From positions 3,329 through 67,328 of the forward strand of contig JADLFI010000026.1 in assembly GCA_020845635.1 (NCBI GenBank): a stretch of DNA of 64,000 nucleotides, given 5' to 3'. The DNA comes from Bacteroidia bacterium. GTDB lineage: Bacteria > Bacteroidota > Bacteroidia > UBA4408. How positions within the stretch are numbered: the first letter of the stretch is position 1; each line of letters begins with the position of its first letter. Of this stretch, positions 1 to 64,000 are shown in pieces. The notes beneath the pieces were generated by a model that saw only the letters and a list, made by a program, of their open reading frames with translations, made no database searches and was not told the DNA's origin. Made by a program: the position numbers and the translations under genes.

Positions 1-617
1 ATTGGAACCAAATTATTGGGCACTCCCATTGGATATTCGCCAATAAGGGCTGTGTCGTGTGCTCCAATTGGATTAAAATACCGCAACGAAATTACATTTA
101 TGGGCATAGCATGGGTTACATCAGTTAGTATTTGTTCGGCCATTTGCTTTGTATGACCATAGGGCGATTCGGGCTTTTTTAATGGTGCAGTTTCCGAAAC
201 AGGCAGCATATCGGGCTGTCCGTAAACTGTGCAGGAAGAAGAGAAAACCAAATATGGAATTTGATATTTACTCATTCCTTCTACCAAATTAAGCAATGAA
301 AGCATGTTGTTATTATAATACAACAAAGGATTTTCAACTGACTCGCCTACTGCTTTGAGTGCCGCAAAATGAATAACCGCTTCAATATTTTTTTCTTTCT
401 CGAAAAAATTGAATAGCGATGCTTTATCACATAAATCAATATTATAAAAAGATGGTTTTTTACCGCTAATTTTTTCTATTTGTTGAATTACCTGTTGGTA
501 TGAATTTCTAAGACTATCAATAATAACTACCTCAAATCCCTTATTTTGCAACTCTATAATGGTATGCGAACCAATATATCCTGTGCCTCCGGTAACAAGT
601 ATTTTTTGTATGGACAT
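1..617 (-). CDS. galE: UDP-glucose 4-epimerase (partial; C-terminus lies beyond the window start)
   Basis: Manual translation of the minus strand from the ATG at 617 gives MSIQKILVTGGTGYIGSHTIIELQNKGFEVVIIDSL...YGHTKQMAEQIL. This shows the N-terminal GxxGxxG Rossmann motif and the YxxxK region typical of GalE/SDR epimerases. The frame stays open to position 1. Confidence 0.8.
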   Translation of the reverse strand, partial: MSIQKILVTGGTGYIGSHTIIELQNKGFEVVIIDSLRNSYQQVIQQIEKISGKKPSFYNIDLCDKASLFNFFEKEKNIEAVIHFAALKAVGESVENPLLYYNNNMLSLLNLVEGMSKYQIPYLVFSSSCTVYGQPDMLPVSETAPLKKPESPYGHTKQMAEQILTDVTHAMPINVISLRYFNPIGAHDTALIGEYPMGVPNNLVP

Positions 618-900
618 AAAATGTTATAGTCTTTAATATTAAATGGCAAATATAAACAATACTTATTTATGTTGAATGTTTTTATGGGTGTGAGCTAAAA
701 ATGATTTTTTCTTTCACGCTGTTTACTCTATTTAGCCGTATGTATTTAATTAATTCAAACAGCATATCAAATTTCAATTGCTACTCGGGCTTTTATTCTT
801 TGCGTTTTTTTGTTTACGACTTAAGCATGCACTTTTTATATCTGTAAACAATTGTTTAAAGTTCGGTTTTATGAACTACTTAAATCAAAAAGAAAGGGTA

Positions 901-1374
901 TTATCTTTTTAGAAAAGTTTCTTTAGCTTTCAATCCAATAGCCAAATCGTATAATGAAGAATGTTCTAGCATTTTCTTTAAATTACTTCTAATTGCCTTA
1001 AACTGACTGTGCACAGGGCAGGGCTGATCTTCGCTACATTCTTTTAACCCAAGGCCACAGTTTTCATAAATGCCATTGCCGTCAATAAGGCTAACAATAT
1101 CGCTTAAAAAAATACTGTGTAACTGATTTTGATTAAAATAAAAACCTCCATGTGGACCTCTGTCGGAGTTAACTATACCGGCTTTAGTCAATATTTGTAA
1201 GGTTTTGGCGGTAAACTCAACCGGACTGTCAATAGCTTTGGCAATAACTACTTTGCTTACTTTATTATTTAATAAAGATTGTTCGGCAATAAAAATTGCG
1301 GCTCTAATTCCGTATTCGCAAGCTTTTGAAAACATAAACTTAAATAAGTGTGCAAAGATATTTTTTTTGATCAA
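901..1374 (-). CDS. Rrf2-family (IscR/NsrR-like) transcriptional regulator; true start probably at the internal Met (~1335)
   Basis: The N-terminus MFSKACEYGIRAAIFIAEQS matches the winged-helix HTH of Rrf2 proteins, and there is a conserved GPHGGF motif. The C-terminal Cys cluster (CGLGLKECSEDQPCPVH) is consistent with an Fe-S sensing Rrf2 member. It sits upstream of galE on the same strand. Confidence 0.7.
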   Translation of the reverse strand: MIKKNIFAHLFKFMFSKACEYGIRAAIFIAEQSLLNNKVSKVVIAKAIDSPVEFTAKTLQILTKAGIVNSDRGPHGGFYFNQNQLHSIFLSDIVSLIDGNGIYENCGLGLKECSEDQPCPVHSQFKAIRSNLKKMLEHSSLYDLAIGLKAKETFLKR

Positions 1375-1429
1375 ATTGCTTTTGCCTTTAACAATATAAT
1401 TTACACTTTCAGCAGAATACTATAGATAA

Positions 1430-3436
1430 TTAATTTTTTAAAAGCTTGGTACTTTTTACCGTATTGTTATGGGCATCAGTAACCTTAATATTGTACAAAC
1501 CGTTTGCCCAATTACTAATATCAAAGCTTTTAGACTTGTTTATGCTATTGTTTAATACAATCTTCCCATTCATATCACTAATTTCAACCGAATAAGACTC
1601 AGGAAGATTAGCAGATATATTCAAAATATCAGAACTTGGGTTAGGCCCAATAAATATAGATAACTCTGTTGAATTGTGGCCTGTTACATTTAAAGTAACA
1701 TCTTTTACTATAGTTCCTATTTTGTTTAATATCCAGTTGTTGGGATCAACAGAAATACCGGTAATGTTACCTTGTATAGGTAACATATAATTTTCTATTG
1801 CCTGTCCATGATACAATCTGATAATGGTATCGGGTAGGCCGGTTCGGATAATTTTATAATCAACATGAGTCATAAATACAGGCACCGAATTGGGCATAGA
1901 AGTTGTTTGCGATGATTTAAGAAAGAAAACATTGTTTACCTGATTCCATACTAAGGAGAATGTTGGATATCCTTCGCCATAGTACCATTGATTAAAAAAT
2001 TGATCAAAATTAATTCCCGAATAATTGGCCATAAAATCTTTAAACTGAACTACACTTGCCGTACTATAAGCATAGGCGTTCTGGAAAGCTCTGATAGCAG
2101 GAAAAAACACAGAGTCATTGTCAATTTCGTATCTTAATGAGTGTAATATGGCACTACCTTTATCATAAGTTAACCTTGAGTTGAATATAACATTGGCGTT
2201 GGCAGAGTCAGCATCAGAAATATAAGAGCTGCCACCGGGCTGCGACATAACACTATTGTGAACATCTTGCATTTTTTGCGAAGCTGTAGTGCCGGATATG
2301 GAGCCTAAGTACTGATGACACAAATATTCGGTATAACTTGCCCATCCTTCATTTATAAAAATATCTTTCCAAGACGAACAAGTTACGTGATCGCCCCACC
2401 ACTGGTGTCCTAATTCGTGCGCATCAATCTCAAAATCAAAAAAGCCTAAGGTGGTCATGGTTTGGTGTTCCATACCTCCGCCTAACGGTGCCATACAATG
2501 CCCGTATTTCTCATTCTTGAAAGGATACATTCCGAATAAATTACATTGCAGTTCAAAAGTTGGTACTATTTTGTTTAAAGTAACTTTTTGGCTATTTACC
2601 CAGTTATTATTATTTATGGCATTATCATAAATATAATTCAAAATCATGATTGAATCGTTTGGAAGCCAGGTAGGTTTTGCGTATAAAATATATGGTTTGT
2701 ATTTGGCAGTTGATACCGATATTAGGTAATAATCAATAGGATAGTTGCTTTTCCATTCATACCTCTTTTTATTTCCGATGGTAACTACATTGGTAAGTAA
2801 TCCGTTTGAACCTACCATATTGGTTGAGTCGGTGGTAGCAAATACCCATACAGAATCTATTTTATCTCTTAAACTTTGTTTGCACGGAAACCAATGATAA
2901 GCACAATCGGCTTCGCTTAGTGACCAAGTTACTTCATTACCCCATGATGGCGATTGGTCATGATTATAGCCATCGCCTATCGCAGCTCCGCCTCCGGTAG
3001 GGCAGGTGCCATGATAATATACTATGGCTTCAAACAATTGATTTTGTGCTAAGGTAGCTCCTGTTGAGGCTAACACCAAACTATCATAACGGTTAAAATT
3101 TTGTTTTGTTCCATTTATATAAACCGAATCAACTGTATGGTTTTGATGTAATACAAATGCAAAAGTATCCAGTGCCTGAGAGGTTACTGTGGCTATGCTT
3201 TTTACATTGCCACTAACAAATTTGGTATTGCGCTCAACATTTATATTAAGATGGTAAAATTTTAAATCGTAATTGTTTTCCTGAAAAGCTACCGAGCTGC
3301 TCTGTGCTGACCTTTGATTCAGAGAACGACTTTTATTGAAGCGTTTTATTTTTGCATCAGAACAAAAATGATTTTGGGCTAAAGTAAGTTGTGAACCTAG
3401 GAAAAATGCTACAATCCACAGATGTTTTATTTTCAT
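1430..3436 (-). CDS. M1-family zinc aminopeptidase, secreted through the type IX secretion system (T9SS C-terminal sorting domain)
   Basis: It carries an N-terminal signal peptide (MKIKHLWIVAFFLGSQLTLAQ). The HELGHQWWG zinc-binding motif with a downstream E is the gluzincin signature. GGGMEHQT resembles the M1 GAMEN motif. The last ~80 aa (…YSVEISDMNGKIVLNNSINKSKSFDISNWANGLYNIKVTD…) have the pattern of a Por/T9SS C-terminal domain. Confidence 0.75.
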   Translation of the reverse strand: MKIKHLWIVAFFLGSQLTLAQNHFCSDAKIKRFNKSRSLNQRSAQSSSVAFQENNYDLKFYHLNINVERNTKFVSGNVKSIATVTSQALDTFAFVLHQNHTVDSVYINGTKQNFNRYDSLVLASTGATLAQNQLFEAIVYYHGTCPTGGGAAIGDGYNHDQSPSWGNEVTWSLSEADCAYHWFPCKQSLRDKIDSVWVFATTDSTNMVGSNGLLTNVVTIGNKKRYEWKSNYPIDYYLISVSTAKYKPYILYAKPTWLPNDSIMILNYIYDNAINNNNWVNSQKVTLNKIVPTFELQCNLFGMYPFKNEKYGHCMAPLGGGMEHQTMTTLGFFDFEIDAHELGHQWWGDHVTCSSWKDIFINEGWASYTEYLCHQYLGSISGTTASQKMQDVHNSVMSQPGGSSYISDADSANANVIFNSRLTYDKGSAILHSLRYEIDNDSVFFPAIRAFQNAYAYSTASVVQFKDFMANYSGINFDQFFNQWYYGEGYPTFSLVWNQVNNVFFLKSSQTTSMPNSVPVFMTHVDYKIIRTGLPDTIIRLYHGQAIENYMLPIQGNITGISVDPNNWILNKIGTIVKDVTLNVTGHNSTELSIFIGPNPSSDILNISANLPESYSVEISDMNGKIVLNNSINKSKSFDISNWANGLYNIKVTDAHNNTVKSTKLLKN

Positions 3437-3707
3437 ATTTGTTTAAGGTTTAAAGAATTAAAACTACTAAACATTTTTATCACAAAAGATATTGCAGTTA
3501 TTTTATTAACATTTTTTTATTAAAATGCTTTGATAATACTATAGCACCTTATTCTATCGGTTTTTATTGCCCTATCCCAATATTTTGTAATTTCTAAAGT
3601 TGGGTTTATGAAATTTTTAAATTATGTTAAGATGTATTAAAACCATTTTAGGTGTTTGTTAGCCGTAAAATTATTCTATATACTTGTATATCAAACTATA
3701 AAATTAT

Positions 3708-6700
3708 ATGAGAATTTTTGTACATTCCTTATTTGTAATGGTTCTATTGAGTACTTTCGTACAGGCTCAAAACGCTAGTATGTTATGGCAAAGAACCGAT
3801 AATAATTCAGTAAGTGATTTGCCTAAAGTGAGAAGAAACTCTTTTCCAACACAGGCATATTATTATAAGCTTAATTTACACCAGCTACAACAACAATTAA
3901 TTAATGCTCCTGTTCGTGGGCAATTTAATGGCTTGTCAAATGTAATTATTGAATTCCCTAATGCTAATGGAGGTTTTGAGCAGTTTCGTGTAATGGAATC
4001 ACCTATTATGCACCCTGATTTAGCTGCCAAATACCCTATGATAAAAACCTATTGCGCACAAGGGATTGATGATCCAACCGCCACTATGCGTTTTAGCATT
4101 ACTCAGTTTGGCTTACATACCATGACTATATCGGGAAAAACAAGTACATATTATACCGATCCTTACACAACCGACTTACAATACTACATTGTTTATAATA
4201 AAAAGTCATTGCATGGAACCCAACAGTCTTTTGAATGTTTAACTGAAGATAATATTGATTTACTCTCACTCAGAAGCGGTCCATCTGCAGGACAAGTACA
4301 CAATACTGATGATCAAAAATTGCGTAAATTCAGATTAGCACAATCATGTACAGCCGAATACGGAAATATTTTTGCCGGAAGTAGCAACCAAGTAGCCAAT
4401 ATTCAGGCACAAATGGCAATCACTATAAACCGTGTAAACGGTGTTTATGAACGCGACTTGGCTATTACCTTAGAATTTGTTCCTAATAATGACTTATTGA
4501 TTTATTACGGAAATACCAATAGCGACCCTTGGAATAACGAGTGGAACACTAAAACAGCCCAAACTATTGATGCAGCTATTGGCGTTAATAATTATGATAT
4601 TGGTCACAATTTTAATACCAGTGGTGGAGGTAACGCAGGTTGTATATCATGCGTATGTACAAGCACCAGCCAAAACAATCAACACAAAGGACGCGGTTAT
4701 ACAGGTAGCAGCAATCCTACTGGCGATCCATTTGATATTGATTATGTAGCTCATGAAATGGGACATCAGTTTGGAGGTTATCATATAATGAATACATGTT
4801 CGAGAAGCGGAAGCGGTCAAACCGAAGTAGAGCCGGCCAGCGGAAGTTCAATTATGGGTTATGCAGGTATTTGTAGTAGCAATGTTCAGGCACATAGCGA
4901 TGATGACTTTAATTATGTAAATATCCGTGATCTTTCAGACAATATTCAAGCAGGAAACAGTACTTGTGCAACTTTTACCGTATTAACCAACCAACCTCCA
5001 ACAGCTAATGCAGGACCTGATTACACTATACCAAAAAGCACAGCTTATGTATTAGAAGGTATAGGCAATGACCCCGATGGCAATGCTTCATTAACTTACA
5101 GTTGGAGTCAAAACGATCCTCAACAATCTCCCGGCAATGGTGCGCCACAGGCCACCTATAGTGTTGGTCCGCTTTATCGTGCTTTGTCGCCAAGCACTTC
5201 ACCTAACCGATATATGCCTAATATGCTTACTCTATTAGGAAACAATCTGTCAAACACTTGGGAAGTTACACCATCAGTAGCCCGTACTATGAACTTCTCA
5301 TTTGTGGTCAGAGATAATGATGTAAACGGAGGACAAACGGCATCAGACTTAATGAAAATAACCGTTACCGGGAATGCCGGCCCTTTTGTTGTAACTTCCC
5401 AAAATACCCCTGTTTCGTGGAATGCCGGAACCTCACAAACCATTACCTGGGATGTTGCCGGAACAACTGCAAATCCTGTTAACTGTTCCAATGTGAATAT
5501 ATATCTTTCAACCGATAGTGGTTATACTTATCCTGTTATATTAGCTTCAAATGTGCCCAATAATGGTTCTGCAACTATAACCGTGCCAAGTGTTTCCACC
5601 TCTTTCGGCCGAGTTATGGTTAGAGGTGCAGGCAATGTATTTTTTGATTTAAATGATGCCTTTATCAATATTCAGTCTTCTGAATTTACTTTAAACATGA
5701 GTAATAACAACCAATCTGTGTGCCCTCCCGATAATATTATATACAACTTTACCTATAATACCTATTTAGGATTTAATGAGCCTACCACCTTTTCAGCTAG
5801 TGGAAATCCGGCTGGTTCAACTGTTACTTTTAATCCCGCAACAGTGGTAAATAATGGCACACCGGTACAAATGACTATTTCGGGGCTAACACCTGCCATG
5901 TTTGGCACCTATAATATCACTATTACCGGTACATCAGCCACGGTTACACAAAACATTAGCGCTACTTTAACTGTATTAAACCCTAACCCTGCACCTGCAA
6001 CATTATTAATGCCTGTTAACGGTTCTATTGAAAACACCAATACCGTGCTTACATGGTCGTACTTGGTGAATAGCGGTATTATGTTTGATTTGGAAGTAGC
6101 TACCGATGCCTCGTTTTTAAATATTGTATTAACGGCCAATGCCCTAACAAGCACTAATTACGCCATAAACGGATTATTGTCAAGCACATCATACTATTGG
6201 AGGGTAAAGGCCTACAGTTCATGTGGGGCTTCTTCTTTTAGCCCGGCCAACTATTTTGTTACCAATAGTTGTAGTTCTGACATGAGTATTGATGTGCCAA
6301 AAGGTATTCCAAATAATCAGGTAACCACTATCAGTTCTACATTAGCCTCTTTAAATTCGGGCGTAATTACCGATGTAAATGTTGTCAATTTAATTGGAAC
6401 TCATACTTATATCTGGGATTTGACTATGAAAGTAAAAAGCCCTCAGGGAACAGAAGTTTCTTTGATTACGCAAATATGTGGAAATGAAAATAATTTTAAT
6501 ATTAATTTTGACGATAGCGCTTCAAACGATTATAACACAATTCCATGTCCGCCAACCGATGGCAATACCTATAAACCGCAATCACCTTTAAGTGTCTTTA
6601 ATGGCGAAGATGCAAATGGTACATGGACATTATCCGTAACTGATAATTATAATTCAGATGGGGGAAGCCTTACCTCATGGGGGTTAGAAATTTGCACCTC

Positions 6701-6980
6701 TACTGCTGTTGGTATTCAAAAATCATATATTAGTCCTGATGTTTCAGTTTATCCGAACCCTGCTAACGATGTTTTTAATGTGAATATTACCAATATTAAT
6801 CATAAGATTAGCCTAAATGTTTATAATAATTTAGGACAAATTATTAAGGACGTGTTTATTGAAAAACCAGGCCTTTATCAAGTTGACTTATCAAATCAAA
6901 GCTCAGGTATTTATTATATAAACATTATAGGAGGAGGACATAACTACTCGCAAAAACTGATACTTATCAATAATAAATAG
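3708..6980 (+). CDS. Secreted multidomain metzincin (reprolysin/M12B-like) zinc metalloprotease with an FN3-like domain, a proprotein-convertase P-domain and a T9SS C-terminal domain
   Basis: It has a signal peptide (MRIFVHSLFVMVLLSTFVQAQ). HEMGHQFGGYH is the HExxHxxGxxH metzincin signature. YYWRVKAYSSCGASSFS marks an FN3-like segment. The segment …GTHTYIWDLTMKVKSPQGTEVSLITQ…GEDANGTWTLSVTDNYNSDGGSLTSWGLEIC is a typical P-domain. The C-terminus …VSVYPNPANDVFNVNIT…GIYYINII… is a T9SS CTD. Confidence 0.72.
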   Translation: MRIFVHSLFVMVLLSTFVQAQNASMLWQRTDNNSVSDLPKVRRNSFPTQAYYYKLNLHQLQQQLINAPVRGQFNGLSNVIIEFPNANGGFEQFRVMESPIMHPDLAAKYPMIKTYCAQGIDDPTATMRFSITQFGLHTMTISGKTSTYYTDPYTTDLQYYIVYNKKSLHGTQQSFECLTEDNIDLLSLRSGPSAGQVHNTDDQKLRKFRLAQSCTAEYGNIFAGSSNQVANIQAQMAITINRVNGVYERDLAITLEFVPNNDLLIYYGNTNSDPWNNEWNTKTAQTIDAAIGVNNYDIGHNFNTSGGGNAGCISCVCTSTSQNNQHKGRGYTGSSNPTGDPFDIDYVAHEMGHQFGGYHIMNTCSRSGSGQTEVEPASGSSIMGYAGICSSNVQAHSDDDFNYVNIRDLSDNIQAGNSTCATFTVLTNQPPTANAGPDYTIPKSTAYVLEGIGNDPDGNASLTYSWSQNDPQQSPGNGAPQATYSVGPLYRALSPSTSPNRYMPNMLTLLGNNLSNTWEVTPSVARTMNFSFVVRDNDVNGGQTASDLMKITVTGNAGPFVVTSQNTPVSWNAGTSQTITWDVAGTTANPVNCSNVNIYLSTDSGYTYPVILASNVPNNGSATITVPSVSTSFGRVMVRGAGNVFFDLNDAFINIQSSEFTLNMSNNNQSVCPPDNIIYNFTYNTYLGFNEPTTFSASGNPAGSTVTFNPATVVNNGTPVQMTISGLTPAMFGTYNITITGTSATVTQNISATLTVLNPNPAPATLLMPVNGSIENTNTVLTWSYLVNSGIMFDLEVATDASFLNIVLTANALTSTNYAINGLLSSTSYYWRVKAYSSCGASSFSPANYFVTNSCSSDMSIDVPKGIPNNQVTTISSTLASLNSGVITDVNVVNLIGTHTYIWDLTMKVKSPQGTEVSLITQICGNENNFNINFDDSASNDYNTIPCPPTDGNTYKPQSPLSVFNGEDANGTWTLSVTDNYNSDGGSLTSWGLEICTSTAVGIQKSYISPDVSVYPNPANDVFNVNITNINHKISLNVYNNLGQIIKDVFIEKPGLYQVDLSNQSSGIYYINIIGGGHNYSQKLILINNK

Positions 6981-7026
6981 TTTCTTGAATATTTTATAAA
7001 GTAATTTATTATTCAGTTATAAATAA

Positions 7027-7072
7027 ATCCCGACCACCGCATTATTTTTATACAGGTTGGGATTTTTTTATG
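7027..7072 (+). terminator. Rho-independent terminator after the metzincin gene
   Basis: Stem atcccgacc / ggttgggat (9 bp, one G·U pair) followed by tttttttt. It lies 50 bp after the stop at 6980. Confidence 0.5.
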
Positions 7073-7459
7073 GCAATTGTCAATCAATGGTCATAACGAA
7101 AGGAATAAAATATTAATCTTACACTCCTTTTAAACTTCATAACTATTTTAGTGGAAGTTGGCAATAAGGTAGGAGAGAAGCACCAGGTATTCAACTGGTT
7201 GAATGTTAAGTTTAAATAGGTGTATTCACGCAATCGTACAAGAATTTGCCTATTATTTTAGACTTCCTATAAGCTGTATAAAGTTATTTGCGACCTTAAA
7301 TTTTTAACTTACCGCAAACATACTTTGACTAAAAAGCTTTTTAAAGTTGTTTAAAATTAATAGGACGAATCAGACTGACAATATTACTCATTGTCTGAAT
7401 GATCATCCTTCGGACAACAACACTACTGAAAAGTAAATTTCTTCCATCTATTTGCAAAC

Positions 7460-9793
7460 CTAAACTCGGATGCCTACAACCGTTACATCATCTACTTGTT
7501 CAAGGTTTCCTTTCCAGTTTTCAAAAACATCATTTAATTTTTGATTTTGAGCTGACATTGGTTCATGAGCTATTGACAACAATAATTCTTGTAATTGATT
7601 ATACTTAAATTTTTTTCCACGCTCTCCGCCAAATTGGTCAGCAAAACCATCGGTAAGTGCATAAACAACATCTCCTTTTTGTAAGTCAAATGTATGAAGC
7701 GTAAACGGTTCCTTATCTCTGTCATGTTTACCAACCGGGAACCGGTCGCCTTTTATTTCAATTAATTTATTCTCTCTAATAATCCAAACGGGATTATTAG
7801 CCGATGAGCAACTTAAATTATTATTTTTTAAATCAAAACTTAATAAACTTCCATCCATGCCGTCTTTACCTCCTTCGGCACTTCCATCTTTTTTAAGTGT
7901 TTCTATAATTTTAGTTCGTGTATGGTTTAATATTTCATTTGGCAGAGATAACTTTTCTACCTCTACTGATTTTTCGAGGTATGCAATATTCAAGATGCTC
8001 ATAATGGCGCCCGGGACACCGTGTCCCGTACTATCAGCAATACATAATAAAAAATTACTTTGGGTTGCTGAGCCTGTTGAAGCAGCCCAGTAAAAATCTC
8101 CACTTACAACATCTTTTGGTTTGAACATTATAAAATAATCGCTTAAATTTTCATCTAACAATTTCTTACTAGCGAGTAAAGCTCTCTGAATCCGTTCTGC
8201 GTAATTGATAGAATCGGTAATTTCCTTATGTTTTTTTTCAATCAAATGCTTTTGTTCTTTTATTTCTAAAGTTGCCTCATTCACTTTAACTTTTAATTCA
8301 ACTGCTCGCGCTCGTAATCTTCTTCCATTCCACCATACAATTAAAAAAATCATAGAAATTGCAAACAAGGTATATAATGAATAAGCCCACCACGTTTTCC
8401 ACCAAGGTGGGCGAATGGTAAATTTATATTCATAAGGCGCACTCCAAAAACCCTCGCTATTCATGGCTTTTACTTTAAAGGTATAAGAGCCGTGAGGCAA
8501 ATTGCCATAGGATGCAAATGATTTGTTGGTAATAACACTCCAGTTTTCGTCAATACCTTCTAACATGTATTGGTACTTTACATTTTTTGGTTGGTTCATG
8601 GTTATACCAATAAAGTTGAAGGTGAGGTAGTTATTATTATACGCCAAACTTAAATTCTCAGGTAAAGAATACCATTTAGTTAGGCCATCAAAATTAAAAT
8701 CACTAACGCTTACGCCATTGCCTAGAGTAAGTGTACTATCTTTTTTGTTTTCTAAATTATTCCAAGCAATATTTTCGTTAAACAACTCAATAGTAGTTAA
8801 TTGTATATTGGGAGCAATGGAGTCGGGTAGCATATTCTCAGGGTGCATTGCTGTGAGTCTATCTTTTGCTCCTATCCATATAGTACCATCTTTAGCTTGT
8901 AACATGGTTTTACCGGCATTTACACCTATACCTAAAAAACCTTCTGCGTAGGTGTAATTTTTAAAAATAATATCTTGTTTGGTTAAGGTATTTGACTTGA
9001 TTTTGTCATTAATTTCAATTGATTTTGATGGTGTTAACTTACTAATCCCAAAGCGGGTGCCGAACCAAAGGTTTCCGCTTTGGTCTTCTAACAGCGAGAA
9101 AACAGTAATGTTGGCAAGCCCTTCTTTATCGCTAAAAGTAGTAAAGGATTTCCCATCATACTTACTTACTCCGCCAAATGTGCCGAACCAAAGGTTTCCG
9201 CTTTGGTCTTCTAATATACTCAAAACAGCATTGTTTGCAAGGCCTTCTTTATCGCTAAAAGTAGTAAAGGATTTCCCATCATACTTACTTACTCCGCCAT
9301 CTGTGCCGAACCAAAGGTTTCCGGATTTGTCTTGCAGCATACATCTTATAGTGCCTTGTTTTAAACCTTGTAGTTTACCATAAGTGCTAAAGTTTTGGGG
9401 GTTTTGGTCTTTGTTAGCCATATCTTTAGCTATAACAGTTTCGGGTATGCCGGCAACAAAAGGACTATCGATGGCAGGTACTGTTTTTGGGAGCAGAAAA
9501 GTATCTTGCCCGGGGGTGCAAATGCGTGGTGTGCCTGCTAATACAATTTTTGGGATGCCTACAGGATGCACATTTAAATTAGTAGGTACAATTTTGGGCT
9601 TGCCAACGGGAATCTTTTCGAGCTTGCTTTCATCAACAAAAACAACTTTTGGTTCAGCCATGCTGTCTTTGGGTACTACATAGCCTTTGGTTACTACCAC
9701 CTTAGGAGTAATAATTTGCTGTTGTTTGTTTTCTTGCTTGTTGTTGCAAGAAAATAATAGTAAGAGAAAAACTATTGAAAAGTAATATTTCAC
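7460..9793 (-). CDS. Membrane-anchored sensor serine phosphatase: periplasmic two-component-regulator propeller (Reg_prop) repeats + Y_Y_Y domain + TM helix + coiled coil + SpoIIE/PP2C phosphatase domain
   Basis: It has a lipoprotein-type signal (MKYYFSIVFLLLLFSC). The GNLWFGTxxGVSKYDGKSFTTF motif repeats, as in Reg_prop blades. YTFKVKAMNSEGFWSAP is Y_Y_Y-like. WWAYSLYTLFAISMIFLIVWW is a TM segment. The C-terminal GDFYW…ADSTGHGVPGA…DGMDG…TDGFADQFGG matches PP2C/SpoIIE metal-binding motifs. Confidence 0.75.
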   Translation of the reverse strand: MKYYFSIVFLLLLFSCNNKQENKQQQIITPKVVVTKGYVVPKDSMAEPKVVFVDESKLEKIPVGKPKIVPTNLNVHPVGIPKIVLAGTPRICTPGQDTFLLPKTVPAIDSPFVAGIPETVIAKDMANKDQNPQNFSTYGKLQGLKQGTIRCMLQDKSGNLWFGTDGGVSKYDGKSFTTFSDKEGLANNAVLSILEDQSGNLWFGTFGGVSKYDGKSFTTFSDKEGLANITVFSLLEDQSGNLWFGTRFGISKLTPSKSIEINDKIKSNTLTKQDIIFKNYTYAEGFLGIGVNAGKTMLQAKDGTIWIGAKDRLTAMHPENMLPDSIAPNIQLTTIELFNENIAWNNLENKKDSTLTLGNGVSVSDFNFDGLTKWYSLPENLSLAYNNNYLTFNFIGITMNQPKNVKYQYMLEGIDENWSVITNKSFASYGNLPHGSYTFKVKAMNSEGFWSAPYEYKFTIRPPWWKTWWAYSLYTLFAISMIFLIVWWNGRRLRARAVELKVKVNEATLEIKEQKHLIEKKHKEITDSINYAERIQRALLASKKLLDENLSDYFIMFKPKDVVSGDFYWAASTGSATQSNFLLCIADSTGHGVPGAIMSILNIAYLEKSVEVEKLSLPNEILNHTRTKIIETLKKDGSAEGGKDGMDGSLLSFDLKNNNLSCSSANNPVWIIRENKLIEIKGDRFPVGKHDRDKEPFTLHTFDLQKGDVVYALTDGFADQFGGERGKKFKYNQLQELLLSIAHEPMSAQNQKLNDVFENWKGNLEQVDDVTVVGIRV
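9057..9340. repeat. Tandem direct repeat with a 123-bp unit (~2.3 copies, near-identical) inside the propeller-repeat coding region
   Basis: The unit gtgccgaaccaaaggtttccgctttggtcttctaa…gctaaaagtagtaaaggatttcccatcatacttacttactccgcca starts at 9057, 9180 and 9303. Copies 1 and 2 differ at only a handful of positions. The repeat encodes 41-aa propeller blades (EDQSGNLWFGT.GGVSKYDGKSFTTFSDKEGLAN..V.S.L). Confidence 0.9.
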
Positions 9794-10548
9794 AATACAA
9801 ATATAGCTAAATTATGAATTACCCATGACAGGAATACTCTGCTAAAAATATGTGTTTCAAAGGGAATCAACATATAAAGATTAAACCGTGATCTGCTTCT
9901 ATTTAATCCTGTTACTGTGGGTCTATGGCAGGTTGAATGAAACATCAACTTTACTCAGCTAAACTGATTCAATAGCGCTGTTGCAAAAAAATATTATGTA
10001 GATTTATAAATAGTGGAGTGGAAAGTGTAATTACTTAGTCAGTTGTAGGTTTCTGTTTTTTTTAGTGATTAATTTCTATTTGCTTTTTACAGTCTTAAAT
10101 CTATTTTCATACGTTTATATTTATAATTCTTTGTTTTAAAAAGTTTTTTGAATGTTATAGTCATTAGTATTCTGACAACGAATAAAAATATATCATAATA
10201 ATAAGCACCACAAGTATTAATTCTCCTTTGTAGTAATGTGATTGTGAGCTAGTAAGAATAAATATTTAGGCAAAAGGCAGCTTATAATAACAACTCTATA
10301 TTAAACCTCACTTAGCATTATTTTTTTTCTTGAAATTTCCAAAGTGTATTCAAATAGTTGCTTGATTTGTCTTGCTATTTTGATTATTTATAGCTTTAAT
10401 TATGCTATATTTCGTATTTAGCCTCTTTTTAACTACAATTAAATAGATATTTTATATAATTGCATTAAATATGGCACATAGTTTGTTTATTTAATATAAC
10501 AAATTTCTTCAGGTCGTATTTCTCATTGTTTAATTGAATTAAAATATA

Positions 10549-11133
10549 ATGGAACTGGTTTTTGCCACCCACAATTTGAATAAAGTTATTGAGGTTCAGG
10601 ACATGCTTACTTCGGGAATACAGTTAATAGGTCTTGATCAGTTGGGATTTAATGAAGATATTGCAGAAAACGGGTTGGATTTAAAATCCAATGCTCAAAT
10701 AAAGGCCACTCACATTTATGGTCTTTTCGGGAAAAATTGTTTTGCCGATGATACGGGACTTGAAGTTGATGCCCTGAATGGATTGCCTGGAGTGTATAGT
10801 GCACGTTTTGCGGGAGAACAAAAAAGTGATACCGATAATATCAAATTCCTGCTTGAAAAAATGAAAAGTAAAAGCAACCGCAGAGCTCAGTTTCGGGCCG
10901 TTATTTGTTTGGTATATAAAGGCGATACCATATTTTTTGAAGGAGCCATTGAGGGCGAAATTACCCATGAACCTATTGGTAATGATGGCTTTGGGTACGA
11001 TTCTGTATTTAAACCTAAAGGTTTTGATATAACTTTTGCCCAGATGGACTCTTATCTAAAAAATCAAATCAGTCATCGCTATATTGCCTTCAAAAAATTA
11101 GTAACCTATTTAAATGGGTTAAAAGTTATTTAA
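10549..11133 (+). CDS. rdgB: Non-canonical purine NTP pyrophosphatase (dITP/XTP pyrophosphatase, RdgB/HAM1 family)
   Basis: MELVFATHNLNKVIEV…FADDTGLEVDALNGLPGVYSARF…AQFRAV… shows the canonical Ham1 motifs. The 194-aa length fits the family. Confidence 0.85.
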   Translation: MELVFATHNLNKVIEVQDMLTSGIQLIGLDQLGFNEDIAENGLDLKSNAQIKATHIYGLFGKNCFADDTGLEVDALNGLPGVYSARFAGEQKSDTDNIKFLLEKMKSKSNRRAQFRAVICLVYKGDTIFFEGAIEGEITHEPIGNDGFGYDSVFKPKGFDITFAQMDSYLKNQISHRYIAFKKLVTYLNGLKVI

Positions 11134-11160
11134 CATTACATTGTTAAAGTTAAGTTGTTT

Positions 11161-11196
11161 AAGCCGTAAAAAAGTAATTTTTACGGCTTATTTTTG
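11161..11196 (+). terminator. Rho-independent terminator after rdgB
   Basis: aagccgtaaaaa…tttttacggctt hairpin followed by atttttgtt. Confidence 0.6.
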
Positions 11197-11223
11197 TTAT
11201 GTATATTAAACTAAAACTTAACT

Positions 11224-13950
11224 ATGAAATTAAAGATAGGAATTGTGTTTGGCGGTTTCTCGCGCGAACGCGAAGTATCTTTTGCCGGAGGCAGAACTGT
11301 GTATGATAATCTGAATAAATCGCTCTTTGAAGCAATTCCATTGTTTGTTGACAGTTTTGGAAATTTTATTCAACTTAATTGGGAGTATATTTACAAAGGA
11401 AGTATTCGTGATTTTTACCCGCCTGTATCGTTTATTAGCAATAGTCCCAATCATTATCAGGTTTATGCCGAAAGTTTGATAAAATCTACCGACAAGCAAG
11501 CTGAGAAAATGGCTGAAGGGATTGGGAAAACAATTCCACCCGATAAGTTAATAAACTTAATAGATTTTGCTTTTTTGTGTCTGCACGGCCCTTATGGTGA
11601 AGATGGAACTATACAGGGGTTGTTTGATTATTACGGAATCCCGTATTCCGGCTCCGGAATTTTCCCTTCATCGGTAGGCATTAATAAAATTATACAAAAG
11701 CAACTGATGGCTGAGGCAGGGTTTAATGGCCCTACTTATACCACCATCAGTAAAGAAGAATGGACAAAAAACAATCGCCCCGAAATATTTCATCGTGTTG
11801 CACAGAAAGTTAAATTCCCCTTAGTCATAAAAGCTCCAACACAAGGCTCCTCTATAGGTATAAGTATTCTAAAGAATAGTGATTATGATGGATTTTGTAA
11901 GGCTGTCAATAAGAGTTTTTTCAGAATTGAATTGGAGGCTGAACAATGGAAACACAAAGAGATGTCTCAGAGAGTAGAAGAAGTAAGACAGTGGAGCGAT
12001 ATTAGGGAAGGTATAGGTATGCCTGTACTATTGTCCGGCTTTATGAATAATGAACTAACAGAAGAGAAAATAATTCTACATCCTGAAGATTTATTGAACG
12101 AGTTAAACAATATTTTGAACCATAACACGCTTGCAGTTATTGAAGCGCTTGATGGCGAGCATGAAGTACTTATCGAAGAATTCATTGAAGGCCGTGAGTT
12201 TTCTTGTATTGTGGTTGAGCATTATCAGGATAATAAGCAACAGTTAATTGCACTGCCGCCCACCGAAATAAGAAAAGGACAAGATTTATTTGATTATAGA
12301 TGTAAATATTTGCCGGGTTTAGCACGTAAAATTACACCTATTAACTTACCTTTAGAACAGATAAATGAAATAAGCCACCATTGTAAGAAACTCTTTAAAA
12401 CTCTACGTTTTGACGTATATGCCCGCATTGACGGTTTTATAAACAATTCAGGCAATATATTTTTAAATGATCCCAACACTACTTCGGGCATGATGCCCTC
12501 TTCCTTTTTCTTTCATCAGGCGGCTGAGATTGGTTTAAATCCATCTCAATTTCTCACCTTTATAATCTCTACTTCATTAAAGAAAAGAAGCTTGTCCAAT
12601 AAAAATCAGGATAGAATCATGAAACAATATCTTGATTTATTGAAAAATATTAGACAACAACACAGCCACTCTAACGATAAAATAAAGGTTGCCGTTGTAA
12701 TGGGTGGATACAGTAGTGAAAGACATATCTCAGTGGAGAGTGGTAGAAATATTTATGAAAAACTTTTTTCGTCCGAAAAATATTTACCTATTCCAATATT
12801 CTTAACAGGTAACAGCAACGAGCATATATTATATACCTTACCGGTAAATATTTTGTTGAAGGACAATGCCGATGATATTAAAGAAAAAGTAATCCATTAT
12901 CAAGAACATCCATTTATTACTGCTCTTAAAGAAGAAGCAAGGCCACTGACACGACTCTTTACCGGTGATTTGGAAGTAAAGAAGCCTGAAAAAATACAGT
13001 ACACCTCACTTAAGAACATGGCCGATATTGTGTTTATAGCCCTACATGGTCGCCCGGGTGAAGATGGAGCAGTACAACAAAAATTAGATGAGTTAGGAAT
13101 ACCGTACAACGGTAGTGGGGTACAAAGTTCGCAAACAACCATAAATAAATATCTAACTAATAATATTTTACATCAATCGGGCTTACACACAGCTAAACAC
13201 CTAATGGTTAATGAAACAGAATGGAATCTTCAAAAAGAAAGTGTAATAGATAATATTGAGAAAAACATTGGGTATCCGCTTATAGCTAAACCTGTTGACG
13301 ATGGTTGCAGCAGTGCCGTAAAAAAGATTAAAAATCGAAACGAGTTAGAAGCCTTTGCATTGTTAATTTTTAGAAACGATTTATGCTTGAACGAATCGGC
13401 AGCAGAGAAATTGAAATTAAAAATCAATGAAGAGTTTCCACAAAAAAAAGAGTTTCTAATTGAAGAATTGATAAGTGCAAAAGGAGCAGCCCACTTCATA
13501 GAAATTACAGGAGGCTTGTTAACTCATTATAACGAAAATAAGGAGATAGAATACGAAATTTTTGAGGCTAGCGAGACTTTGGCCGAAGGAGAAGTGCTTT
13601 CGCTTGAAGAGAAATTTTTGGCAGGGCAGGGGCAAAACATTACTCCGGCACGCTATGCCCTAAATAATGAAGATGCCAAAAAAATATCTGCTTTAGTAAA
13701 AAAAGATTTTCTAAAGGCAGCTTTAGCTTTAAATATTGAGGGTTATGCTCGTATTGACGCATTTGTAAGGGTTTACAGTCCCGAAAAAGTAGAAGTTATA
13801 TTCATTGAGGTTAACTCATTGCCCGGAATGACTCCGGCTACGTGCATTTTCCATCAAACTGCCATTAACGGGTATATGCCTTATGAGTTTATAGATAAAA
13901 TATTAGAGTTTGGATTTGAAAGAATTTCATTGAAAAAAGCACTTCTCTAA
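11224..13950 (+). CDS. ddl: Tandem-duplicated D-alanine--D-alanine ligase-like ATP-grasp protein (two complete Ddl-like modules fused in one 908-aa polypeptide)
   Basis: Module 1 (aa ~1-450): KIGIVFGGFSREREVSFAGG…LHGPYGEDGTIQGLFDYYGIPYSGSG…PLVIKAPTQGSSIGISI…EEFIEGREFSC…ARIDGFI…LNDPNTTSGMM. Module 2 (aa ~480-908): KVAVVMGGYSSERHISVESG…LHGRPGEDGAVQQKLDELGIPYNGSG…PLIAKPVDDGCSSAV…ARIDAFV…IEVNSLPGMT. Both halves carry the Ddl N-domain, central ATP-grasp motif and C-terminal motif. Both also have a ~50-60 aa insertion at the same position. Confidence 0.75.
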   Translation: MKLKIGIVFGGFSREREVSFAGGRTVYDNLNKSLFEAIPLFVDSFGNFIQLNWEYIYKGSIRDFYPPVSFISNSPNHYQVYAESLIKSTDKQAEKMAEGIGKTIPPDKLINLIDFAFLCLHGPYGEDGTIQGLFDYYGIPYSGSGIFPSSVGINKIIQKQLMAEAGFNGPTYTTISKEEWTKNNRPEIFHRVAQKVKFPLVIKAPTQGSSIGISILKNSDYDGFCKAVNKSFFRIELEAEQWKHKEMSQRVEEVRQWSDIREGIGMPVLLSGFMNNELTEEKIILHPEDLLNELNNILNHNTLAVIEALDGEHEVLIEEFIEGREFSCIVVEHYQDNKQQLIALPPTEIRKGQDLFDYRCKYLPGLARKITPINLPLEQINEISHHCKKLFKTLRFDVYARIDGFINNSGNIFLNDPNTTSGMMPSSFFFHQAAEIGLNPSQFLTFIISTSLKKRSLSNKNQDRIMKQYLDLLKNIRQQHSHSNDKIKVAVVMGGYSSERHISVESGRNIYEKLFSSEKYLPIPIFLTGNSNEHILYTLPVNILLKDNADDIKEKVIHYQEHPFITALKEEARPLTRLFTGDLEVKKPEKIQYTSLKNMADIVFIALHGRPGEDGAVQQKLDELGIPYNGSGVQSSQTTINKYLTNNILHQSGLHTAKHLMVNETEWNLQKESVIDNIEKNIGYPLIAKPVDDGCSSAVKKIKNRNELEAFALLIFRNDLCLNESAAEKLKLKINEEFPQKKEFLIEELISAKGAAHFIEITGGLLTHYNENKEIEYEIFEASETLAEGEVLSLEEKFLAGQGQNITPARYALNNEDAKKISALVKKDFLKAALALNIEGYARIDAFVRVYSPEKVEVIFIEVNSLPGMTPATCIFHQTAINGYMPYEFIDKILEFGFERISLKKALL

Positions 13951-13995
13951 AAACAGTATCATTTATTCGCTAAATTTGTATCCGTTTGTAATCAT

Positions 13996-14811
13996 ATGAA
14001 TGCATCAAAAAAGAAAATAGTTAAACATGTTGCAATTATTGCAGTTATATATGTTATAAGTATATGGGGCATTTTGTTATGGTTAAAAGACTTTACACAA
14101 CACGGAATAAAAGTAAAAGTGCCTGATGTTTCCGGATTAAAGCCTCAACAAGTTAAAGAACTGAGCAATAAATACGATTTAAAATTTATGATTGTTGATT
14201 CAGTTTATTCTTCTGATAAAGAGAGAGGAACCGTGATTGACCAAAATCCGTCCCCCGGTTCGGAAGTTAAACAAAACAGAAAAGTATATTTAACCATAAA
14301 TTCTTTCCATCCTCCAACTATAAAAATGCCCAAGTTGATTGACCTTTCATATAGACAGGCAAAATCTATCCTAGAAACGTATGGTCTGGTGCCGGGTAAC
14401 ATTATTTATGAACCCGATTATGCAAAAGATGCAGTATTAAAGCAATTATACAAAGGTAGGGAACTAAAACCCGGAGACCCTGTAGTGTTGGAATCTAAAA
14501 TTGATTTGGTTTTAGGTGATGGCCTCAAAGGCGAAAAAATTGATTTACCTTATTTAATAGGCTCAAAAAGAAACGAAGCACTCAATATATTAAAACAAAA
14601 CTCGTTAACAATAGGGGCCGAAGTATTTGATAAATCAGTTAACGATACTACCGCTGCTATTGTTTACAGGCAATTTCCTACTTATTACAACAATGCTCAG
14701 GTAAGTAAGGGTCGTAGTGTTGATTTATTTTTTACCCAAGATGCAAGTAAAATAAAACAGGCTCAAGATTCGGTAAAATTGCGAGAGATTAATGATGAAA
14801 ATAATGAATAA
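13996..14811 (+). CDS. PASTA-domain protein (N-terminal TM anchor plus three PASTA repeats)
   Basis: TM helix VAIIAVIYVISIWGILLWL. The PASTA-like repeats are VKVPDVSGLKPQQVKELSNKYDL…GTVIDQNPSPGSEV, KMPKLIDLSYRQAKSILETYGL…, and IDLPYLIGSKRNEALNILKQNSL…. The ddl-PASTA arrangement is a conserved Bacteroidota synteny. Confidence 0.7.
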   Translation: MNASKKKIVKHVAIIAVIYVISIWGILLWLKDFTQHGIKVKVPDVSGLKPQQVKELSNKYDLKFMIVDSVYSSDKERGTVIDQNPSPGSEVKQNRKVYLTINSFHPPTIKMPKLIDLSYRQAKSILETYGLVPGNIIYEPDYAKDAVLKQLYKGRELKPGDPVVLESKIDLVLGDGLKGEKIDLPYLIGSKRNEALNILKQNSLTIGAEVFDKSVNDTTAAIVYRQFPTYYNNAQVSKGRSVDLFFTQDASKIKQAQDSVKLREINDENNE

Positions 14812-17041
14812 CAATAAATACTACTACACTTTTTTAATCTTTATTACTTTCTTGTTTCTATATGTCAATAGTTATGGACAGGAATATATTACTCCCTTAA
14901 AAACCAATGCCATTTTAACTCAGCAAAATGCTGAAAACAAGGCTAGGAGAGATGCAGATAATAATAATCAATTTTGGATATTTCAGCCCATAACCAATTT
15001 ACCTTTTCAGGACGATTTTAGCCGAATAAAAAGCACCAATTATAATCCTGATGCCTATCCGGCTTCAGCTAAGTCTGATACGGTGTGGCATAGTTGCCGT
15101 ATTAACGGGTTGCTACCGGCTCAATCGCCAATGTATTTTATGAAAGATACATCATATACTTTTCATTACAATAGCGTTAATAATGAAGTCACAAAAACTC
15201 CTAATACCCCATACACTTTAACTTTTTTCGAAAATAAAATTAGCCCTAATACTATTACATCTAGCAAACAGTTTTGGCCTGTATATGATAGTATTAGCTT
15301 TAATACTACCACTCAACTTCCCGATACTTTTTTTATACCTTATGATACTTTAATTAATTACACCTCCGATACATTGCATTACATTAAAGTACAGGCCGGA
15401 TTAGCCAATTGGAAAAACAGTAATGTGTTTTGGAATAATACCTACCCGGTAAATCCTCCAAGTATTGGCGTGGTAACTTTCGATGGAATTGACTCAACAG
15501 GGCTGCCCTATAATTTTGGGGTACAAACGGCTTACGGTAAGGCCGACAGGTTAAACTCAGTGCCTTTTAACTTATCAAATCTATCGCCTACTAACGATAG
15601 TGTCTATTTTAGTTTCTTTTACCAAAGTACAGGATTGGGAAATGCCCCTGAACCTGAAGATTCACTGACTTTGGAATTTAAGACAGCCAACGGAGAGTGG
15701 TTACGTATGTGGGGAACAGCCGGATACAATATTGGTCTTGACAGTGCTTTTAAAAGAAAAATGATACCTATTCAAGACAGCATTTTTTTTCATAAAGATT
15801 TTGAATTTAGATTTACCAATTATGCCACCCTTAGCGGAAATCTTGATCATTGGCATATTGACTACGTGCGCATTGACTTGCATAATGATACCATTATAAA
15901 AGATATTACATGGATATATCCGGGAAAGTCGTTGTTTAGCCAATATCAGCAAATACCTCGAAAACAATATACCGGAAATCAAGCTGACTTTTTTAAGAAC
16001 TATGTCAGAAATTTATTTAATCAACCCATTAATGTTACCTATGCTTTAAGGGTAAAAGATTACTTTGACAATACTTTATTTTCAGTAAATGTAAATAATG
16101 TTGATTTTGCTCCTAATATAATAAACAGTTGCAATTTTTGTAATGAAATTCTCAACCCACTTTACGGAGGTAATTTCTCTTTTCCTATCACCTCTTTGTG
16201 TGCCCGGTATGAGGTTAAAGGCATTATACAAAATATAGCTTCTGAACCCAACCTCAATAACGACACTTTGTATTACACTCAAATATTTGGTGATTGTTTT
16301 GCTTATGATGATGGTAGTGCCGAAGCTGCCTACGGTATTAATTCGCCCTATGCACAAATGGCTGTTAAGTTTAATGCCGTTAATAGTGATACTTTACGTG
16401 CCATTAGAATTTATTTTAATCCTGTGGTGGTTAATTCAGCCGAAATGAATCAGTTTACCCTTGTAGTATGGGAAGTGGACGCTAACGGGAAGCCAGGAGC
16501 AGAACTATATCGGAAAAACGCACCGGATGCTCCACAGTATGTCGGTCAGTTAAACGGATTTGTTGATTATGTTTTAGACACCCCAATAACTATTTCAGGT
16601 AATTTCTTTATTGGAATAGAACAAATAGGTGCCACCGAGCTGAATGTAGGGTTAGACCGAAATACCAATGCTATGCTTATGCAATATTATCAGGCCAACG
16701 GTACTTGGTTTCAAACGCAGTTTGTTGGGTCTTGGATGATGCGCCCTGTATTTGGAGCCTGTCAGGATTTCTTAAGTTCTACTGCGAGTATTACCGATAA
16801 TCCGGAAATTGTTCTTTATCCTAATCCTACCAATGGTTTGGTAAATATTGAATTCAATCAAGATGCAACTTATAGGGTTGAAGTTTATAATATAATGGGT
16901 GAATTGGTAAAGACTCAAACTATAAATAATAATATGACTGCTATTGATTTGAGCAGTTTCAGTGCAGGGGTTTATGGGGTTAAAATTCAAAATCAAAACT
17001 CGGGCAATATCAGCTTCCAAAAAATTCAATTGTCCAAGTAG
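14792..17041 (+). CDS. Secreted protein of unknown function with a T9SS C-terminal sorting domain
   Basis: Signal peptide YYYTFLIFITFLFLYVNSYGQ. The C-terminus IVLYPNPTNGLVNIEFNQDATYRVEVYNIMGELVKTQTINNNMTAIDLSSFSAGVYGVKIQ is a typical Por_Secre_tail. It overlaps the PASTA gene by 20 bp, so the two are probably co-transcribed. Confidence 0.65.
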   Translation: MMKIMNNNKYYYTFLIFITFLFLYVNSYGQEYITPLKTNAILTQQNAENKARRDADNNNQFWIFQPITNLPFQDDFSRIKSTNYNPDAYPASAKSDTVWHSCRINGLLPAQSPMYFMKDTSYTFHYNSVNNEVTKTPNTPYTLTFFENKISPNTITSSKQFWPVYDSISFNTTTQLPDTFFIPYDTLINYTSDTLHYIKVQAGLANWKNSNVFWNNTYPVNPPSIGVVTFDGIDSTGLPYNFGVQTAYGKADRLNSVPFNLSNLSPTNDSVYFSFFYQSTGLGNAPEPEDSLTLEFKTANGEWLRMWGTAGYNIGLDSAFKRKMIPIQDSIFFHKDFEFRFTNYATLSGNLDHWHIDYVRIDLHNDTIIKDITWIYPGKSLFSQYQQIPRKQYTGNQADFFKNYVRNLFNQPINVTYALRVKDYFDNTLFSVNVNNVDFAPNIINSCNFCNEILNPLYGGNFSFPITSLCARYEVKGIIQNIASEPNLNNDTLYYTQIFGDCFAYDDGSAEAAYGINSPYAQMAVKFNAVNSDTLRAIRIYFNPVVVNSAEMNQFTLVVWEVDANGKPGAELYRKNAPDAPQYVGQLNGFVDYVLDTPITISGNFFIGIEQIGATELNVGLDRNTNAMLMQYYQANGTWFQTQFVGSWMMRPVFGACQDFLSSTASITDNPEIVLYPNPTNGLVNIEFNQDATYRVEVYNIMGELVKTQTINNNMTAIDLSSFSAGVYGVKIQNQNSGNISFQKIQLSK

Positions 17042-17068
17042 TGTTTACTTTCACAAATAATATCTAAG

Positions 17069-17623
17069 GTGATACTCGAAATTATTGCAGTAGTATTGGC
17101 TTTACTTTATTTAATTCTGGCAGCATATCAAAGTATTTGGTGTTGGTTGGCTGCGGCACTCAGTTCGCTTATTTATATCAAAATTTGTATTGATTCGCAT
17201 CTGTATATTGAGTCGGGCTTGCAGGTGTTTTATTTTATTATGGCCATTGTTGGATATGTGAATTGGAATAAAAGTAATAAGCAGAAAAAGGTAAGCGATT
17301 TAAGTTTGAAAGAATGGATTGTAGGCATATTGATTTTTGGCACATTGTCTTTAGCTACGGCATACTGGTTTGAACAAAACACTAAAGCTGCACTTCCTTG
17401 GTTTGATGCACCGGTTACTATATTTAGCTTATGGGCTACGTGGTTGGTGGTAAAAAAAATATTACAAAATTGGTTATTATGGATAGTGATTGATGCTACT
17501 GCTGTTTATATTTATATCAACAGGGGTTTAAACCTAACAGCTGCCCTATATGCATTATATACAATTTTGGCTTTTATAGGCTATCTTAAATGGAAAAAAG
17601 TTCAACAGCAATATATAAAGTAG
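17069..17623 (+). CDS. pnuC: Nicotinamide riboside transporter PnuC
   Basis: 184-aa polytopic membrane protein with Trp-rich helices (…SIWCWLAAALS…WATWLVVKK…WLLWIVIDAT…) matching the PnuC family. It overlaps the downstream NadR-like kinase by 34 bp. Confidence 0.7.
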   Translation: MILEIIAVVLALLYLILAAYQSIWCWLAAALSSLIYIKICIDSHLYIESGLQVFYFIMAIVGYVNWNKSNKQKKVSDLSLKEWIVGILIFGTLSLATAYWFEQNTKAALPWFDAPVTIFSLWATWLVVKKILQNWLLWIVIDATAVYIYINRGLNLTAALYALYTILAFIGYLKWKKVQQQYIK

Positions 17624-18123
17624 CCATTGTAGGTCCTGAATCTACCGGAAAATCATGGTTGGCTCAATCGTTAGCTCATTATTATAATGAGCCTTGGGTT
17701 ACTGAACAGGCACGCGCTTACTTAGCCCAAATAGATAGAAATTATAATTTAAACGATATTGTAAAAATAGCCGATTTACAGCTTAAAGCCGAAATGCAAT
17801 TATTACCAGAATGTAGAAAATTCTTGTTTTGTGATACAAGTCTATTAGTAAATAAAGTATGGTCAAATTTTGTGTATAATACCATACCCCCGGAAATAAA
17901 TGAATGGTATAATCCGGAGCACTACCAATTACACCTACTATGCAATATTGACTTGCCTTGGGAATATGACCCTTTAAGGGAACATCCCCATAAACGTCAG
18001 GAACTTTTTGATATTTATGAGAACGAATTAATAAAAGATAAGTGCAATTACCATATAGTAAGTGGTCTTGGTCAAGAAAGATTAAATAATGCTATTGAAA
18101 TTATTGATAAAAACAGGTTTTAA
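17590..18123 (+). CDS. nadR: Ribosylnicotinamide kinase domain protein (NadR C-terminal-domain-like AAA ATPase, kinase-only form)
   Basis: Walker A IVGPESTGKSWLAQSLAHYY…WVTEQAR and the NadR RNK-like remainder. It lacks the HTH and NMNAT domains of full-length NadR. It is paired with pnuC. Confidence 0.65.
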   Translation: MEKSSTAIYKVAIVGPESTGKSWLAQSLAHYYNEPWVTEQARAYLAQIDRNYNLNDIVKIADLQLKAEMQLLPECRKFLFCDTSLLVNKVWSNFVYNTIPPEINEWYNPEHYQLHLLCNIDLPWEYDPLREHPHKRQELFDIYENELIKDKCNYHIVSGLGQERLNNAIEIIDKNRF

Positions 18124-18378
18124 GAAATGATGAGGGGTGTTGGTAATTTATTGATATTGATGATATATTAAATAAATTCATGCTTTTTATTACATATCAA
18201 GTAAGTAGTTGATGATTAAAAAATAATTTTTACCATATTATTTTTATTTGATTATTCCTTTTAATCACACCGAATATTTGATTTTATACTTGATTAATCC
18301 CTATAACATAATCATGATGCAAAACAAGAATACCATTCATATTACGAATACTACACCGTATTAAAACCTGACATATTC

Positions 18379-18417
18379 AGGAAAAATAAAAGCCGAAACA
18401 TAAAATATGTTTCGGCT
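18379..18417 (-). terminator. Rho-independent terminator downstream of the peroxiredoxin gene
   Basis: gccgaaacat…atgtttcggc hairpin. Read on the minus strand it is followed by ttttatttttcc. Confidence 0.6.
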
Positions 18418-18546
18418 TAAAAAAAATCATCTTAATTAAAATTGTCCGGCATATTTGCAAAGAGAATTTTTCTGTTTCAAAATACTTCAGCCAGGTTAAT
18501 TCCTTTTGGCACAATACTAAGCTCTATATTCTCTTTTTACAAATTA

Positions 18547-19176
18547 TTATTTCTTCGCTAAATAATCGGCTACACCATCATGAGTGGCTTTCATAGCCTT
18601 TTTTCCTTTAGACCAGTTGGCCGGACACACTTCACCGTTTTCTTCAAAAAACTGTAAGGCATCAACCATACGCAAGGCTTCATCAACACTTCTTCCAAGA
18701 GGCATATCATTTATTAATATATGTCGTACAATACCATTCTTATCAATTAAAAACAACCCACGGTACGCCACCATAGGGCCATTGGCAGTTATGTTGTTAT
18801 TCTCGTCAACCTGATAATCACCGGCAAGCACATCATAATTCATAGAAATAGTTTTAGTAGTGTCGGCAACAATAGGGTAGGTAACTCCTTTAATTCCGCC
18901 TTTGTCTAAAGCTACTTGTAACCATCCCCAGTGCGATTGTTCTGTATCGGTAGAGCAAGCAACAACAGCAACATGGCGTTTTTCAAACTCTTCTAGGGCA
19001 TCCTGAAAAGCGAGTAGCTCAGTTGGACAAACAAAAGTAAAGTCTTTAGGATAGAAAAAAAGTATAACATACTTTTTTCCAATGTACTGATCTAAGGAGA
19101 AATTGTTTACAATTTCACCACCATTAATAACAGCATCAGCATTAAACGAAGGGGCTTTTTTTCCAATTAGTGACAT
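18547..19176 (-). CDS. ahpC: Peroxiredoxin (AhpC/TSA 2-Cys family)
   Basis: FTFVCPTEL peroxidatic-Cys motif, a resolving Cys near the C-terminus (GEVCPANW), and a 209-aa length. Confidence 0.85.
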   Translation of the reverse strand: MSLIGKKAPSFNADAVINGGEIVNNFSLDQYIGKKYVILFFYPKDFTFVCPTELLAFQDALEEFEKRHVAVVACSTDTEQSHWGWLQVALDKGGIKGVTYPIVADTTKTISMNYDVLAGDYQVDENNNITANGPMVAYRGLFLIDKNGIVRHILINDMPLGRSVDEALRMVDALQFFEENGEVCPANWSKGKKAMKATHDGVADYLAKK

Positions 19177-19316
19177 ATAAAATATATTTAAGATTAATAA
19201 TTATTTTTATTAGTGTTTATGCAAAAATACGCAATTTCAAGCATTAAAAATGCTTTAAGTGGGTAGTTGATGTTAATTGGCAAATATTAGCGTGTATCAC
19301 TAAAAAATGATAAAGA

Positions 19317-20060
19317 CTAAGATGGGAGTAACCCCAAAAAGTCAGTTACATTTTCGTCTTCATTATCCCAGTTGAACTTGCTTTTTAATTGATTTACACA
19401 AATAGAAAGTTCCTGTATGTTTTTACATTGTTCAAGTTCTTTTATGGCATTTTCCATAGCAGCACCATTGCCATTAAACAAATGTTTAATAAATCTAAAT
19501 CTGTCGTTTATTCCTAGTTTAATGTTTACTTTTAACGAAGCCGTATTGCCGTTACTTTCCGTTGTTTGTGCCAGAGGAGGTGGGATATAACTTGTTTTTT
19601 CTTCTGCTGCTGTTTGATTTTCAATAGGCATTTCTACTATACTTTGAGTCTCATCTTGCAATTTATTCTCAGCTATTGGTTTATCCTCAGATTCAGTAAT
19701 TGCAACTTCGTGAATTGTTGTAGATTCAGGTTCTAATTCTGAAACTATTTCCGCATTATCTTCAATTGCCGGCTTGTTCTTTTCCTCCACAACTCGTTCT
19801 TTAATGCTATCAATTCTTTCTTCAAAAACTTTATATGGTTCTGCTTTTGATTTCTTTGCCTTTTGAATAGCATTTTCCTCCATATAATGGAGGTGATTGT
19901 ATATAATTGACTTTTCGTGAAGTTTTCTGATTTTAGAAGTAATTAATTCAAGTTCAATAGTTGGAATACGATATTCGTTTTCTATGTTGTCATAATGAAC
20001 TTTTATACTTCTGATTAAAACCTCAATCTCTTTTAATATCTCTTTTTTATCTAAACTCAT
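19317..20060 (-). CDS. Hypothetical acidic protein (low-complexity Glu-rich centre)
   Basis: ORF only. No recognisable motifs. It lies immediately downstream of, and on the same strand as, the ABC transporter gene. Confidence 0.4.
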   Translation of the reverse strand: MSLDKKEILKEIEVLIRSIKVHYDNIENEYRIPTIELELITSKIRKLHEKSIIYNHLHYMEENAIQKAKKSKAEPYKVFEERIDSIKERVVEEKNKPAIEDNAEIVSELEPESTTIHEVAITESEDKPIAENKLQDETQSIVEMPIENQTAAEEKTSYIPPPLAQTTESNGNTASLKVNIKLGINDRFRFIKHLFNGNGAAMENAIKELEQCKNIQELSICVNQLKSKFNWDNEDENVTDFLGLLPS

Positions 20061-20158
20061 AGGGTTGAATATATTTATATGAGAAATTCTCAGGTAAAGT
20101 TAATTACTTTTTTTATTAAAATAAAATTTTACACAGCACAAAAAAAATTGCTATTTAA

Positions 20159-23100
20159 TTATTTCTTTAGCTTACTGAAAAGTTTTTCTAGCCCGTCAAG
20201 CAATTTCTTAAGCACATCAAAATACAAGGTAATAACCATTATTAAACTCATCCCCCAAATAACCAAACTATTTACCCAATAGGTATCAAAATAATTTCCC
20301 AAAAAGGCTTTTCGAGGTGCAAAAAAGTGAGCTCTGATAAAGCCATCTGCCGGAGGGTCAAGAAAAATTGGGTCTATTTTTTGCACTAATTGATCGTTAA
20401 TTTCAATGAAAGGATCTGTAGTTCTCTTATTTTTCAATAAATCGTTCAGGTTGTCATTGTCATAGTCTTGGCGTAGATTAACCAAATAATCTTTACCTTT
20501 TTGATTAAGCTTAATTACCACTTTTTCTCTTTTGTCATTGGTTTGATTGAACATTTTAATATAATACTGCTTTAGGTCACTCAAGTATTTTTTTGTTCTC
20601 TCGCCAACATCTTTGTTAAACTTACCTGGAACAAGATTTGCTAAATCATCATAATGAGGTTTAATTGAATTTTTTTTAATTGGAATAGCCAGTTCGTTAG
20701 ATATTTCTTTGGTCAACAATCTTAAATCGTATTCAAATTGTTCTTTCCCTTGAGGGTCGTTCAATAAATTTTCGGCATCGTCAACTTTGGCCAGCAGTCG
20801 GTCTAAGTAAAAGTCTTTTTTGTAGCTGGCTTTACTCATGGTTTTGTCAAACTTATAAAAGTTTGACTCGTAGGCATTGTTCATAAACTGATTAACCGCC
20901 AAGGCCTCATATGCCCATCGTGATGCCATTACCTCGCCCGATATGGGAACTTTGGTTTGAGAAGTAACAGAAGGGTTTAACTTATCGAATTTTACAATTA
21001 CACCACTAAGTATTAATTGCGGAATAATTAAAAATGGAATTAAAATATATATAGTTACAGCCGAGTTAAAGCTTGCAGAAACATTTAATCCAAGCATATT
21101 GGCAAAACAACTTGTGGTAAAAAGTATAAACCAGTAATCAGTATACATTCCATGAATACCTAAAATGGAATTACCTAATAGCACAAAGGTTAAAGTTTGA
21201 ATAGCGCTCAGAAAAAACATAATTACTATTTTGCTGAGCAAATAGCTTCCTTTACTTAAATTTAAAAACGATTCGCGTTTTAATATTTTACGGTCGCGTA
21301 TTATTTCTTCGGCACTTACCGTTAACCCCACAAATAGCGCAATAATAACGGCCATTAACAAATAAGCCGGAATGTTCTCGTTTTCTACATATTTATAGGT
21401 GTCTGACCCACTACCGGTATTGTAAAATCTAACTAGATAGCTTAATATAAGAGCCAAAATAGGGGTTTCAAGGAAATTAATTATTAAGTATTGCTTATTG
21501 GTAAGCTTACTCTTAACATCGCGTGTTATAAATACCTTAAATTGTTTTAACTTATTTGGTATTTTAAAAATGCTTTTAGGTATATCGCCCTTATGAATTT
21601 TCTTGGCTTCGGGTCTTAACTCACGTAAATAGGCTTCATTCCATTCTAAAGGCGATATTTTTCTGTTTGTGGTTGAATTACCGTACTCATCAATAACCTT
21701 GGTTTCAATAATATTAAAAATCTGCTCGGGATTAACATTTCCACAAGTTATACATTCACTTTCGGCAGCATTGGCATGATTTATTTGTTTCTTAAAGTAT
21801 ATAACTGCCTCAACCGGGTGACCGTAATAAATGGGGTAACCACCTAAATCAAGAATAAGCAACTTGTCAAACATTTTATAAATATCTGACGAGGGCTGAT
21901 GTATTACCACAAATACCAACTTCCCTTTTAAGGCTAATTCTTTTAAAAGATCCATAATATTCTCGCTGTCGCGCGATGATAGGCCTGAGGTAGGCTCATC
22001 AACAAATAAAACAGAAGGCTCTCGAATTAGTTCTAAACCTATATTTAATCTTTTACGTTGACCCCCACTAATGGTTTTCTCTAATGGACTCCCAACTTTT
22101 AAATTAGCCGTTTCCGACAAGCCTAAATCAACCAGTAAATCATGAACCATTTGCTTAATACGCTCATCATCATATTGGGCAAAGCATAATTTGGCATTGT
22201 AAAAAAGATTTTGAAATACGGTTAACTCCTCAATTAAAAGATCATCTTGCGAAATATATCCTATTACACCTTCAATATTTTTTGGGTCAGTATGAATGTT
22301 TATTCCGTTAATAAGAACTTCGCCTTTAAATGGCTTTTCAAGTCCATTGAGTACGTTCAAAACGGTTGATTTTCCTGCACCACTACCTCCCATAATTCCA
22401 ATAAGTGTTCCCGACTCTTCTGTAAAATTTAAAGGATGTAGTCCGGTTTTTCCTGATCTAAATTTATACTCTAAATCTTTTACTAAAAACTGGAGCTTGG
22501 TTTTTTGGTTCTCCTCCATAAAACTACTAACCACATCGCTGTAAAAAATTGGATGCAATTTGGTGCTTCTTATGCTTGAGCCTTGAGTTAAAATATAAAC
22601 CCTACCCGGCTTAATATCTAATCCATTGAGGTATATATCTTGATTGCCAAAATACCTAAAGGCATACATTGATACGCTCTTTATATGAAGGACCTCTATT
22701 TGGCCTTGCAAGGTTTCGCTATACAGATATTTTGACTCCTTAAGCTTTTCGGGTTTGCTGTTGCAAATTACCAAAATAGACGAAGAATCAAAATTGCAGG
22801 CCTCATTGCTATTGATAAATTTCAAGCATGATTGATATTCAACTTCATCAATATTGAAAGAAGAAGCTACAGTATCAACAAATTCAAGTTCTTGATTGCT
22901 TACAACATCATTGGAGGTAATAAACTCAATTAAACGTATTAGTACAATTACTTTTTGAGAGTGTGTTAGTTCTTTATTTATTTCAGAGCATATTCTTAAT
23001 ACCTTAACTGAGTTGAGCGAGAGTTTCTTGGTGGCATCAGCTCCTTTACTTATTTTATGAATAGATTCAATATAGTTATCAAAAACTTGTATATATTCAA

Positions 23101-23230
23101 ACACTAATTCTTTGTTAAGCTGTTGCTTTAGGAATGATTGTACAATACTGCGTCCAATTACGTTTACACCATCAACCTTGGCTATTATGGCAAAGAGCTG
23201 CATCAGCGCCCTGAGTATATTTTCACTCAT
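20159..23230 (-). CDS. Fused ABC transporter (ATP-binding domain + ABC-2/ABCG-type permease) with an N-terminal ~270-aa extension containing an FHA-like segment
   Basis: Walker A GIMGGSGAGKST. ABC signature LSGGQRKRLNIGLEL and Walker B VLFVDEPTSGLS. Six predicted TM helices follow in the C-terminal third, giving ABCG/White-like topology. In the N-terminal extension, …EVLHIKSVSMYAFRYFGNQDIYLNGLDIKPGRVYILTQGSSIR resembles an FHA fold. Confidence 0.7.
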   Translation of the reverse strand: MSENILRALMQLFAIIAKVDGVNVIGRSIVQSFLKQQLNKELVFEYIQVFDNYIESIHKISKGADATKKLSLNSVKVLRICSEINKELTHSQKVIVLIRLIEFITSNDVVSNQELEFVDTVASSFNIDEVEYQSCLKFINSNEACNFDSSSILVICNSKPEKLKESKYLYSETLQGQIEVLHIKSVSMYAFRYFGNQDIYLNGLDIKPGRVYILTQGSSIRSTKLHPIFYSDVVSSFMEENQKTKLQFLVKDLEYKFRSGKTGLHPLNFTEESGTLIGIMGGSGAGKSTVLNVLNGLEKPFKGEVLINGINIHTDPKNIEGVIGYISQDDLLIEELTVFQNLFYNAKLCFAQYDDERIKQMVHDLLVDLGLSETANLKVGSPLEKTISGGQRKRLNIGLELIREPSVLFVDEPTSGLSSRDSENIMDLLKELALKGKLVFVVIHQPSSDIYKMFDKLLILDLGGYPIYYGHPVEAVIYFKKQINHANAAESECITCGNVNPEQIFNIIETKVIDEYGNSTTNRKISPLEWNEAYLRELRPEAKKIHKGDIPKSIFKIPNKLKQFKVFITRDVKSKLTNKQYLIINFLETPILALILSYLVRFYNTGSGSDTYKYVENENIPAYLLMAVIIALFVGLTVSAEEIIRDRKILKRESFLNLSKGSYLLSKIVIMFFLSAIQTLTFVLLGNSILGIHGMYTDYWFILFTTSCFANMLGLNVSASFNSAVTIYILIPFLIIPQLILSGVIVKFDKLNPSVTSQTKVPISGEVMASRWAYEALAVNQFMNNAYESNFYKFDKTMSKASYKKDFYLDRLLAKVDDAENLLNDPQGKEQFEYDLRLLTKEISNELAIPIKKNSIKPHYDDLANLVPGKFNKDVGERTKKYLSDLKQYYIKMFNQTNDKREKVVIKLNQKGKDYLVNLRQDYDNDNLNDLLKNKRTTDPFIEINDQLVQKIDPIFLDPPADGFIRAHFFAPRKAFLGNYFDTYWVNSLVIWGMSLIMVITLYFDVLKKLLDGLEKLFSKLKK

Positions 23231-23270
23231 ATATTTTTATTTTTAATACTGTAAACATAATAAATAGCGA

Positions 23271-23312
23271 TTAAAAAAAAAAGACATTAATCATTTTACC
23301 GATTAATGTCTT
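23271..23312 (-). terminator. Strong rho-independent terminator ending the 26557→23338 minus-strand gene block
   Basis: Perfect 10-bp stem gacattaatc / gattaatgtc with an 8-nt loop. On the minus strand it is followed by a 10-nt U run (plus-strand A10 at 23273-23282). Confidence 0.75.
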
Positions 23313-23337
23313 TTATAAAGGCGTTTATTATTGAAGG

Positions 23338-23763
23338 TTATTGCTTAAAGCTTATCATCATAACGGCACACCCACTTGGAGCTTTCCCCGGAACAATTTG
23401 TGCTTCAATAGTACAATCTAAAGTAGAAACAAATTTAAAATCCCAATAAGGAGCGTTCTGTTGTTCGCTATTGTCAAAAAGTAAATTTCTATCACGGTCA
23501 AAAATACGAAATACAAGATTTCCATCGCCTAATCCGCTACAAGCAGCAATTCGATAGGTTGTACCACCGTAAAAAGTAGATTGAAATTCAGCAATTTCTT
23601 TATCGAGCAATAAGGCTCTGTAATGCTGCCCATCACTAATGTATTTAGCAGTCATGTGTTTTAAACACGAGTTTGCAATTGTGTCGCATTGCGCAGAGGC
23701 TTTTTGACTATAGCATAACAAAGAAGCAACAATGGCAAGTGTTATGGTAATTTGGCGAATCAT
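23338..23763 (-). CDS. Small secreted Cys-containing protein, unknown function
   Basis: Signal peptide MIRQITITLAIVASLLCYSQKASAQ. Contains five Cys residues. No recognisable family. Confidence 0.4.
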   Translation of the reverse strand: MIRQITITLAIVASLLCYSQKASAQCDTIANSCLKHMTAKYISDGQHYRALLLDKEIAEFQSTFYGGTTYRIAACSGLGDGNLVFRIFDRDRNLLFDNSEQQNAPYWDFKFVSTLDCTIEAQIVPGKAPSGCAVMMISFKQ

Positions 23764-23782
23764 ATACTATTTTATTATTTAA

Positions 23783-24706
23783 TTAGTTAATAATCATTTG
23801 GCGGATAGCGGTTAATTTTTCTGTAATGATGTCAAGCTGCTCATTAGTAATTTTAACTTCGGTAGTACTGTTTATGGTAGTAATTTTATTAGCCACATCA
23901 GTAGTTGGTTTAACATAAGTATATTTTACTTCAATATCTTCAAATTCATGATATAAATCAACCATTGCATCTATCAACTCTGTAAGCTCGGTCATATCCG
24001 GATTTTGATAATAAGGAGTAAGTAATTTTATAACATGGTCAAGGGTGTTTTTTTGTTCTCCTACACGTTGTACTACGGCTTGTTTGTTTTTAAAGTCTTT
24101 CTTTAAAATATTAAGTGTAAAATACATACTTTCAATCCAGCCACCGGTAATAACCATTCCACTAACGGCAGTACGGTCGTTGTTTTTCAAATAACTATCG
24201 GTAGAACGGTAGGCCGAAGTGAATATAACGAGCAACGAATCATTATTGCCCATATTTTTCTCAAATCTTTTCATCAAGGCTGCGTCAAAAGCGCCAGATA
24301 CATTAATATCGTCAGCCAATCGTTTTGAGGCATTTAAATAGCCCAAAGCATCTTGGGTTTGACCATAAATAATTACGTATCCCAAATCGGCACCGTAAAC
24401 ACCTAAATTGAGCGCTTTTTTATATTCAGTTGAATAGGAGGGGAGTTTAGATGTTACGTTAAGCATATCTTTTGAGTAGTTGGCTCCACTATTTTTTAAC
24501 AACATACTTGTTTGTAAAGGCGAAGGAATACTAAATAATTCTCCGTTTACACTTACCAAATTGTCTTTAGTGGCATCAATAGGTTCTTCCTCTTGTTCTT
24601 CATCTACAGCTTTGTTTTTGTCGCCACTGCAGCCACTATTTAAGGTAATAAACGAAAGAATAACCAAGCTTGCAAAGCTAAGCTTCAGATATTTTTTATA
24701 ATTCAT
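23783..24706 (-). CDS. Lipoprotein, unknown function
   Basis: Lipobox LNSGC after the signal peptide. ORF only. Confidence 0.4.
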   Translation of the reverse strand: MNYKKYLKLSFASLVILSFITLNSGCSGDKNKAVDEEQEEEPIDATKDNLVSVNGELFSIPSPLQTSMLLKNSGANYSKDMLNVTSKLPSYSTEYKKALNLGVYGADLGYVIIYGQTQDALGYLNASKRLADDINVSGAFDAALMKRFEKNMGNNDSLLVIFTSAYRSTDSYLKNNDRTAVSGMVITGGWIESMYFTLNILKKDFKNKQAVVQRVGEQKNTLDHVIKLLTPYYQNPDMTELTELIDAMVDLYHEFEDIEVKYTYVKPTTDVANKITTINSTTEVKITNEQLDIITEKLTAIRQMIIN

Positions 24707-24848
24707 AAGGCTATAATTAATAATTAGTGCAAGTAATGAAAAATAACTGAAACTACAAAAAAAATATACCTCTTTTTATCCATACTTAATATTTAATAAA
24801 TTAAGACTCAGTATATTATTTGGTGCAATTTATTAAGCTCAACATATC

Positions 24849-25562
24849 TCAATCATGCATATTGCCAATACCCGAAAGGGTAATAATATAATTATCTATA
24901 TACTTTTGTTTTTCTTTCGATTTATATTGTTGTATAAATCGGGGGTGATCTAACACTAACATTTTTTTAAACATTGGCTTTTCCTTATTAATTTGTTTTA
25001 GGAAAGTATAGTTCTTCTTTCCTAAAACGTACACTTCGCTAGTTATTAAACCTAGCTCAATGTGTTTTTGTAATGTTTCTATCATAAAATGTTTTACACA
25101 ACTAAATAAGTCTATATCATCATAATAATTGGCGTTAAGCCAGTGGTCATTTTTTACCAGACGTACAATAGCCAGAGGGAAAGGAGAGTTGATGTAAAAA
25201 TTATGGTAAAATTTATTTACCCCACCATAGCTGTTTATCATATCATACATAAAAACTGATGATACTTCGTGGGTATGTGCCGAGCTCATATTAATGCCGC
25301 AATAGGAAAGCAAACGTTTGGTGTCAGTAAATGGAACACCCGTTATACCGGCTCCATAACGACTGGGATTTATACCTATAATAAACTTACGTGGCTTATG
25401 GTCGTTATAGAATTTATGGTAAAATTGTTTCATTACCACTAATGTTTCGGGGTTTGTTAAATAAGGATTTAGTACAGCAAAGCCAGGAGGTAACTTGCCT
25501 CCAAACCTTAAGTTGCAATTAAACTCAATAATCCGCTCTGCCAAACTTCTATCTTTTTTCAT
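24849..25562 (-). CDS. Uracil-DNA glycosylase superfamily protein, SMUG-like (DUF4918/SMUG2-type)
   Basis: GINPSRYGAGITGVPFTD closely resembles the SMUG1 motif GMNPGPFGMAQTGVPFG. The C-terminal LDHPRF corresponds to the HPSPxN motif-B position. The ~237-aa length fits the UDG fold. Confidence 0.55.
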   Translation of the reverse strand: MKKDRSLAERIIEFNCNLRFGGKLPPGFAVLNPYLTNPETLVVMKQFYHKFYNDHKPRKFIIGINPSRYGAGITGVPFTDTKRLLSYCGINMSSAHTHEVSSVFMYDMINSYGGVNKFYHNFYINSPFPLAIVRLVKNDHWLNANYYDDIDLFSCVKHFMIETLQKHIELGLITSEVYVLGKKNYTFLKQINKEKPMFKKMLVLDHPRFIQQYKSKEKQKYIDNYIITLSGIGNMHD

Positions 25563-25570
25563 AGCATATT

Positions 25571-26557
25571 TTAAAAAGGCAAATCAACCTCTTGGTGCTT
25601 AATAAAAGTATTGGTTCTTTCATTAATTAAGTAGCTGATAGGGGAGTTAGGGAATTGATGAATATCCTTAATAGTTATACCCCAAGGCTGCCATAGGTTA
25701 GCCAAAACCTGAGCAAACATTTTATCATCCCAAACTTTAAAGTTTTGAGCTTTAAAATTATTAGGTAGTTGGAAAACTATTTTATGATTTTCGAGAGTGA
25801 TCAAATAATCGGGCGATTCGCTTAATAGGTAGTTGGCATAAATAAAATGCCCGTATAGTTCTTCGAACTGGGCCGGGTGCAGCATAGCATCATTTATTTG
25901 TTCTAATAAATGGTGATGGAATGCTGCCACTTGGCCATTATCTTGCAAACATGCTATAATACCAAAACCGTTCATTCCAAAACAAAAGTTAAGTTTATTG
26001 GTTTCATCTTTATAGTTAAGTATATCTTTCGAAATATTTACACTGTAGCACTTTATTGACCAAGGTAAAAAACCTTTAAATTCTATAGGATAAATAAGCG
26101 ATTGCAACATAAAAAGCAAATTCCTGTACCGTTGTTGCATTAAAGGCGAAACTTCAAATTCCTTATCGCGCATTTCGTGATAGTTAATGGCATAGCTGAA
26201 ATCCTGATAAAGTATTCCATACAGTACACGCGCCATCCATTGAAATAAAGTAAGTTCCGGCATTGTTTTTACAGTTTCATAACCTTCTTCAAAAGCTTTC
26301 TGAGTAACTTTATCAAGTTCTGTAATGGCATCATAAACTTCATCGCATACAGGCAATTTCATATCCTTGTATTTTATTCTATATCCGTCAAGAAGCGACA
26401 ATGTAGTTTCTTCAATTTGATATCTTTTCATTAACCATTCAGGAAAAGCTGTAATTTGTTTAGGATTTTCGTTCAGTATTTTTCCGCTTAAAAAACAAAT
26501 ATGAGGTTTAAAAGCTAAAGGTTGAAAGGGGTTGAACAAAGGAACATTCATCATCAT
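25571..26557 (-). CDS. Hypothetical protein, 8 bp upstream of and co-directional with the SMUG-like glycosylase
   Basis: ORF only, 328 aa. It has no Walker or other recognisable motifs and no signal peptide. Confidence 0.4.
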   Translation of the reverse strand: MMMNVPLFNPFQPLAFKPHICFLSGKILNENPKQITAFPEWLMKRYQIEETTLSLLDGYRIKYKDMKLPVCDEVYDAITELDKVTQKAFEEGYETVKTMPELTLFQWMARVLYGILYQDFSYAINYHEMRDKEFEVSPLMQQRYRNLLFMLQSLIYPIEFKGFLPWSIKCYSVNISKDILNYKDETNKLNFCFGMNGFGIIACLQDNGQVAAFHHHLLEQINDAMLHPAQFEELYGHFIYANYLLSESPDYLITLENHKIVFQLPNNFKAQNFKVWDDKMFAQVLANLWQPWGITIKDIHQFPNSPISYLINERTNTFIKHQEVDLPF

Positions 26558-27056
26558 TTCAAAGATATTGGGGGTAAAATAAGTTAAGTTAGTTTCTTAA
26601 AACAATATGTTAATTATGTATTTTTCAAAAAAATGGTGCTGAAAGCGCTTTTTGTGTGATTTTAGTTTATAACCGTGTTTGTTTTTCATAACTAATTTAT
26701 AGAAATACTCGTTTTATTAGTGTTTAAAGTATGAATATGTTTGAGGAAAGAAAAAATTCTTTTCAATTAAAAAGGCACTTTAAAAATAGCATTTATTAGA
26801 ATACAAAAGTAAATTAAAATATTGTATTCATTCCTCAGTTTAATAATTACTGTACTTATACGAGGGTTTTCAGTTATATGTTTAAAGTTGAAAATGTTGA
26901 TTTACTTAAAGGAGTCTGCTAAACTTGTTTGTATGGCTTTATTTGAAAGCAAAATGGGATTGATTATTTGTGGGAACTGTATATTCAATATTTGTCCTAT
27001 AATTAATATTATGTTAAATAGAATAATCAAAAAGTTTAATTGAATAATTAAAAATT

Positions 27057-27154
27057 GGAAAACTGTTTTTCCAAATACTGTATGAACTTTGCTATGTTAA
27101 ATCGGATAGTTTAAAACGGAAAACTATTTTTCCATATATTGTCTGAACTTTGCT
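27057..27154. repeat. Direct repeat: a degenerate ~37-bp duplicate of the 3' end of gene 27124..27957, displaced 61 bp downstream
   Basis: Copy A (27057-27093) is ggaaaactgtttttccaaatactgtatgaactttgct. Copy B (27118-27154) is ggaaaactatttttccatatattgtctgaactttgct. Copy B encodes the last 10 codons (…AKFRQYMEK*) of the minus-strand gene. Confidence 0.8.
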
Positions 27155-27957
27155 TCGTATTCCTCACGTGTGGCAATTTCAACACGACCATTGTTATCGC
27201 CATAATTAATCCAACCGTACGACCGCATATTTGGATTATTATATTCGGCAGCCGTATATGAACCCATGGTAACAATACCGGTTAAAGTAACTGTTTTTGT
27301 AGGCATGGGCATTGACGTGGTTTTTGTAGCTGTAGTGCCGGTTTGTTGAGTTTTTGGCTTAGGCCCCTCTCCTAACGCTTTAGATAAATCAACCCCCGGA
27401 GCAGACTTTTCAGGTGTTTTTACAGGCTCTTGTTTAACAACGGGTTCCGGTTTCTTTTCTGCTTCTTCTTTAGCTTTTTGCTTTAGGGCATCTTCTACTT
27501 TTTTAATTTCATTCTGAATAGATTTGGTGTAATCTGTATCATAATCAAATTCATTTAAAACATCGTTAAATTTAATTTTACCTACCGGTTGATTATAGAT
27601 TACTGTATTTACTCCGGGATATTGTTTAAAAATTTCCACATCAAATTTAAAAGGCTCAAACTCTAAAGTTTGCTTTTCCTTCGGAACCTTACATGATACC
27701 AGTATTTTCTTGGTAATATAGCCCTCTTTCATGAAACTAAAAACATACTCACAATCATATTCCAAAGCAAATTCAAATTTATTATTGTCACGCTCTGAAA
27801 CATTTACTTGAACCCCATTTTTTTCAATGGCTATCTTAGCTCCTTTAACAGAGCCTCCATTTACCATAAATTTACCATAAACCTTAAATGGTTCTTGTGC
27901 TTGTGAATAAACGGCCAATAATGTGAATATCAATAAAATGAAAAAATTATTTTTCAT
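27124..27957 (-). CDS. Secreted protein with a Pro/Lys/Glu-rich linker, unknown function
   Basis: Signal peptide MKNNFFILLIFTLLAVYSQAQ. Central region KQKAKEEAEKKPEPVVKQEPVKTPEKSAPG. No TonB C-terminal motif was recognised. Confidence 0.4.
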   Translation of the reverse strand: MKNNFFILLIFTLLAVYSQAQEPFKVYGKFMVNGGSVKGAKIAIEKNGVQVNVSERDNNKFEFALEYDCEYVFSFMKEGYITKKILVSCKVPKEKQTLEFEPFKFDVEIFKQYPGVNTVIYNQPVGKIKFNDVLNEFDYDTDYTKSIQNEIKKVEDALKQKAKEEAEKKPEPVVKQEPVKTPEKSAPGVDLSKALGEGPKPKTQQTGTTATKTTSMPMPTKTVTLTGIVTMGSYTAAEYNNPNMRSYGWINYGDNNGRVEIATREEYEAKFRQYMEK

Positions 27958-28134
27958 AAAATGTTAAAAATGATAGCGAGTCGTTATTGTCCAATAAGTA
28001 TTAGTTTTAAAATATTATATTCTTACCTATACGAAATAAATAAATAAATGTTCCAAATAATTTTGGATGATAAATTAAATTTGCGAAAGTAATAAAGAAA
28101 TCTTTATATTTATCAACTTTAATTAAAAATAGTC

Positions 28135-28653
28135 ATGAAGAAGTTATTTTTCATTACACTAAGTGTTATTTTTTTTGTTGGTTTCTCTAACAGTTTGTAC
28201 AGCCAAACAGCCGAAGATTATTATAAACAGGGTGAAGCAAAAGAAAAACAAAAAAATTGGGCAGAAGCTGTATTAGAATATAACAAGGCTATATTATTAA
28301 ATCCCGAGATGTGGAGTTCTTATGTAAAACGTGCTTTCTGCTATGGTTTGCTGGAAGAATACCAAAAAGCTATTGATGATTATTCTGTAGTTATTGAAGC
28401 ACGACCTGATGAGTTTTTTTCTTATCAAAGCCGCGGTAGCGCGCATTACAAACTAGGGCATTATCAAGAGGCGCTCAACGATTTTAATAAAGTACTTGAG
28501 TTAGATCCTAAAAATCAGGAAGCGTACAACAACAGAGGGTTTGTTAAGAAAGCTTTAGGCGATAAGAAAGGTGCTTGCAAGGACTGGTTTACCTCAAAAA
28601 GAATGGGTAATGAGGAGGCCATAATTATTATTAATAATAATAATTGCCGGTAA
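28135..28653 (+). CDS. TPR-repeat secreted/lipoprotein
   Basis: Signal peptide followed by 34-aa TPR-like repeats (AEAVLEYNKAILLNP…, YQKAIDDYSVVIEARPD…, YQEALNDFNKVLELDP…). Confidence 0.6.
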   Translation: MKKLFFITLSVIFFVGFSNSLYSQTAEDYYKQGEAKEKQKNWAEAVLEYNKAILLNPEMWSSYVKRAFCYGLLEEYQKAIDDYSVVIEARPDEFFSYQSRGSAHYKLGHYQEALNDFNKVLELDPKNQEAYNNRGFVKKALGDKKGACKDWFTSKRMGNEEAIIIINNNNCR

Positions 28654-28657
28654 GTTA

Positions 28658-29680
28658 TTAGAGTTGTATTTCTTGAATAGATTGACACACCACACTACAC
28701 ATTTCATGAGAAATATCCATATGTGTTACCATACGTATTGATTTTTTTCCAAAAGTAGTGCATAATATATTTTTTCTTTTAAGCGCTTCTACTATTATTT
28801 CAGGGTGCAAGTCGGGTCTTACTTCAAAAATAACAATATTGGTTTCTACAGGAAGCAATTTGTTTACATATTCTACTTTTTCCAAGGCTCTTCCAATTTC
28901 TTGTGCTTTTTCGTGATCTTCTTTTAACCTATTTACATTGTTTTGCAGAGCAAATATACCTGCGGCAGCCAATACTCCAGCCTGTCGCATACCTCCACCA
29001 AATACTTTTCTAACTCTACGCGCGCGGGCAATAAACTCTGTATTGCCCAGCAATATGGAACCTACAGGCGCTCCCAATCCTTTTGATAAACAAATGGAAA
29101 CTGAATCAAATACTTTACCATATTGTTCAGGACTTTCTCCGGTTTCAACTAAAGCATTAAACAAGCGAGCTCCATCCAAATGCAATCTTAAATTATAGTT
29201 TAAGCAAACATCTTTAATATTTTGTATATCAGTAAATTGATAAATGCTGCCTCCGGCTTTGTTTACGGTATTTTCTAAGCAAACTAAACTTGTTTTGGTA
29301 AGCCAGTCAAAGTTTGGATTAATAGCTTCTTCAACTTGTGTGGCATTGATTTGGCCATTATTACCACTCAGCAATCGTACCTGCACACCTGAATTAAAAG
29401 ATATTCCACCCCCTTCGTAATTATAAATGTGTGATAAAGCATCGCAAATTAATTCATCGCCAGGGCTAGTATGAGTTTTAATGGCAATTTGATTGGTCAT
29501 AGTGCCTGACGGACAAAACAAGGCAGCTTCCATGCCAAACATATCGGCTGCGTATTCCTGTAGGCGGTTTACAGTGGGATCTTCATTAAAAACATCATCG
29601 CCCAAAGGAGCATTGTGCATGGCTGCAAGCATTGCTTTTCCGGGCAAGGTTACCGTGTCACTTCTTAAATCTATTATCAT
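28658..29680 (-). CDS. ltaE: Low-specificity L-threonine aldolase
   Basis: MIIDLRSDTVTLPGKAMLAAM…GDDVFNEDPTVNRLQEYAADMFGMEAALFCPSGTMTNQIAIK is the canonical threonine aldolase (beta-eliminating lyase) N-terminus. Confidence 0.85.
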   Translation of the reverse strand: MIIDLRSDTVTLPGKAMLAAMHNAPLGDDVFNEDPTVNRLQEYAADMFGMEAALFCPSGTMTNQIAIKTHTSPGDELICDALSHIYNYEGGGISFNSGVQVRLLSGNNGQINATQVEEAINPNFDWLTKTSLVCLENTVNKAGGSIYQFTDIQNIKDVCLNYNLRLHLDGARLFNALVETGESPEQYGKVFDSVSICLSKGLGAPVGSILLGNTEFIARARRVRKVFGGGMRQAGVLAAAGIFALQNNVNRLKEDHEKAQEIGRALEKVEYVNKLLPVETNIVIFEVRPDLHPEIIVEALKRKNILCTTFGKKSIRMVTHMDISHEMCSVVCQSIQEIQL

Positions 29681-29691
29681 AGGAAATATTA

Positions 29692-30702
29692 TTATCTGCT
29701 TAAACTTTCTTCTTTTTTAATTGATTTTCTTAATACAAAAAAGTCCCAAATACCTATTAAATAACCCAGTCCGTATGAATAATGCAATATAAAAAAGGTT
29801 TTTACTACCTTCAATCGGATATTAATTGAAGGGCTAAGTTTTGAAGCACTTATGTACGCAACTACCCAATACAGCAAAAACACAATCATAAACAGAAACA
29901 ACATTTTTTTACTTAACAATGACAATACAATGCCGCCAAATAAATAGCAAACATATAAAAATGGAATTATTTGCCTAATAGTGGTTACGGTTTGATGCTT
30001 TTTATTTACATAAACTTTCCAATAGCCATATTGGTAGTATTGTTTATATAGTTTTGAGAACGAGCCTCTTACATAATATTTTGAACGAATATCCCGATAT
30101 AAATATATTTTAAACCCATTTTTAATTAGCCTGAAATTAAACTCATCATCTTGATTTCTGATTAATTCTTCATCAAAATAGCCTATCTTATCAAATACTT
30201 CTTTTTTATAGGCTCCAAAAGCAACTGTGTCAACCAAGCCATCTGTTTTTCCGGTTCTGAAATGGGCATTTCCTACACCAAATCCCGATGACATGGCTTT
30301 ACCAATTATTTCGGCTACATCATTCTCGTAAACATTCTCAATAATACCTCCTACACAGCCCAAGTTATCTTCAAATTCAAATGCTTTTATACAATTTTCA
30401 ATATAATCGGGGTAAATTTCGGCATGAGCACCCAATATTATTTTCATGTCTGAATTATCGGCCTTTAATCCTAAGTTTAAAGCAAATGGAGTGCTTTGCC
30501 TTTCGTTGATTAATAAATGAATAAAGGCATGTTTTTGACTATAAGATTCAATTATCTGTATGGTGCCGTCAGTGCTTTTGCCATCACAAACATAAACGTT
30601 CAACTTATTTTTATCATAAGTGCAGTTAATAATAGAATCCAGGCATTTACCTATGTATTTTTCTTCGTTACGGCAGGGAATAACTATGGCAACAGTGTTC
30701 AT
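29692..30702 (-). CDS. Family 2 glycosyltransferase with C-terminal TM segments
   Basis: VAIVIPCRNEEKYIGKCLDSI… matches the GT2 N-terminal DxD-type fold, and there is a later DDEFNFRL motif. Confidence 0.7.
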   Translation of the reverse strand: MNTVAIVIPCRNEEKYIGKCLDSIINCTYDKNKLNVYVCDGKSTDGTIQIIESYSQKHAFIHLLINERQSTPFALNLGLKADNSDMKIILGAHAEIYPDYIENCIKAFEFEDNLGCVGGIIENVYENDVAEIIGKAMSSGFGVGNAHFRTGKTDGLVDTVAFGAYKKEVFDKIGYFDEELIRNQDDEFNFRLIKNGFKIYLYRDIRSKYYVRGSFSKLYKQYYQYGYWKVYVNKKHQTVTTIRQIIPFLYVCYLFGGIVLSLLSKKMLFLFMIVFLLYWVVAYISASKLSPSINIRLKVVKTFFILHYSYGLGYLIGIWDFFVLRKSIKKEESLSR

Positions 30703-31916
30703 GATGCAAAGATAGTTTCTTGGGATTTATTTTTTGAAATACTTAAAAAATAGCTTATAAAAAATGCTATAAACACCACTCCTGCCTGAGTTTCAAACAT
30801 TGATTCGAAAAGTAAATTAAAGCCAATAAGCAAGGCCATCAAAATACCTTCGTGGTTTTGAGTGATATACGATTTGTACAAAAGCGCTCCTAAAACACTT
30901 AACAACAGCACTATACCCGGAAGACCAAGACCTATAAAGGTTTGTAAATATTGGTTGTGGGCGTTCAGATTTTTTTGCGTAAGTTCGTACTCAGAGCTTT
31001 TATTGTATTCTTTTTTTAGGGCTGATTTTATATCGCCCGTACCAACCCCTATCCATAAATTATTGGCTATAATGTGCAAAGAATGTTTCCATATAACTAT
31101 ACGGCTTGATGTGGTGTTTAGCTCAGAATTATCATGATGTTCAATAGTGTTTTTCATTTGTATTAAACGAATAACCGATTTTGGGTAAACAACAAACAAA
31201 ATTAGGCCAGCGGCCACCATTACTGAAACACCAAGAATGGCTTTCTTAACAGATTTTTCAATATATATAACCCTTATTAATACCAATAAATATAGGGTAA
31301 GCATGGCCAAAACTCCACTTTTGCTAGAGGTTAATACAATCAACAAGGTCATAAAAGCAATAGCCACATATTTAAAAATTTTGTTTTTAATAATATTTGG
31401 GTTAAACAGCAACACGGCAATTGAAAAACAAAGATACATGGCAAAATAAGAGGCATGCATAATAACCGAAAACTGAGAATAAAAAAAACTGTCGGAATTA
31501 AATGAAATATAGTAGTGATAAAAAGCATTGATTAAGCATATAATTCCCGCTAAAATACAAGCTACAACAAAACTTTTTAATATTTTATCCTTTATGTAAT
31601 AGAGATTGTCTGCAAAGAAAATAATCGGGAAAAGTACCAATGAAAGTTTCTGTTGTATGTCAAACATTGCGGCCGCCTTATCTTCTGAATATAATATTCC
31701 TATAAGGTGTAACACATACAAACCTGTAGTAATATAGAAAAAAAAATGGTTGTAATTTTTTAGTTTATGCTTCCACCCTCCTTCTAAAATGGCTAATAAA
31801 ACGCTTATTACGATTAGCATTGGAACTATTTTCTTGTTTAAAGGCATAGCAAAAGCAGTAAAAATTATAAAATTATTTTTGATACTGCTTATTTTTATCT
31901 TGTTTTGTAGTGTCAC
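30699..31916 (-). CDS. O-antigen ligase/polymerase-like polytopic membrane protein (Wzy/WaaL superfamily); the annotated GTG start is doubtful
   Basis: About 10 TM helices and a large periplasmic loop near the C-terminal third. The GTG start lies 6 bp from the divergent gene. An internal Met (MPLNKK…, ~aa 24) is a more plausible start. Confidence 0.5.
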   Translation of the reverse strand: MTLQNKIKISSIKNNFIIFTAFAMPLNKKIVPMLIVISVLLAILEGGWKHKLKNYNHFFFYITTGLYVLHLIGILYSEDKAAAMFDIQQKLSLVLFPIIFFADNLYYIKDKILKSFVVACILAGIICLINAFYHYYISFNSDSFFYSQFSVIMHASYFAMYLCFSIAVLLFNPNIIKNKIFKYVAIAFMTLLIVLTSSKSGVLAMLTLYLLVLIRVIYIEKSVKKAILGVSVMVAAGLILFVVYPKSVIRLIQMKNTIEHHDNSELNTTSSRIVIWKHSLHIIANNLWIGVGTGDIKSALKKEYNKSSEYELTQKNLNAHNQYLQTFIGLGLPGIVLLLSVLGALLYKSYITQNHEGILMALLIGFNLLFESMFETQAGVVFIAFFISYFLSISKNKSQETIFAS

Positions 31917-31922
31917 AACAAT

Positions 31923-33218
31923 ATGAAAAACTATAAACTATATATCTATCTTTTTATATTTATTTTTTCGGCAATATATGTATTTAAAAATCAAAATTAT
32001 TCGAAAAGAATAGAAATATTAAACGGATATGTGGTTAATTTCTCGGTAAATCGGGGCGATGATATTGATTTTTATCTTCATCCCCAAAAAAATCATAAGC
32101 AAGGAATAGTATGTATCTATAATATTCATTCACAAATAGTTGATTCATTAATTTTAAATCTTGAAGTTCAAGAAGAAAGCGTTGATACGTTAATGTATCA
32201 GCGTGGCTACAAGTACATACATAAGTTTAAGTATAATACTGCAAAACTTAAAAGTGGTATGTATTTTATAGCCAATGTTGTTCCTTTTATAGTTAAAGAG
32301 CCGGAAATTAAAGAGTCTATTACCGTAGTTTTTCCTTATGCCAATTTCATGGCTCTATCAAACGAAGGAGGCAAAAGTTTTGATAAAGATAACTCAACAC
32401 ACGGTGAGGCAGCTCAAATTTTAAGTTTAAATAAAAGTGTTTGGTTTAGAAACAAGCCTGAGGTATTTTTGCAGTGGTTAGACTCTTTACCTGATTATGG
32501 TGGCAAACTTAATATTATATCTGATTTAGATTTGGAGAATTATTCAAATATTAAAAACTCTAAATTGATAATTTTATATGGATATTCGTCATTTTGGACT
32601 TATCTCCAAAGACAAAACTTTGATCAGTTTTTAGAAAATGGCGGCAATGTGTTAGCCATTTGTTCTAAACTGATGAACAATAAATTTTATTTTAATCGTA
32701 AAGAAAACAGTTTGTATTTTAACCCCCATTTAAACAAAGAACAAAAGCTAGAAATGCAAACGGTAACCGGTATTTGGAATGAAATTTTATTGAATACTTA
32801 TAGTGTTGGGTGCAGTTATGAAATATTGTATGGTGCAAAAAAAATACTCCCAAGCTATCAAGGCTATAAAATTGCAGATAAGAAGCACCCTATTTTTCAT
32901 AATGTAATTGATAGTGTTATTAATATTAATACTGAAGCCTCTAACCTATTTGCTGTAACTGACACTACATTTAGTACCAATAATCCACAATTGGCAGTAG
33001 ATAGCCAACACTTTTATTCTAAACAGTTATTAGCATACGATTATGTTTATGAAAACAACAAACAAGGCTTGTCGGGCATTGCACTTATGCGTAAAACAAA
33101 CAAATCGGGGTATTTATTAGTTATTGGAAATGAAAAATGGTGTTGGCTTCCATATTTTAATCAAACCAATATTAAAAAGGTTACATATAACAGCTTATCA
33201 TACCTTCTCAAATTGTAA
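31923..33218 (+). CDS. Hypothetical protein (N-terminal TM/signal anchor), first gene of the plus-strand polysaccharide operon
   Basis: ORF only. No motif recognised with confidence. Confidence 0.4.
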   Translation: MKNYKLYIYLFIFIFSAIYVFKNQNYSKRIEILNGYVVNFSVNRGDDIDFYLHPQKNHKQGIVCIYNIHSQIVDSLILNLEVQEESVDTLMYQRGYKYIHKFKYNTAKLKSGMYFIANVVPFIVKEPEIKESITVVFPYANFMALSNEGGKSFDKDNSTHGEAAQILSLNKSVWFRNKPEVFLQWLDSLPDYGGKLNIISDLDLENYSNIKNSKLIILYGYSSFWTYLQRQNFDQFLENGGNVLAICSKLMNNKFYFNRKENSLYFNPHLNKEQKLEMQTVTGIWNEILLNTYSVGCSYEILYGAKKILPSYQGYKIADKKHPIFHNVIDSVININTEASNLFAVTDTTFSTNNPQLAVDSQHFYSKQLLAYDYVYENNKQGLSGIALMRKTNKSGYLLVIGNEKWCWLPYFNQTNIKKVTYNSLSYLLKL

Positions 33219-33220
33219 CA

Positions 33221-34492
33221 ATGAGCATCATTACAAAAATAAAAAATAAGATTAACCATAAAAACATGGCAGATTATGTCATTACTTTTGGAGTTGAGTT
33301 TCTTATCCTTGTATTAAGTGTTCTTATTTTTAAGCTGGTTAATATTAGGTTAGATACCGTTTCATTCTCGGAATTTACCGTAAGTAAAAGATTAAATGCC
33401 TTCTTAATTCCTTTATTAATGATTGGTTTAGGAGTCTCATTGCCTAAATTCTTGCCCATATCGTCAGAAAAAAAACAAGTAAGCATTTATTACACTTCTT
33501 TAATTATTATCTGCAGCTTGTTTTTATTTATTACCGTATTATTTTTATTCATTCCAAAGGTATTTTCAGATATAGTCTTTGGTGATTCTTTTCATAAAAG
33601 ATTAATTCTTGCTAATTTGGGTTATGTATTTAGCTTAATGTTTCATTCATGTTTGTACAACTATTTTAGAGGAAAGTTTAATTTTAAGATTTCCGGCTTT
33701 ATGCAAGCCTTTAATTTAGGAATTTTACCTTTTGTATTTATTTTTGTGGCTGGTAGTATTGAACAATACTTTATTTATACAGGCATTTTTACCATAATTT
33801 CATGCATTGTGGTTAGTGTTGTATTTGTGCCTTTAATAAAGTTACAATGGTCGGAAATTAAGGAAAATTTAAATCAAATTGTGGCGTATGGCATACAAAG
33901 AATGCCGGGCGATGTTTTTCTGGGTTTATTTTTAGCCGTTCCTTCATTTATAGGAACCAATTACTTTTCGTTAACTGAAGGTGGGCAAATTGCATTTTGT
34001 TTGAGCTTATTTAATATTACTATTGCCTTTATGTCGCCAATCAATATTATTTTATTACCAAGAGCATCAAAAATTGTTCATGAAAAAGACTATACTCAAC
34101 TAAAAAGTATTACTTTCCAACTTTTAAAAATGTCAACATTGCTAGGTATTTTTAATTTATTGGTAATATTTTTGTTTGCTGATTTTATTATTAAAATATT
34201 TAATGTTTCCGATATTGAAAGTACCTCATATATTCTAAAAATAATATTTACAGGAGTTATCGGTTACAGTATATTTAGTGTAATTAGAAGTATTATTGAT
34301 GCATTTTATAATAAAGCGCGCAACTCTTTCAACATTTTGCTTGCTTTTGCTTTATTTGTATTTATTTTATTTTTACTAAAATATTTTAATGTATTAACCT
34401 TAGCCAATTCATTGATTTCTTTTTCAATTTGTGTGAATTTTTTAGGATTGATTACTTATTTATCTGTATATAAAATTAAAAAGTTAAGTTAA
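33221..34492 (+). CDS. wzx: Oligosaccharide flippase (Wzx / polysaccharide biosynthesis protein, MOP superfamily)
   Basis: 423-aa protein with ~12 TM helices. Its position and hydropathy pattern are typical of PST-family flippases. Confidence 0.55.
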   Translation: MSIITKIKNKINHKNMADYVITFGVEFLILVLSVLIFKLVNIRLDTVSFSEFTVSKRLNAFLIPLLMIGLGVSLPKFLPISSEKKQVSIYYTSLIIICSLFLFITVLFLFIPKVFSDIVFGDSFHKRLILANLGYVFSLMFHSCLYNYFRGKFNFKISGFMQAFNLGILPFVFIFVAGSIEQYFIYTGIFTIISCIVVSVVFVPLIKLQWSEIKENLNQIVAYGIQRMPGDVFLGLFLAVPSFIGTNYFSLTEGGQIAFCLSLFNITIAFMSPINIILLPRASKIVHEKDYTQLKSITFQLLKMSTLLGIFNLLVIFLFADFIIKIFNVSDIESTSYILKIIFTGVIGYSIFSVIRSIIDAFYNKARNSFNILLAFALFVFILFLLKYFNVLTLANSLISFSICVNFLGLITYLSVYKIKKLS

Positions 34493-34494
34493 TT

Positions 34495-35958
34495 ATGTTG
34501 TTTCTGATTACGTATTATAGTATTTTACTTTTTTCATCTGGGGTTATGTTTTATAACACATATAAAATGTGGAAATTGGATCATGACTTTACCTTAGTTA
34601 TCAGCAATATTTTTATATACTATTTTACTTTGGGCGGGGCTTTAATATTTCCGTTAGATGCTTATTTGGGCTTTAAAGGAGCCGAAATAGGTTTGCATTA
34701 TTTACCAATTTTCGAGAAACTTTTTGTGGTTAGCTTTGATTACACATATTTACACTCTACCATACTGTATATAGCTTTTATCTTAATTTTTCAGTATGTT
34801 TATTTATACTTTACACAAAAAAGTAAACATTCACTTGATAATAACGTTATTAAAGAAAATAGTAATAAAGCACGTTTTGAAATAAATCCTTATTTCATTT
34901 TAACATTGAGTGTTACTTTAATATTTATGAGTTTTTATTTTCTAAGACGTGAAATATTATATGCTATTGCCAATGAAAAATCTATCTACTTAATTACACG
35001 TGCCAATACCAACCCTAACTATACACTGCATCAGTTAGCCAACGAATTTTCTGTGATTATTCCTTACATTGCTTTTGCTTTTGCATCTTTAAAAAGCAAT
35101 AAATTTAATATAGGCATTAAGGCTGGAAAATACTCTTTATGGATATTGTTTATAGCTTGTTTAGTGTCCAGCTTATATATTGCCATGTTAGGGAACAGAC
35201 GCGAAATTTTATCGGCAATAATTATTTGTTTATTGATTGCGCTAAACGAAAGAAGCAATTTGTATCCAAAGCGTTTAATTACTATCACTTCCATTGTGGT
35301 GTTCATTTTCTTGGCCAATAATATTTTTCGCTCAACTATTATTCCCGAGGCCATCAACTCTCTTTTACATCCCACTGCCGAACAAGATATAGTTTTGAAA
35401 AAAGATGAGGCAAGCGCTATTGAAAGAGGTGCTCAAATTTCAAAAAGTGCATTAGGCTCTTTTATTTTTAGTAATGAATTGTTTTATGCTCATTTCTCAA
35501 TGTATGGAGTGATTCATAAACAAGTGCCTATTACATACGGTTCAAGTATTAAATATTTGGCTGTTTCTCTTATTCCACGCTCCATTTATAATAATCGCCC
35601 GCCCGATATTTATTCGTATTATGCCAAAGAAGTAGGTGCTGTGCCCGGACAAATATATACTATACATCATGCTACGGCATGGTATTTAAACTTTGGTATT
35701 GCGGGAATTATTATTGGTGCTGTAGTATTGGCCGGCATATTTATTTTCTCCTATCGTATCAGATATATTAAAACTACAGTTGGAGGTAATTTTATGGTTT
35801 TTGTTAAGTTTTTAATGCCTTATTTGGTTTGTGGGCAAATTGTTACCTTTATTACTGCCGGCCCCGAGGCATACAAAGCTATGATAATTGAAGGGGTTAT
35901 TATTCCTATTGTTATTTTAGGCATTTGTACCAAAAAATATAAGCTTAATAATGGGTAG
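34495..35958 (+). CDS. Polytopic membrane protein, possible repeat-unit polymerase (Wzy-like)
   Basis: Many TM helices with one large extracytoplasmic loop. Sits between the flippase and GT4. Confidence 0.35.
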   Translation: MLFLITYYSILLFSSGVMFYNTYKMWKLDHDFTLVISNIFIYYFTLGGALIFPLDAYLGFKGAEIGLHYLPIFEKLFVVSFDYTYLHSTILYIAFILIFQYVYLYFTQKSKHSLDNNVIKENSNKARFEINPYFILTLSVTLIFMSFYFLRREILYAIANEKSIYLITRANTNPNYTLHQLANEFSVIIPYIAFAFASLKSNKFNIGIKAGKYSLWILFIACLVSSLYIAMLGNRREILSAIIICLLIALNERSNLYPKRLITITSIVVFIFLANNIFRSTIIPEAINSLLHPTAEQDIVLKKDEASAIERGAQISKSALGSFIFSNELFYAHFSMYGVIHKQVPITYGSSIKYLAVSLIPRSIYNNRPPDIYSYYAKEVGAVPGQIYTIHHATAWYLNFGIAGIIIGAVVLAGIFIFSYRIRYIKTTVGGNFMVFVKFLMPYLVCGQIVTFITAGPEAYKAMIIEGVIIPIVILGICTKKYKLNNG

Positions 35959-37039
35959 TAATATGATAAAAGTTGTGATATTAGGCGAAAATGGGAGTGT
36001 TCATATACAAAAGTGGATACAAGCACTCGCTTTGCACAAAATACTTGAATTGCATGTTATTTCATTTGATCGTGGAGTAAAATACCCCGAAGTAAAATAT
36101 TATCCATTAAAAATATTTTTTAATAATAAGATAGATTATTTACTAAACGTTAAAAGAGTAAATAAATACATTAAAGAAATAAAGCCAATGTTGGTTCATT
36201 CTCATTACGCCACGAGTTATGGATATTTGGGAATGAAATCTAATTTTCATCCTTTTTTGGTTACCGGCTGGGGCGCTGACATTTTTGATAGTCCTAAGGA
36301 AGCAATAATGCGACAGCTTTTAATTCGTATTTTCAAGAAAGCTGATGCGATTACCGTATTAAGTCGGATAACGCTTAAGGAAATGAAAAAATTAAGTCCT
36401 AAACCTGTAGAGCTTATTCCTTTTGGTGTTGATATTTCAAAGTTTAGAAACATAAAGTCAAAAAACGATAATATAATTCGCATAGGAACCATACGCACAC
36501 TTTCCGAAAAATACGGGGTCGAATATTTAATCAGAGCCTTTGCTATGCTTAGTCATAAATATACGAATATACGGTTAGAGATTGTAGGTGACGGACCTTT
36601 AAAACCAAAGCTAATATCACTTGCTAACGAGCTTAAAGTTAGTGACAAAGTAACTTTTCATGGATATGTAAATCAGAATGCTGATTTTGATAAATACATT
36701 CAAATCCTTTCAAATCTTGATATTTTTGCCATACTTTCTATTTTAGATTCTGAAACCTTTGGAGTAGCTGCTGTTGAAGCCTCAGCATGTAGTATTCCAG
36801 TGGTTGCCACTCATGTTGGCGGCTTGCCCGAAGTGATTGAAAACAATGTAACAGGATTGTTGGTAAAACCTTGTGATGCTGAAGACACTGCACAGGCCTT
36901 AGAGAAGTTAATTAAGGATGAAAATTTGCGAATGCAAATGGGCTCAAATGGTCGTAAAAAAGTAGAAAATGAATACGATTGGGATAAGAATGTAAATAAA
37001 ATGATAAGTATATACCAACAACTTACCAAGCAAACATGA
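35951..37039 (+). CDS. Family 4 (GT-B) glycosyltransferase
   Basis: C-terminal EX7E-type motif FGVAAVEASACSIPVVATHVGGLPEVIENNVTGLLV. Confidence 0.75.
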   Translation: MGSNMIKVVILGENGSVHIQKWIQALALHKILELHVISFDRGVKYPEVKYYPLKIFFNNKIDYLLNVKRVNKYIKEIKPMLVHSHYATSYGYLGMKSNFHPFLVTGWGADIFDSPKEAIMRQLLIRIFKKADAITVLSRITLKEMKKLSPKPVELIPFGVDISKFRNIKSKNDNIIRIGTIRTLSEKYGVEYLIRAFAMLSHKYTNIRLEIVGDGPLKPKLISLANELKVSDKVTFHGYVNQNADFDKYIQILSNLDIFAILSILDSETFGVAAVEASACSIPVVATHVGGLPEVIENNVTGLLVKPCDAEDTAQALEKLIKDENLRMQMGSNGRKKVENEYDWDKNVNKMISIYQQLTKQT

Positions 37040-37569
37040 ATCCTTCATTATTAATTATAGGTGGCGGGAGTCACGGTAAGGTAGTTTACGAAACTGCCAA
37101 AATGCTTAACCAATATAGTATTTTAGGTTTTGCCGATAATAATTTAGCCGTAGGTAGCACTATTATTGATGATGCTAAAGTTTTATGTACTCCTGATAAT
37201 TTTTTTGACCAAAAAATAAAAGCCGATTGTTTTATTGTGGCCATTGGCGACAACAAGCACCGAAATACTTTATACCATAAATATAAAGAACATTTAAAAC
37301 CTGCTACCATATTGCATCCAAGTGCAGTAATCAGTAATTCCGCCAAAATTGGTCCAGGCACTGTAGTTCTTGCTAATGCTGTAATTAATACCATGAGTAC
37401 TATTGGCGAAAACTGTATTATTGGTGTCCTATCATTTATAGACCACGAAAGCCTTATTGACAATCATGTTTATATAAAGCCTATGACTGCCGTAACCAAT
37501 AAGGTACATATTCCGGAACATTTTACAAGTAATGTAGGACAGATTATAACTTCAGCAGTTCAATCATGA
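37036..37569 (+). CDS. Sugar N/O-acetyltransferase, NeuD/PglD-like (left-handed beta-helix)
   Basis: N-terminal LLIIGGGSHGKVVYE Rossmann-like NeuD start. Hexapeptide repeats run through the C-terminal half. Confidence 0.65.
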   Translation: MNPSLLIIGGGSHGKVVYETAKMLNQYSILGFADNNLAVGSTIIDDAKVLCTPDNFFDQKIKADCFIVAIGDNKHRNTLYHKYKEHLKPATILHPSAVISNSAKIGPGTVVLANAVINTMSTIGENCIIGVLSFIDHESLIDNHVYIKPMTAVTNKVHIPEHFTSNVGQIITSAVQS

Positions 37570-38642
37570 TTAAAATTATAACGGTAATAGGCGCGCGACC
37601 TCAATTTATAAAGGCAGCCATGCTGAGCAAAGCCCTACAGAAACGTAGTAAGGTAAATGAAATTATTGTGCATACCGGGCAACATTATGATGATAAAATG
37701 AGTTCAGTTTTTTTTGAAGAACTTAATATGCCGGTGCCGAAGTACAATTTGGAAGTTAACAATTTGTCGCATGGAGCCATGACCGGGCAAATGATGATAA
37801 ATTTAGAGCCTCTTTTACTTTCAGAAAAACCTGATTGGGTTGTAGTTTTTGGTGATACTAATAGTACTCTTGCGGGTGCTTTAACTGCCGTAAAACTTGG
37901 TTTTAAGGTTGCCCACATTGAGGCCGGATTAAGAAGCAATAACTTGAATATGCCTGAGGAAATAAACCGTATTATTACAGATAGAATTTCGCAATTATTG
38001 TTATGTCCTACTTTAAAAGCAATTCATAATTTAAAGCAAGAAGGATTTGATAATTTGACTTGCCGTATGGTTAATACGGGTGATATAATGTATGATGCTG
38101 CCATACACTATAGCACACAGGCTGCAAAAACCAAGAGCTTGTCCAAAAAACTAAACCTATCAAAATATGTATTAGCTACAATACACAGAGCTGAGAATAC
38201 TGATAACATTGAACATTTAATGCGAATTATTGATGCGCTAAATATCATCAATAAGGAAATGAAAGTGCTCATGCCCATACACCCTCGTACTCATCAAATA
38301 ATTCAACAAAATAATATAGTATGCCATTTTGAATTAATAGAGCCGGTTGGCTATATTGATATGTTAGATTTAATTAAAAACTGCACCTTGGTAATGACTG
38401 ATAGTGGTGGCCTACAGAAGGAAGCATACTTTTTTGATAAGTATTGTATTACCCTTAGAAACGAAACTGAATGGACAGAATTATGCGAAAACGGATATAA
38501 CACTTTAACCGGCAGTGATATTCATAAAGTTATAGAAAGTTTTCATCACTACAAAGATAAAAACATAGGAGATAAAAGTATGTTTTACGGTTATGGAAAT
38601 ACAGCCGAGCTAATTGCTGATGAGCTTTTAAAAGATATTTAA
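37566..38642 (+). CDS. wecB: UDP-N-acetylglucosamine 2-epimerase (non-hydrolysing)
   Basis: MIKIITVIGARPQFIKAAMLSKAL…VHTGQHYDD…HIEAGLRS… are canonical WecB/MnaA motifs. Confidence 0.85.
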   Translation: MIKIITVIGARPQFIKAAMLSKALQKRSKVNEIIVHTGQHYDDKMSSVFFEELNMPVPKYNLEVNNLSHGAMTGQMMINLEPLLLSEKPDWVVVFGDTNSTLAGALTAVKLGFKVAHIEAGLRSNNLNMPEEINRIITDRISQLLLCPTLKAIHNLKQEGFDNLTCRMVNTGDIMYDAAIHYSTQAAKTKSLSKKLNLSKYVLATIHRAENTDNIEHLMRIIDALNIINKEMKVLMPIHPRTHQIIQQNNIVCHFELIEPVGYIDMLDLIKNCTLVMTDSGGLQKEAYFFDKYCITLRNETEWTELCENGYNTLTGSDIHKVIESFHHYKDKNIGDKSMFYGYGNTAELIADELLKDI

Positions 38643-39517
38643 TTTTCTATCAACAGTGCTTTCTGTTCAGACGCAAACTTATTTAAGGCATCAATTAAGT
38701 TCTTTGAAACTTTATTAAAGAATCTTTTTGCTTTATAAGCACCTATCCACTGAATACCATTTACGGCATTGGTCATAAAAATTTCATCGGCACGTATTAA
38801 ATCGTTAGGCTTTAGCTCTATTTCATAAACATTAATACGCAATGTCTTAGCCATATCAATAATAATATTTCTCATAACACCATTTACGCACCCTTCAGAA
38901 ATTGAAGGAGTATATAGCACACCATTAATTGAGATAAATAAATTACTGCCGCTGAACTCACAAACATTCAATTTTTCGTTGAGTATTACGGCATCATCTA
39001 AATCGTTATCTAATTTGTATTTACCGGCCAAAACATACAGCAAACTATTACAACTTTTTACGCCACTAAGTATATTGCAAGGTTTTTTTATTTTTTGAAA
39101 TATATCAACTTTAAAACCTTTGCTATTCAATTCAAACCCATTTTTTTGATTGTTTAAAGGCATAACGTCAATAATATACGAACTTGTGTTGTTTTCGGGG
39201 GCATATAAGCCACCTTCATTTCTATATATATTAATCCGAACTTTGCCTTCCTTATCAATCTCATTCTTTTCAATAAGAGATTTTACATTATGTCTAATAA
39301 TATCAATACTAAAATCGTTTGGTAACTGCATCTCTAAAATTTTTGCAGTTTCAACAATACGGTTGAAATGGTGCTGCAAGAAAGGCATCTCATTATCAGT
39401 TATTCTTATGCTTTCAAAAAAACCATCACCATAGCAAAACGAGCGATTGCTTGCATATAATATGGGGGAATCCTTAGAAACGATTTGATTATTGTGGCTA
39501 ACAAATTTACTTGACAT
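38639..39517 (-). CDS. Class IV (fold-type IV) PLP-dependent aminotransferase/lyase-like protein
   Basis: The ~290-aa length and SFCYGDGFFESIRI N-terminal pattern resemble the branched-chain/D-amino-acid aminotransferase fold. The call is weak. Confidence 0.45.
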   Translation of the reverse strand: MSSKFVSHNNQIVSKDSPILYASNRSFCYGDGFFESIRITDNEMPFLQHHFNRIVETAKILEMQLPNDFSIDIIRHNVKSLIEKNEIDKEGKVRINIYRNEGGLYAPENNTSSYIIDVMPLNNQKNGFELNSKGFKVDIFQKIKKPCNILSGVKSCNSLLYVLAGKYKLDNDLDDAVILNEKLNVCEFSGSNLFISINGVLYTPSISEGCVNGVMRNIIIDMAKTLRINVYEIELKPNDLIRADEIFMTNAVNGIQWIGAYKAKRFFNKVSKNLIDALNKFASEQKALLIEN

Positions 39518-39544
39518 ATATATATTAGAAAGTCAACTTCAAAT

Positions 39545-40045
39545 TTAAGCAATTAAATGCAATATTTCATTGATGTTTTTGTTAGGATTTATCAATAAAT
39601 GGTTAACTCCCAGTTTTTCAGCGGCTTGCATATCTCTTAATTTATCACCAATAAACCAAGACTTATGAATATCTACATTATATTTATCAATAGCTTTTTC
39701 AAGCAGTAATGAATCGGGTTTACGGCACAAACATTTGCTTACTGAAGGGTGATGAGGGCAGTAATAAATTTCTTCGAAATGTATATTTGCTTGCTTGGCC
39801 TTAGCTATAAGATATTTATGGCACTCTTCCATATCATTAACTGTATATTTATTTAGGGCTATACCGCTTTGGTTGGTAATGATAATAAAAATATACCCCC
39901 TATTTTTCAAAACTGTCAAAGCCTCAAATAAGCCTTCATTAATAATAAAGTCTTTCACCAAAAAGGTGTGCTCTCCCCTTTCGTAATTAATAACGCCATC
40001 ACGATCCAAAAAAATACAGGCTTTTTTGTTTTTTATTGAAACCAT
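39545..40045 (-). CDS. gmhB: D,D-heptose 1,7-bisphosphate phosphatase-like HAD-IIIA phosphatase
   Basis: HAD motif I FLDRDGVIN. Zn-binding CPHHP…CLCRKP. Motif III FIGDKLRDMQAAEKLG. Confidence 0.75.
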   Translation of the reverse strand: MVSIKNKKACIFLDRDGVINYERGEHTFLVKDFIINEGLFEALTVLKNRGYIFIIITNQSGIALNKYTVNDMEECHKYLIAKAKQANIHFEEIYYCPHHPSVSKCLCRKPDSLLLEKAIDKYNVDIHKSWFIGDKLRDMQAAEKLGVNHLLINPNKNINEILHLIA

Positions 40046-40659
40046 ATATTTTTCAATATTTCTAAAAAGTTAAACAATATATCTTTATTTAAAATAACAG
40101 TAAAAAACAAACCGAATATGGCTCCAAAAAAATGCGCATCATGACCTATGTTACCTTTATTTTGTTTAGCCAGATAATATGAAATACCCAAAAAAAGAAT
40201 CCCAAAAATGTATGCAGGTATGGGAAATGGAATAAATAATATGTAAAACGATTGTAAAGGCGAAAATAATATATAAGCAAAAACGACAGCCGACACTGCG
40301 CCAGAAGCTCCCACAGCAGAATAGGAGTAATTGCTTTTGTTCTTTTCGTATGCCGGAATAACAGCGGTAATAGCACCACCCAAATACAACAGTACATACC
40401 ATAAAGTGCCTTTAGTTCCAAAGTATAAATTGTACATTAACTCTGTTCCGTTGCTGCCAAAATTGTATAATACAAACATATTTACCAGCAGGTGCAAATA
40501 ATCGGCATGTATAAAGGCATAACTTAACAGCCTATAGCTATCTTTTGCCGATTGCATAACTGCCGGAAATAACTTTAACTTAAGAAATACATTTTTATTA
40601 TTGAAGGCGATAATAGAAATTATCCCTGTAATAATAATTAGAAGAGCACTAATAGACAA
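40033..40659 (-). CDS. Rhomboid-family intramembrane serine protease
   Basis: GASGAVSAVVFAYILF contains the GxSG catalytic serine motif, and a downstream His lies in the last helix (…GHDAHFFGAIFGL). Confidence 0.75.
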   Translation of the reverse strand: MSISALLIIITGIISIIAFNNKNVFLKLKLFPAVMQSAKDSYRLLSYAFIHADYLHLLVNMFVLYNFGSNGTELMYNLYFGTKGTLWYVLLYLGGAITAVIPAYEKNKSNYSYSAVGASGAVSAVVFAYILFSPLQSFYILFIPFPIPAYIFGILFLGISYYLAKQNKGNIGHDAHFFGAIFGLFFTVILNKDILFNFLEILKNIWFQ

Positions 40660-40664
40660 AATAT

Positions 40665-42287
40665 TTACTCTGATAACATTCTCATATCTTTTTCAATCAC
40701 GGGAACAAAAGAGCCCTTATCTAAAATAGTAATATTTTCAGAATGGGTTTTAAATCCTTTGGCAGAAACCTCAATGAAATAAGCTCCCGGAGGTAAAATC
40801 ATTACATATTTTCCGGTGGATGGATTAACTTTATATTGTCCAAAAGTATTGTTAGATTTTGATTCAAAAACTTCAATAGTAGCTCCTTCCGGAACCTTTC
40901 CGGTATTAGAACTTAGTATTCCTTTAACTACACTAAGTTCCGGATCAACACCTTTAAAGGTAATTCTGTAAATATCTAAATCACCTAATCCCTCGGAACG
41001 CAATGCGGCCATATATCCATAACGTCCCTTTCCACTCATACATAAGTTTTTATCATCAAAAGGGGTATTTACCGGATATCCAATATTTACGGCAGGACTA
41101 AAGTTTAATGAATCCTCCAAGATTTCGCTTTTAAAAACATCATACCCACCCATTGAGTTATGACCTTTGGAGCTAAAGTACAAAGTATTCCCATTTAAAG
41201 AAATATTCGGAAAATCATCATCGTACGGTGTGTTTACATTAGGACCTAAGTTGTAGGCCTCGCCCCACTCACCGCTCGGTAAAATTCGTGCTCTATATAT
41301 GTCGTATCCCCCAAGACCTCCGGGTCTGTTACTGGCAAAATACATAGTACGCCCATCCGGTGAAATAGTAGCCGAACTTTCATCATACTTTACGCTATTA
41401 ATATTAGTGTTTAATTTATAAGGTTTTAAAATTTCATTTTCCATTTTTGGGCCGACAAAAATATCGCCTTTTCCTTCTTTATTATCGAAATAAAAAATTA
41501 GAGTATTCCCATCTGCGCATACTCCTACAATCTCTTCATCGCCTTCAACAGTATTCACATTCTCGCCAATATCTTCTCCGGCAGTCCACTTTCCGTCTTT
41601 TACGGCTGAAATATATACATTACTGGCATACTTTCCATCAGCTCTTTTCTTTGAATTATCAGGGCGTTGCGAGTTGTACATTAAGAAATTTTCATCTTCA
41701 GATATAAAGGGGTTATAATCGGCAAAGGGCGAGTTTATTTCTTTTCCTAAATTTTCGAAAGTAACAGGTATAGTTTTTTTCATTAAATCTTTCCCATTAT
41801 TACACATTTCTATTTCACGCTTCACTCCTTTCTCCATCTCCTTTCCTGCAGCAGTTGCCAAAAATTTGTTGTATTGCTCAATGGCTTTATCAAATTCTAA
41901 GTTAAATGCTAATGACTTGGCATAATAATATAATTGCATTTTATCTACATTGGGGTCAGTAACAGCAAACTCCAGGAAAGTTTTAGCTTTAACTTTATTA
42001 ATATTTGTTTCAACATAACAAACCCCTACCCTATAATTATAGAAAGCATTTTTTTCATTGCCTTCCAGTAACTTTAGGTAATCGCCTAAGGCTTCCTCGT
42101 AGTTTTTGTTTATAAATTTATAATTTGCCACCGCTACCGGATCGTTAGGATTTGGTGCCGGAGTTTGTTTTACGGAAGCAGGTTGACTTTTAGCAGCAGC
42201 AGGCGTTTTTGTTTGTGCATGTGTATAAGCGCCATACAACAAAAATATAGCTAAAAAGCTTGTTCCGATAATATTTTTTAATTCCAT
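40665..42287 (-). CDS. Secreted TolB-like PD40 beta-propeller repeat protein with an N-terminal TPR-like region
   Basis: Signal peptide. Repeated PD40-like motifs (SPDGRTMYFASNRPGGLGGYDIYRA, SLNGNTLYFSSKGHNSMGGYDVFKS). Confidence 0.55.
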   Translation of the reverse strand: MELKNIIGTSFLAIFLLYGAYTHAQTKTPAAAKSQPASVKQTPAPNPNDPVAVANYKFINKNYEEALGDYLKLLEGNEKNAFYNYRVGVCYVETNINKVKAKTFLEFAVTDPNVDKMQLYYYAKSLAFNLEFDKAIEQYNKFLATAAGKEMEKGVKREIEMCNNGKDLMKKTIPVTFENLGKEINSPFADYNPFISEDENFLMYNSQRPDNSKKRADGKYASNVYISAVKDGKWTAGEDIGENVNTVEGDEEIVGVCADGNTLIFYFDNKEGKGDIFVGPKMENEILKPYKLNTNINSVKYDESSATISPDGRTMYFASNRPGGLGGYDIYRARILPSGEWGEAYNLGPNVNTPYDDDFPNISLNGNTLYFSSKGHNSMGGYDVFKSEILEDSLNFSPAVNIGYPVNTPFDDKNLCMSGKGRYGYMAALRSEGLGDLDIYRITFKGVDPELSVVKGILSSNTGKVPEGATIEVFESKSNNTFGQYKVNPSTGKYVMILPPGAYFIEVSAKGFKTHSENITILDKGSFVPVIEKDMRMLSE

Positions 42288-42889
42288 AATGTTGGATGTT
42301 TAACCTAAATAATAAAGCGAATATAGTTTAGTTTTTTTAAAATTCTAAATTACAAATAATATTTTATTGATAGATAATTCAAAAATTGTACCGAAATGCC
42401 TATTGGTAAGATTTCATTCTACTAAAGTTTAAGTGTGATTTGTAACGGAAAGTACCCCATAATGCAAGCATATTTTTGTTTAAATAAGTTCATGTTGGTG
42501 CAGTATAGCACTATGTATATTTCGAATAACATTTACCGGAAACCTCTAATAGCACGATATTGAGATATAAAAACTTGTAATATATGATTGACCTTTGGAT
42601 AAAGTTGCAATACAATTTTTTGTAAGTTAAAGTTAAGTATTCAATATCATACTATATGCCATGTACTATAATTTGAGGTAAGTTATTATTGGTGTTTTTT
42701 ATTACTATTAAGTCAGAGGCTGTTAGGTTTGCATAAATAGATGGAGTTAGCGAATATATCTTTTACCCATTAGTTTAAAAGAAGTAGTTGAAAACGAGCA
42801 ATAGGACTTTATATAAAAAGACAAAGGCCGGACAAAATATGTCACAGCCAAAGTCACCAACCAAAATTTAAAATTAATAAATATGCTAA

Positions 42890-43753
42890 TTAGCCTAAGT
42901 AAGCCTTAAGATGTTTGCTTTTTGAAGGATGTTTTAATCTTTTGATAGCTTTTTCTTTAATTTGTCTAACTCTTTCGCGTGTTAAATCAAACTTATCTCC
43001 TATTTCCTCCAAAGTATATTCGTGATTAAACCCAATTCCATAAAACATACGTATTACATCTCTTTCTCGCTCAGAAAGCGATGATAAAGAACGCTCTATT
43101 TCTTTTTGCAATGATTCACTTATGAGTAAAGTGTCAGCTCTTGGAGAATCGGTATTGACCAATACATCTAATAATGTGTTTTCTTCGCCTTGAACAAAAG
43201 GAGCATCAACGCTAACATGACGTCCGGAAACTCTTAAAGTATCAACAACTTTATCTTCAGCTATATCTAAAATTTCAGATAGTTCTTCGGCAGAAGGAGT
43301 TCTTTCAAACTCTTGCTCGAGTTTAGAAAAAGCTTTATTAATTTTATTTAAAGAACCAACCTGATTTAAAGGCAAACGAACAATACGCGCTTGCTCGGCT
43401 AAAGCCTGCAAAATAGACTGACGAATCCACCATACAGCATAAGAAATAAACTTAAAGCCTCTTGTTTCATCAAATCTTTTTGCTGCTTTTATTAAGCCTA
43501 AGTTACCTTCGTTTATAAGGTCAGGAAGGCTTAAACCTTGATTTTGATATTGCTTAGCAACAGAAACCACAAAACGTAGGTTTGATTTTGTTAGTTTTTC
43601 AAGTGCTTGCTGATCACCTTCTTTGATGCGTTTGGCTAAGGCTACTTCTTCATCTGCACTAATCAACTCTTCTCTTCCAATTTCTTGCAAATATTTATCA
43701 AGTGAAGCACTTTCTCTGTTGGTAATTGATTTGGTAATTTTAAGTTGTCTCAT
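42890..43753 (-). CDS. rpoD: Primary RNA polymerase sigma factor (sigma-A/RpoD, short Bacteroidota type)
   Basis: Region 2 [37 protein letters not shown]. Region 4 [17 protein letters not shown]. The 287-aa length lacks region 1.1, as is typical of Bacteroidota sigma-A. Confidence 0.85.
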
Positions 43754-43919
43754 TATAGACTAAAATAAGGGTATATAAATGGTAAATTTTGAACATACAA
43801 ATTTAATTCAAAATCCATAGAATATCAAATATTTTCAACCGTTAAAATTGCCCAATTGTCGTATTATATAGCCTTTTTATGAAATTTAACTTTTATTATC
43901 ACGCTAAAAAATGTTAATA

Positions 43920-45536
43920 CTATTTTTCCAAAAAGGATTCTCTTAATAATTTTACTTTTTCATCACGTAAATATTCATCATAAGTCATTCTACGATCAAT
44001 TATTCCATTGGGTAAAATTTCAATAATTCTATTGGCAATAGTTTCAACAAACAAATGATCATGAGAGCAGAATAGCAAATTACCTGTAAAAGCTTTCAAT
44101 CCATCATTTAAAGAGGTAATGGCTTCCAAATCTAAATGGTTGGTAGGTTGGTCTAAAATTAAGGTATTAGGAGCCTCCAACATAAGTTTTGCAATTAAAC
44201 ATCTTACTTTTTCACCCCCCGAAAGTACCTTGGTTTTTTTCAATGATTCTTCGCCCGAAAAAAGCATTTTTCCTAAGAAGCTGCGAATCCAGGGTTCTTC
44301 TTTAATTTCAGAAAATTGCTGTAACCAATCAATAATATTCAAATCGCCATTAAAATAATAATCGTTTACTCTCGGAAAATAGCCCAATTGTGCTGTGGCG
44401 CCCCATTTAAATTCACCATGATTAATATCTTTTTCGCCCATAAGTATGTCAAACAAGGTTGATATTGTAATGTCATCCTGACTAATAAAAGCAATTTTAT
44501 CGCCACTATCAACCGTAAAGTTAAGTTGTTTGAACAGGTCGTTGCCGTCAACTACTTTATGTAAATTTTTTACTTCCAATATTTGATTTCTGGTTTCTGT
44601 TTTTGGTTTAAAAACAATGTAGGGATATTTGCGCGATGAGGGTTTAATATCTTCAAACACCAACTTATCAAGCAATTTTTTTCTTGATGTTGCTTGACGC
44701 GATTTTGATGCATTGGCACTAAAGCGAGCTATAAACTCCTGAAGTTCTTTTTTCTTGTCTTCTGCTTTACGGTTAGCATCCTGCTTTTGACGTAATATTA
44801 GCTGACTGCTTTCATACCAGAATGAGTAGTTTCCGGTAAATAAAGTTATTTGAGAGAAATCAATATCGGCAATATGGGTACAAACAGCATCCATAAAATG
44901 GCGATCGTGTGATACCACAATTACCGTGTTTTGAAAATCGGCTAAAAAATCTTCTAACCACAACACTGTGGTTGCATCCAAATTATTGGTTGGCTCATCT
45001 AATAATAGCACATCAGGATTACCGAAAAGGGCTTGAGCAAGCAACACTCTTACTTTTTCATTTCCTGCCATCTCGCCCATTAATTTATTATGGTTATCCA
45101 CTTCAATTCCTAATCCGGCTAATAACTCTCCTGCCTCTGACTCGGCATTCCAGCCATTTAGTTCGGCAAATTCTGTTTCCAATTCAGATGCTCTTAAACC
45201 ATCTTCATCGGTAAAATCGGCTTTGGCGTATAATGCTTCTTTCTCTATCATTATGTCCGAAAGTCTTTTATTTCCCATAATTACGGTTTGCAAAACCGTG
45301 AATTCATCAAAGGCGTTTTGATCTTGTTTTAAAACTGAAATTCGGCTTCCCGCATCAACTATTACTTGCCCTTGCTGCGGTTCAATTTCGCCCGAAAGTA
45401 TTTTTAGAAAAGTGGATTTTCCGGCTCCATTAGCCCCAATAATTCCGTAGCAGTTTCCCGGAATAAACTTAATACTTACTTTTTCAAATAAAACACGCTT
45501 GCCATATTGCAAGCCTATATTGGCAGTACTTATCAT
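43920..45536 (-). CDS. ABC-F family ATPase (tandem ABC domains, no TM domain; translation-factor type)
   Basis: Two Walker A motifs (GANGAGKSTFLK, and a second in the C-terminal half), two LSGGE signatures, and an inter-domain linker. Confidence 0.8.
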   Translation of the reverse strand: MISTANIGLQYGKRVLFEKVSIKFIPGNCYGIIGANGAGKSTFLKILSGEIEPQQGQVIVDAGSRISVLKQDQNAFDEFTVLQTVIMGNKRLSDIMIEKEALYAKADFTDEDGLRASELETEFAELNGWNAESEAGELLAGLGIEVDNHNKLMGEMAGNEKVRVLLAQALFGNPDVLLLDEPTNNLDATTVLWLEDFLADFQNTVIVVSHDRHFMDAVCTHIADIDFSQITLFTGNYSFWYESSQLILRQKQDANRKAEDKKKELQEFIARFSANASKSRQATSRKKLLDKLVFEDIKPSSRKYPYIVFKPKTETRNQILEVKNLHKVVDGNDLFKQLNFTVDSGDKIAFISQDDITISTLFDILMGEKDINHGEFKWGATAQLGYFPRVNDYYFNGDLNIIDWLQQFSEIKEEPWIRSFLGKMLFSGEESLKKTKVLSGGEKVRCLIAKLMLEAPNTLILDQPTNHLDLEAITSLNDGLKAFTGNLLFCSHDHLFVETIANRIIEILPNGIIDRRMTYDEYLRDEKVKLLRESFLEK

Positions 45537-45566
45537 ATTTTTTTGTTTTGGGGCGCAAAGATAATA

Positions 45567-47885
45567 TTATTTATTGCCCTTTCCGTAATCAAATAGTGAA
45601 TAAAATCTAATGTCCTGAATATCCCATGTTTCCTGCTTATGGCTTACATTAATAACCTGTGTTTCTTGGGCTTGAAGCATTATAAAATTTTTGTCAAAAG
45701 TAAGTTTCTTACGGTTTATACTTTGTAAAAATAATGCAGGGGCTAATGTGTTGTTACAGGTTATCGAGATTTGATGTTCATTTAATTTTTTGATTTCAAT
45801 TTGCGGCTGCTCAAGCTTTAGTTCTTTTTCAGGAATCAGTAAAATAACCGTATCCCAAATAATTTGATTCACAACCGAATTTATTAATTGAATTTTTAAA
45901 TATTGTTTATTGCTTTGTTCTGCTTCTATTGCTTGAAAGGAAATGCCTTCATTTTTGAGCTGCTCAGCATTTATTAATAATTCCTTGGTTTGAACTGTGC
46001 TGTTATTAAGGTTACATAAAGAAATCAATATTTTATCAGTATTAATCGGTTCCTTTATTATAGGGTTGGTTCTTATGACATAATGCTTATCGTCTTTTTT
46101 ATTAAGTAAATAATCTGAGAAATAAGGAGGTATTTTTGCCTGTAAGTTAAAGTCGAGCGCAGCCCATGTAATGCCTGGCCAACTCTCGTTAAATTGCCAA
46201 AATAGCGAACCCGAGCAGTATGGAAAATTAATTAAATGCGCGTTGAAGGCTAATTTTAAAGCTTTGTTTTGTATATATTGCGAAGCATATATCAGTTCTT
46301 CAATATTTTTAGGTGTATCAAAATAGGTTTCTATATAGCGTAAAATTAACTTAATGCTTTTATAGCTTAACATGCGTTGAAAAAGCAAAGTGTCTTCTTT
46401 ATGATTACAATTTAAACCGGGTAAATATTGTTGGTATAGTGAATTGTTGCTCAATGAAGGTATGCCATACTCACTGGCAAAGCGTGGAATATTTTTTTGG
46501 TAATCCTCCAGTGGCTTTTCGCCATGCCAAATGCCCCAGTGATGATTATCGCCAAGAGTAAAGTCAACCGAATTGCCCCAATTACTTACAGGTGATGAAG
46601 GCAAATATGACACTTTACTGTTCAGGTTTTTTAATTTTAATGGTATTAATGAATCAAAAAGAATCTTGTAATTGTTGATAAGAAACAAGCTATCCTTCTT
46701 ATTATAATTATACTTTTTCTGCCATCCCCAGTTTTTCCAAGCCACATCAATTTCATTATTGCCACACCACAGCGATATACACTTGAATTTTGACAAACGT
46801 TTTATTTGTTGTTCTATTTCCGTGTCCACTATATTCAGCCATTCTTTATCACCCGGATACATAGTGTTAGCAAACATAAAATCGTGCCAAATGGCAATGT
46901 TAAAACTATCGGCTAATTGATAAAAATAATCGTCTTCATACCAACCGCCACCCCATATTCTGAGCATATTGCAACCAAATCGATGAAGCTGCTCAAATAT
47001 TTGTTGGTAATACTCATAACGATTGGGCCTAATTTGATTTTTCTGCAAATCTGAAGTTCTTTTGTATGTCTTTACAGGTAAGGGATACATATTGTAAGGA
47101 ACATAATTGGCTCCATATATTGCCTTGGGGTTTTGTGTATTATTACTTGTATAAAAGGAAAAACTTTGCCCGTAATTGTCATTAAGTTGCTTGAGATGGT
47201 ACATTGGCTCAACTGTAGGTTCAGGCAACTTATTAATTTCAGTATGCCCTTTTTTGTTTGTTGTAATTTTTACGGGTTTCCAAATACCACAGGAAAGCAA
47301 ACGAGGATTAATATCCCAACCAAACTGAAAAGCCGCTTTTCTTACAAAGGGACTTATTTTATACTCGGTATTTTCATTATCTGCCGGATAGATGATGTTG
47401 CTTTGGAGTGCCTGTTTTAAGCCTATTTGTGCGGCTGAATAAAACTCTATTTTAAGTATGTTGGTGCCATTGCGTAGTAAAGTTGTTACATCCTTTTGAT
47501 AGCTGATAAACATACTGTTGCTTTTAATGATAAATTCATTATTGAGCCAAACTTTTGCATAAGTATCAAGACCTTCAAAAGTAATTGTATATTGATTCTC
47601 GTTATTAAGGTTTAAATTAAAAAGTGTGGTATAGGTAAATAGGCTGTCTTCTATCCATTTTAAATTTTGGATATTGTTATTTACATAGGGATCGGGAATT
47701 AAACGATTGCATATTAAATCGTTGACATTACTGCCCGGAACAATGGCTCTGTATTGTTTAGAGCTTTTCCCAATACTAAAATACCAGTCGCAATAATCAC
47801 TGTCTAATTCAATTTCTTGAGCGTACAAGTTAAAACCGAAGTTCCAAGAAAAGATGAAAAAGAGAACAATGATAAAACGATTCAT
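45567..47885 (-). CDS. Secreted glycoside hydrolase family 2-like protein (beta-mannosidase-like)
   Basis: Signal peptide. WCGNNE (acid/base region) and RFASEYGIPS (nucleophile region) resemble the GH2 beta-mannosidase catalytic motifs. Confidence 0.5.
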   Translation of the reverse strand: MNRFIIVLFFIFSWNFGFNLYAQEIELDSDYCDWYFSIGKSSKQYRAIVPGSNVNDLICNRLIPDPYVNNNIQNLKWIEDSLFTYTTLFNLNLNNENQYTITFEGLDTYAKVWLNNEFIIKSNSMFISYQKDVTTLLRNGTNILKIEFYSAAQIGLKQALQSNIIYPADNENTEYKISPFVRKAAFQFGWDINPRLLSCGIWKPVKITTNKKGHTEINKLPEPTVEPMYHLKQLNDNYGQSFSFYTSNNTQNPKAIYGANYVPYNMYPLPVKTYKRTSDLQKNQIRPNRYEYYQQIFEQLHRFGCNMLRIWGGGWYEDDYFYQLADSFNIAIWHDFMFANTMYPGDKEWLNIVDTEIEQQIKRLSKFKCISLWCGNNEIDVAWKNWGWQKKYNYNKKDSLFLINNYKILFDSLIPLKLKNLNSKVSYLPSSPVSNWGNSVDFTLGDNHHWGIWHGEKPLEDYQKNIPRFASEYGIPSLSNNSLYQQYLPGLNCNHKEDTLLFQRMLSYKSIKLILRYIETYFDTPKNIEELIYASQYIQNKALKLAFNAHLINFPYCSGSLFWQFNESWPGITWAALDFNLQAKIPPYFSDYLLNKKDDKHYVIRTNPIIKEPINTDKILISLCNLNNSTVQTKELLINAEQLKNEGISFQAIEAEQSNKQYLKIQLINSVVNQIIWDTVILLIPEKELKLEQPQIEIKKLNEHQISITCNNTLAPALFLQSINRKKLTFDKNFIMLQAQETQVINVSHKQETWDIQDIRFYSLFDYGKGNK

Positions 47886-48637
47886 GATTGATGTGCATTG
47901 ATAACAGCAAGCATATTTTTTATTTTCTTGTCAGAAACAACCGACCATTGGTTATTGTTTAATTGGGCATTAAAATTAATTTCTCCGTGGTAATTGTTCT
48001 GCTCAACCAAAACTGAGGCAGAGGAATGAAAAAAACGCAAACCCCTATCAATAAAAGATGAAATGTTATTTTCATTAATCCCTGAACCGGCTATTATATT
48101 TATTCTATCTTGTGCAAATTCAATCATTCTTTGTATTTCATCAATTCCTTCAATGGCTTTATTTTTACCACCCGAGCTAAGAATATTTTCAACATGGTGT
48201 TCTATTAAAAAATCCAAAGCTACTATTTTGTTGGTGCAAATATCAATAGCCCTATGAAAGGTAAAAGAGATATTACTTTCTATTGAAAGCATATTTTTAC
48301 AAAATGTTTTATCAATAGAGCCGTCAGGCATGAGTGCTCCAAAAACAAGCCCATCAGCACCATACTTTAACATCATTTCTGCATCATTCAACATGGTCAT
48401 TTTTTCGATATTGCTATAAACAAAATTACCCCCGCGGGGTCTAATCATCACATAAACCGGAAAATCGGGACATAATTTTTTGGCCATCTGTAAATCACCA
48501 ATACTTGGTGTAGTTCCACCTACATACTGATTAGCGCACAATTCGGCTCTATGAGCTTTAGCCTGATAGGCTGTTTGAACATCAGCAGCTCCATAGCAAC
48601 AAATCTCCAACAAATATTCGGTATTTACTCTTTTCAT
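47882..48637 (-). CDS. cutC: Copper homeostasis protein CutC
   Basis: LEICCYGAADVQTAYQAKAHRAELCANQYVGGTTPS matches the CutC N-terminus. Length 251 aa. It overlaps the GH2-like gene by 4 bp. Confidence 0.8.
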   Translation of the reverse strand: MKRVNTEYLLEICCYGAADVQTAYQAKAHRAELCANQYVGGTTPSIGDLQMAKKLCPDFPVYVMIRPRGGNFVYSNIEKMTMLNDAEMMLKYGADGLVFGALMPDGSIDKTFCKNMLSIESNISFTFHRAIDICTNKIVALDFLIEHHVENILSSGGKNKAIEGIDEIQRMIEFAQDRINIIAGSGINENNISSFIDRGLRFFHSSASVLVEQNNYHGEINFNAQLNNNQWSVVSDKKIKNMLAVINAHQS

Positions 48638-48640
48638 AGG

Positions 48641-50995
48641 CTATTTGCCAAATGCACTATAGTATCCTTTTTGAAAGAACTTTAATTTTTTGTTACCCCC
48701 TGTATATTCTGTAACTTTTGATTTAAAATCAGTAACATTGGCCGCTTTATCTCTTGCCCCAAAGCTTTTACCTAAGTCGAGCAAAGCAGTGTTTATATAG
48801 CCCTCAGGGTAATTACGATTTATAAGCGCTTTGTACAATTCAAATGCATCATCAATTTGACCATCGTTGCGCATAGTATTGGCAACATATTCCAATGCAG
48901 CATTCTTAAAGTTGTTTAAAGCAAATTCTTTTAATGATTTTTTATGGATGTTAAACTTACTAATTTCGTATTGTGAATAGTAGGCCATTGCTTCTTTATA
49001 TTTGCCAACAGCCTCTTTATATTGACCATTCATTTGTAAATCAATAATCTTATTAATTAACCTCTGATATGTGGCTGCCGGCAATATCTGCATTTTTTCC
49101 TCTGCCATCATAGTTGTATTAATATTACAATCAGGATTTTCATTGGCCGTATTTATGTATTTTTCATAGTTTTCATCAGCAATAATATAGTTATTTCCCC
49201 CTTTGGCGTCTTTAGCCGTTTCGTAATAACTATTAAGCTTTTTTTGAATATCTACACAAGTAGCTTCTTTTAACTGACTCTTTACCTTTGCTAAGGAGTT
49301 GTTTATTTCACTATCGTTTTGAAGTTTATAGAAACTTTGCATTTCCTCTACTTTAGCCATAATTGTTTTGGTGTCGTCCCACTTGTTTTTTGAAGCTAAT
49401 TCGTTAATATCATTTACTTTTATCATAATCACTTCTCGCGCATTTTTTTGTTCAATATCCAATGGAATCAATGAAGGGGAGTAATTGTATTTATTCTCCA
49501 AATCATGGGCACTTTCAAATGAAGCCAGAGCCGCATTATAGTTTTTATTTTTATAATACTCCTTGGCATCGTTAATAGCAGTTTTATAGTCATTTAGTTT
49601 TAATGATTTATCGGCCTTTTCCTCCATTGATTTGTCCTGTATGTAGGACTTATTATCTTTAGCATAATTTTTAGCCTGATTAAATTTAATGTAGGCCTCA
49701 TTATTGTTTCCTGATTCAGCAAGTTTTATTGCATCAGCCATAAGCCCATCATAAATTTTTTGACGATTTTTTCCTAATCCAATATTTAAATTTTCAGTAC
49801 ATATTAACCCCCGTATTTCATTACATAACTTTTGGGCTCTTTCATATTCCTGAATAGACTCATTGTAATGTCCGCTTTGGTATTTCTTATCGGCATTATC
49901 CAAATATTCATTATAAATATTTTTAAACAGTATTAAAGACTTATTATATATTGACGGATCAGGGCTCATCTTAAACCACACTTCGCGCAATTTTAAATCA
50001 GCATCAAGCACCTGATTGTTGTCAAACATAACTTGAGACATAAGATATCCCGCAGGAGCAAATAAAGGATTTACCGCTAATGACTTTCCACACCAGGTAA
50101 GTGCCAAAGCATTATCTTTATTCATATATGCTTCCATTCCCTTATTATAATAGTATGAGTCAAGTGCAGAATAAGCCATATTAACAGACATTCTTTTTTG
50201 GGCTAAAATGTTTCGTAGGGAGGCAATACGGCCGGCTAAATTAATTGGGTCTTGTTGTGATAACTGCAATAAGTTAATATAATTTTTAGCTTCAATAATA
50301 TTGATATCGTTTTCAACTTGTTGAAGTGCAATGGTTGTAGCCTCAACATTATCGGGCGAAATAAATACAATAGATGATAATCTACTTTGTGCATTATCTA
50401 AAATCATACTACTTCCATAATAATCGTCAATCAATGAAGTACGATAATTAAAATCATTAATGGTTTGACCATCATAATAGGCAATCATATTTACGAGCTG
50501 AACACTTAACTTTTGATTTCCCAAAGGAATAAGCCCCGTGTTGAAAAAAGTGTTATAGTTATTGGCTCGATTAATATTTGAAATTTGCAATGTACGTAAT
50601 ATCATACCTCTTTCGTCAGTAATATTAAGCATGATATTTAGAGCCGATGGAAATAATAAATCGCCAATATAAAAATTACGATAATTAATATCACCCGTAG
50701 CCGAAAGTATATTATTACTTACTTGTATAGTCAAAAAATTATTACTATTCAACAATTCTAAAGTTTGATTAAAACTAATGGCATAGTTAACCAAATAAGT
50801 AGGTTTACCGGTGGCCTGCGATATTTTATTTAATATTTGATTGGTTATTTCGGGGCTACCCTGAAGTTTATTCAAATTATACTGAAAAGTGTAATTGTTG
50901 GTACTGCGGAATAATGTAAAGGACTGCGGCTTTACCGTTAAAGGGCTTATAAAAAATATCCCTATAAGAATAATAGTGGTAATCAGTTTTTTCAT
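48641..50995 (-). CDS. Large secreted protein with TPR-like helical repeats, unknown function
   Basis: Signal peptide MKKLITTIILIGIFFISPLTVKPQ. Repeated NYNAALASFESA / YKEAVGKYKEAMAYY-type TPR-like helices. Confidence 0.45.
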   Translation of the reverse strand: MKKLITTIILIGIFFISPLTVKPQSFTLFRSTNNYTFQYNLNKLQGSPEITNQILNKISQATGKPTYLVNYAISFNQTLELLNSNNFLTIQVSNNILSATGDINYRNFYIGDLLFPSALNIMLNITDERGMILRTLQISNINRANNYNTFFNTGLIPLGNQKLSVQLVNMIAYYDGQTINDFNYRTSLIDDYYGSSMILDNAQSRLSSIVFISPDNVEATTIALQQVENDINIIEAKNYINLLQLSQQDPINLAGRIASLRNILAQKRMSVNMAYSALDSYYYNKGMEAYMNKDNALALTWCGKSLAVNPLFAPAGYLMSQVMFDNNQVLDADLKLREVWFKMSPDPSIYNKSLILFKNIYNEYLDNADKKYQSGHYNESIQEYERAQKLCNEIRGLICTENLNIGLGKNRQKIYDGLMADAIKLAESGNNNEAYIKFNQAKNYAKDNKSYIQDKSMEEKADKSLKLNDYKTAINDAKEYYKNKNYNAALASFESAHDLENKYNYSPSLIPLDIEQKNAREVIMIKVNDINELASKNKWDDTKTIMAKVEEMQSFYKLQNDSEINNSLAKVKSQLKEATCVDIQKKLNSYYETAKDAKGGNNYIIADENYEKYINTANENPDCNINTTMMAEEKMQILPAATYQRLINKIIDLQMNGQYKEAVGKYKEAMAYYSQYEISKFNIHKKSLKEFALNNFKNAALEYVANTMRNDGQIDDAFELYKALINRNYPEGYINTALLDLGKSFGARDKAANVTDFKSKVTEYTGGNKKLKFFQKGYYSAFGK

Positions 50996-51154
50996 TTCTT
51001 TCGTTTTATGAGTAAAAGTACAAGTATTATACCAAAAAATAAAAAGTAAGGGGTTAAGCAGTATTTACCACTGTTATACGTCCTTCTCGCTAAAGGTTTA
51101 AGGGTAAATTATAAGATTTGAGGAATAACTATATTATACAACTATCAATCAATT

Positions 51155-52171
51155 TTAATCTATAGACTGCAAATTACTTTTTAGTTGTGTTACAGATTGC
51201 TTAAATTCATCTTTCAAATTAGCAATAATTTCTTCGCATCCTAATATTTTATCAATCATTTCAACTGATTTACCCGCACACCATAATGTATGGTAGTTTC
51301 CCGGCTTAATGGAGTCTTCTAATTTTTTCATTCCTTTAACCTGAACCATCATCTTAAAATATTTTTTTACCGTAGAACTTTTACTCAACAACTTCTCGAA
51401 CCATGATTGATTATAGCCTATTTTTTGAGCATAAGGTGTGTTGATAATACTGCAAGGCGTTCCTGAAATTCTATTGGTCATTACAATATTATCCATACCT
51501 GCATTTACAATGGCGTTTTTGTAATCGGTACTTACAGTGGCTTCATGGCTGGCAATAAACCTTGTTCCAATTGAAAACCCACCGGCACCGGCAGCTAGGC
51601 TACTTAACATTGCTTGGCCCGATGCAATGCCTCCGGCAGCAATTACCGGAATATGTGGAAAATGATTTATCAATGAAGGAATCAAAATATGCAAAGGATG
51701 AGGACCCGCGTGTCCTCCAGCCCCCTGCCCTACTGCAATAAATCCATCGCAGTTTAATGAAGCGCACTTTTCGGCATGTTTAATATTTGTTACATCACAA
51801 AACACTTTGGCTCCATAGGCATGAGCTTCTAAAATAACCTCTTTTGGGTTTCCTAAAGAAGTGATATAAAACGGAACTTTATTCTCGGTGCAAACTTTTA
51901 AATGTTTTTGGTATAAAGGATTTGTTTTTTGAACAATTAAATTCACCCCAAAGTTTCCTTTTACCTTATTTTCATTTTTATATTTGTTTAATGACATTAT
52001 TAACTGCTCTAATTCGCCCTCCTTACGATAATTAAGGCTGGGAAAAGTGGCCATAATGCCCGAATGCATTCCGCTTTTCATCATAGCCTCGTTACTTACC
52101 AAAAACATAGGTGCCATAATCATTGGGAACTCTATTTGGAGCATTTGTGATATTTTATTTGAGAATTTCAT
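51155..52171 (-). CDS. Nitronate monooxygenase family (NMO / FabK-like FMN-dependent enoyl reductase)
   Basis: IMAPMFLVSNEAMMKSG…GQGAGGHAG…AAGGIASG match NMO/FabK FMN-binding motifs. Confidence 0.65.
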   Translation of the reverse strand: MKFSNKISQMLQIEFPMIMAPMFLVSNEAMMKSGMHSGIMATFPSLNYRKEGELEQLIMSLNKYKNENKVKGNFGVNLIVQKTNPLYQKHLKVCTENKVPFYITSLGNPKEVILEAHAYGAKVFCDVTNIKHAEKCASLNCDGFIAVGQGAGGHAGPHPLHILIPSLINHFPHIPVIAAGGIASGQAMLSSLAAGAGGFSIGTRFIASHEATVSTDYKNAIVNAGMDNIVMTNRISGTPCSIINTPYAQKIGYNQSWFEKLLSKSSTVKKYFKMMVQVKGMKKLEDSIKPGNYHTLWCAGKSVEMIDKILGCEEIIANLKDEFKQSVTQLKSNLQSID

Positions 52172-52274
52172 GGATGAATATTTTGAATTGAAATAAAAAT
52201 TAAATAAGTTTAGAAAAATTTTTTGAAATCATTGATTTGTTTCAAAATACAAGTATCAATTAAATTTTTGAACT

Positions 52275-54047
52275 ATGAAAATAAATAGAGTTTTTGATTT
52301 ACTTCCCTATTATCTTAAAGAAAAACCAAGAGAAGATGCTTTATGTGCAAAAGAAAATGGAGTATGGAAGAAATATAGTACTTCTGATTTTATAGATAAT
52401 GTGAATTATTTATCGTACGGGCTACTTAATATTGGGATAAATAAAGATGATAAAATTGCCATCATCTCAAACAATAGGCCGGAATGGAATTTTGCCGATT
52501 ATGCCTCACAGCAATGCGGAGCTATTAGTGTACCTATTTATCCTACTATTAGTTTACATGATTTAATTTTTATATTTAATGATGCTAAAATAAAATTGGT
52601 ATTTGTTTCAAGTGCCGAATTGTACGAGAAAGTAAAAGAAGCCGCATCACAGGCTCCATCGGTACAGTTTATATATAGCTTTAATACAGTAAATGGTGTA
52701 AAAAACTGGAAAGAATTATATGAAATCGGGAAAAAACAACCTGCAGCAGAGAAGATAGAGCAAATTAAATCAGAAATTAAAAATGAAGACTTACTAACTA
52801 TTTTATACACTTCAGGAACAACAGGAACTCCAAAGGGCGTCATGCTTTCTCACAACAACCTGTTAAGCAACTCATTTGCTTCCCAAAACCTTGCCCCTTT
52901 TCAAAAAGAATGGAAAGCTTTAAGTTTTTTACCCTTAAACCATGTATATGAGCGAATGTTAAATACCTTATATATATACCTAGGCATAGGTATTTACTAT
53001 GCCGAATCGCTCGAAACAATTGCTGACAATCTGAAAGAAATAAAGCCCGAAGTTTTTGCCACAGTACCTCGCCTGCTGGAAAAAGTATATGACAAGATTG
53101 TTGCTAAAGGACAAGACTTAACCGGATTTAAAAAATCATTATTCTTTTGGGCATTAAAACTGGGCTTACGATATGAATTATACGGTGCTAATGGATGGTT
53201 TTATGAGTTGCAGTTGAAAATAGCTAATGCTTTAATTTTCTCAAAATGGCGCGAAGCTTTAGGTGGAAACATTAAAGCAGTAGTTTCGGGTGGTGCTGCT
53301 TTACAACCACGTTTAGCTCGCGTATTTAATGCAGCCCAAGTGGTTGTTCTTGAAGGATACGGATTAACCGAAACATCACCTGTTATTGCCGTAAATAGTT
53401 TTAAACCTAAAGGTATTATGTTTGGAACAGTAGGTGAAGTTATTGATGGGGTAACCGTTAAAATTGCCGAAGATGGTGAAATACTTGTGAAAGGACCTAA
53501 TGTGATGTTAGGCTATTATAATCGGCCCGATGCTACAGCTGAAGTTATAGACAAAGATGGTTGGTTGCATACAGGCGATATAGGCGAAATGATTGACAAC
53601 AAATATTTAAAAATTACCGATCGTAAAAAAGAAATATTTAAAACATCGGGAGGTAAATATATTGCTCCAATTATGATTGAGAATAAATTGAAAGAATCAC
53701 GGTTTATTGAGCAAGCTTTGGTAGTTGGAGAAAATCATAAATATGCCTCGGCATTAATAGTTCCTTCCTTTGAAACATTAAAAGATTGGGGAAAAACCAG
53801 GAATTTAAACCTTAATAGCAATCAAGATATAATTAATAGTAAAGAAGTTATAGAACTTATTAATAAAGAAGTTGAAAAGGCCAATAAAACTTTAGCTAAT
53901 TATGAAACGATTAAAAAGGTGAAGCTAATGCCTAAAGAGTGGACTATTGACAGTGGCGAGATGACTCCTAAACTTAGTTTAAAAAGAAAAGTAATTATGG
54001 CTGCCAACAAACAAATAATTGATGATTTTTATGCCGGAGAGGAGTAA
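52275..54047 (+). CDS. fadD: Long-chain-fatty-acid--CoA ligase (AMP-dependent synthetase)
   Basis: AMP-binding motif YTSGTTGTPKGVMLSHNNL. Downstream TGDIGE and …GKY… adenylation motifs. Confidence 0.8.
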   Translation: MKINRVFDLLPYYLKEKPREDALCAKENGVWKKYSTSDFIDNVNYLSYGLLNIGINKDDKIAIISNNRPEWNFADYASQQCGAISVPIYPTISLHDLIFIFNDAKIKLVFVSSAELYEKVKEAASQAPSVQFIYSFNTVNGVKNWKELYEIGKKQPAAEKIEQIKSEIKNEDLLTILYTSGTTGTPKGVMLSHNNLLSNSFASQNLAPFQKEWKALSFLPLNHVYERMLNTLYIYLGIGIYYAESLETIADNLKEIKPEVFATVPRLLEKVYDKIVAKGQDLTGFKKSLFFWALKLGLRYELYGANGWFYELQLKIANALIFSKWREALGGNIKAVVSGGAALQPRLARVFNAAQVVVLEGYGLTETSPVIAVNSFKPKGIMFGTVGEVIDGVTVKIAEDGEILVKGPNVMLGYYNRPDATAEVIDKDGWLHTGDIGEMIDNKYLKITDRKKEIFKTSGGKYIAPIMIENKLKESRFIEQALVVGENHKYASALIVPSFETLKDWGKTRNLNLNSNQDIINSKEVIELINKEVEKANKTLANYETIKKVKLMPKEWTIDSGEMTPKLSLKRKVIMAANKQIIDDFYAGEE

Positions 54048-54135
54048 TATAATATCCTTCATTTGAAATTTACCGATAAATAATATTATTAGTTATTTTA
54101 TTCTTTTTCAGTCTTAAATACACACTTTATAACAT

Positions 54136-55293
54136 TTGCATTCTCATACTATAGTTAATTTCGTGAAATCTAATTTTTATATGAAGAAGAATACAAGAGT
54201 CAAGTTTGTTAACAAAAATAAATCAAATTTTTCTGCTGCACTAAGAGTCAATATTAACGAGTATTTTGAGAGCAATAACATTTCAAAATTTGCAAATGTC
54301 CCTATGGTTGTTAAAACCATAATTATGCTGCTTTTATATATTATACCCTTAATTATTTTAATGGTCTTTAAACTTAACACTTGGCAAATAATGCTTTGCT
54401 TTAGTACTGTTGGTTTTGCTATGGCCGGAATTGGTATGAATGTGATGCATGATGCTAATCATAATGCCTATTCAGACAAAGCCTACATAAATAAACTGGT
54501 TGGATACTCGTTAAATTTGATTGGAGGAACTGTATTTAATTGGAAACTGCAACACAATATATTGCACCATACTTATACAAATATTCATAATATGGACGAG
54601 GATATTGATGATAAATACTTCTTTCGTTTCTCACCTCATAGTAAGCTAAGAAAATTTCATCGTTTTCAACACATATATATATTTCTTTTTTACGCTATTA
54701 TGACTTTGTATTGGGTTACACTGAAAGACCTAAATCAACTCATCAAATATAACAACAATGGGGTAAGCAAAGCAACAAAAAGAGAATTTTGGAGAAATGC
54801 TTCAGTATTACTTTTTTCAAAAATTATTTACTTCTTTTATATGTTTTTTATCCCCATATATTTCTTTGACTATAGCTTTGGACAAATTCTAATAGGTTTT
54901 TTGTGCCTTCATGTAGTTGCAGGGATTATTCTTAGTGTGGTTTATCAACTTGCTCATTCTGTTGAGGAAACCTCACATCCCATTCAAAATGATAAAAATG
55001 AAATCGAGAATGATTGGTTTATTCATCAATTAAATACTACCGCTAACTTTGCCCGTAACAATAAGTTTATTACATGGTATGTAGGGGGCTTAAACTATCA
55101 AATAGAGCACCACCTATTTCCAAATATTTGTCATATACATTATCCAAAAATTTCAGAAATTGTAAAAAGCACGGCTAAAGTATATGATGTTCCTTATTTG
55201 GAAACCAAAGGATTTTGGCAAGCCGTAGGTTCACATATTGGCATGTTAAAGAAGTTGGGCACGATTAAAGAGGTAAACTTTTCAATACATTAA
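54136..55293 (+). CDS. Membrane fatty-acid desaturase (three His-box family); start probably at the internal Met (~54181)
   Basis: His boxes HDANHNAY, HNILHHTYTNI and QIEHHLFP, with TM helices between them. Confidence 0.7.
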   Translation: MHSHTIVNFVKSNFYMKKNTRVKFVNKNKSNFSAALRVNINEYFESNNISKFANVPMVVKTIIMLLLYIIPLIILMVFKLNTWQIMLCFSTVGFAMAGIGMNVMHDANHNAYSDKAYINKLVGYSLNLIGGTVFNWKLQHNILHHTYTNIHNMDEDIDDKYFFRFSPHSKLRKFHRFQHIYIFLFYAIMTLYWVTLKDLNQLIKYNNNGVSKATKREFWRNASVLLFSKIIYFFYMFFIPIYFFDYSFGQILIGFLCLHVVAGIILSVVYQLAHSVEETSHPIQNDKNEIENDWFIHQLNTTANFARNNKFITWYVGGLNYQIEHHLFPNICHIHYPKISEIVKSTAKVYDVPYLETKGFWQAVGSHIGMLKKLGTIKEVNFSIH

Positions 55294-55360
55294 TATTCAT
55301 AATAATAAATGCAATTTGCAATAAAATAAAAATTAATTTTGTAAAAACAATCTATCAAAT

Positions 55361-57739
55361 ATGAAAAGAACAATAAATAAAGTAGCAGTATTAGGTTCGG
55401 GAGTAATGGGGAGTCGTATAGCTTGTCATTTTGCCAATATAGGTGTACCCGTTTTATTGCTTGACATTGTCCCGAAAGATGCAGAAAATACAAAAAAAGC
55501 AAGAAATAAAATTGTTGATGATGCTTTGGCCTTTGCTTTAAAATCAAACCCCTCTCCTATTTATAAAAAGTCATTTGCCTCAAGAATTACTACCGGAAAT
55601 TTTGAAGACAATATGGCGCAAATTGCCGATTGCGACTGGATTATTGAAGTTGTGGTGGAGCGATTGGATATTAAAAAAATTGTATTTGAACAAGTTGAAA
55701 AATACAGAAAACCCGGAACCTTAGTAAGCAGCAATACTTCAGGTATTCCAATTCATTTAATGGCCGAGGGGCGTTCTGACGATTTTAGAAAGCATTTTTG
55801 TGGAACACATTTCTTTAATCCGCCACGTTATTTAAAGTTATTAGAGATAATTCCGGGAAAAGAAACCCTTCCTGAGATAGTTGAATTTATTCATGAATAC
55901 GGTAACTTATACTTAGGTAAAACTACCGTATTATGTAAAGACACTCCTGCATTTATTGCTAACCGAATAGGGGTATATGGAATTATGGCCTTGTTTCATT
56001 TAGTTGAAAAAATGGATTTAACCATTGAGGAAGTAGATAAACTTACAGGTCCTGTGTTAGGTCGCCCTAAATCTGCTACCTTTCGTACTTGCGATGTAGT
56101 AGGACTTGACACCTTAATACATGTGGCTAATGGTGTTGCTCAAAGCTGCCCTAATGATGAAGCCATAGAGGTATTTAAAATTCCTGCCTATATTAACAAA
56201 ATGGTTGAAAACAAGTGGTTGGGGGCTAAAACAGAGCAAGGCTTTTTTAAAAAAGTAAAAGGTGATAAGGGAAAAAGTGAAATACATGCATTAGACCTTA
56301 AAACCCTTGAATATAAACCTTCGCAGAAGATTAAGTTCAGCACACTTGAGGCTACCAAACAAATAGATAATTTAAGAGAGCGTCTTAAAGTGCTTATCAA
56401 CGGAAAGGATAAGGCCGGTGATTTTTACCGAAACTCATTCTATGGTCTGTTCCAATACATAAGTTATAGAATACCTGAAATTACTGACGATTTATATAAG
56501 ATTGATGATGCCATGAAAGCAGGATTTGGTTGGGAATTAGGACCTTTTGAGTATTGGGATGCTTTTGGAGTAGAAAAAATGGTAAACGATATGGAAGCAA
56601 CCGGACATAAGGTAGCTCCTTGGGTTAAAGAAATGTTGAATAGCGGCAAATCTTCATTTTATAGTATAACCAACGGCAAGCCACATTATTATGATGTAAG
56701 CGGTGGCAAGGATTATAAACAAATTCCCGGCACCGATAATTATATTTTACTCAGCCCAATAAGAGAACATAAAACGGTATGGAAAAATGCCGGTAGCTCT
56801 ATTATTGACATTGGTGACGGGATCTTAAATGTTGAATTTCACTCAAAAATGAACAGTATAGGAAGCGAAGTAATTGCCGGTGTTAATAAGGCCATTGATT
56901 TGGCTGAGAAAGATTTTGCAGGATTAGTAATTAGTAATGAAGGTGCTAACTTTAGCGCTGGCGCAAATGTTGGTATGATTTTTATGATGGCTGTTGAACA
57001 GGAATATGATGAGTTGAATTTTGCTATTAAAGCATTCCAAAACACTATGATGCGTGTACGTTATTCTTCAATTCCGGTGGTGGTGGCTCCGCATAATATG
57101 ACCTTAGGAGGTTCATGCGAAATGTCAATGCACTCTGATAAAGTAGTAGCACATGCCGAATCGTATATAGGATTGGTAGAGTTTGGTGTAGGACTAATTC
57201 CGGGGGGCGGAGGAACTAAAGAATTTGCATTACGTTTATCTGATGAACTTACAGAAGGCGATATTGAATTAAACAGATTCCGTCACCGTTTTCTAACTAT
57301 AGGTCAGGCTAAAGTATCAACATCTGCTCACGAAGCTTTTGATTTGGGATATTTAAGAGCAGGAACTGATGAAGTAGTTGTTTCGCGCGACAGGCTTTTG
57401 AGCAAAGCCAAAGAAGCGTGCCTAAATTTAGTAAATAAAGGTTATGTAAAACCTGTTCCACGTAAAGATATTAAAGTACTTGGCAAACAGGCATTAGGAT
57501 TGGCCTACTTAGGTGCCGACTCTATGCTTAGCGGACATTATATCAGTGAGCATGATGCCAAAATATCACAAAAATTAGCCTGGGTGTTATGTGGTGGCAA
57601 TTTATCATCTCCTACCTTGGTTAGTGAACAATACTTGTTAGATTTAGAGCGTGAGGCATTTTTGAGTTTGTGTGGAGAAAAGAAAACTCTTGAAAGACTT
57701 CAGTCTATATTAACCGGAGGAAAAATTTTAAGAAACTAA
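55361..57739 (+). CDS. Bifunctional 3-hydroxyacyl-CoA dehydrogenase / enoyl-CoA hydratase (FadB/FadJ-type)
   Basis: N-terminal NAD Rossmann VAVLGSGVMGSRIA. 3HCDH core …IVEVVVERLDIKK…SNTSGI…. C-terminal crotonase-fold region with hydratase/isomerase motifs. Confidence 0.8.
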   Translation: MKRTINKVAVLGSGVMGSRIACHFANIGVPVLLLDIVPKDAENTKKARNKIVDDALAFALKSNPSPIYKKSFASRITTGNFEDNMAQIADCDWIIEVVVERLDIKKIVFEQVEKYRKPGTLVSSNTSGIPIHLMAEGRSDDFRKHFCGTHFFNPPRYLKLLEIIPGKETLPEIVEFIHEYGNLYLGKTTVLCKDTPAFIANRIGVYGIMALFHLVEKMDLTIEEVDKLTGPVLGRPKSATFRTCDVVGLDTLIHVANGVAQSCPNDEAIEVFKIPAYINKMVENKWLGAKTEQGFFKKVKGDKGKSEIHALDLKTLEYKPSQKIKFSTLEATKQIDNLRERLKVLINGKDKAGDFYRNSFYGLFQYISYRIPEITDDLYKIDDAMKAGFGWELGPFEYWDAFGVEKMVNDMEATGHKVAPWVKEMLNSGKSSFYSITNGKPHYYDVSGGKDYKQIPGTDNYILLSPIREHKTVWKNAGSSIIDIGDGILNVEFHSKMNSIGSEVIAGVNKAIDLAEKDFAGLVISNEGANFSAGANVGMIFMMAVEQEYDELNFAIKAFQNTMMRVRYSSIPVVVAPHNMTLGGSCEMSMHSDKVVAHAESYIGLVEFGVGLIPGGGGTKEFALRLSDELTEGDIELNRFRHRFLTIGQAKVSTSAHEAFDLGYLRAGTDEVVVSRDRLLSKAKEACLNLVNKGYVKPVPRKDIKVLGKQALGLAYLGADSMLSGHYISEHDAKISQKLAWVLCGGNLSSPTLVSEQYLLDLEREAFLSLCGEKKTLERLQSILTGGKILRN

Positions 57740-57816
57740 TGATATAACCAGATATTGTTATTATAAATTTTTTATTTAATAGATAAAATTAAAAACAACA
57801 AGATAAAAGAAATACA

Positions 57817-58992
57817 ATGAACGCATATATAGTAGCAGCATATAGAACAGCCGTAGGTAAAGCTAATCGTGGTGGTTTTAGATTTACGCGTCCCGATGAA
57901 ATGGCCTCGTCAGTGATAAAACATTTAATGAAATCGGTACCTAACGTTACCGAAGAGCAAATTGATGATTTAATTGTTGGGAATGCTATGCCGGAGGCTG
58001 AACAAGGTTTAAACATGGGACGATTAATTTCATTAATGTCGTTTAATACCGATAAAATAAGTGGTATGACAGTAAATCGTTATTGTGCCTCAGGACTTGA
58101 AACTATAGCTATTGCATCATCAAAAATTCACAGTGGATTGGCACATTGCATAATAGCAGGTGGTGCCGAGAGTATGAGCTTAATACCTATGGGTGGTTGG
58201 CGAGTAGTACCCAATGCTGATATTGCTTTAGCACATCCTGATTATTATTGGGGAATGGGGTTAACTGCTGAGGCTGTGGCCAATGAGTATAAAATAAGTC
58301 GTGAAGATCAGGATATATTCTCTTTAAAATCGCATCAAAAGGCTATCAAAGCTATAAAAGAGAATAAATTTAAAGATGAAATTGTTTCATTGAGTGTACA
58401 TGAAAACTATTTAGACGAAAATGAGAAAAGAAAAACCAGGACTTTTGTAGTGGACACCGATGAAGGCCCAAGAGCAGACACAAATATTGAGGCTCTTGCC
58501 AAACTAAAACCTGTATTTGATGCCAAAGGAAGCGTTACTGCCGGTAACTCATCCCAAACCAGTGATGGGGCTGCTTTTGTAATGATTGTGAGCGAGAAAT
58601 TTTTGAAAGAGAATAACCTCACTCCCATTGCACGAATGATAAGTTTTGCCAGTGCCGGTGTGCCTCCACGCATTATGGGGATAGGACCTATTGCAGCTAT
58701 TCCTAAAGCATTGAAATTAGCCGGTTTAAAACAAGATCAAATTGATTTGATTGAACTAAATGAAGCCTTTGCCTCTCAATCATTGGCTGTTATTCGCACA
58801 CTCCAATTAAATGAGGAAATTGTAAATGTTAATGGTGGAGCTATTTCTTTAGGGCATCCTTTGGGCTGTTCAGGCACTAAATTGTCTGTTCAGATTTTTA
58901 ATGAACTGAAAAGAAGAAATAAGAAATACGGTTTAGTAACCATGTGTGTAGGAACAGGACAGGGAGCTGCCGGAGTTTTTGAGATGTTATAA
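57817..58992 (+). CDS. fadA: Acetyl-CoA C-acyltransferase (thiolase)
   Basis: Active-site Cys region [11 protein letters not shown]-terminal [17 protein letters not shown] and CVGTGQG motifs. Confidence 0.85.
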
Positions 58993-59009
58993 ATACTATT
59001 TTATAATTA

Positions 59010-61136
59010 ATGGCTAAATTCAGGTATTTAATATTAGGTGTTTTATATTTTCTATATGGCCTTAGTTCCTTTGCTCAAAAAAGAGAAATTGATTCACTGA
59101 GCAGTGTAATAAAGCACTCAAACAGCCCAATATTTAGGGCCGATGCGTATTATCAATTATCAGAATATTTTTCGGCTTCGGATATAGATACTATTTATTA
59201 TTTATGTAATAAATCTATATCCATCATTGATGAAAATTTCAATAAAGACCTACCTTCAGCCACTAAAAACAATTATTTAAGAATTAAGGCCAACGCCTTA
59301 AATAATTTGGGCTACTTTTATCGTGAAAAAGGCGCTGTTTCTATGGCCCTGGAATACTTCTACAAAAGTTTATCCATACGAGAACAAATAAACGATAAGA
59401 AAGGAATTGCCGAGAGCTATAGCAACCTTGGCTATATGTGTAACAATAGTGGTGAAATTGATAAAGCCCTTAGCTTTCATTTAAAGAGTTTAAATATTAG
59501 AGAATCTATTAATGATTTAAAAGGACAAGCCACTTCTCTAAATCGTATAGCTGTTATTTATGGGCAACAAGCCGAGGCTATTCGAAAAAAAAATGGTTCT
59601 ATAGATGTGATAGAAAACAAAACCAAACAGGCCTTAAATTATCACAACCGTAGTTTGGAGTTGCGTCAGAGATTAAATGATAAAGAGCGCTTGGCAGAGT
59701 CGTATAACAGCATTGGAATGATTCACTTTGTAATCCTAAAATCTTTGATAGATGATGGAATGACGGCTGATACAATCAATATCGAAAAGAAAAAAGCCAA
59801 AAAATATTTTGAAGAAAGTTTTCGTATAAGAAACGAAATATCTGATAAAAAAGGGATAGCACAGAGTTTAAATAATTTAGCGAGTTATTACTTACTAAAC
59901 TCCGATTTAACAAACGCAGAACAAAAAGGAATAAAGAGTTTAGAAATTTCTGAAAAGATTGGAAATCCGGAACAGATTAGAAATTCAGCCTATACCCTAT
60001 ATAAGATTTACGAAAAAAACAATGAATTAAAAAAGGCCTTTGAGATGTTTAAATTGTATATCTTGATGAAGGACAGTTTGCAAAATTCAAGCTATATTCA
60101 AAAACAGGTGCAGTTGGAGTTTCAACGTAAAATTGAGGCCGACAGTTTAACGCTAATTAAACAACAAAATGTAATAGCAGCAAATAAACTTAAAGATGAG
60201 CAACGTTTTAAATGGTATTTGTTGATTTTTATCATTATCATTATTTTGTTTGTAATTTTATTTTACAATCGTTATCAAATAGCCAGAAAAAAGAACCATA
60301 TTATTCGTGCGCAACATCAGGCTGTAGAAGAACAGAAAAATCAGATAGTTAAAAAGAATGCCGAAATTATGTCGAGCATTAATTACGCAAAACGTATTCA
60401 ATCAACAATACTTCCACCCGACTCAAAAATTAATCACCTGCTTCCTGATACATTTGTTATATATCTTCCTAAAGATATAGTTTCAGGTGATTATTACTGG
60501 CTTGAAACAAATAAAAAAGATCCTGATACGATTTTCTTTGCGGCATGTGATTGCACCGGCCACGGTGTTCCCGGAGCCTTGGTTTCGTTGGTTTGTCATA
60601 ATGCCTTAACCCTTGCGGTAACAGACTTAGGTTTAACATTACCATCTACCATCCTCGATATATCTGCCGATATCATTATTGAAAATCTTTCAAAAAACAA
60701 TATGGCCGATGATGAAATAAAAGACGGAATGGATATTGCTTTATGTTCCTTAAACAAAAAGACCGGAGAGCTTAATTTTGCAGGTGCCAACAACCCGGTT
60801 TGGATTTTAAAGGCCAACAATAATTTTATTGAAATTAAAGGAAACAAACAGCCTGTAGGCAAAATTGAAAATCGTAAACCTTTTGTAAATCATACTTATC
60901 AACTTGAACCCGGTGATGTTGTTTATGTATTTACAGATGGTTATGCCGATCAGTTTGGTGGTGAACTTGGTAAAAAATTTCAACGTACAAGGTTCAGAAA
61001 ACTGATACAAGATATTACACCACTCTCTTTAACAGAACAAAAAAATACTTTATTAAATACTTTTGAGCAGTACAAGGGCAATTTAGAGCAAGTAGATGAT
61101 GTATGTATTATGGCTGTTAGGTATATTCCTGAATAA
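59010..61136 (+). CDS. TPR-repeat sensor with a single TM helix and a C-terminal SpoIIE/PP2C serine phosphatase domain
   Basis: Signal peptide, then ~8 TPR-like repeats (LNNLGYFYREKG…, YSNLGYMC…). TM helix WYLLIFIIIIILFVILFY. Phosphatase motifs GDYYW…ACDCTGHGVPGA…DGMDIA…TDGYADQFGG. Confidence 0.75.
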   Translation: MAKFRYLILGVLYFLYGLSSFAQKREIDSLSSVIKHSNSPIFRADAYYQLSEYFSASDIDTIYYLCNKSISIIDENFNKDLPSATKNNYLRIKANALNNLGYFYREKGAVSMALEYFYKSLSIREQINDKKGIAESYSNLGYMCNNSGEIDKALSFHLKSLNIRESINDLKGQATSLNRIAVIYGQQAEAIRKKNGSIDVIENKTKQALNYHNRSLELRQRLNDKERLAESYNSIGMIHFVILKSLIDDGMTADTINIEKKKAKKYFEESFRIRNEISDKKGIAQSLNNLASYYLLNSDLTNAEQKGIKSLEISEKIGNPEQIRNSAYTLYKIYEKNNELKKAFEMFKLYILMKDSLQNSSYIQKQVQLEFQRKIEADSLTLIKQQNVIAANKLKDEQRFKWYLLIFIIIIILFVILFYNRYQIARKKNHIIRAQHQAVEEQKNQIVKKNAEIMSSINYAKRIQSTILPPDSKINHLLPDTFVIYLPKDIVSGDYYWLETNKKDPDTIFFAACDCTGHGVPGALVSLVCHNALTLAVTDLGLTLPSTILDISADIIIENLSKNNMADDEIKDGMDIALCSLNKKTGELNFAGANNPVWILKANNNFIEIKGNKQPVGKIENRKPFVNHTYQLEPGDVVYVFTDGYADQFGGELGKKFQRTRFRKLIQDITPLSLTEQKNTLLNTFEQYKGNLEQVDDVCIMAVRYIPE

Positions 61137-61295
61137 TAAAAATAGCTATCAACTTAATGAATGTGTTTTATGCACATTTCAAAATTAATTAGAAGGTATT
61201 CTTTACAAACTTTTTAGGAAATTATTGATTATGTAAAATTTTACTTAGGCGATATTTACAAGTCAGGAGCAATAAAAACGTAAAGGGAATTATAA

Positions 61296-61340
61296 GAAAT
61301 AAAAAAGGAGTACTATTAGTACTCCTTTTTTTGTTTCTGA
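61296..61340. terminator. Bidirectional rho-independent terminator between the SpoIIE sensor gene (+) and groEL (-)
   Basis: aaaggagtactattagtactccttt hairpin. It is flanked by an A run upstream and a T run downstream, so it is followed by a U run on either strand. Confidence 0.7.
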
Positions 61341-61352
61341 AAGTATGAATGA

Positions 61353-62987
<1,635 letters not shown>

Positions 62988-63028
62988 ATTATTTATTTAT
63001 TTAAGTTATTAATTAATAAAATAAGAGA

Positions 63029-63307
63029 TTAAATGATAGCAAAAATGTCGCTCTCGCGCATAATCAAATAATCTTTTCCTTCAATGTTCAATTCTGTTCC
63101 GGCATACTTACCATATAAAACAGTATCACCAACCTTAACGGTCATTGGCTCATCTTTTTTTCCACCCCCTACTGCAATAATTTTTCCACGTTGTGGTTTT
63201 TCTTTGGCAGTGTCAGGAATAATTATTCCGCCTGCTGTTTTTTCTTCTGCCTGTGCTGCTTCTACTAAAACACGGTCAGCTAATGGCTGTACTTTAACTT
63301 TTGACAT
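63029..63307 (-). CDS. groS: Co-chaperonin GroES (Cpn10)
   Basis: [16 protein letters not shown]…[13 protein letters not shown]…GKIIAVG… are canonical GroES. Confidence 0.95.
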
Positions 63308-63642
63308 AATAAAATTTATTTTAGGTTTAACAATTTATTTTAATTGATTTACCTCTTATTGTCATAAAACATGCCATTCTTATTTTTCTCTCTTTCCATT
63401 GCCAATTTTTCAGTTTATTATCGAGTTTAACTAAAAAATTTCAGGTCAACTGACATATAGTCACAACTCAAATTTTAATTCACTTTTAGGAGGAATAATT
63501 AGTAATTAACTAAAAATAAGACAAATACGCCTTATAAATACATATAAAACAGAGAAGTAATTTTTTTCAAGCCCTTCGGATAAACAGGAGATTTTTCAGT
63601 TATAAATGCGTAGCAACGTAATAAACTTTGAGTGGATCTTCG

Positions 63643-63936
63643 TCAGCATGAGTCAATAAGTTTATTGAACAATAAATGATATTCTTCCTTGCTTATTTTT
63701 TGAAGTCGCTTATAATAACATACAGTACTAAGAGGTTCTAATAAAGTGCCACTTAATGCTTTTTTTTCAGTATTATTGTTAGCGTATTCATAAAACTTTT
63801 TATAGAACTGTATGGCACCGGTTGAAAACCCGTCCAAATGTTTAAACACTTTGTTTCCGAAACGTTCTTCATCGGTTTTGTAACAACAATCATTTTTTAA
63901 GTAAGGAAAAGTTTTTACCCGAACATTATTATACAA
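63643..63936 (-). CDS. Doubtful small ORF (TTG start, no internal Met); possibly a gene fragment
   Basis: The ORF is bounded by an upstream in-frame TAG. Its only possible start is a TTG at 63934-63936. No motif was recognised. Confidence 0.2.
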   Translation of the reverse strand: MYNNVRVKTFPYLKNDCCYKTDEERFGNKVFKHLDGFSTGAIQFYKKFYEYANNNTEKKALSGTLLEPLSTVCYYKRLQKISKEEYHLLFNKLIDSC

Positions 63937-64000
63937 TGCGCGTGTATGAAGCTCTACATCCTGTAAGCGAACAAAGTCAATATCAAATCCTTTTAAAAGT

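Follow-up and report, generated by a model that had tools for sequence, protein, structure and literature searches.

Why should the blades of a periplasmic sensor be encoded by a tandem repeat whose units are so similar at the DNA level, and does the number of these units vary? We have addressed this for a sensor-phosphatase gene in the window, i.e., the whole 64,000-nucleotide stretch of DNA analysed here. The window belongs to a contig of a metagenome-assembled genome (MAG), and the proteins neighbouring the gene exactly match NCBI 'MAG: Bacteroidia bacterium' proteins.

The 123-bp array and the gene that carries it

As assembled, the sensor-phosphatase gene occupies 7460..9793 of the minus strand and encodes 777 aa, as delimited by the ORF list, Pfam, 5798 homologues and an AF2 model (mean pLDDT 80.5). 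The protein runs from a lipoprotein signal through a disordered linker, Reg_prop blades, a Y_Y_Y domain and a TM helix to a PP2C/SpoIIE domain. The signal peptide with its lipobox (residues 1-16, ...LLLFSC, 9746..9793) was read from the sequence, and its C16 is invariant among 61 homologues. The Y_Y_Y beta-sandwich (8414..8809) is marked by PF07495 at residues 401-460 (E=8e-16), by AF2 strands at 329-460 and by Foldseek matches to BT3049 and BT4663. It is followed by the TM helix (residues 468-488, WWAYSLYTLFAISMIFLIVWW, 8330..8392), a hydrophobic stretch at the start of the AF2 helix 468-539, and by the cytoplasmic SpoIIE-type PP2C phosphatase domain (7463..8056; PF07228 at residues 580-777, E=2.4e-18). 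No STAS or anti-sigma partner gene was seen among the listed neighbours of the sensor gene.

Within this gene, TRF reports a single tandem array at 9057..9323, with a period of 123, 2.2 copies, 91% matches, 0 indels and a score of 450, which is also the sole repeat with a period above 24 in the 64-kb window. A separate repeat search places full units, 90% identical to each other, at 9057-9179 and 9180-9302, and adds a partial third copy of 31 nt (9303-9333), also at 90%. Since the period corresponds to 41 codons and the array keeps to the frame of the minus-strand ORF, the in-frame 123-bp repeat of ~2.3 copies described in the initial annotation is confirmed together with its position. Units 1 and 2 agree at 111 of 123 positions, and the binomial tail of 4e-48 (per-base match probability 0.277) excludes chance similarity. 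Nevertheless, 'near-perfect' with only a few differences was too strong a description for the window, where the two full units differ at 12 of 123 positions when aligned in the TRF register, or at 13 when aligned by codons (~90% identity), and where the longest exact repeat is 57 nt.

As had been proposed from the DNA, the units code for propeller blades. Each is a Reg_prop blade of 41 residues in the extracytoplasmic part of the lipoprotein-anchored sensor, and Pfam detects Reg_prop (PF07494) in three stretches with E=4e-22. The first blade, or unit 0 (residues 124-164, 9302..9424), is diverged: the blade HMM matches it at residues 130-164, the DNA repeat covers only its final ~31 nt (9303-9333), and it differs from units 1 and 2 at 56-60 nt. 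Next come unit 1 (residues 165-205, containing LANNAVLSILED, 9179..9301), located by the repeat search, the codon alignment and the blade HMM, and unit 2, the final array unit (residues 206-246, containing LANITVFSLLED, 9056..9178), located by the first two of these. The two share 36 of 41 residues, and their dS is 0.175, while dS between unit 0 and either of them is 0.9-1.1. After the array lies a diverged terminal blade region (residues 247-320, including KDGTIWIGAKDRL, 8834..9055), in which AF2 places strands at 278-316 and which is kept in aligned relatives.

Units 1 and 2 owe 10 of their 12 differences to a single stretch of 28 nt. According to the mismatch positions and the codon alignment, this variable patch (9092..9119, minus strand) codes for NNxVxS(I/L), where the innermost strand begins, and the differences include Ser AGT versus TCG. 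The same positions also vary in the array of locus L081 and in the family consensus.

On the opposite strand, an ORF of 134 aa with a TTG start (8979..9383, plus strand) had been put down to the repeat, and we agree. It is spurious because the gene opposite to it has thousands of homologues, and its repeated peptide merely mirrors the array.

Unit number in the same population and in relatives

A sister MAG contig, JAIXKO010000044.1 (locus L082), matches the flanks of the window at 99.99% (1 mismatch in 7385 nt), and apart from the array there is no indel between the two over ~19.4 kb aligned. The gene span in L082 is 3564 nt, which equals 2334 + 10 x 123; that is, it is exactly 10 units longer than in the window, and the implied product of 1187 aa falls inside the usual length range of the family. 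In its array, 3.7 units (99% DNA identity) are visible before a run of 934 N, which is followed by a last unit identical to unit 2 of the window. The N run equals 73 + 7 x 123 and is thus exactly in phase with the repeat. Within the visible part of the array, a stretch of 210 nt recurs without a mismatch, which is longer than typical short reads.

In other assemblies of this population, contigs break off just inside the array, 30-40 nt from one or the other edge: L084 at window position 9294 and L093 at 9086. The unit after blade 1 differs in three assemblies (NNTVW, NNAVL and NYTVF); in particular, the variable patch of window unit 1 (NNAVL) differs from that of units 1-3 of the sister assembly (NNTVW). 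Altogether the population holds at least four unit variants, which is beyond the capacity of a 2-unit array. Two assemblies of one population give 2.2 and ~12 units, a difference that is confounded by assembly. A 29-mer from the 3' junction had 0 matches in the metagenome contigs searched, and the genome contigs scanned contained no same-species genome (best segment identity 69%).

Relatives of the sensor phosphatase are ~1190-1300 aa long, as against 777 aa in the window. With the blade HMM, 13 blades are found in 82 of 120 homologues and 12-14 in 110 of them, as against 3 in the window protein, which has one further, diverged blade. Blade HMM, AF2 and Foldseek did not recover from the window ORF the ~14 blades of two seven-bladed propellers, but the span in L082 accommodates them as 12 units plus 2 diverged blades. 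Counts of 10 or fewer occur only where the median blade identity is at least 0.80 (6 of 29 homologues vs 0 of 91; Fisher p=1.3e-4). Each of these six homologues lies on a contig shorter than 90 kb; two of them, P0070 and P0071, have 9-10 blades in two separate assemblies.

Arrays in other species contain 11.4-12.3 units at 74-94% DNA identity, including one of 94% identity with 11.8 units on a 792-kb contig, and the blade consensus is strongly kept across species (GGGVSKYDGKSFTxFTEKEGLSNNxVxSILEDKxGNLWFGT). As the unit count stays in this range whatever the DNA identity, and 13 blades prevail among the homologues, stabilising selection on blade number is suggested. On this comparison of sequences, blade number appears constrained in the sensor-phosphatase family.

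Origin of the short array and of the near-identity of units

Given the family norm of 13-14 blades and a sister span exactly 10 units longer, the window shows a contraction rather than an expansion. Most likely, its array is an assembly collapse of a 12-unit array, so that the short form would be an artefact and not a real allele. The real gene would then carry 12 tandem units of ~99% DNA identity bracketed by diverged first and last blades, and the 12 units with these two blades would add up to 14, which suffices for the two seven-bladed propellers known from BT4663-type sensors. Most likely, the assembler joined blade 1 straight to the last two units, dropping ~10 units (1230 bp) and keeping the frame. 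The locus is like collapsed repeats in short-read and MAG assemblies in its near-identity over more than a read length, its edge breaks, its gap of the right size and its varying junctions.

A true in-frame deletion predicts the same window sequence as a collapse does. Several observations sit uneasily with collapse: the 144-kb contig of the window crosses the array unbroken, whereas most assemblers broke there; the stated length of the 934-N scaffold gap may be just an estimate, and its exact phase could be due to chance (about 1 in 123); the low counts of P0070 and P0071 in two assemblies raise the prospect that real contractions occur in the family; and AF2 models the remaining blades of the window confidently (pLDDT ~90).

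The main alternative is that the short array is real, and that the strain of this MAG lost 10 units in frame through homologous recombination or replication slippage between near-identical copies. We consider this unlikely, though it deserves some weight. The window product is in frame and exactly as unequal crossing-over of unit 1 with unit 11 would give, and the exact repeats of up to 210 nt between units are good RecA substrates. But with flanks 99.99% identical to those of the long-form assembly, the deletion would have had to occur only very recently and still come to dominate the sample, and all other assemblies of the population break or show a gap at the array. Contracted relatives do exist, and the contraction of P0070 and P0071 is reproducible in two assemblies; still, contracted relatives all lie on contigs below 90 kb, and 12-14 blades are kept in 110 of the 120 relatives. 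If the deletion were real, it would leave a 4-blade sensor that either does not function or can fold only in oligomeric form. Propeller fragments that fall short of the blade number of their lineage have been reported (Pereira and Lupas 2022, PMC9218822), and fragments of 2-5 blades can form oligomeric propellers (Afanasieva et al. 2019, PMC6805158). It is slightly more doubtful that the 2-unit array is a genuine allele, produced by a very recent loss of 10 blades from a 12-unit array in a natural population, and caught in the contracted phase of a contraction/re-amplification cycle that would switch the sensor on and off or change its specificity. If true, such a cycle would explain the persistent DNA identity of Reg_prop blades in Bacteroidota sensor phosphatases.

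Under the preferred reading, i.e., collapse, the 777-aa 'sensor' annotation should not be taken at face value, as 410 residues are probably missing, and the same caution is due for other short family members in metagenome assemblies.

The initial annotation had gone further and suggested a contingency-like switch, in which 123-bp units would often be gained and lost, changing the number of blades and hence the ligand-binding surface of the phosphatase sensor. We find this very unlikely. The units are indeed in frame and highly identical, two assemblies of one population do differ in copy number, and the array of L081 is a mosaic with a higher-order pattern of four units. However, the sole copy-number difference is explained equally well by assembly collapse, the unit and blade numbers are steady across species as given above, and arbitrary blade numbers are not tolerated by a closed double propeller. 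Moreover, the unit is 123 bp long, whereas contingency loci typically have short simple-sequence repeats. The idea rests on one ambiguous difference between two assemblies, and the array opens no long-standing question.

As for the near-identity of the units, it most likely comes from recent amplification, or from ongoing homogenisation through unequal crossing-over and gene conversion in the array, and the few positions where variation is chiefly tolerated would lie at the mouth of the propeller shaft. The low dS of units 1 and 2 speaks for recent amplification or concerted evolution. Thus the recent duplication or homogenisation proposed at first stands, also in view of the 99% identity of the sister units, while the reading of 2.3 copies as the whole propeller does not, the family having 13-14 blades. 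In the L081 array (94% TRF matches), codons 6-40 of 11 homogeneous units vary at just five codon positions, and the mosaic mentioned above indicates past unequal exchange. That the only residues differing among homogenised blades sit at the ligand-binding mouth of the propeller is inferred; if they do face the ligand, this would be a natural system for studying binding-site differentiation in a symmetric propeller.

That the repeats are instead ancient and stable, kept similar through purifying selection on the blade protein sequence alone, is extremely improbable and was rejected. Strong conservation of the blade consensus between species would fit it, but synonymous sites too are near-identical within arrays (window dS 0.175; 99% DNA identity in L082), and the five variable codon positions of L081 compare with matching codons at only 0.5-0.7 of identical residues between species.

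Codon sharing between species is weakly raised in the blades relative to the C-terminal domain (0.65-0.73 vs 0.51-0.54, ~30 codons), and we do not claim nucleotide-level constraint or blade transfer. Concerted evolution predicts that blades group by protein; in a nearest-blade analysis of this, 16% of nearest neighbours came from the same protein, a figure confounded by close homologues among the matches and given no weight here.

Comparison with known systems

The C-terminal domain is like that of the partner-switching PP2C phosphatases SiaA, RsbU and SpoIIE, as judged from 6K4E, Pfam SpoIIE and NCBIfam SiaA. In Foldseek, the phosphatase domain of the AF2 model aligns with SiaA-PP2C 6K4E at TM 0.90, rmsd 2.4 and 31% identity. 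The sensor module, however, is a different one. The NCBIfam SiaA match (NF038263) is limited to residues 492-777 and scores 178.4 bits against a cut-off of 700, and the sensor phosphatase is therefore not a SiaA equivalog.

On the sensor side, the closest systems are the Bacteroides HTCS sensors BT4663, BT3049 and BT4673 (PDB 4A2L/4A2M, 3V9F and 3OTT/3VA6), which likewise have Reg_prop blades, then Y_Y_Y and a TM helix. Each of them has two seven-fold propellers plus Y_Y_Y and binds its ligand on the entry faces (PMC5121618). P0002, a full-length relative, matches 4A2L and 3V9F at ~1e-64, while the window model reaches ~3e-21 (Foldseek for the window), aligning to ~340-370 columns of the ~740-residue BT3049 and BT4663 sensor domains with a target TM of 0.33-0.35. 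In contrast to the HTCS, the output here is a PP2C phosphatase: Pfam and Foldseek found the SpoIIE/PP2C domain alone C-terminally, with no histidine kinase, receiver or AraC. The blades, too, are near-identical here rather than diverged, and ~4 of 14 are present as assembled. Our literature search found no description of Reg_prop-SpoIIE fusions.

Amplification and concerted evolution of near-identical blades are already known for beta-propellers. Highly repetitive propellers, defined by at least 2 consecutive blades with a median pairwise identity above 60%, have been described, with the assembly of identical blades as a recurrent problem (Pereira and Lupas 2022, PMC9218822). The present array falls into this class, as units 1 and 2 share 88% of residues, and near-identity extends to synonymous sites (dS 0.175; 99% in L082 and 94% in L081). 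The class includes the WRAP domain of Nostoc Npun_R6612 (Dunin-Horkawicz 2014; Afanasieva 2019, PMC6805158; Pereira and Lupas 2022, PMC9218822). It shares with our sensors the diverged first and last strands or blades and a homogenised array of its own in each species, and reports on it already include ambiguous assemblies as well as fragments that lack blades (PMC9218822).

Two differences set the present case apart. Unlike in the propellers surveyed, the blades are Reg_prop, a family of which we found no mention in the text or supplements of Pereira and Lupas 2022 (PMC9218822), and they form the periplasmic sensor of a Bacteroidota PP2C phosphatase. Unlike in single highly repetitive propellers, the twelve units here are the core of a double propeller. 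Overall, the Bacteroidota Reg_prop-PP2C sensors, with 12 blades nearly identical in DNA, a fixed blade number and variation confined to a few positions, constitute a clear periplasmic double-propeller case of continuously re-homogenised beta-propellers.

The 123-bp repeat and the protein it encodes

We have found a single tandem array at 9057..9323 with TRF (period 123, 2.2 copies, 91% matches, zero indels), which is the sole repeat with a period above 24 in the 64-kb window. With a period of 41 codons, the array lies in frame within the sensor-phosphatase ORF 7460..9793 on the minus strand. Its two full units (9057-9179 and 9180-9302) are adjoined by a partial third copy of 31 nt (9303-9333), and its longest exact repeat is 57 nt. 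Aligned as the initial annotation had proposed, the full units are identical at 111 of 123 positions; since the binomial tail of this match is 4e-48, a chance origin is excluded. The tandem repeat described there is therefore real, while the wording "near-perfect" overstated an identity of 90% (12 differences). An antisense ORF at 8979..9383 is indeed present and merely mirrors the repeat.

As had been supposed, the units encode propeller blades: the 777-aa product carries three Reg_prop repeats, followed by a Y_Y_Y domain, one TM helix and a SpoIIE/PP2C domain. It begins with a lipoprotein-type signal ending in LLLFSC, of which C16 is invariant among relatives. Residues 16-112, between lipobox and blade 1, form a linker predicted to be disordered by AF2 (pLDDT below 50); it is rich in proline and lysine, and its sequence is conserved among relatives despite the predicted disorder. 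A short direct repeat lies in the linker region at 9542-9611 (25 nt, spacing 45, 80% identical). In Foldseek, the extracytoplasmic part matches the sensor domains of BT3049 and BT4663, and the C-terminus matches SiaA-PP2C (TM 0.90), while the NCBIfam SiaA score of 178 is far under the cut-off of 700. From these matches and the domain content, the protein is a PP2C phosphatase with a Reg_prop sensor. The low score led us to reject a SiaA orthologue, and the SpoIIE/PP2C domain at the C-terminus a hybrid two-component system.

Unit number in a sister assembly and in the family

The proteins adjoining the gene have exact matches in two NCBI "MAG: Bacteroidia bacterium" assemblies, the second of which (GCA_026932345.1) carries the same gene on the 545-kb contig JAIXKO010000044.1 (L082). 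Its flanks are 99.99% identical to those in the window (on one side, 1 mismatch in 7385 nt), and there is no other indel over ~19.4 kb aligned. The gene span is 3564 nt in L082, i.e., the 2334 nt of the window plus exactly 10 x 123. Blade 1 is followed in L082 by 3.7 units (99% DNA identity), a 934-N scaffold gap (L082 7386-8319), and a last unit identical to that of the window. As the sequence edges demand 73 + 123n, and 934 is 73 + 7 x 123, the gap lies exactly in repeat phase and reading frame, so that its length either comes from spanning data or is a coincidence of 1 in 123. This in-phase gap implies 12 units and a 1187-aa protein, inside the usual family length range. In addition, the protein accession numbering from the protease to RdgB leaves room for two proteins in the L082 MAG and one in the window's MAG, which, as inferred from these numbers, fits two partial genes called at the gap in the GenBank record. 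Also in this region, a single ORF (11224-13950, plus strand) encodes a 908-aa protein in which two complete D-Ala-D-Ala ligase modules are fused; Pfam lists Dala_Dala_lig_N and _C twice each for its identical counterpart in L082.

Nearly all of the best 120 homologues are 1190-1300 aa long. A blade HMM made from the 41/42-residue units of these proteins counted 13 blades in 82 and 12-14 in 110 of the 120, against 3 in the window protein. Aligned to its closest full-length relatives, the latter keeps the N-terminal region and blade 1 at one end, and the last repeat unit and the diverged terminal blade at the other, with ~10 blades between them absent. The span of L082 and these blade counts make it unlikely that the ~2.3 copies noted earlier are the true array state. 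In the closest relatives P0060 and P0021, one internal blade (alignment columns 260-310) has a lysine-rich insertion after YDGNC, VDDIINGTNIYPRTQQDLKKNKKDLV and EVITNTNKKDKKNASK respectively; the window and L082 units are without it.

Probable assembly collapse and its rivals

Judging from the sequences compared, collapse of a 12-unit array during assembly is the most likely origin of the 2.2-copy state. Within its visible part, the L082 array holds an exact 210-nt repeat, longer than typical short reads, and contigs from other samples of the population (Logan, NCBI) end 30-40 nt into the array, L084 at window position 9294 and L093 at 9086. The unit after blade 1 differs by assembly, being NNTVW in L082, NNAVL in the window and NYTVF in L083, another assembly of this population. 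With NITVF added, the population holds at least four unit variants, too many for a two-unit array. The window gene equals L082 over the first 551 nt, and divergence begins exactly in the unit 1 variable patch. These features are as expected of a collapsed path through the repeat graph, with blade 1 joined to the last units and ~10 units lost.

The main rival, a genuine and very recent deletion of 10 units, is considered unlikely, though a clean unequal crossover would yield the same junction, and the sequence alone fits both. Proteins with no more than 10 blades make up 6 of the 29 with median blade identity of at least 0.80 and 0 of the 91 below (Fisher p=1.3e-4). All six lie on contigs shorter than 90 kb, which fits assembly collapse, although real recombination also requires high identity. 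On the other hand, one contracted form (P0070/P0071) recurs as the same 1057-aa protein with 9-10 blades in two separate metagenome assemblies (18-kb and 48-kb contigs; C-terminal 520 residues identical), so some contractions in the Reg_prop-PP2C family may be real.

Relatives commonly carry tandem DNA arrays of period 123/126, with 11.8 copies at 94% identity in L081 (792-kb contig), the locus of the full-length relative P0001 from another species, and 12.3 at 83%, 11.7 at 80% (two loci), 11.4 at 76% and 12.2 at 74% elsewhere. About 12 units are maintained whatever the degree of homogenisation, which points to stabilising selection on blade number and leaves the contingency-type switch suggested earlier unsupported and very improbable.

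Homogenised blades and known propellers

Units 1 and 2 of the window differ with dN 0.099 and dS 0.175. Ten of the 12 nucleotide differences are packed into 28 nt (9092-9119), and 7 of the 9 differing codons into a ten-codon stretch, including Ser AGT to TCG; this clustering is more suggestive of a mosaic than of scattered point mutation. Mosaic shuffling is also seen in the 12-unit array of P0001 (L081 10452-11929), where eleven units are near-identical over codons 6-40. Differences recur at codons 24 (Y/V) and 26 (W/L), codons 28, 36 and 40 each differ in one or two units, and the first five aligned codons form two 5' haplotypes (41 or 42 residues). The array also has a higher-order period of four units, in which lengths of 42, 42, 41 and 41 residues go with matching Y/V and W/L states, implying that blocks of several units were duplicated. 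Between species, the same-codon fraction at identical residues is 0.54-0.73 in the blades (~30 codons) vs 0.51-0.54 in the C-terminal domain, at most modestly over this baseline. Such low sharing, beside near-identical units within arrays, indicates that the within-array homogeneity is recent, a product of amplification, unequal crossing-over or gene conversion, in agreement with the recent duplication or concerted evolution proposed initially. A 20-nt stretch, GGA AAC CTT TGG TTC GGC AC (GNLWFGT), is identical, synonymous sites included, in the blade consensus of the window, L081 and three loci of other species (L002, L004, L005); the C-terminal domains of these species are merely 57-64% identical in protein.

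Where blades are otherwise identical in DNA, their differences concentrate at unit positions shared by two species and a 61-protein consensus, NNxVxSILEDKxGNLWFGTx (compared over window 9092-9119, L081 10452-11929 and L082 8320-8775). In the AF2 secondary structure, x24 and x26 open the innermost strand and are predicted to face the entry side of the propeller shaft, where the BT4663 ligand binds (PMC5121618). A candidate binding site may be differentiating on a homogenised blade scaffold.

BT4663, BT4673 and BT3049 are each built of two seven-fold propellers and Y_Y_Y (PMC5121618), whereas the AF2 model for the window protein covers less than half of the BT3049 and BT4663 domains (target TM 0.33-0.35), as fits a protein with few blades. 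A survey of highly repetitive beta-propellers, in which recent homogenisation is described, warns on the assembly of identical blades and reads low blade counts as fragments (PMC9218822). In their recent within-array homogeneity, the Reg_prop arrays here resemble those propellers.

Follow-up and report, generated by a model that had tools for sequence, protein, structure and literature searches.

A tandem D-Ala-D-Ala ligase of two different modules encoded beside a PASTA gene in Bacteroidota

Two ligase modules in one reading frame

A single reading frame in the 64,000-nucleotide stretch of Bacteroidia DNA analysed here (the window) encodes two D-Ala-D-Ala ligase (Ddl) modules joined by a linker, and the gene for a PASTA-domain membrane protein starts 45 nt downstream of it (Table 1). 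The 908-aa product contains two copies each of the Pfam domains Dala_Dala_lig_N (PF01820) and Dala_Dala_lig_C (PF07478). Both domains were also matched when module 1 (4.7e-36 and 2.8e-25) and module 2 (5.3e-24 and 5.4e-23) were searched by themselves; the bit scores for PF01820 and PF07478, 89.6 and 124.7 in module 1 and 82.2 and 85.3 in module 2, all exceed the gathering cutoffs (34.6 and 24, respectively). All the motifs quoted in an earlier note on this DNA are present, namely GGFSRER, LHGPYGEDGTIQ..PYSGSG and ARIDGF..NDPNTTSG in module 1, and GGYSSERH, LHGRPGEDGAVQ..PYNGSG and ARIDAF..EVNSLPG in module 2. The proposal made there, that two full Ddl modules are fused, is thus borne out, and it is confirmed that the gene encodes two complete, different Ddl modules in one protein.

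Table 1. Features of the tandem Ddl locus (window coordinates; aa, residues of the tandem protein unless a protein length is given).
Feature	Position	Strand	Remarks
Tandem Ddl ORF	11224..13950	+	908 aa plus stop codon, ATG start; from the ORF list
Module 1, 'type 1' Ddl, aa 1-439	11224..12540	+	hhalign vs E. coli DdlB, probability 100%
Module 1 N-domain insertion vs DdlB, aa 36-103	11329..11532	+	59 extra residues
Module 1 central-domain insertion, aa 224-310	11893..12153	+	77 extra residues; holds conserved DIREGIG-P motif
Module 1 omega-loop, aa 352-372	12277..12339	+	..FDYRCKYLPG..; carries K361/Y362 (= K215/Y216)
Inter-module linker, aa 440-485	12541..12678	+	two long helices predicted
Module 2, 'type 2' Ddl, aa 486-908	12679..13947	+	hhalign vs DdlB, probability 99.9%
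Module 2 N-domain insertion, aa 518-586	12775..12981	+	62 extra residues
Module 2 omega-loop, aa 786-811	13579..13656	+	EGEVLSLEEKFLAGQGQNITPARY
Downstream PASTA-domain membrane protein, 271 aa	13996..14811	+	N-terminal TM helix plus PASTA repeats; Pfam PASTA 2.1e-30

With the NCBIfam model TIGR01205 the whole tandem protein scored 378.9 bits against a curated cutoff of 245.65. Scored singly, the halves fell below this cutoff (module 1, 218.5; module 2, 166.3), and both modules are therefore divergent Ddls. The halves are just 25% identical to each other (BLASTP, E 3e-35), so the duplication is old, as had been supposed from their divergence. The possibility that one half belongs to an unrelated ATP-grasp family, raised at the same time, did not materialise: profile searches assigned neither half to another family, and the PDB sequence matches of the protein were exclusively Ddl, VanA or VanG.

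An AF2 model of the 908-aa chain had a pLDDT of 83 and a pTM of 0.85 and matched Ddl structures with target TM-scores of 0.75-0.86. No solved tandem Ddl occurred among the structure matches, the maximum query TM-score being 0.33. In the model the linker forms helices at residues 440-458 and 462-485 (DSSP); it is weakly conserved, with 13% near-invariant columns.

Insertions relative to DdlB are present in both modules. A shared insertion of about 50-60 aa at the same place had been described, and this holds for the N-domain but not for the central domain, where the insertions are unequal (77 aa in module 1 and 22 aa, residues 722-743, in module 2). The N-domain insertion of module 1 is for the most part accounted for by the longer N-domain that DdlA-type enzymes have, and these resemble the tandem modules in N-domain length (Salmonella DdlA, 3i12, alignment 2-219 vs 3-201); that of module 2 is kept in Patescibacteria (59 aa). 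The 77-aa central insertion is specific to Bacteroidota and is missing from module 1 of Patescibacteria. It is modelled as a small alpha/beta sub-domain (block pLDDT about 84-93), and no other part of module 1 is conserved so little (11% near-invariant columns).

Catalytic residues and substrate pockets

Residues are numbered as in E. coli DdlB, to which the module families were aligned by hhalign, with the protein's own numbers in brackets. Module 1 has E15, H63 (H121), K97 (K155), K144 (K203), S150 (S209), E180 (E318), K215 (K361), Y216 (Y362), R255 (R401), D257 (D403) and N272 (N418), and in it E270 is replaced by D416. Of the specificity positions, S281 (S427) is kept and L282 is F428. These residues are invariant in 86/86 Bacteroidota sequences except for K203 (K in 82, R in 4), and the signature is found also in 139 tandem proteins of Patescibacteria. 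The active-site triad E15-S150-Y216, a hydrogen-bond triad of enzymes that form dipeptides and the textbook determinant of vancomycin-resistance chemistry, is present in module 1 as E15, S209 and Y362 in an invariant state.

Module 2 keeps the catalytic set E499, H608, K642, K689, E747, K797, R843, D845, E862, N864 and G868. Its substitutions are S150 to C695, Y216 to F798, S281 to T873 and L282 to C874, so that only E499 of the triad is kept and the other two residues differ, again invariantly. The core catalytic residues and the Cys/Phe/Thr signature are the same in 86/86 Bacteroidota sequences, position 282 varying among small residues (Cys/Val/Ala). The signature recurs in the 139 Patescibacteria proteins and in stand-alone proteins of Cardinium and Amoebophilus.

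The residues for ATP, Mg and the transition state (K97, K144, E180, K215, R255, D257, E270, N272 and G276) are thus kept in both modules, as the alignment with DdlB proposed in the earlier note makes clear, and the sole systematic change among them is E270D of module 1, which is conservative and invariant and leaves N272 in place. From the sequence LNDPNTT, divergence had been located in the Mg site of module 1. The main pocket changes lie instead in module 2. The new point is the predicted substrate pocket of module 2, altered yet conserved, with changes that, by alignment, fall at positions known to govern whether a dipeptide or a depsipeptide is formed, or D-Ser specificity. Type 1 and type 2 are separately conserved paralogues across Bacteroidota and Patescibacteria.

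The two modules are about equally conserved (34% and 39% near-invariant columns). In module 1 the omega-loop has 62% near-invariant columns, and that of module 2 is conserved better than any other segment of the protein (77% near-invariant columns, 93% mean identity); its LSLEEKF motif is common to Patescibacteria tandem proteins at 32-34% overall identity. Both omega-loops have a pLDDT below 50 in the apo AF2 model, as expected if they act as mobile lids.

Distribution, stand-alone forms and genetic partners

The two-module architecture was found in the best 120/120 database matches (893-951 aa) and in genomes of cultured isolates; the ORF is thus genuine and not an assembly artefact. Hundreds of protein clusters show it, their members coming from Cytophagales (Hymenobacter, Rhodocytophaga, Flexithrix), Saprospiraceae and uncultured Bacteroidia, and Patescibacteria carry a version of ~800 aa. 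NCBI and JGI annotate tandem proteins as Ddl. The 100%-identical representative (P0001) has no name, and a member of the 90%-identity cluster (P0398, MCC6252032.1) is named 'D-alanine--D-alanine ligase [Bacteroidia bacterium]'. The fused double Ddl is therefore the usual form in large clades, where it is routinely annotated, and not peculiar to the source genome; this caveat had been attached to the claim of novelty and it applies. In plants, too, DDL has been reported as two fused DDL genes, and this form runs through the plant lineage (PMC9954125). Many tandem Ddls are mislabelled 'UDP-N-acetylmuramate--alanine ligase' by JGI.

A natural split form is known from locus L056, where a module-1 gene, a 139-nt spacer in place of the linker, a module-2 gene and a PASTA gene follow one another. 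A stand-alone type-1 gene adjoins ftsZ, and stand-alone type-2 genes with intact active sites comprise all the Cardinium matches listed and that of Amoebophilus. Cardinium and Amoebophilus make peptidoglycan, and the Cardinium pathway table shows no other ddl (PMC3486910). Each module type is, to judge from such genes, competent alone.

These data bear on the idea that the dipeptide is made by one module only, the other being a pseudo-enzyme with a regulatory or structural part to play. In its favour, Ddl normally acts as a dimer, which an inactive partner might help to stabilise (PMC6899670); the canonical triad is missing from module 2, and Glu270 is Asp in module 1. Moreover, in a divergent subgroup of Ddl-Ddl-PASTA fusions the catalytic residues are lost in both modules, and therefore the scaffold can be retained for a non-catalytic role and has a value beyond catalysis. 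However, in the 86 and 139 sequences the ATP, Mg and catalytic residues are invariant in both modules, the modules are equally conserved with both omega-loops as their best-conserved segments, and each type is found in reduced genomes by itself, its gene intact. A pseudo-enzyme is thus improbable. Of the asymmetric pair suggested earlier, the systematic difference between the halves stands, and a regulatory half is disfavoured.

The PASTA protein is genetically coupled to the tandem Ddl. Their adjacency, for which a conserved locus had been claimed correctly, is kept in 32/50 related genome loci; the tandem Ddl is fused to PASTA in P0123, P0124 and P0126, intact fusions occur, and in Amoebophilus the stand-alone module-2 gene still lies beside a PASTA gene. 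The PASTA protein matches the PknB_PASTA_kin profile only at positions 329-561 of 563, which are the TM and sensor part. Links to the Mur pathway were also found. A Ddl-Ddl-MurF fusion (P0263; TIGR01143, 323 bits vs cutoff 288.6) is encoded in a gene cluster that includes MurL, a Mur ligase and a Mur-ligase/alanine-racemase fusion, and a second tandem Ddl adjoins a Mur-ligase/alanine-racemase fusion. The split genes, the fusions with PASTA or MurF and the stand-alone module-2 genes tie the protein to peptidoglycan precursor synthesis, and the same set would argue that both modules are active enzymes.

It is, by the same token, highly improbable that the protein is not a cell-wall enzyme but a pair of ATP-grasp ligases for a secondary-metabolite peptide or a signalling D-amino-acid dipeptide. 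Such a role could be read into the TIGR01205 scores of the single halves and into the occurrence of relatives with extra domains such as GNAT. On the other hand, the best profile and structure matches are solely Ddl/Van ligases, relatives are fused to MurF or lie beside Mur ligases and alanine racemase, the linkage to a PASTA protein of the peptidoglycan-sensing type is tight, and no biosynthetic cluster genes were seen around the tandem Ddl among the larger flanking ORFs of the window scanned with Pfam.

Proposed function and comparison with known systems

The best reading, at a probability of roughly 55%, is that the protein is the lineage's housekeeping peptidoglycan Ddl in the form of a heterotypic pseudo-dimer held together covalently. 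Two ancient paralogues that are not identical, type 1 and type 2, would be joined by the helical linker and would pack against each other like the subunits of the Ddl homodimer. Both active sites probably turn over, supplying the D-Ala-D-X unit that MurF adds to UDP-MurNAc-tripeptide. Module 1, with its canonical triad, would be a standard D-Ala-D-Ala ligase. Module 2 (Cys150/Phe216/Thr281/Cys282) may make mainly D-Ala-D-Ala in vivo with altered kinetics or a relaxed second-substrate site, by analogy with DdlA/DdlB isozyme pairs or with the Y216F mutant that gains depsipeptide activity. The enzyme would work at the membrane with the downstream PASTA protein. Against this reading stand the two missing triad residues of module 2, whose product may not be D-Ala-D-Ala, the replacement of the Mg ligand Glu270 by Asp in module 1, and the divergent subgroup that lacks catalytic residues.

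Ddl enzymes recurrently form dimers (PMC6899670). The pTM of the two-module chain implies, within the limits of a predicted structure, a defined mutual orientation, and of the interface positions G77 and G81 (B. pseudomallei Ddl numbering), G77 is conserved in both modules and G81 in module 1. We infer from the split two-gene form, the pTM and the partly conserved interface that the modules associate as a heteromer. Canonical Ddl (E. coli DdlB, 2DLN/1IOV; Salmonella, 3I12) has the same three-domain ATP-grasp fold as each module and the same ATP, Mg and catalytic residues, the triad being shared by module 1. In contrast to the tandem protein, with two non-identical modules in one chain, it is a homodimer of ~306-370-aa subunits; module 1 differs from it by E270D, L282F and the 77-aa insertion, and module 2 by S150C, Y216F, S281T and L282C.

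DdlB Y216F still makes D-Ala-D-Ala. Park, Lin & Walsh reportedly found in 1996 that Y216F, S150A and E15Q of DdlB gain depsipeptide activity, and Healy et al. are said to have found in 1998 that D-Ser selectivity in VanC2 is controlled by position 282. In Phe-type Ddl of vancomycin-resistant lactic acid bacteria (Leuconostoc LmDdl2, 1EHI) and in DdlB Y216F (1IOW), both among the fold matches of the AF2 model, Phe occupies the Tyr216 position as in module 2. Unlike these, module 2 has an additional Cys at Ser150 and Thr/Cys at 281/282, and unlike the Phe-type enzymes of lactic acid bacteria it belongs to Gram-negative bacteria and Patescibacteria, and a Tyr-type module is in every case its partner, present or ancestral. 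Natural D-Ala-D-Lac ligases are marked by Phe at this position, the residue there switches dipeptide to depsipeptide synthesis, and the Leuconostoc enzyme was converted by F261Y (PMC5996685). A non-Tyr residue (Phe or His), as expected of D-Ala-D-Lac ligases of the VanA/B/D or Phe type, is found only in module 2 (F798, invariant).

A division of labour, in which module 1 makes D-Ala-D-Ala and module 2 is dedicated to another D-Ala-D-X, can thus be put forward as a tentative alternative. X might be D-lactate or another hydroxy acid, or D-Ser or another D-amino acid, and one polypeptide would give two kinds of peptidoglycan precursor termini. Y216F, S150C, S281T and L282C/V are exactly at specificity-determining positions and are invariant in both phyla; the module-2 omega-loop is conserved so strongly as to suggest a specific substrate lid; Phe versus Tyr decides depsipeptide versus dipeptide activity in lactic acid bacteria (PMC5996685); and the match to 1IOW points the same way. 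However, neither module reaches any D-Ala-D-Lac or D-Ala-D-Ser NCBIfam cutoff: module 2 scored 99.1 vs 550 bits with NF000206 (D_ala_D_lac) and 76.4 vs 775 with VanA, and modules 1 and 2 scored 155 and 111 bits with the D-Ala-D-Ser family VanG (cutoff 495). The Arg282 of D-Ser ligases (VanC/E/G/L/N) is absent, being Phe in module 1 and the small Cys/Val/Ala in module 2. A Pfam scan of the 10 larger ORFs that flank the locus (window 1.4-9.8 kb and 17-25.6 kb) turned up no vanH-, vanX- or D-lactate-dehydrogenase-like gene, and the activity retained by DdlB Y216F also counts against a dedicated module. Since Cardinium and Amoebophilus, apparently with type 2 only, make peptidoglycan with a standard MurF, type 2 would most simply make D-Ala-D-Ala.

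Plant plastid DDL (At-DDL; Physcomitrium PpDDL, BAE45860; OsDDL, BAF22630), compared here by its published description, resembles the tandem protein in having two complete Ddl units in one polypeptide and differs in being eukaryotic and nuclear-encoded, with a transit peptide. Moss Ddl is closest to Fibrobacteres-Chlorobi-Bacteroidetes (FCB) homologues, and a moss ddl knock-out gives a peptidoglycan-loss macrochloroplast phenotype (PMC9434261). It has been asked whether the fused plant DDL has a functional ligase in either half, and in which (PMC9954125), a question on which the tandem Ddl bears through the C-terminal-type module that occurs alone, active site intact, in Cardinium and Amoebophilus. 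The chlamydial bifunctional MurC/Ddl (NF011171; 188 bits vs cutoff 1015 for the tandem protein) and MurF/alanine racemase (NF008897) are likewise covalent fusions of peptidoglycan-precursor enzymes, but these join different pathway steps and the tandem Ddl joins two paralogous copies of one enzyme type.

Ddl is essential, and the antibiotic D-cycloserine targets it. Across much of Bacteroidota, and in Patescibacteria, it comes as a conserved pair of different active sites, one Tyr-type and the other Cys/Phe-type, and substrate profiling of the modules might bring to light overlooked variation in the peptidoglycan precursor termini of these poorly studied groups. If both modules simply make D-Ala-D-Ala, the protein is just a housekeeping enzyme in an ordinary fused variant. 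It is rather unlikely that type 2 (Cys150/Phe216/Thr281) is a ligase of distinct specificity from Patescibacteria to Bacteroidota, and possibly plastids, yielding two D-Ala-D-X termini with a PASTA-gated or PASTA-positioned output; were this so, termini such as a depsipeptide or a non-alanine D-amino acid would exist alongside D-Ala-D-Ala, and a PASTA-coupled metabolic enzyme would have a ligase where PASTA kinases have their kinase. The recurrent Ddl-PASTA linkage and fusion suggests that wall sensing in the periplasm and precursor synthesis in the cytoplasm are connected in a way not so far described. The downstream protein shares with PASTA kinases (PknB/Stk1) only the TM plus PASTA sensor part and has no kinase domain, and in Ddl-Ddl-PASTA fusions the tandem Ddl holds the cytoplasmic position of the PknB kinase domain.

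Domain content and active sites of the tandem Ddl

The earlier note had described two complete D-Ala-D-Ala-ligase (Ddl) modules in one ORF, and Pfam searches agree with this description. Two Dala_Dala_lig_N and two Dala_Dala_lig_C domains were found in the 908-aa protein, either half alone matched both Ddl domains with scores well above gathering, and every motif quoted in that note is present. With NCBIfam TIGR01205 (curated Ddl cutoff 245.65 bits) the full-length protein scored 378.9 bits and the halves, scored singly, 218.5 and 166.3 bits, below the cutoff. Both halves were far under every cutoff of the VanA-, VanC- and VanG-type NCBIfam models. A PDB sequence search with each half retrieved Ddl/Van ligases only. 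The possibility that one half comes from a different ATP-grasp family was ruled out, as other ATP-grasp Pfam models stayed below their gathering cutoffs with the halves scored singly and neither half was assigned elsewhere. ATP-grasp_4 matched the whole protein only (41.9 bits; cutoff 27), far more weakly than the Ddl domains. Its domains and catalytic residues make the protein a member of the Ddl family. The two halves are 25% identical, and the same two module types occur in another phylum; a recent duplication, already doubted from the sequence, is thus ruled out. Hundreds of independent full-length homologues exclude an assembly or frame-fusion artefact.

Residues were numbered after the E. 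coli DdlB sequence identical to PDB 2DLN/1IOV. Because the central region of module 2 was misplaced when both halves and DdlB were aligned jointly with MAFFT, a family alignment of 86 sequences was built for each module separately and matched to DdlB by hhalign (probability 100% for module 1 and 99.9% for module 2). E15, H63, K97, K144, S151, E180, K215, R255, D257, N272 and G276 are present in both modules and invariant in 86 of 86 sequences, except for a K/R swap at K144 in 4 module-1 sequences. Near-invariant columns make up 34% of module 1 and 39% of module 2, which we treat as equal conservation, and the most conserved segment of the whole protein is the module-2 omega-loop (EGEVLSLEEKFLAGQGQNITPARY). 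In module 2 the Ser and Tyr of the E15-S150-Y216 triad are lost. Each module is a divergent Ddl. That one module serves as a non-catalytic partner is considered unlikely.

Compared with DdlB, the N-domain of each module is lengthened by an insertion at one and the same site (59 aa in module 1, 62 aa in module 2), much of which is accounted for by the longer N-domain of DdlA-type enzymes. The central insertion measures 77 aa in module 1 and just 22 aa in module 2. The linker between the modules (~46 aa) is poorly conserved, with two predicted helices.

An AlphaFold2 model from a 53-sequence alignment had a pLDDT of 83, falling below 50 only at both omega-loops and one short loop. Its pTM of 0.85 in a two-module chain implies that the mutual orientation of the modules is confidently fixed in the prediction. 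In Foldseek searches each module matched Ddl, VanA, VanG and LmDdl2 structures (target TM-score 0.75-0.86), and no PDB chain spanned both modules (query TM-score at most 0.33). A dimer recurs among Ddl structures (PMC6899670). Among the dimer-interface equivalents (B. pseudomallei Ddl numbering), G77 and G81 are conserved in module 1 and G77 in module 2. The tandem protein would work as a covalent form of the Ddl dimer.

Tandem ddl gene, its modules and neighbours in the window, with stand-alone type-2 proteins and two loci of related genomes
Feature	Location or protein	Strand	Description
Reg_prop protein gene	7460-9793	-	777 aa; Reg_prop beta-propeller repeats, Y_Y_Y, C-terminal SpoIIE/PP2C phosphatase domain
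Ham1/RdgB-type non-canonical NTP pyrophosphatase gene	10549-11133	+	90 nt 5' of tandem ddl
Tandem ddl	11224-13950	+	ATG-initiated single ORF, 908 aa
Module 1 (type 1)	aa 1-439		canonical S150, Y216; changes E270D, L282F
Module 2 (type 2)	aa 486-908		changes S150C, Y216F, S281T, L282C
PASTA gene	13996-14811	+	membrane protein
T9SS-sorted protein gene	14792-17041	+	749 aa; T9SS C-terminal sorting domain; starts 20 nt before PASTA-gene end
Stand-alone type 2, Cardinium	P0419-P0423, P0449, P0456, P0461, P0483, P0490, P0492
Stand-alone type 2, Amoebophilaceae	P0495, P0503, L061 7719-9997
Locus L059	485-9939		one cluster: MurL (UDP-MurNAc-L-Ala-L-Glu epimerase type), Mur ligase, P0263, Mur-ligase/alanine-racemase fusion
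Locus L060	344-5708		tandem Ddl adjoining Mur-ligase/alanine-racemase fusion and MR_MLE-family epimerase

Distribution and gene arrangements of the two module types

The best 120 matches among 5.8 billion proteins all have the tandem architecture (893-951 aa) and, where named, are called D-alanine--D-alanine ligase; the 90%-identity cluster of the window protein includes MCC6252032.1, 'D-alanine--D-alanine ligase [Bacteroidia bacterium]'. In species-representative genomes the tandem gene was found in many cultured Hymenobacter, Rhodocytophaga aerolata, Flexithrix dorotheae, Saprospiraceae, Microscillaceae and other Bacteroidota. An exhaustive search of representatives gave about 45 clusters (50% identity) of tandem proteins of 860-930 aa, down to ~40% identity. 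As the earlier note had cautioned, the fused form is common and routinely annotated. The name 'UDP-N-acetylmuramate--alanine ligase', given by JGI/IMG to many tandem Ddls among the best matches, is a systematic mis-annotation, presumably transferred from the chlamydial MurC-Ddl fusion, which the tandem protein and its relatives resemble as a Mur-pathway fusion.

The same search revealed a distinct tandem group of ~790-825 aa with 32-34% identity to the window protein. Its members come from Patescibacteria (Peregrinibacteria, Kaiserbacteria, Taylorbacteria and others) and are named 'hypothetical protein' by NCBI. In 139 Patescibacteria sequences the module signatures exactly match those of the window protein, with S150, Y216, D270, S281 and F282 in module 1 and C150, F216, E270, T281 and V282 in module 2. 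This recurrence shows that the two module types are ancient paralogues conserved separately, the pair predating either phylum-level clade. A 987-aa GNAT acetyltransferase-Ddl-Ddl fusion (P0258) was seen among the Patescibacteria-type proteins.

The two modules also occur as separate genes. At two related loci (L056 and L057) a 477-aa type-1 gene is followed by a 139-nt spacer containing stop codons, then by a type-2 gene of 425 aa that starts at an ATG of its own, and then by the PASTA gene; both split genes retain their type signatures. A third candidate, L058, was dropped, as its module 2 lies in three pieces on a long-read contig and likely reflects frameshift errors. Three proteins (P0123, P0124, P0126; 1244-1285 aa) are Ddl-Ddl-PASTA fusions with intact active sites, and P0263 is a Ddl-Ddl-MurF fusion (323 bits with TIGR01143, cutoff 288.6). 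The genetic coupling between type 1, type 2 and PASTA is seen in every possible gene arrangement, and relatives are coupled to MurF. The gene sets of L059 and L060 form a compact stem-peptide toolkit. The single-module ddl of other Bacteroidota presumably also lies beside a PASTA gene.

A divergent set of Ddl-Ddl-PASTA proteins of 1094-1236 aa was also observed (P0167, P0171, P0172, P0178, P0183, P0184, P0195, P0225 and P0231, the last being Haliscomenobacter MBK7477711.1). This Saprospiraceae/Haliscomenobacter subgroup is 27-37% identical to the window protein, and most catalytic residues are gone from both modules; its members look like pseudo-enzymes tethered to a PASTA sensor. NCBI calls one of them merely 'PASTA domain-containing protein'.

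A stand-alone type-1 gene adjoins ftsZ on a compact contig, and the stand-alone type-1 genes P0216 and P0229 lie on short contigs. Every Cardinium strain among the matches listed, and Amoebophilus too, has a stand-alone type 2 that retains the full set of catalytic residues plus the C/F/T signature. At the Amoebophilus locus the PASTA gene is still 3' of type 2, and a type-1 remnant is absent. These reduced-genome endosymbionts 'are able to generate peptidoglycan'; a published table of the pathway in Cardinium contains murA-G, mraY and PBPs, without ddl (PMC3486910). The type-2 protein, annotated 'Putative uncharacterized protein' in Cardinium cEper1, probably fills this gap; type 2 alone appears to serve Cardinium and Amoebophilus.

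Proposed products of the two active sites

The tandem protein would be the lineage's D-Ala-D-X ligase supplying MurF, with both active sites working and the modules pairing as Ddl subunits do. No second stand-alone ddl was found within the 64-kb window, nor within 6 kb on either side at 50 related loci. Module 1 seems to be a standard D-Ala-D-Ala ligase. The Y216F variant of DdlB still makes dipeptide, and position 282 is reportedly a specificity site, as described by Healy et al. in 1998. Module 2 shares one pocket residue with the Phe-type Ddl of LAB, and a Phe at the Tyr216 site separates natural depsipeptide from dipeptide ligases (PMC5996685). A module 2 dedicated to an alternative product, the main rival explanation, is given about one chance in four.

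Ranked first is the reading that both sites would make mainly D-Ala-D-Ala, module 2 with altered kinetics or relaxed specificity. It is preferred because Cardinium and Amoebophilus, whose MurF is ordinary, appear to manage with type 2 alone, because no D-Lac/D-Ser ligase profile cutoff was approached, because DdlB Y216F keeps dipeptide synthesis, and because no van-type accessory genes lie near the locus (Pfam on the 10 larger flanking ORFs, window 1.4-9.8 and 17-25.6 kb).

In a literature search a bacterial tandem Ddl was nowhere described, the plant fusion alone being reported (PMC9954125); the window protein and the plant tandem DDL have a similar architecture. Since this architecture is widespread and regularly annotated, and has been reported for plants, the protein is not of a new kind. 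What appears to be undescribed so far is the conserved heterotypic pair of active sites across phyla, the PASTA linkage and PASTA fusions of tandem Ddl, and the stand-alone type-2 enzyme of endosymbionts.

Neighbouring genes in the window

Among 50 related loci, 28 keep the gene for a T9SS-sorted protein 3' of PASTA. The Ham1 gene, on the same strand as tandem ddl, is probably functionally unlinked, since this adjacency is kept in only 10 of the 50. Upstream of the Ham1-ddl-PASTA row lies the divergent Reg_prop gene, the product of which has, by its domains, a sensor-phosphatase architecture.

Follow-up and report, generated by a model that had tools for sequence, protein, structure and literature searches.

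A predicted SMUG2-subfamily DNA glycosylase gene and its nuclease-dead HNH-family neighbour in a Bacteroidia bacterium: a gene pair not co-conserved in other genomes

Gene organization of the locus

The window analyzed here, i.e., the whole stretch of 64,000 nucleotides from a contig of a Bacteroidia bacterium (JADLFI010000026.1, assembly GCA_020845635.1), contains a same-strand block of four open reading frames (ORFs), which encode proteins of 328, 237, 307 and 141 amino acids (aa) and are separated by gaps of 8, 142 and 19 bp. The elements of the block and its borders are listed below in the direction of reading.

26560..26567, minus strand: Bacteroidetes-type -7 promoter motif TAnnTTTG (TATCTTTG), a motif match only
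25571..26557, minus strand: 328-aa ORF (hereafter the partner), from the ORF list
25563..25570, minus strand: spacer of 8 nt (aatatgct) between the partner stop and the SMUG2 start, from the sequence and an independent assembly
24849..25562, minus strand: 237-aa ORF, predicted SMUG2-subfamily DNA glycosylase of the uracil-DNA glycosylase (UDG) superfamily, from the ORF list, Pfam and a PDB match
23783..24706, minus strand: predicted lipoprotein of 307 aa, with a Cys after the signal peptide, third gene of the block
23338..23763, minus strand: 141-aa predicted secreted protein, fourth gene of the block
23279..23314, minus strand: terminator-like hairpin of 15 pairs, including 3 G-C pairs, with a T-run, closing the block

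The first-pass annotation of this DNA had described a pair of ORFs of 328 and 237 aa separated by 8 bp at the head of a four-gene minus-strand block with a strong terminator at its end, and this layout was confirmed, with the ORF coordinates being exact and the hairpin and T-run being found at the end of the block, just three of the hairpin's pairs being G-C. The junction reads TAA, then aatatgct, then ATG, and a 99%-identical copy of the locus in the independent Logan assembly SRR8750958 agrees with it in gene order and in the 8-bp gap; therefore, the locus is not an assembly artefact. The possibility of spurious ORFs was rejected as well, since both the 328-aa and the 237-aa ORFs have hundreds of conserved homologs.

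The TAnnTTTG match lies 2 nt 5' of the first ATG of the block, and a second one, likewise by motif match only, was found at 26804-26811. The motif scan revealed no TAnnTTTG between the partner and SMUG2 genes and none in the spacer between the SMUG2 gene and the 307-aa gene. With the 8-bp spacer and no such motif between them, the 328-aa and SMUG2 genes are probably co-transcribed in this genome, and translational coupling of the two ORFs may be proposed from their spacing alone. For the 307-aa and 141-aa proteins, no family match was found in Pfam and NCBIfam and no homolog at any of 160 related loci, and a functional block of all four genes was rejected on the latter ground. The neighbours in the window encode an ABC transporter, a lipoprotein, a secreted protein, a TPR protein, an aldolase and a GT2 protein, the GC content is flat across the region (about 0.33), and the Rfam search gave no match anywhere in the window.

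The SMUG2-subfamily glycosylase

The call of a SMUG2-like glycosylase made in the first-pass annotation was borne out by a family model, by structure-linked sequences and by both motifs on which it had been based. The 237-aa protein matched the Pfam model UDG (PF03167) over residues 50-227, scoring 52.3 bits where 24.3 is the cutoff (E=8.4e-14), this general UDG model being the only one returned by the Pfam scan. Its residues 7-234 also aligned with residues 4-233 of the PDB entries 5h0j/5h0k (E=3.6e-67), the identity to the 5h0j sequence being 45% in the alignment. The two motifs of the protein are as follows.

25329..25376, minus strand: SMUG2 motif 1, GINPSRYGAGITGVPF, residues 63-78 of the 237-aa protein
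24936..24947, minus strand: SMUG2 motif 2, HPRF, residues 206-209 of the 237-aa protein

The core of motif 1, GINPSRYG (residues 63-70), aligns with GINPGRFG of 5h0j, and its Asn65, which is invariant in the SMUG2 alignment, would be the catalytic Asn by homology. Among 82 SMUG2 homologs, GINPxRxG was present in all and its narrower form GINPSR[HYNK]G in 81, while the second motif, also invariant in the alignment, was present as HPR[FY] in 82 of 82. Both motifs being near-fixed in these homologs argues that the 237-aa protein is an ordinary member of the SMUG2 subfamily as predicted from its sequence, i.e., of a subfamily that already has both a structure and biochemistry, and by homology it would be a base-excision-repair glycosylase.

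The PDB title of 5h0j is just "Uncharacterized protein", and the literature search yielded no mention of 5H0J. The sequences of 5h0j and 5h0k differ solely by a G to Y replacement in GINPGRFG, and we take the two entries to be the SMUG2 of Pedobacter heparinus and its G65Y mutant. The window protein resembles the P. heparinus enzyme in being collinear with it over the full length and in sharing the same UDG-superfamily domain, GINPxRxG with the Asn, HPRF and an origin from Bacteroidota, whereas it differs by GINPSRYG in place of GINPGRFG. The Ser of GINPSR is the norm in the clade of the window (81/82) and occupies the same position that is mutated in 5h0k. With SMUG1, the family 3 UDG (PDB 1oe4, 5h93), the protein shares the superfamily and the type of the N-terminal motif region. 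However, it lacks the SMUG1 motifs, which are GMNPG and HPSPRN, and the similarity to SMUG1 was marginal, being confined to about 45 residues (E=0.11 for 5h93, E=0.44 for 1oe4), and did not reach significance. The SMUG2 of P. heparinus was reportedly the subject of a study by Pang et al. of 2017 (Biochem J 474:923). That work is cited in PMC10776899 and in the review PMC8307549, according to which SMUG2 is broader in specificity, with hypoxanthine, xanthine and derivatives of uracil among its possible targets.

The partner protein and its HNH-containing relatives

The first gene of the pair encodes a protein with 658 homologs, every one of which is annotated as hypothetical. For the 328-aa protein itself, no match was found in Pfam, NCBIfam, PADLOC, PHROGs (noise only) or PDB; the Pfam scan of 43 members of its Bacteroidota clade gave scattered noise only, and the PDB profile search with this clade found nothing. 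The HMM search of 1.84 billion representatives revealed 1,086 clusters of the partner family at E<=0.001. The Bacteroidota clade is widespread in non-Bacteroidales Bacteroidota and stably chromosomal. The AlphaFold (AF2) model of the partner is confident (pLDDT 94), with no fold relative found among the solved or viral structures. The family shows 35 invariant columns at 45-60% identity, and strong purifying selection acts on its scaffold and C-terminal domain. Two regions were delimited in the partner.

26333..26509, minus strand: degenerate HNH-like N-terminal region, residues ~17-75, from the alignment, hhalign and a motif census
25574..26332, minus strand: C-terminal domain of ~250 aa, common to the intact-HNH relatives, with no solved fold relative

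The description of the partner as a protein with no recognisable domains thus held for the standard libraries and failed for its N-terminus, where the deeper search exposed a degenerate HNH region. In the distant family members, this N-terminus carries a complete Cys4-zinc HNH signature, CFLCG...T.EH[VI]FP.WL...N...IPCC..CN, in which C29, C32, E43, H44, N65, C79, C82 and N83 are all invariant in the alignment of 50 sequences of the intact clade. The hhalign comparison of the Bacteroidota and intact-HNH clades gave a probability of 100% and E=1.7e-77 over 312 columns, collinear over the full length. The assignment to HNH was based on the invariant signature together with recurrent Pfam matches below the gathering threshold: 33 of the 50 intact members matched HNH_5, all under that threshold (best E=2.5e-5), with 0 of the 43 Bacteroidota-clade members matching it and no HNH structure being retrieved by the PDB profile search with the intact clade.

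As compared with the intact signature, the partner has kept C21, and the second Cys has become S24, the catalytic His (H44) T36, the Asn (N65) D57 and N83 Y75, the intact PCCxxCN being replaced by P69-V-C-D-E-V-Y (V70, C71, V74, Y75). Two of the four zinc Cys are left in the window partner (C21 and C71), and one of the four in the consensus of the Bacteroidota clade, CFLTG...LPAS..V. The catalytic His, the Asn, the metal-binding residue and the full set of Cys4 ligands of an HNH nuclease are absent from the partner, and in the motif census all of the 120 close homologs lacked every one of the three HNH elements (including EH-P), and the complete set was seen in 88 of the 149 wider representatives. 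With the catalytic His and most of the zinc ligands gone, the partner is, as predicted from its residues, a nuclease-dead homolog of an HNH-containing family that could not act as an HNH nuclease, and its consideration as a zinc-finger or active HNH protein was rejected for the same loss of ligands. The likeness to the Cys4-zinc HNH endonucleases (HNH_5, PF14279) consists in the full-length homology of the partner to the CxxC...EH...N...CxxCN proteins, whereas the described HNH families have no counterpart to its ~250-aa C-terminal domain.

The intact-HNH relatives were found on 13 plasmids, 10 of them conjugative, which belong to Bacillus, Peribacillus, Lactiplantibacillus, Rhizobium, Agrobacterium and Bradyrhizobium, and the neighbours there include IS elements, an HTH-PIN pair, DUF3883, DUF5677 and ImuABC. 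The chromosomal ones either immediately follow tyrosine recombinases or adjoin an SNF2-NOV_C helicase, a LAGLIDADG gene or the conflict-system domains CTD6/MC2. No UDG gene was found near the intact-HNH relatives, and these relatives were absent from the phage collection. One of them is named "HNH endonuclease" by UniRef, and one gave the single PADLOC match of the set, a weak similarity to the Septu protein PtuB (E=0.003). The parsimonious reading of this distribution is that an accessory HNH-effector family may have given rise to a chromosomal Bacteroidota branch devoid of the nuclease chemistry.

The conservation of the C-terminal domain bears on a further reading, in which the partner is still an enzyme with an active site in that domain and a non-repair substrate, the dead HNH being a structural remnant. 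The dead and the intact clades share the conserved polar residues D184, D206, Q230 and E233, the family as a whole is strongly conserved, and its varying neighbours are mostly metabolic, all of which fits an enzyme; however, no fold or sequence relative points to a catalytic class, and this reading is judged possible and yet rather unlikely.

Comparison with glycosylase-based defence

The first-pass annotation had also raised, as the more speculative option, a Brig1-like defence function. Brig1 and Brig2 are UDG-like defence enzymes, each a system of one gene, that are directed against hypermodified phage bases and are encoded in defence islands, in integrons or close to mobile elements (PMC11078745; bioRxiv 10.1101/2025.10.29.685425). 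They are similar to the SMUG2 of the window as monofunctional glycosylases of the UDG superfamily, whereas the window gene belongs to a repair-type family and is placed amid housekeeping and envelope genes, with no defence island, integron or mobile element being found at its locus. A two-gene system for base-excision defence or modification sensing, of the Brig1/Brig2 kind with an added effector, would draw on the precedent of UDG-superfamily enzymes co-opted against phage in the same two works and on the occurrence of the partner's intact-HNH relatives in mobile and conflict islands. However, neither of the two proteins has a PADLOC match (v2.0.0 of 2023, which may predate Brig1), and the search returned 0 matches for the four genes of the block as a whole; no integrase, transposase or defence gene was found among the neighbours of the locus, and the GC composition shows no break. 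Furthermore, the SMUG2 motifs are of the repair type and fixed across homologs in housekeeping contexts, the partner has lost the catalytic His of the HNH and most of its zinc ligands, and Brig1 and Brig2 act as single genes. The defence option was, therefore, set aside as highly improbable.

Co-occurrence of the partner and SMUG2 genes

Co-conservation of the pair in other genomes had been set beforehand as the check on the claim of a glycosylase with a dedicated partner, and the pair was found not to be co-conserved. More than 482 species genomes encode a relative of the partner, as revealed by the genome scan, and the best 80 loci, which span Chitinophagales, Cytophagales, Flavobacteriales and Sphingobacteriales, were analyzed. 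Of these 80 loci, five had a SMUG2 gene no farther than 6 kb from the partner, lying directly downstream in two of the five (L011 and L019), at 1.25 kb in L009 and at 3.7 kb in L003 and L004. In the reverse direction, 80 metagenomic SMUG2 loci were retrieved, of which the 70 with enough upstream DNA were counted; the partner occurred within 5 kb of SMUG2 in three of the 70 and adjacent to it in none. The four homologs nearest to the partner, at 57-62% identity, reside in four different neighbourhoods, with no UDG gene within 4 kb in any of the four. Accordingly, the partner is not dedicated to SMUG2, and a conserved glycosylase-partner module finds no support. The other observation named beforehand as part of that refutation, a match of the partner to a housekeeping family, was not made, since the partner matches no named family of this kind.

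The surroundings of both genes vary widely, no neighbour family occurring in more than 13 of the best 80 partner loci or in more than 16 of the 80 SMUG2 loci. The recurrent neighbours are housekeeping genes with no relation to one another, namely, those of PurC (SAICAR synthase), the CCA-adding enzyme, a Gfo/Idh/MocA oxidoreductase, a patatin, BioA (class-III aminotransferase), DUF488 and a protein of the ArsC family; the SMUG2 homologs adjoin the genes of BioA, DUF488, the ArsC family and DUF2157. The literature search on the function of DUF488 yielded nothing. In 20 of 53 loci, SMUG2 is within 10 bp of an unrelated same-strand upstream gene or overlaps it, and therefore a tight spacing such as the 8-bp gap in the window is usual for this gene and no sign of partnership.

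In the neighbour-joining tree of the partner proteins, all the SMUG2-linked loci and the window fall into one clade, which also holds the unlinked loci L002, L005, L006, L007, L010, L016 and L023, while outside this clade, among about 66 loci, none was SMUG2-linked. The order partner-SMUG2 is kept in six loci of the clade, namely, the window, L011, L019, L009, L003 and L004, which exceeds the chance expectation for unlinked genes. With linkage restricted to a single clade that has unlinked members as well, the adjacency looks like a gene order inherited in this clade and now eroding, and less like the product of selection for a module.

The retention of the order in one lineage might also be read as a clade-specific operon, in which the dead-HNH protein would assist SMUG2 by binding DNA or lesions, for instance to target the enzyme or to protect the abasic sites that it produces. 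Such an operon would be in line with the 8-bp spacer free of an internal promoter motif, which suggests co-expression in this genome, with the order kept in the window and, adjacently, in two loci of the clade (more loosely in three others), and with the origin of the partner from a nucleic-acid-cutting fold, whose DNA-binding ancestry fits a repair accessory. However, the pair is split by opposite-strand genes in all three of the looser loci, it is unlinked both throughout the loci outside the clade and in the seven unlinked loci inside it, and neither the SMUG2 loci counted in the reverse test, with their three linked and no adjacent cases, nor the four closest partner homologs bear the association out. 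In Pedobacter loci (L080), moreover, the partner is present with no SMUG2 in the flanks, and the SMUG2 of P. heparinus is reportedly active alone in vitro. An accessory role of this kind is considered improbable. Still a little less credence is given to a historical variant of it, by which the domesticated nuclease-dead partner would have been exapted as a chromosomal binder of lesions or abasic sites and ancestrally co-expressed with SMUG2, as it still would be in the lineage of the window; if this were true, the partner would be an undescribed accessory of bacterial base-excision repair.

Interpretation and significance

The locus is best explained, with good probability, by two unrelated chromosomal genes co-transcribed by chance, one for a SMUG2 repair enzyme and the other for a dead-HNH protein acting independently of SMUG2. 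By homology, SMUG2 would flip deaminated bases out of DNA and cut the N-glycosidic bond, with uracil as a substrate and hypoxanthine, xanthine and uracil derivatives as probable further ones; as a monofunctional enzyme, it would leave an abasic site for the base-excision repair. The partner would descend from a patchily distributed family of islands and plasmids, composed of an N-terminal Cys4-zinc HNH module and the ~250-aa C-terminal domain, of which the Bacteroidota branch would have lost the catalytic His and most of the zinc ligands and kept the scaffold together with the C-terminal domain. The role of the partner is most likely non-nucleolytic, consisting in the binding of nucleic acid or a ligand via the C-terminal domain, and SMUG2-independent.

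The outcome is a negative one with regard to the module, as no evidence was found for a conserved glycosylase-partner unit of repair or defence, and the locus is not worth pursuing as a Brig-like system. The glycosylase adds nothing new to its subfamily, and the modest interest of the locus lies in the orphan dead-HNH family, a large unnamed one in which the chromosomal Bacteroidota branch has lost the HNH site and the other branches remain intact on plasmids and islands. It would provide a clear example of the conversion of an accessory nuclease family into a conserved non-nuclease host gene, with a C-terminal fold that is unclassified. The family, which forms about 1,100 clusters when grouped at 50% identity, has neither a Pfam nor an NCBIfam model, and its description thus offers a handle for annotators.

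Intact-HNH relatives of the partner protein

The relatives of the 328-aa partner that retain an intact HNH motif constitute a large unnamed family (proteins P0136-P0269, loci L168-L174), in which the HNH module is combined with a domain of about 250 aa at the C-terminus. Their genes are located on conjugative plasmids and adjoin those for integrases, SNF2-NOV_C/DUF3883, DUF5677, LAGLIDADG and CTD6/MC2 proteins. Because PADLOC contains no model for these relatives, they may represent an undescribed family of accessory or defence nucleases. In some of them (P0159, P0141, P0147 and P0166) the N-terminus is extended by about 85 aa, and in P0159 this added region gives a weak match to a MarR-type winged helix (E=6.6e-4); a fused DNA-binding domain is therefore suggested for this subgroup. 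Within the Bacteroidota clade of the partner itself, a typical gene was found at locus L064 on a contig labelled as an 'uncultured Bifidobacteriaceae bacterium' MAG; the public record has probably been misbinned or mislabelled here.

Neighbourhood of the SMUG2 homologs

Among the 80 loci of SMUG2 homologs (L081-L160), the most frequent immediate downstream neighbour on the same strand was a protein of about 181 aa assigned to DUF488 (PF04343, E=4.7e-31; for example L154:5727-6272). Its gene was found in 16 of these loci and directly adjoined SMUG2 in 14, an association more frequent than that with the 328-aa partner. The SMUG2 gene of the window has no adjoining DUF488 gene, and a literature search for the function of DUF488 found none.

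Surroundings of the pair in the window

Features flanking the partner and SMUG2 genes in the window
26558-27123, AT-rich intergenic region of 566 bp upstream of the partner gene
23338-24706, minus strand, 307-aa predicted lipoprotein and 141-aa predicted secreted Cys-rich protein
20159-23230, minus strand, 1023-aa ABC transporter (ABC_tran and ABC2_membrane)

The intergenic region has no match in Rfam and no convincing ORF, the sole candidate being a 73-aa ORF with a TTG start on the plus strand; it contains two matches to the TAnnTTTG motif, both on the minus strand. The 307-aa and 141-aa proteins, the third and fourth of the block, match no family in Pfam, NCBIfam, PADLOC or PHROGs, have homologs in none of the 160 related loci, and appear to be lineage-specific envelope proteins. 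The ABC transporter lies directly downstream of the four-gene block, and its N-terminal extension of about 260 aa gives a weak, below-threshold TerB-like match (E=0.029).
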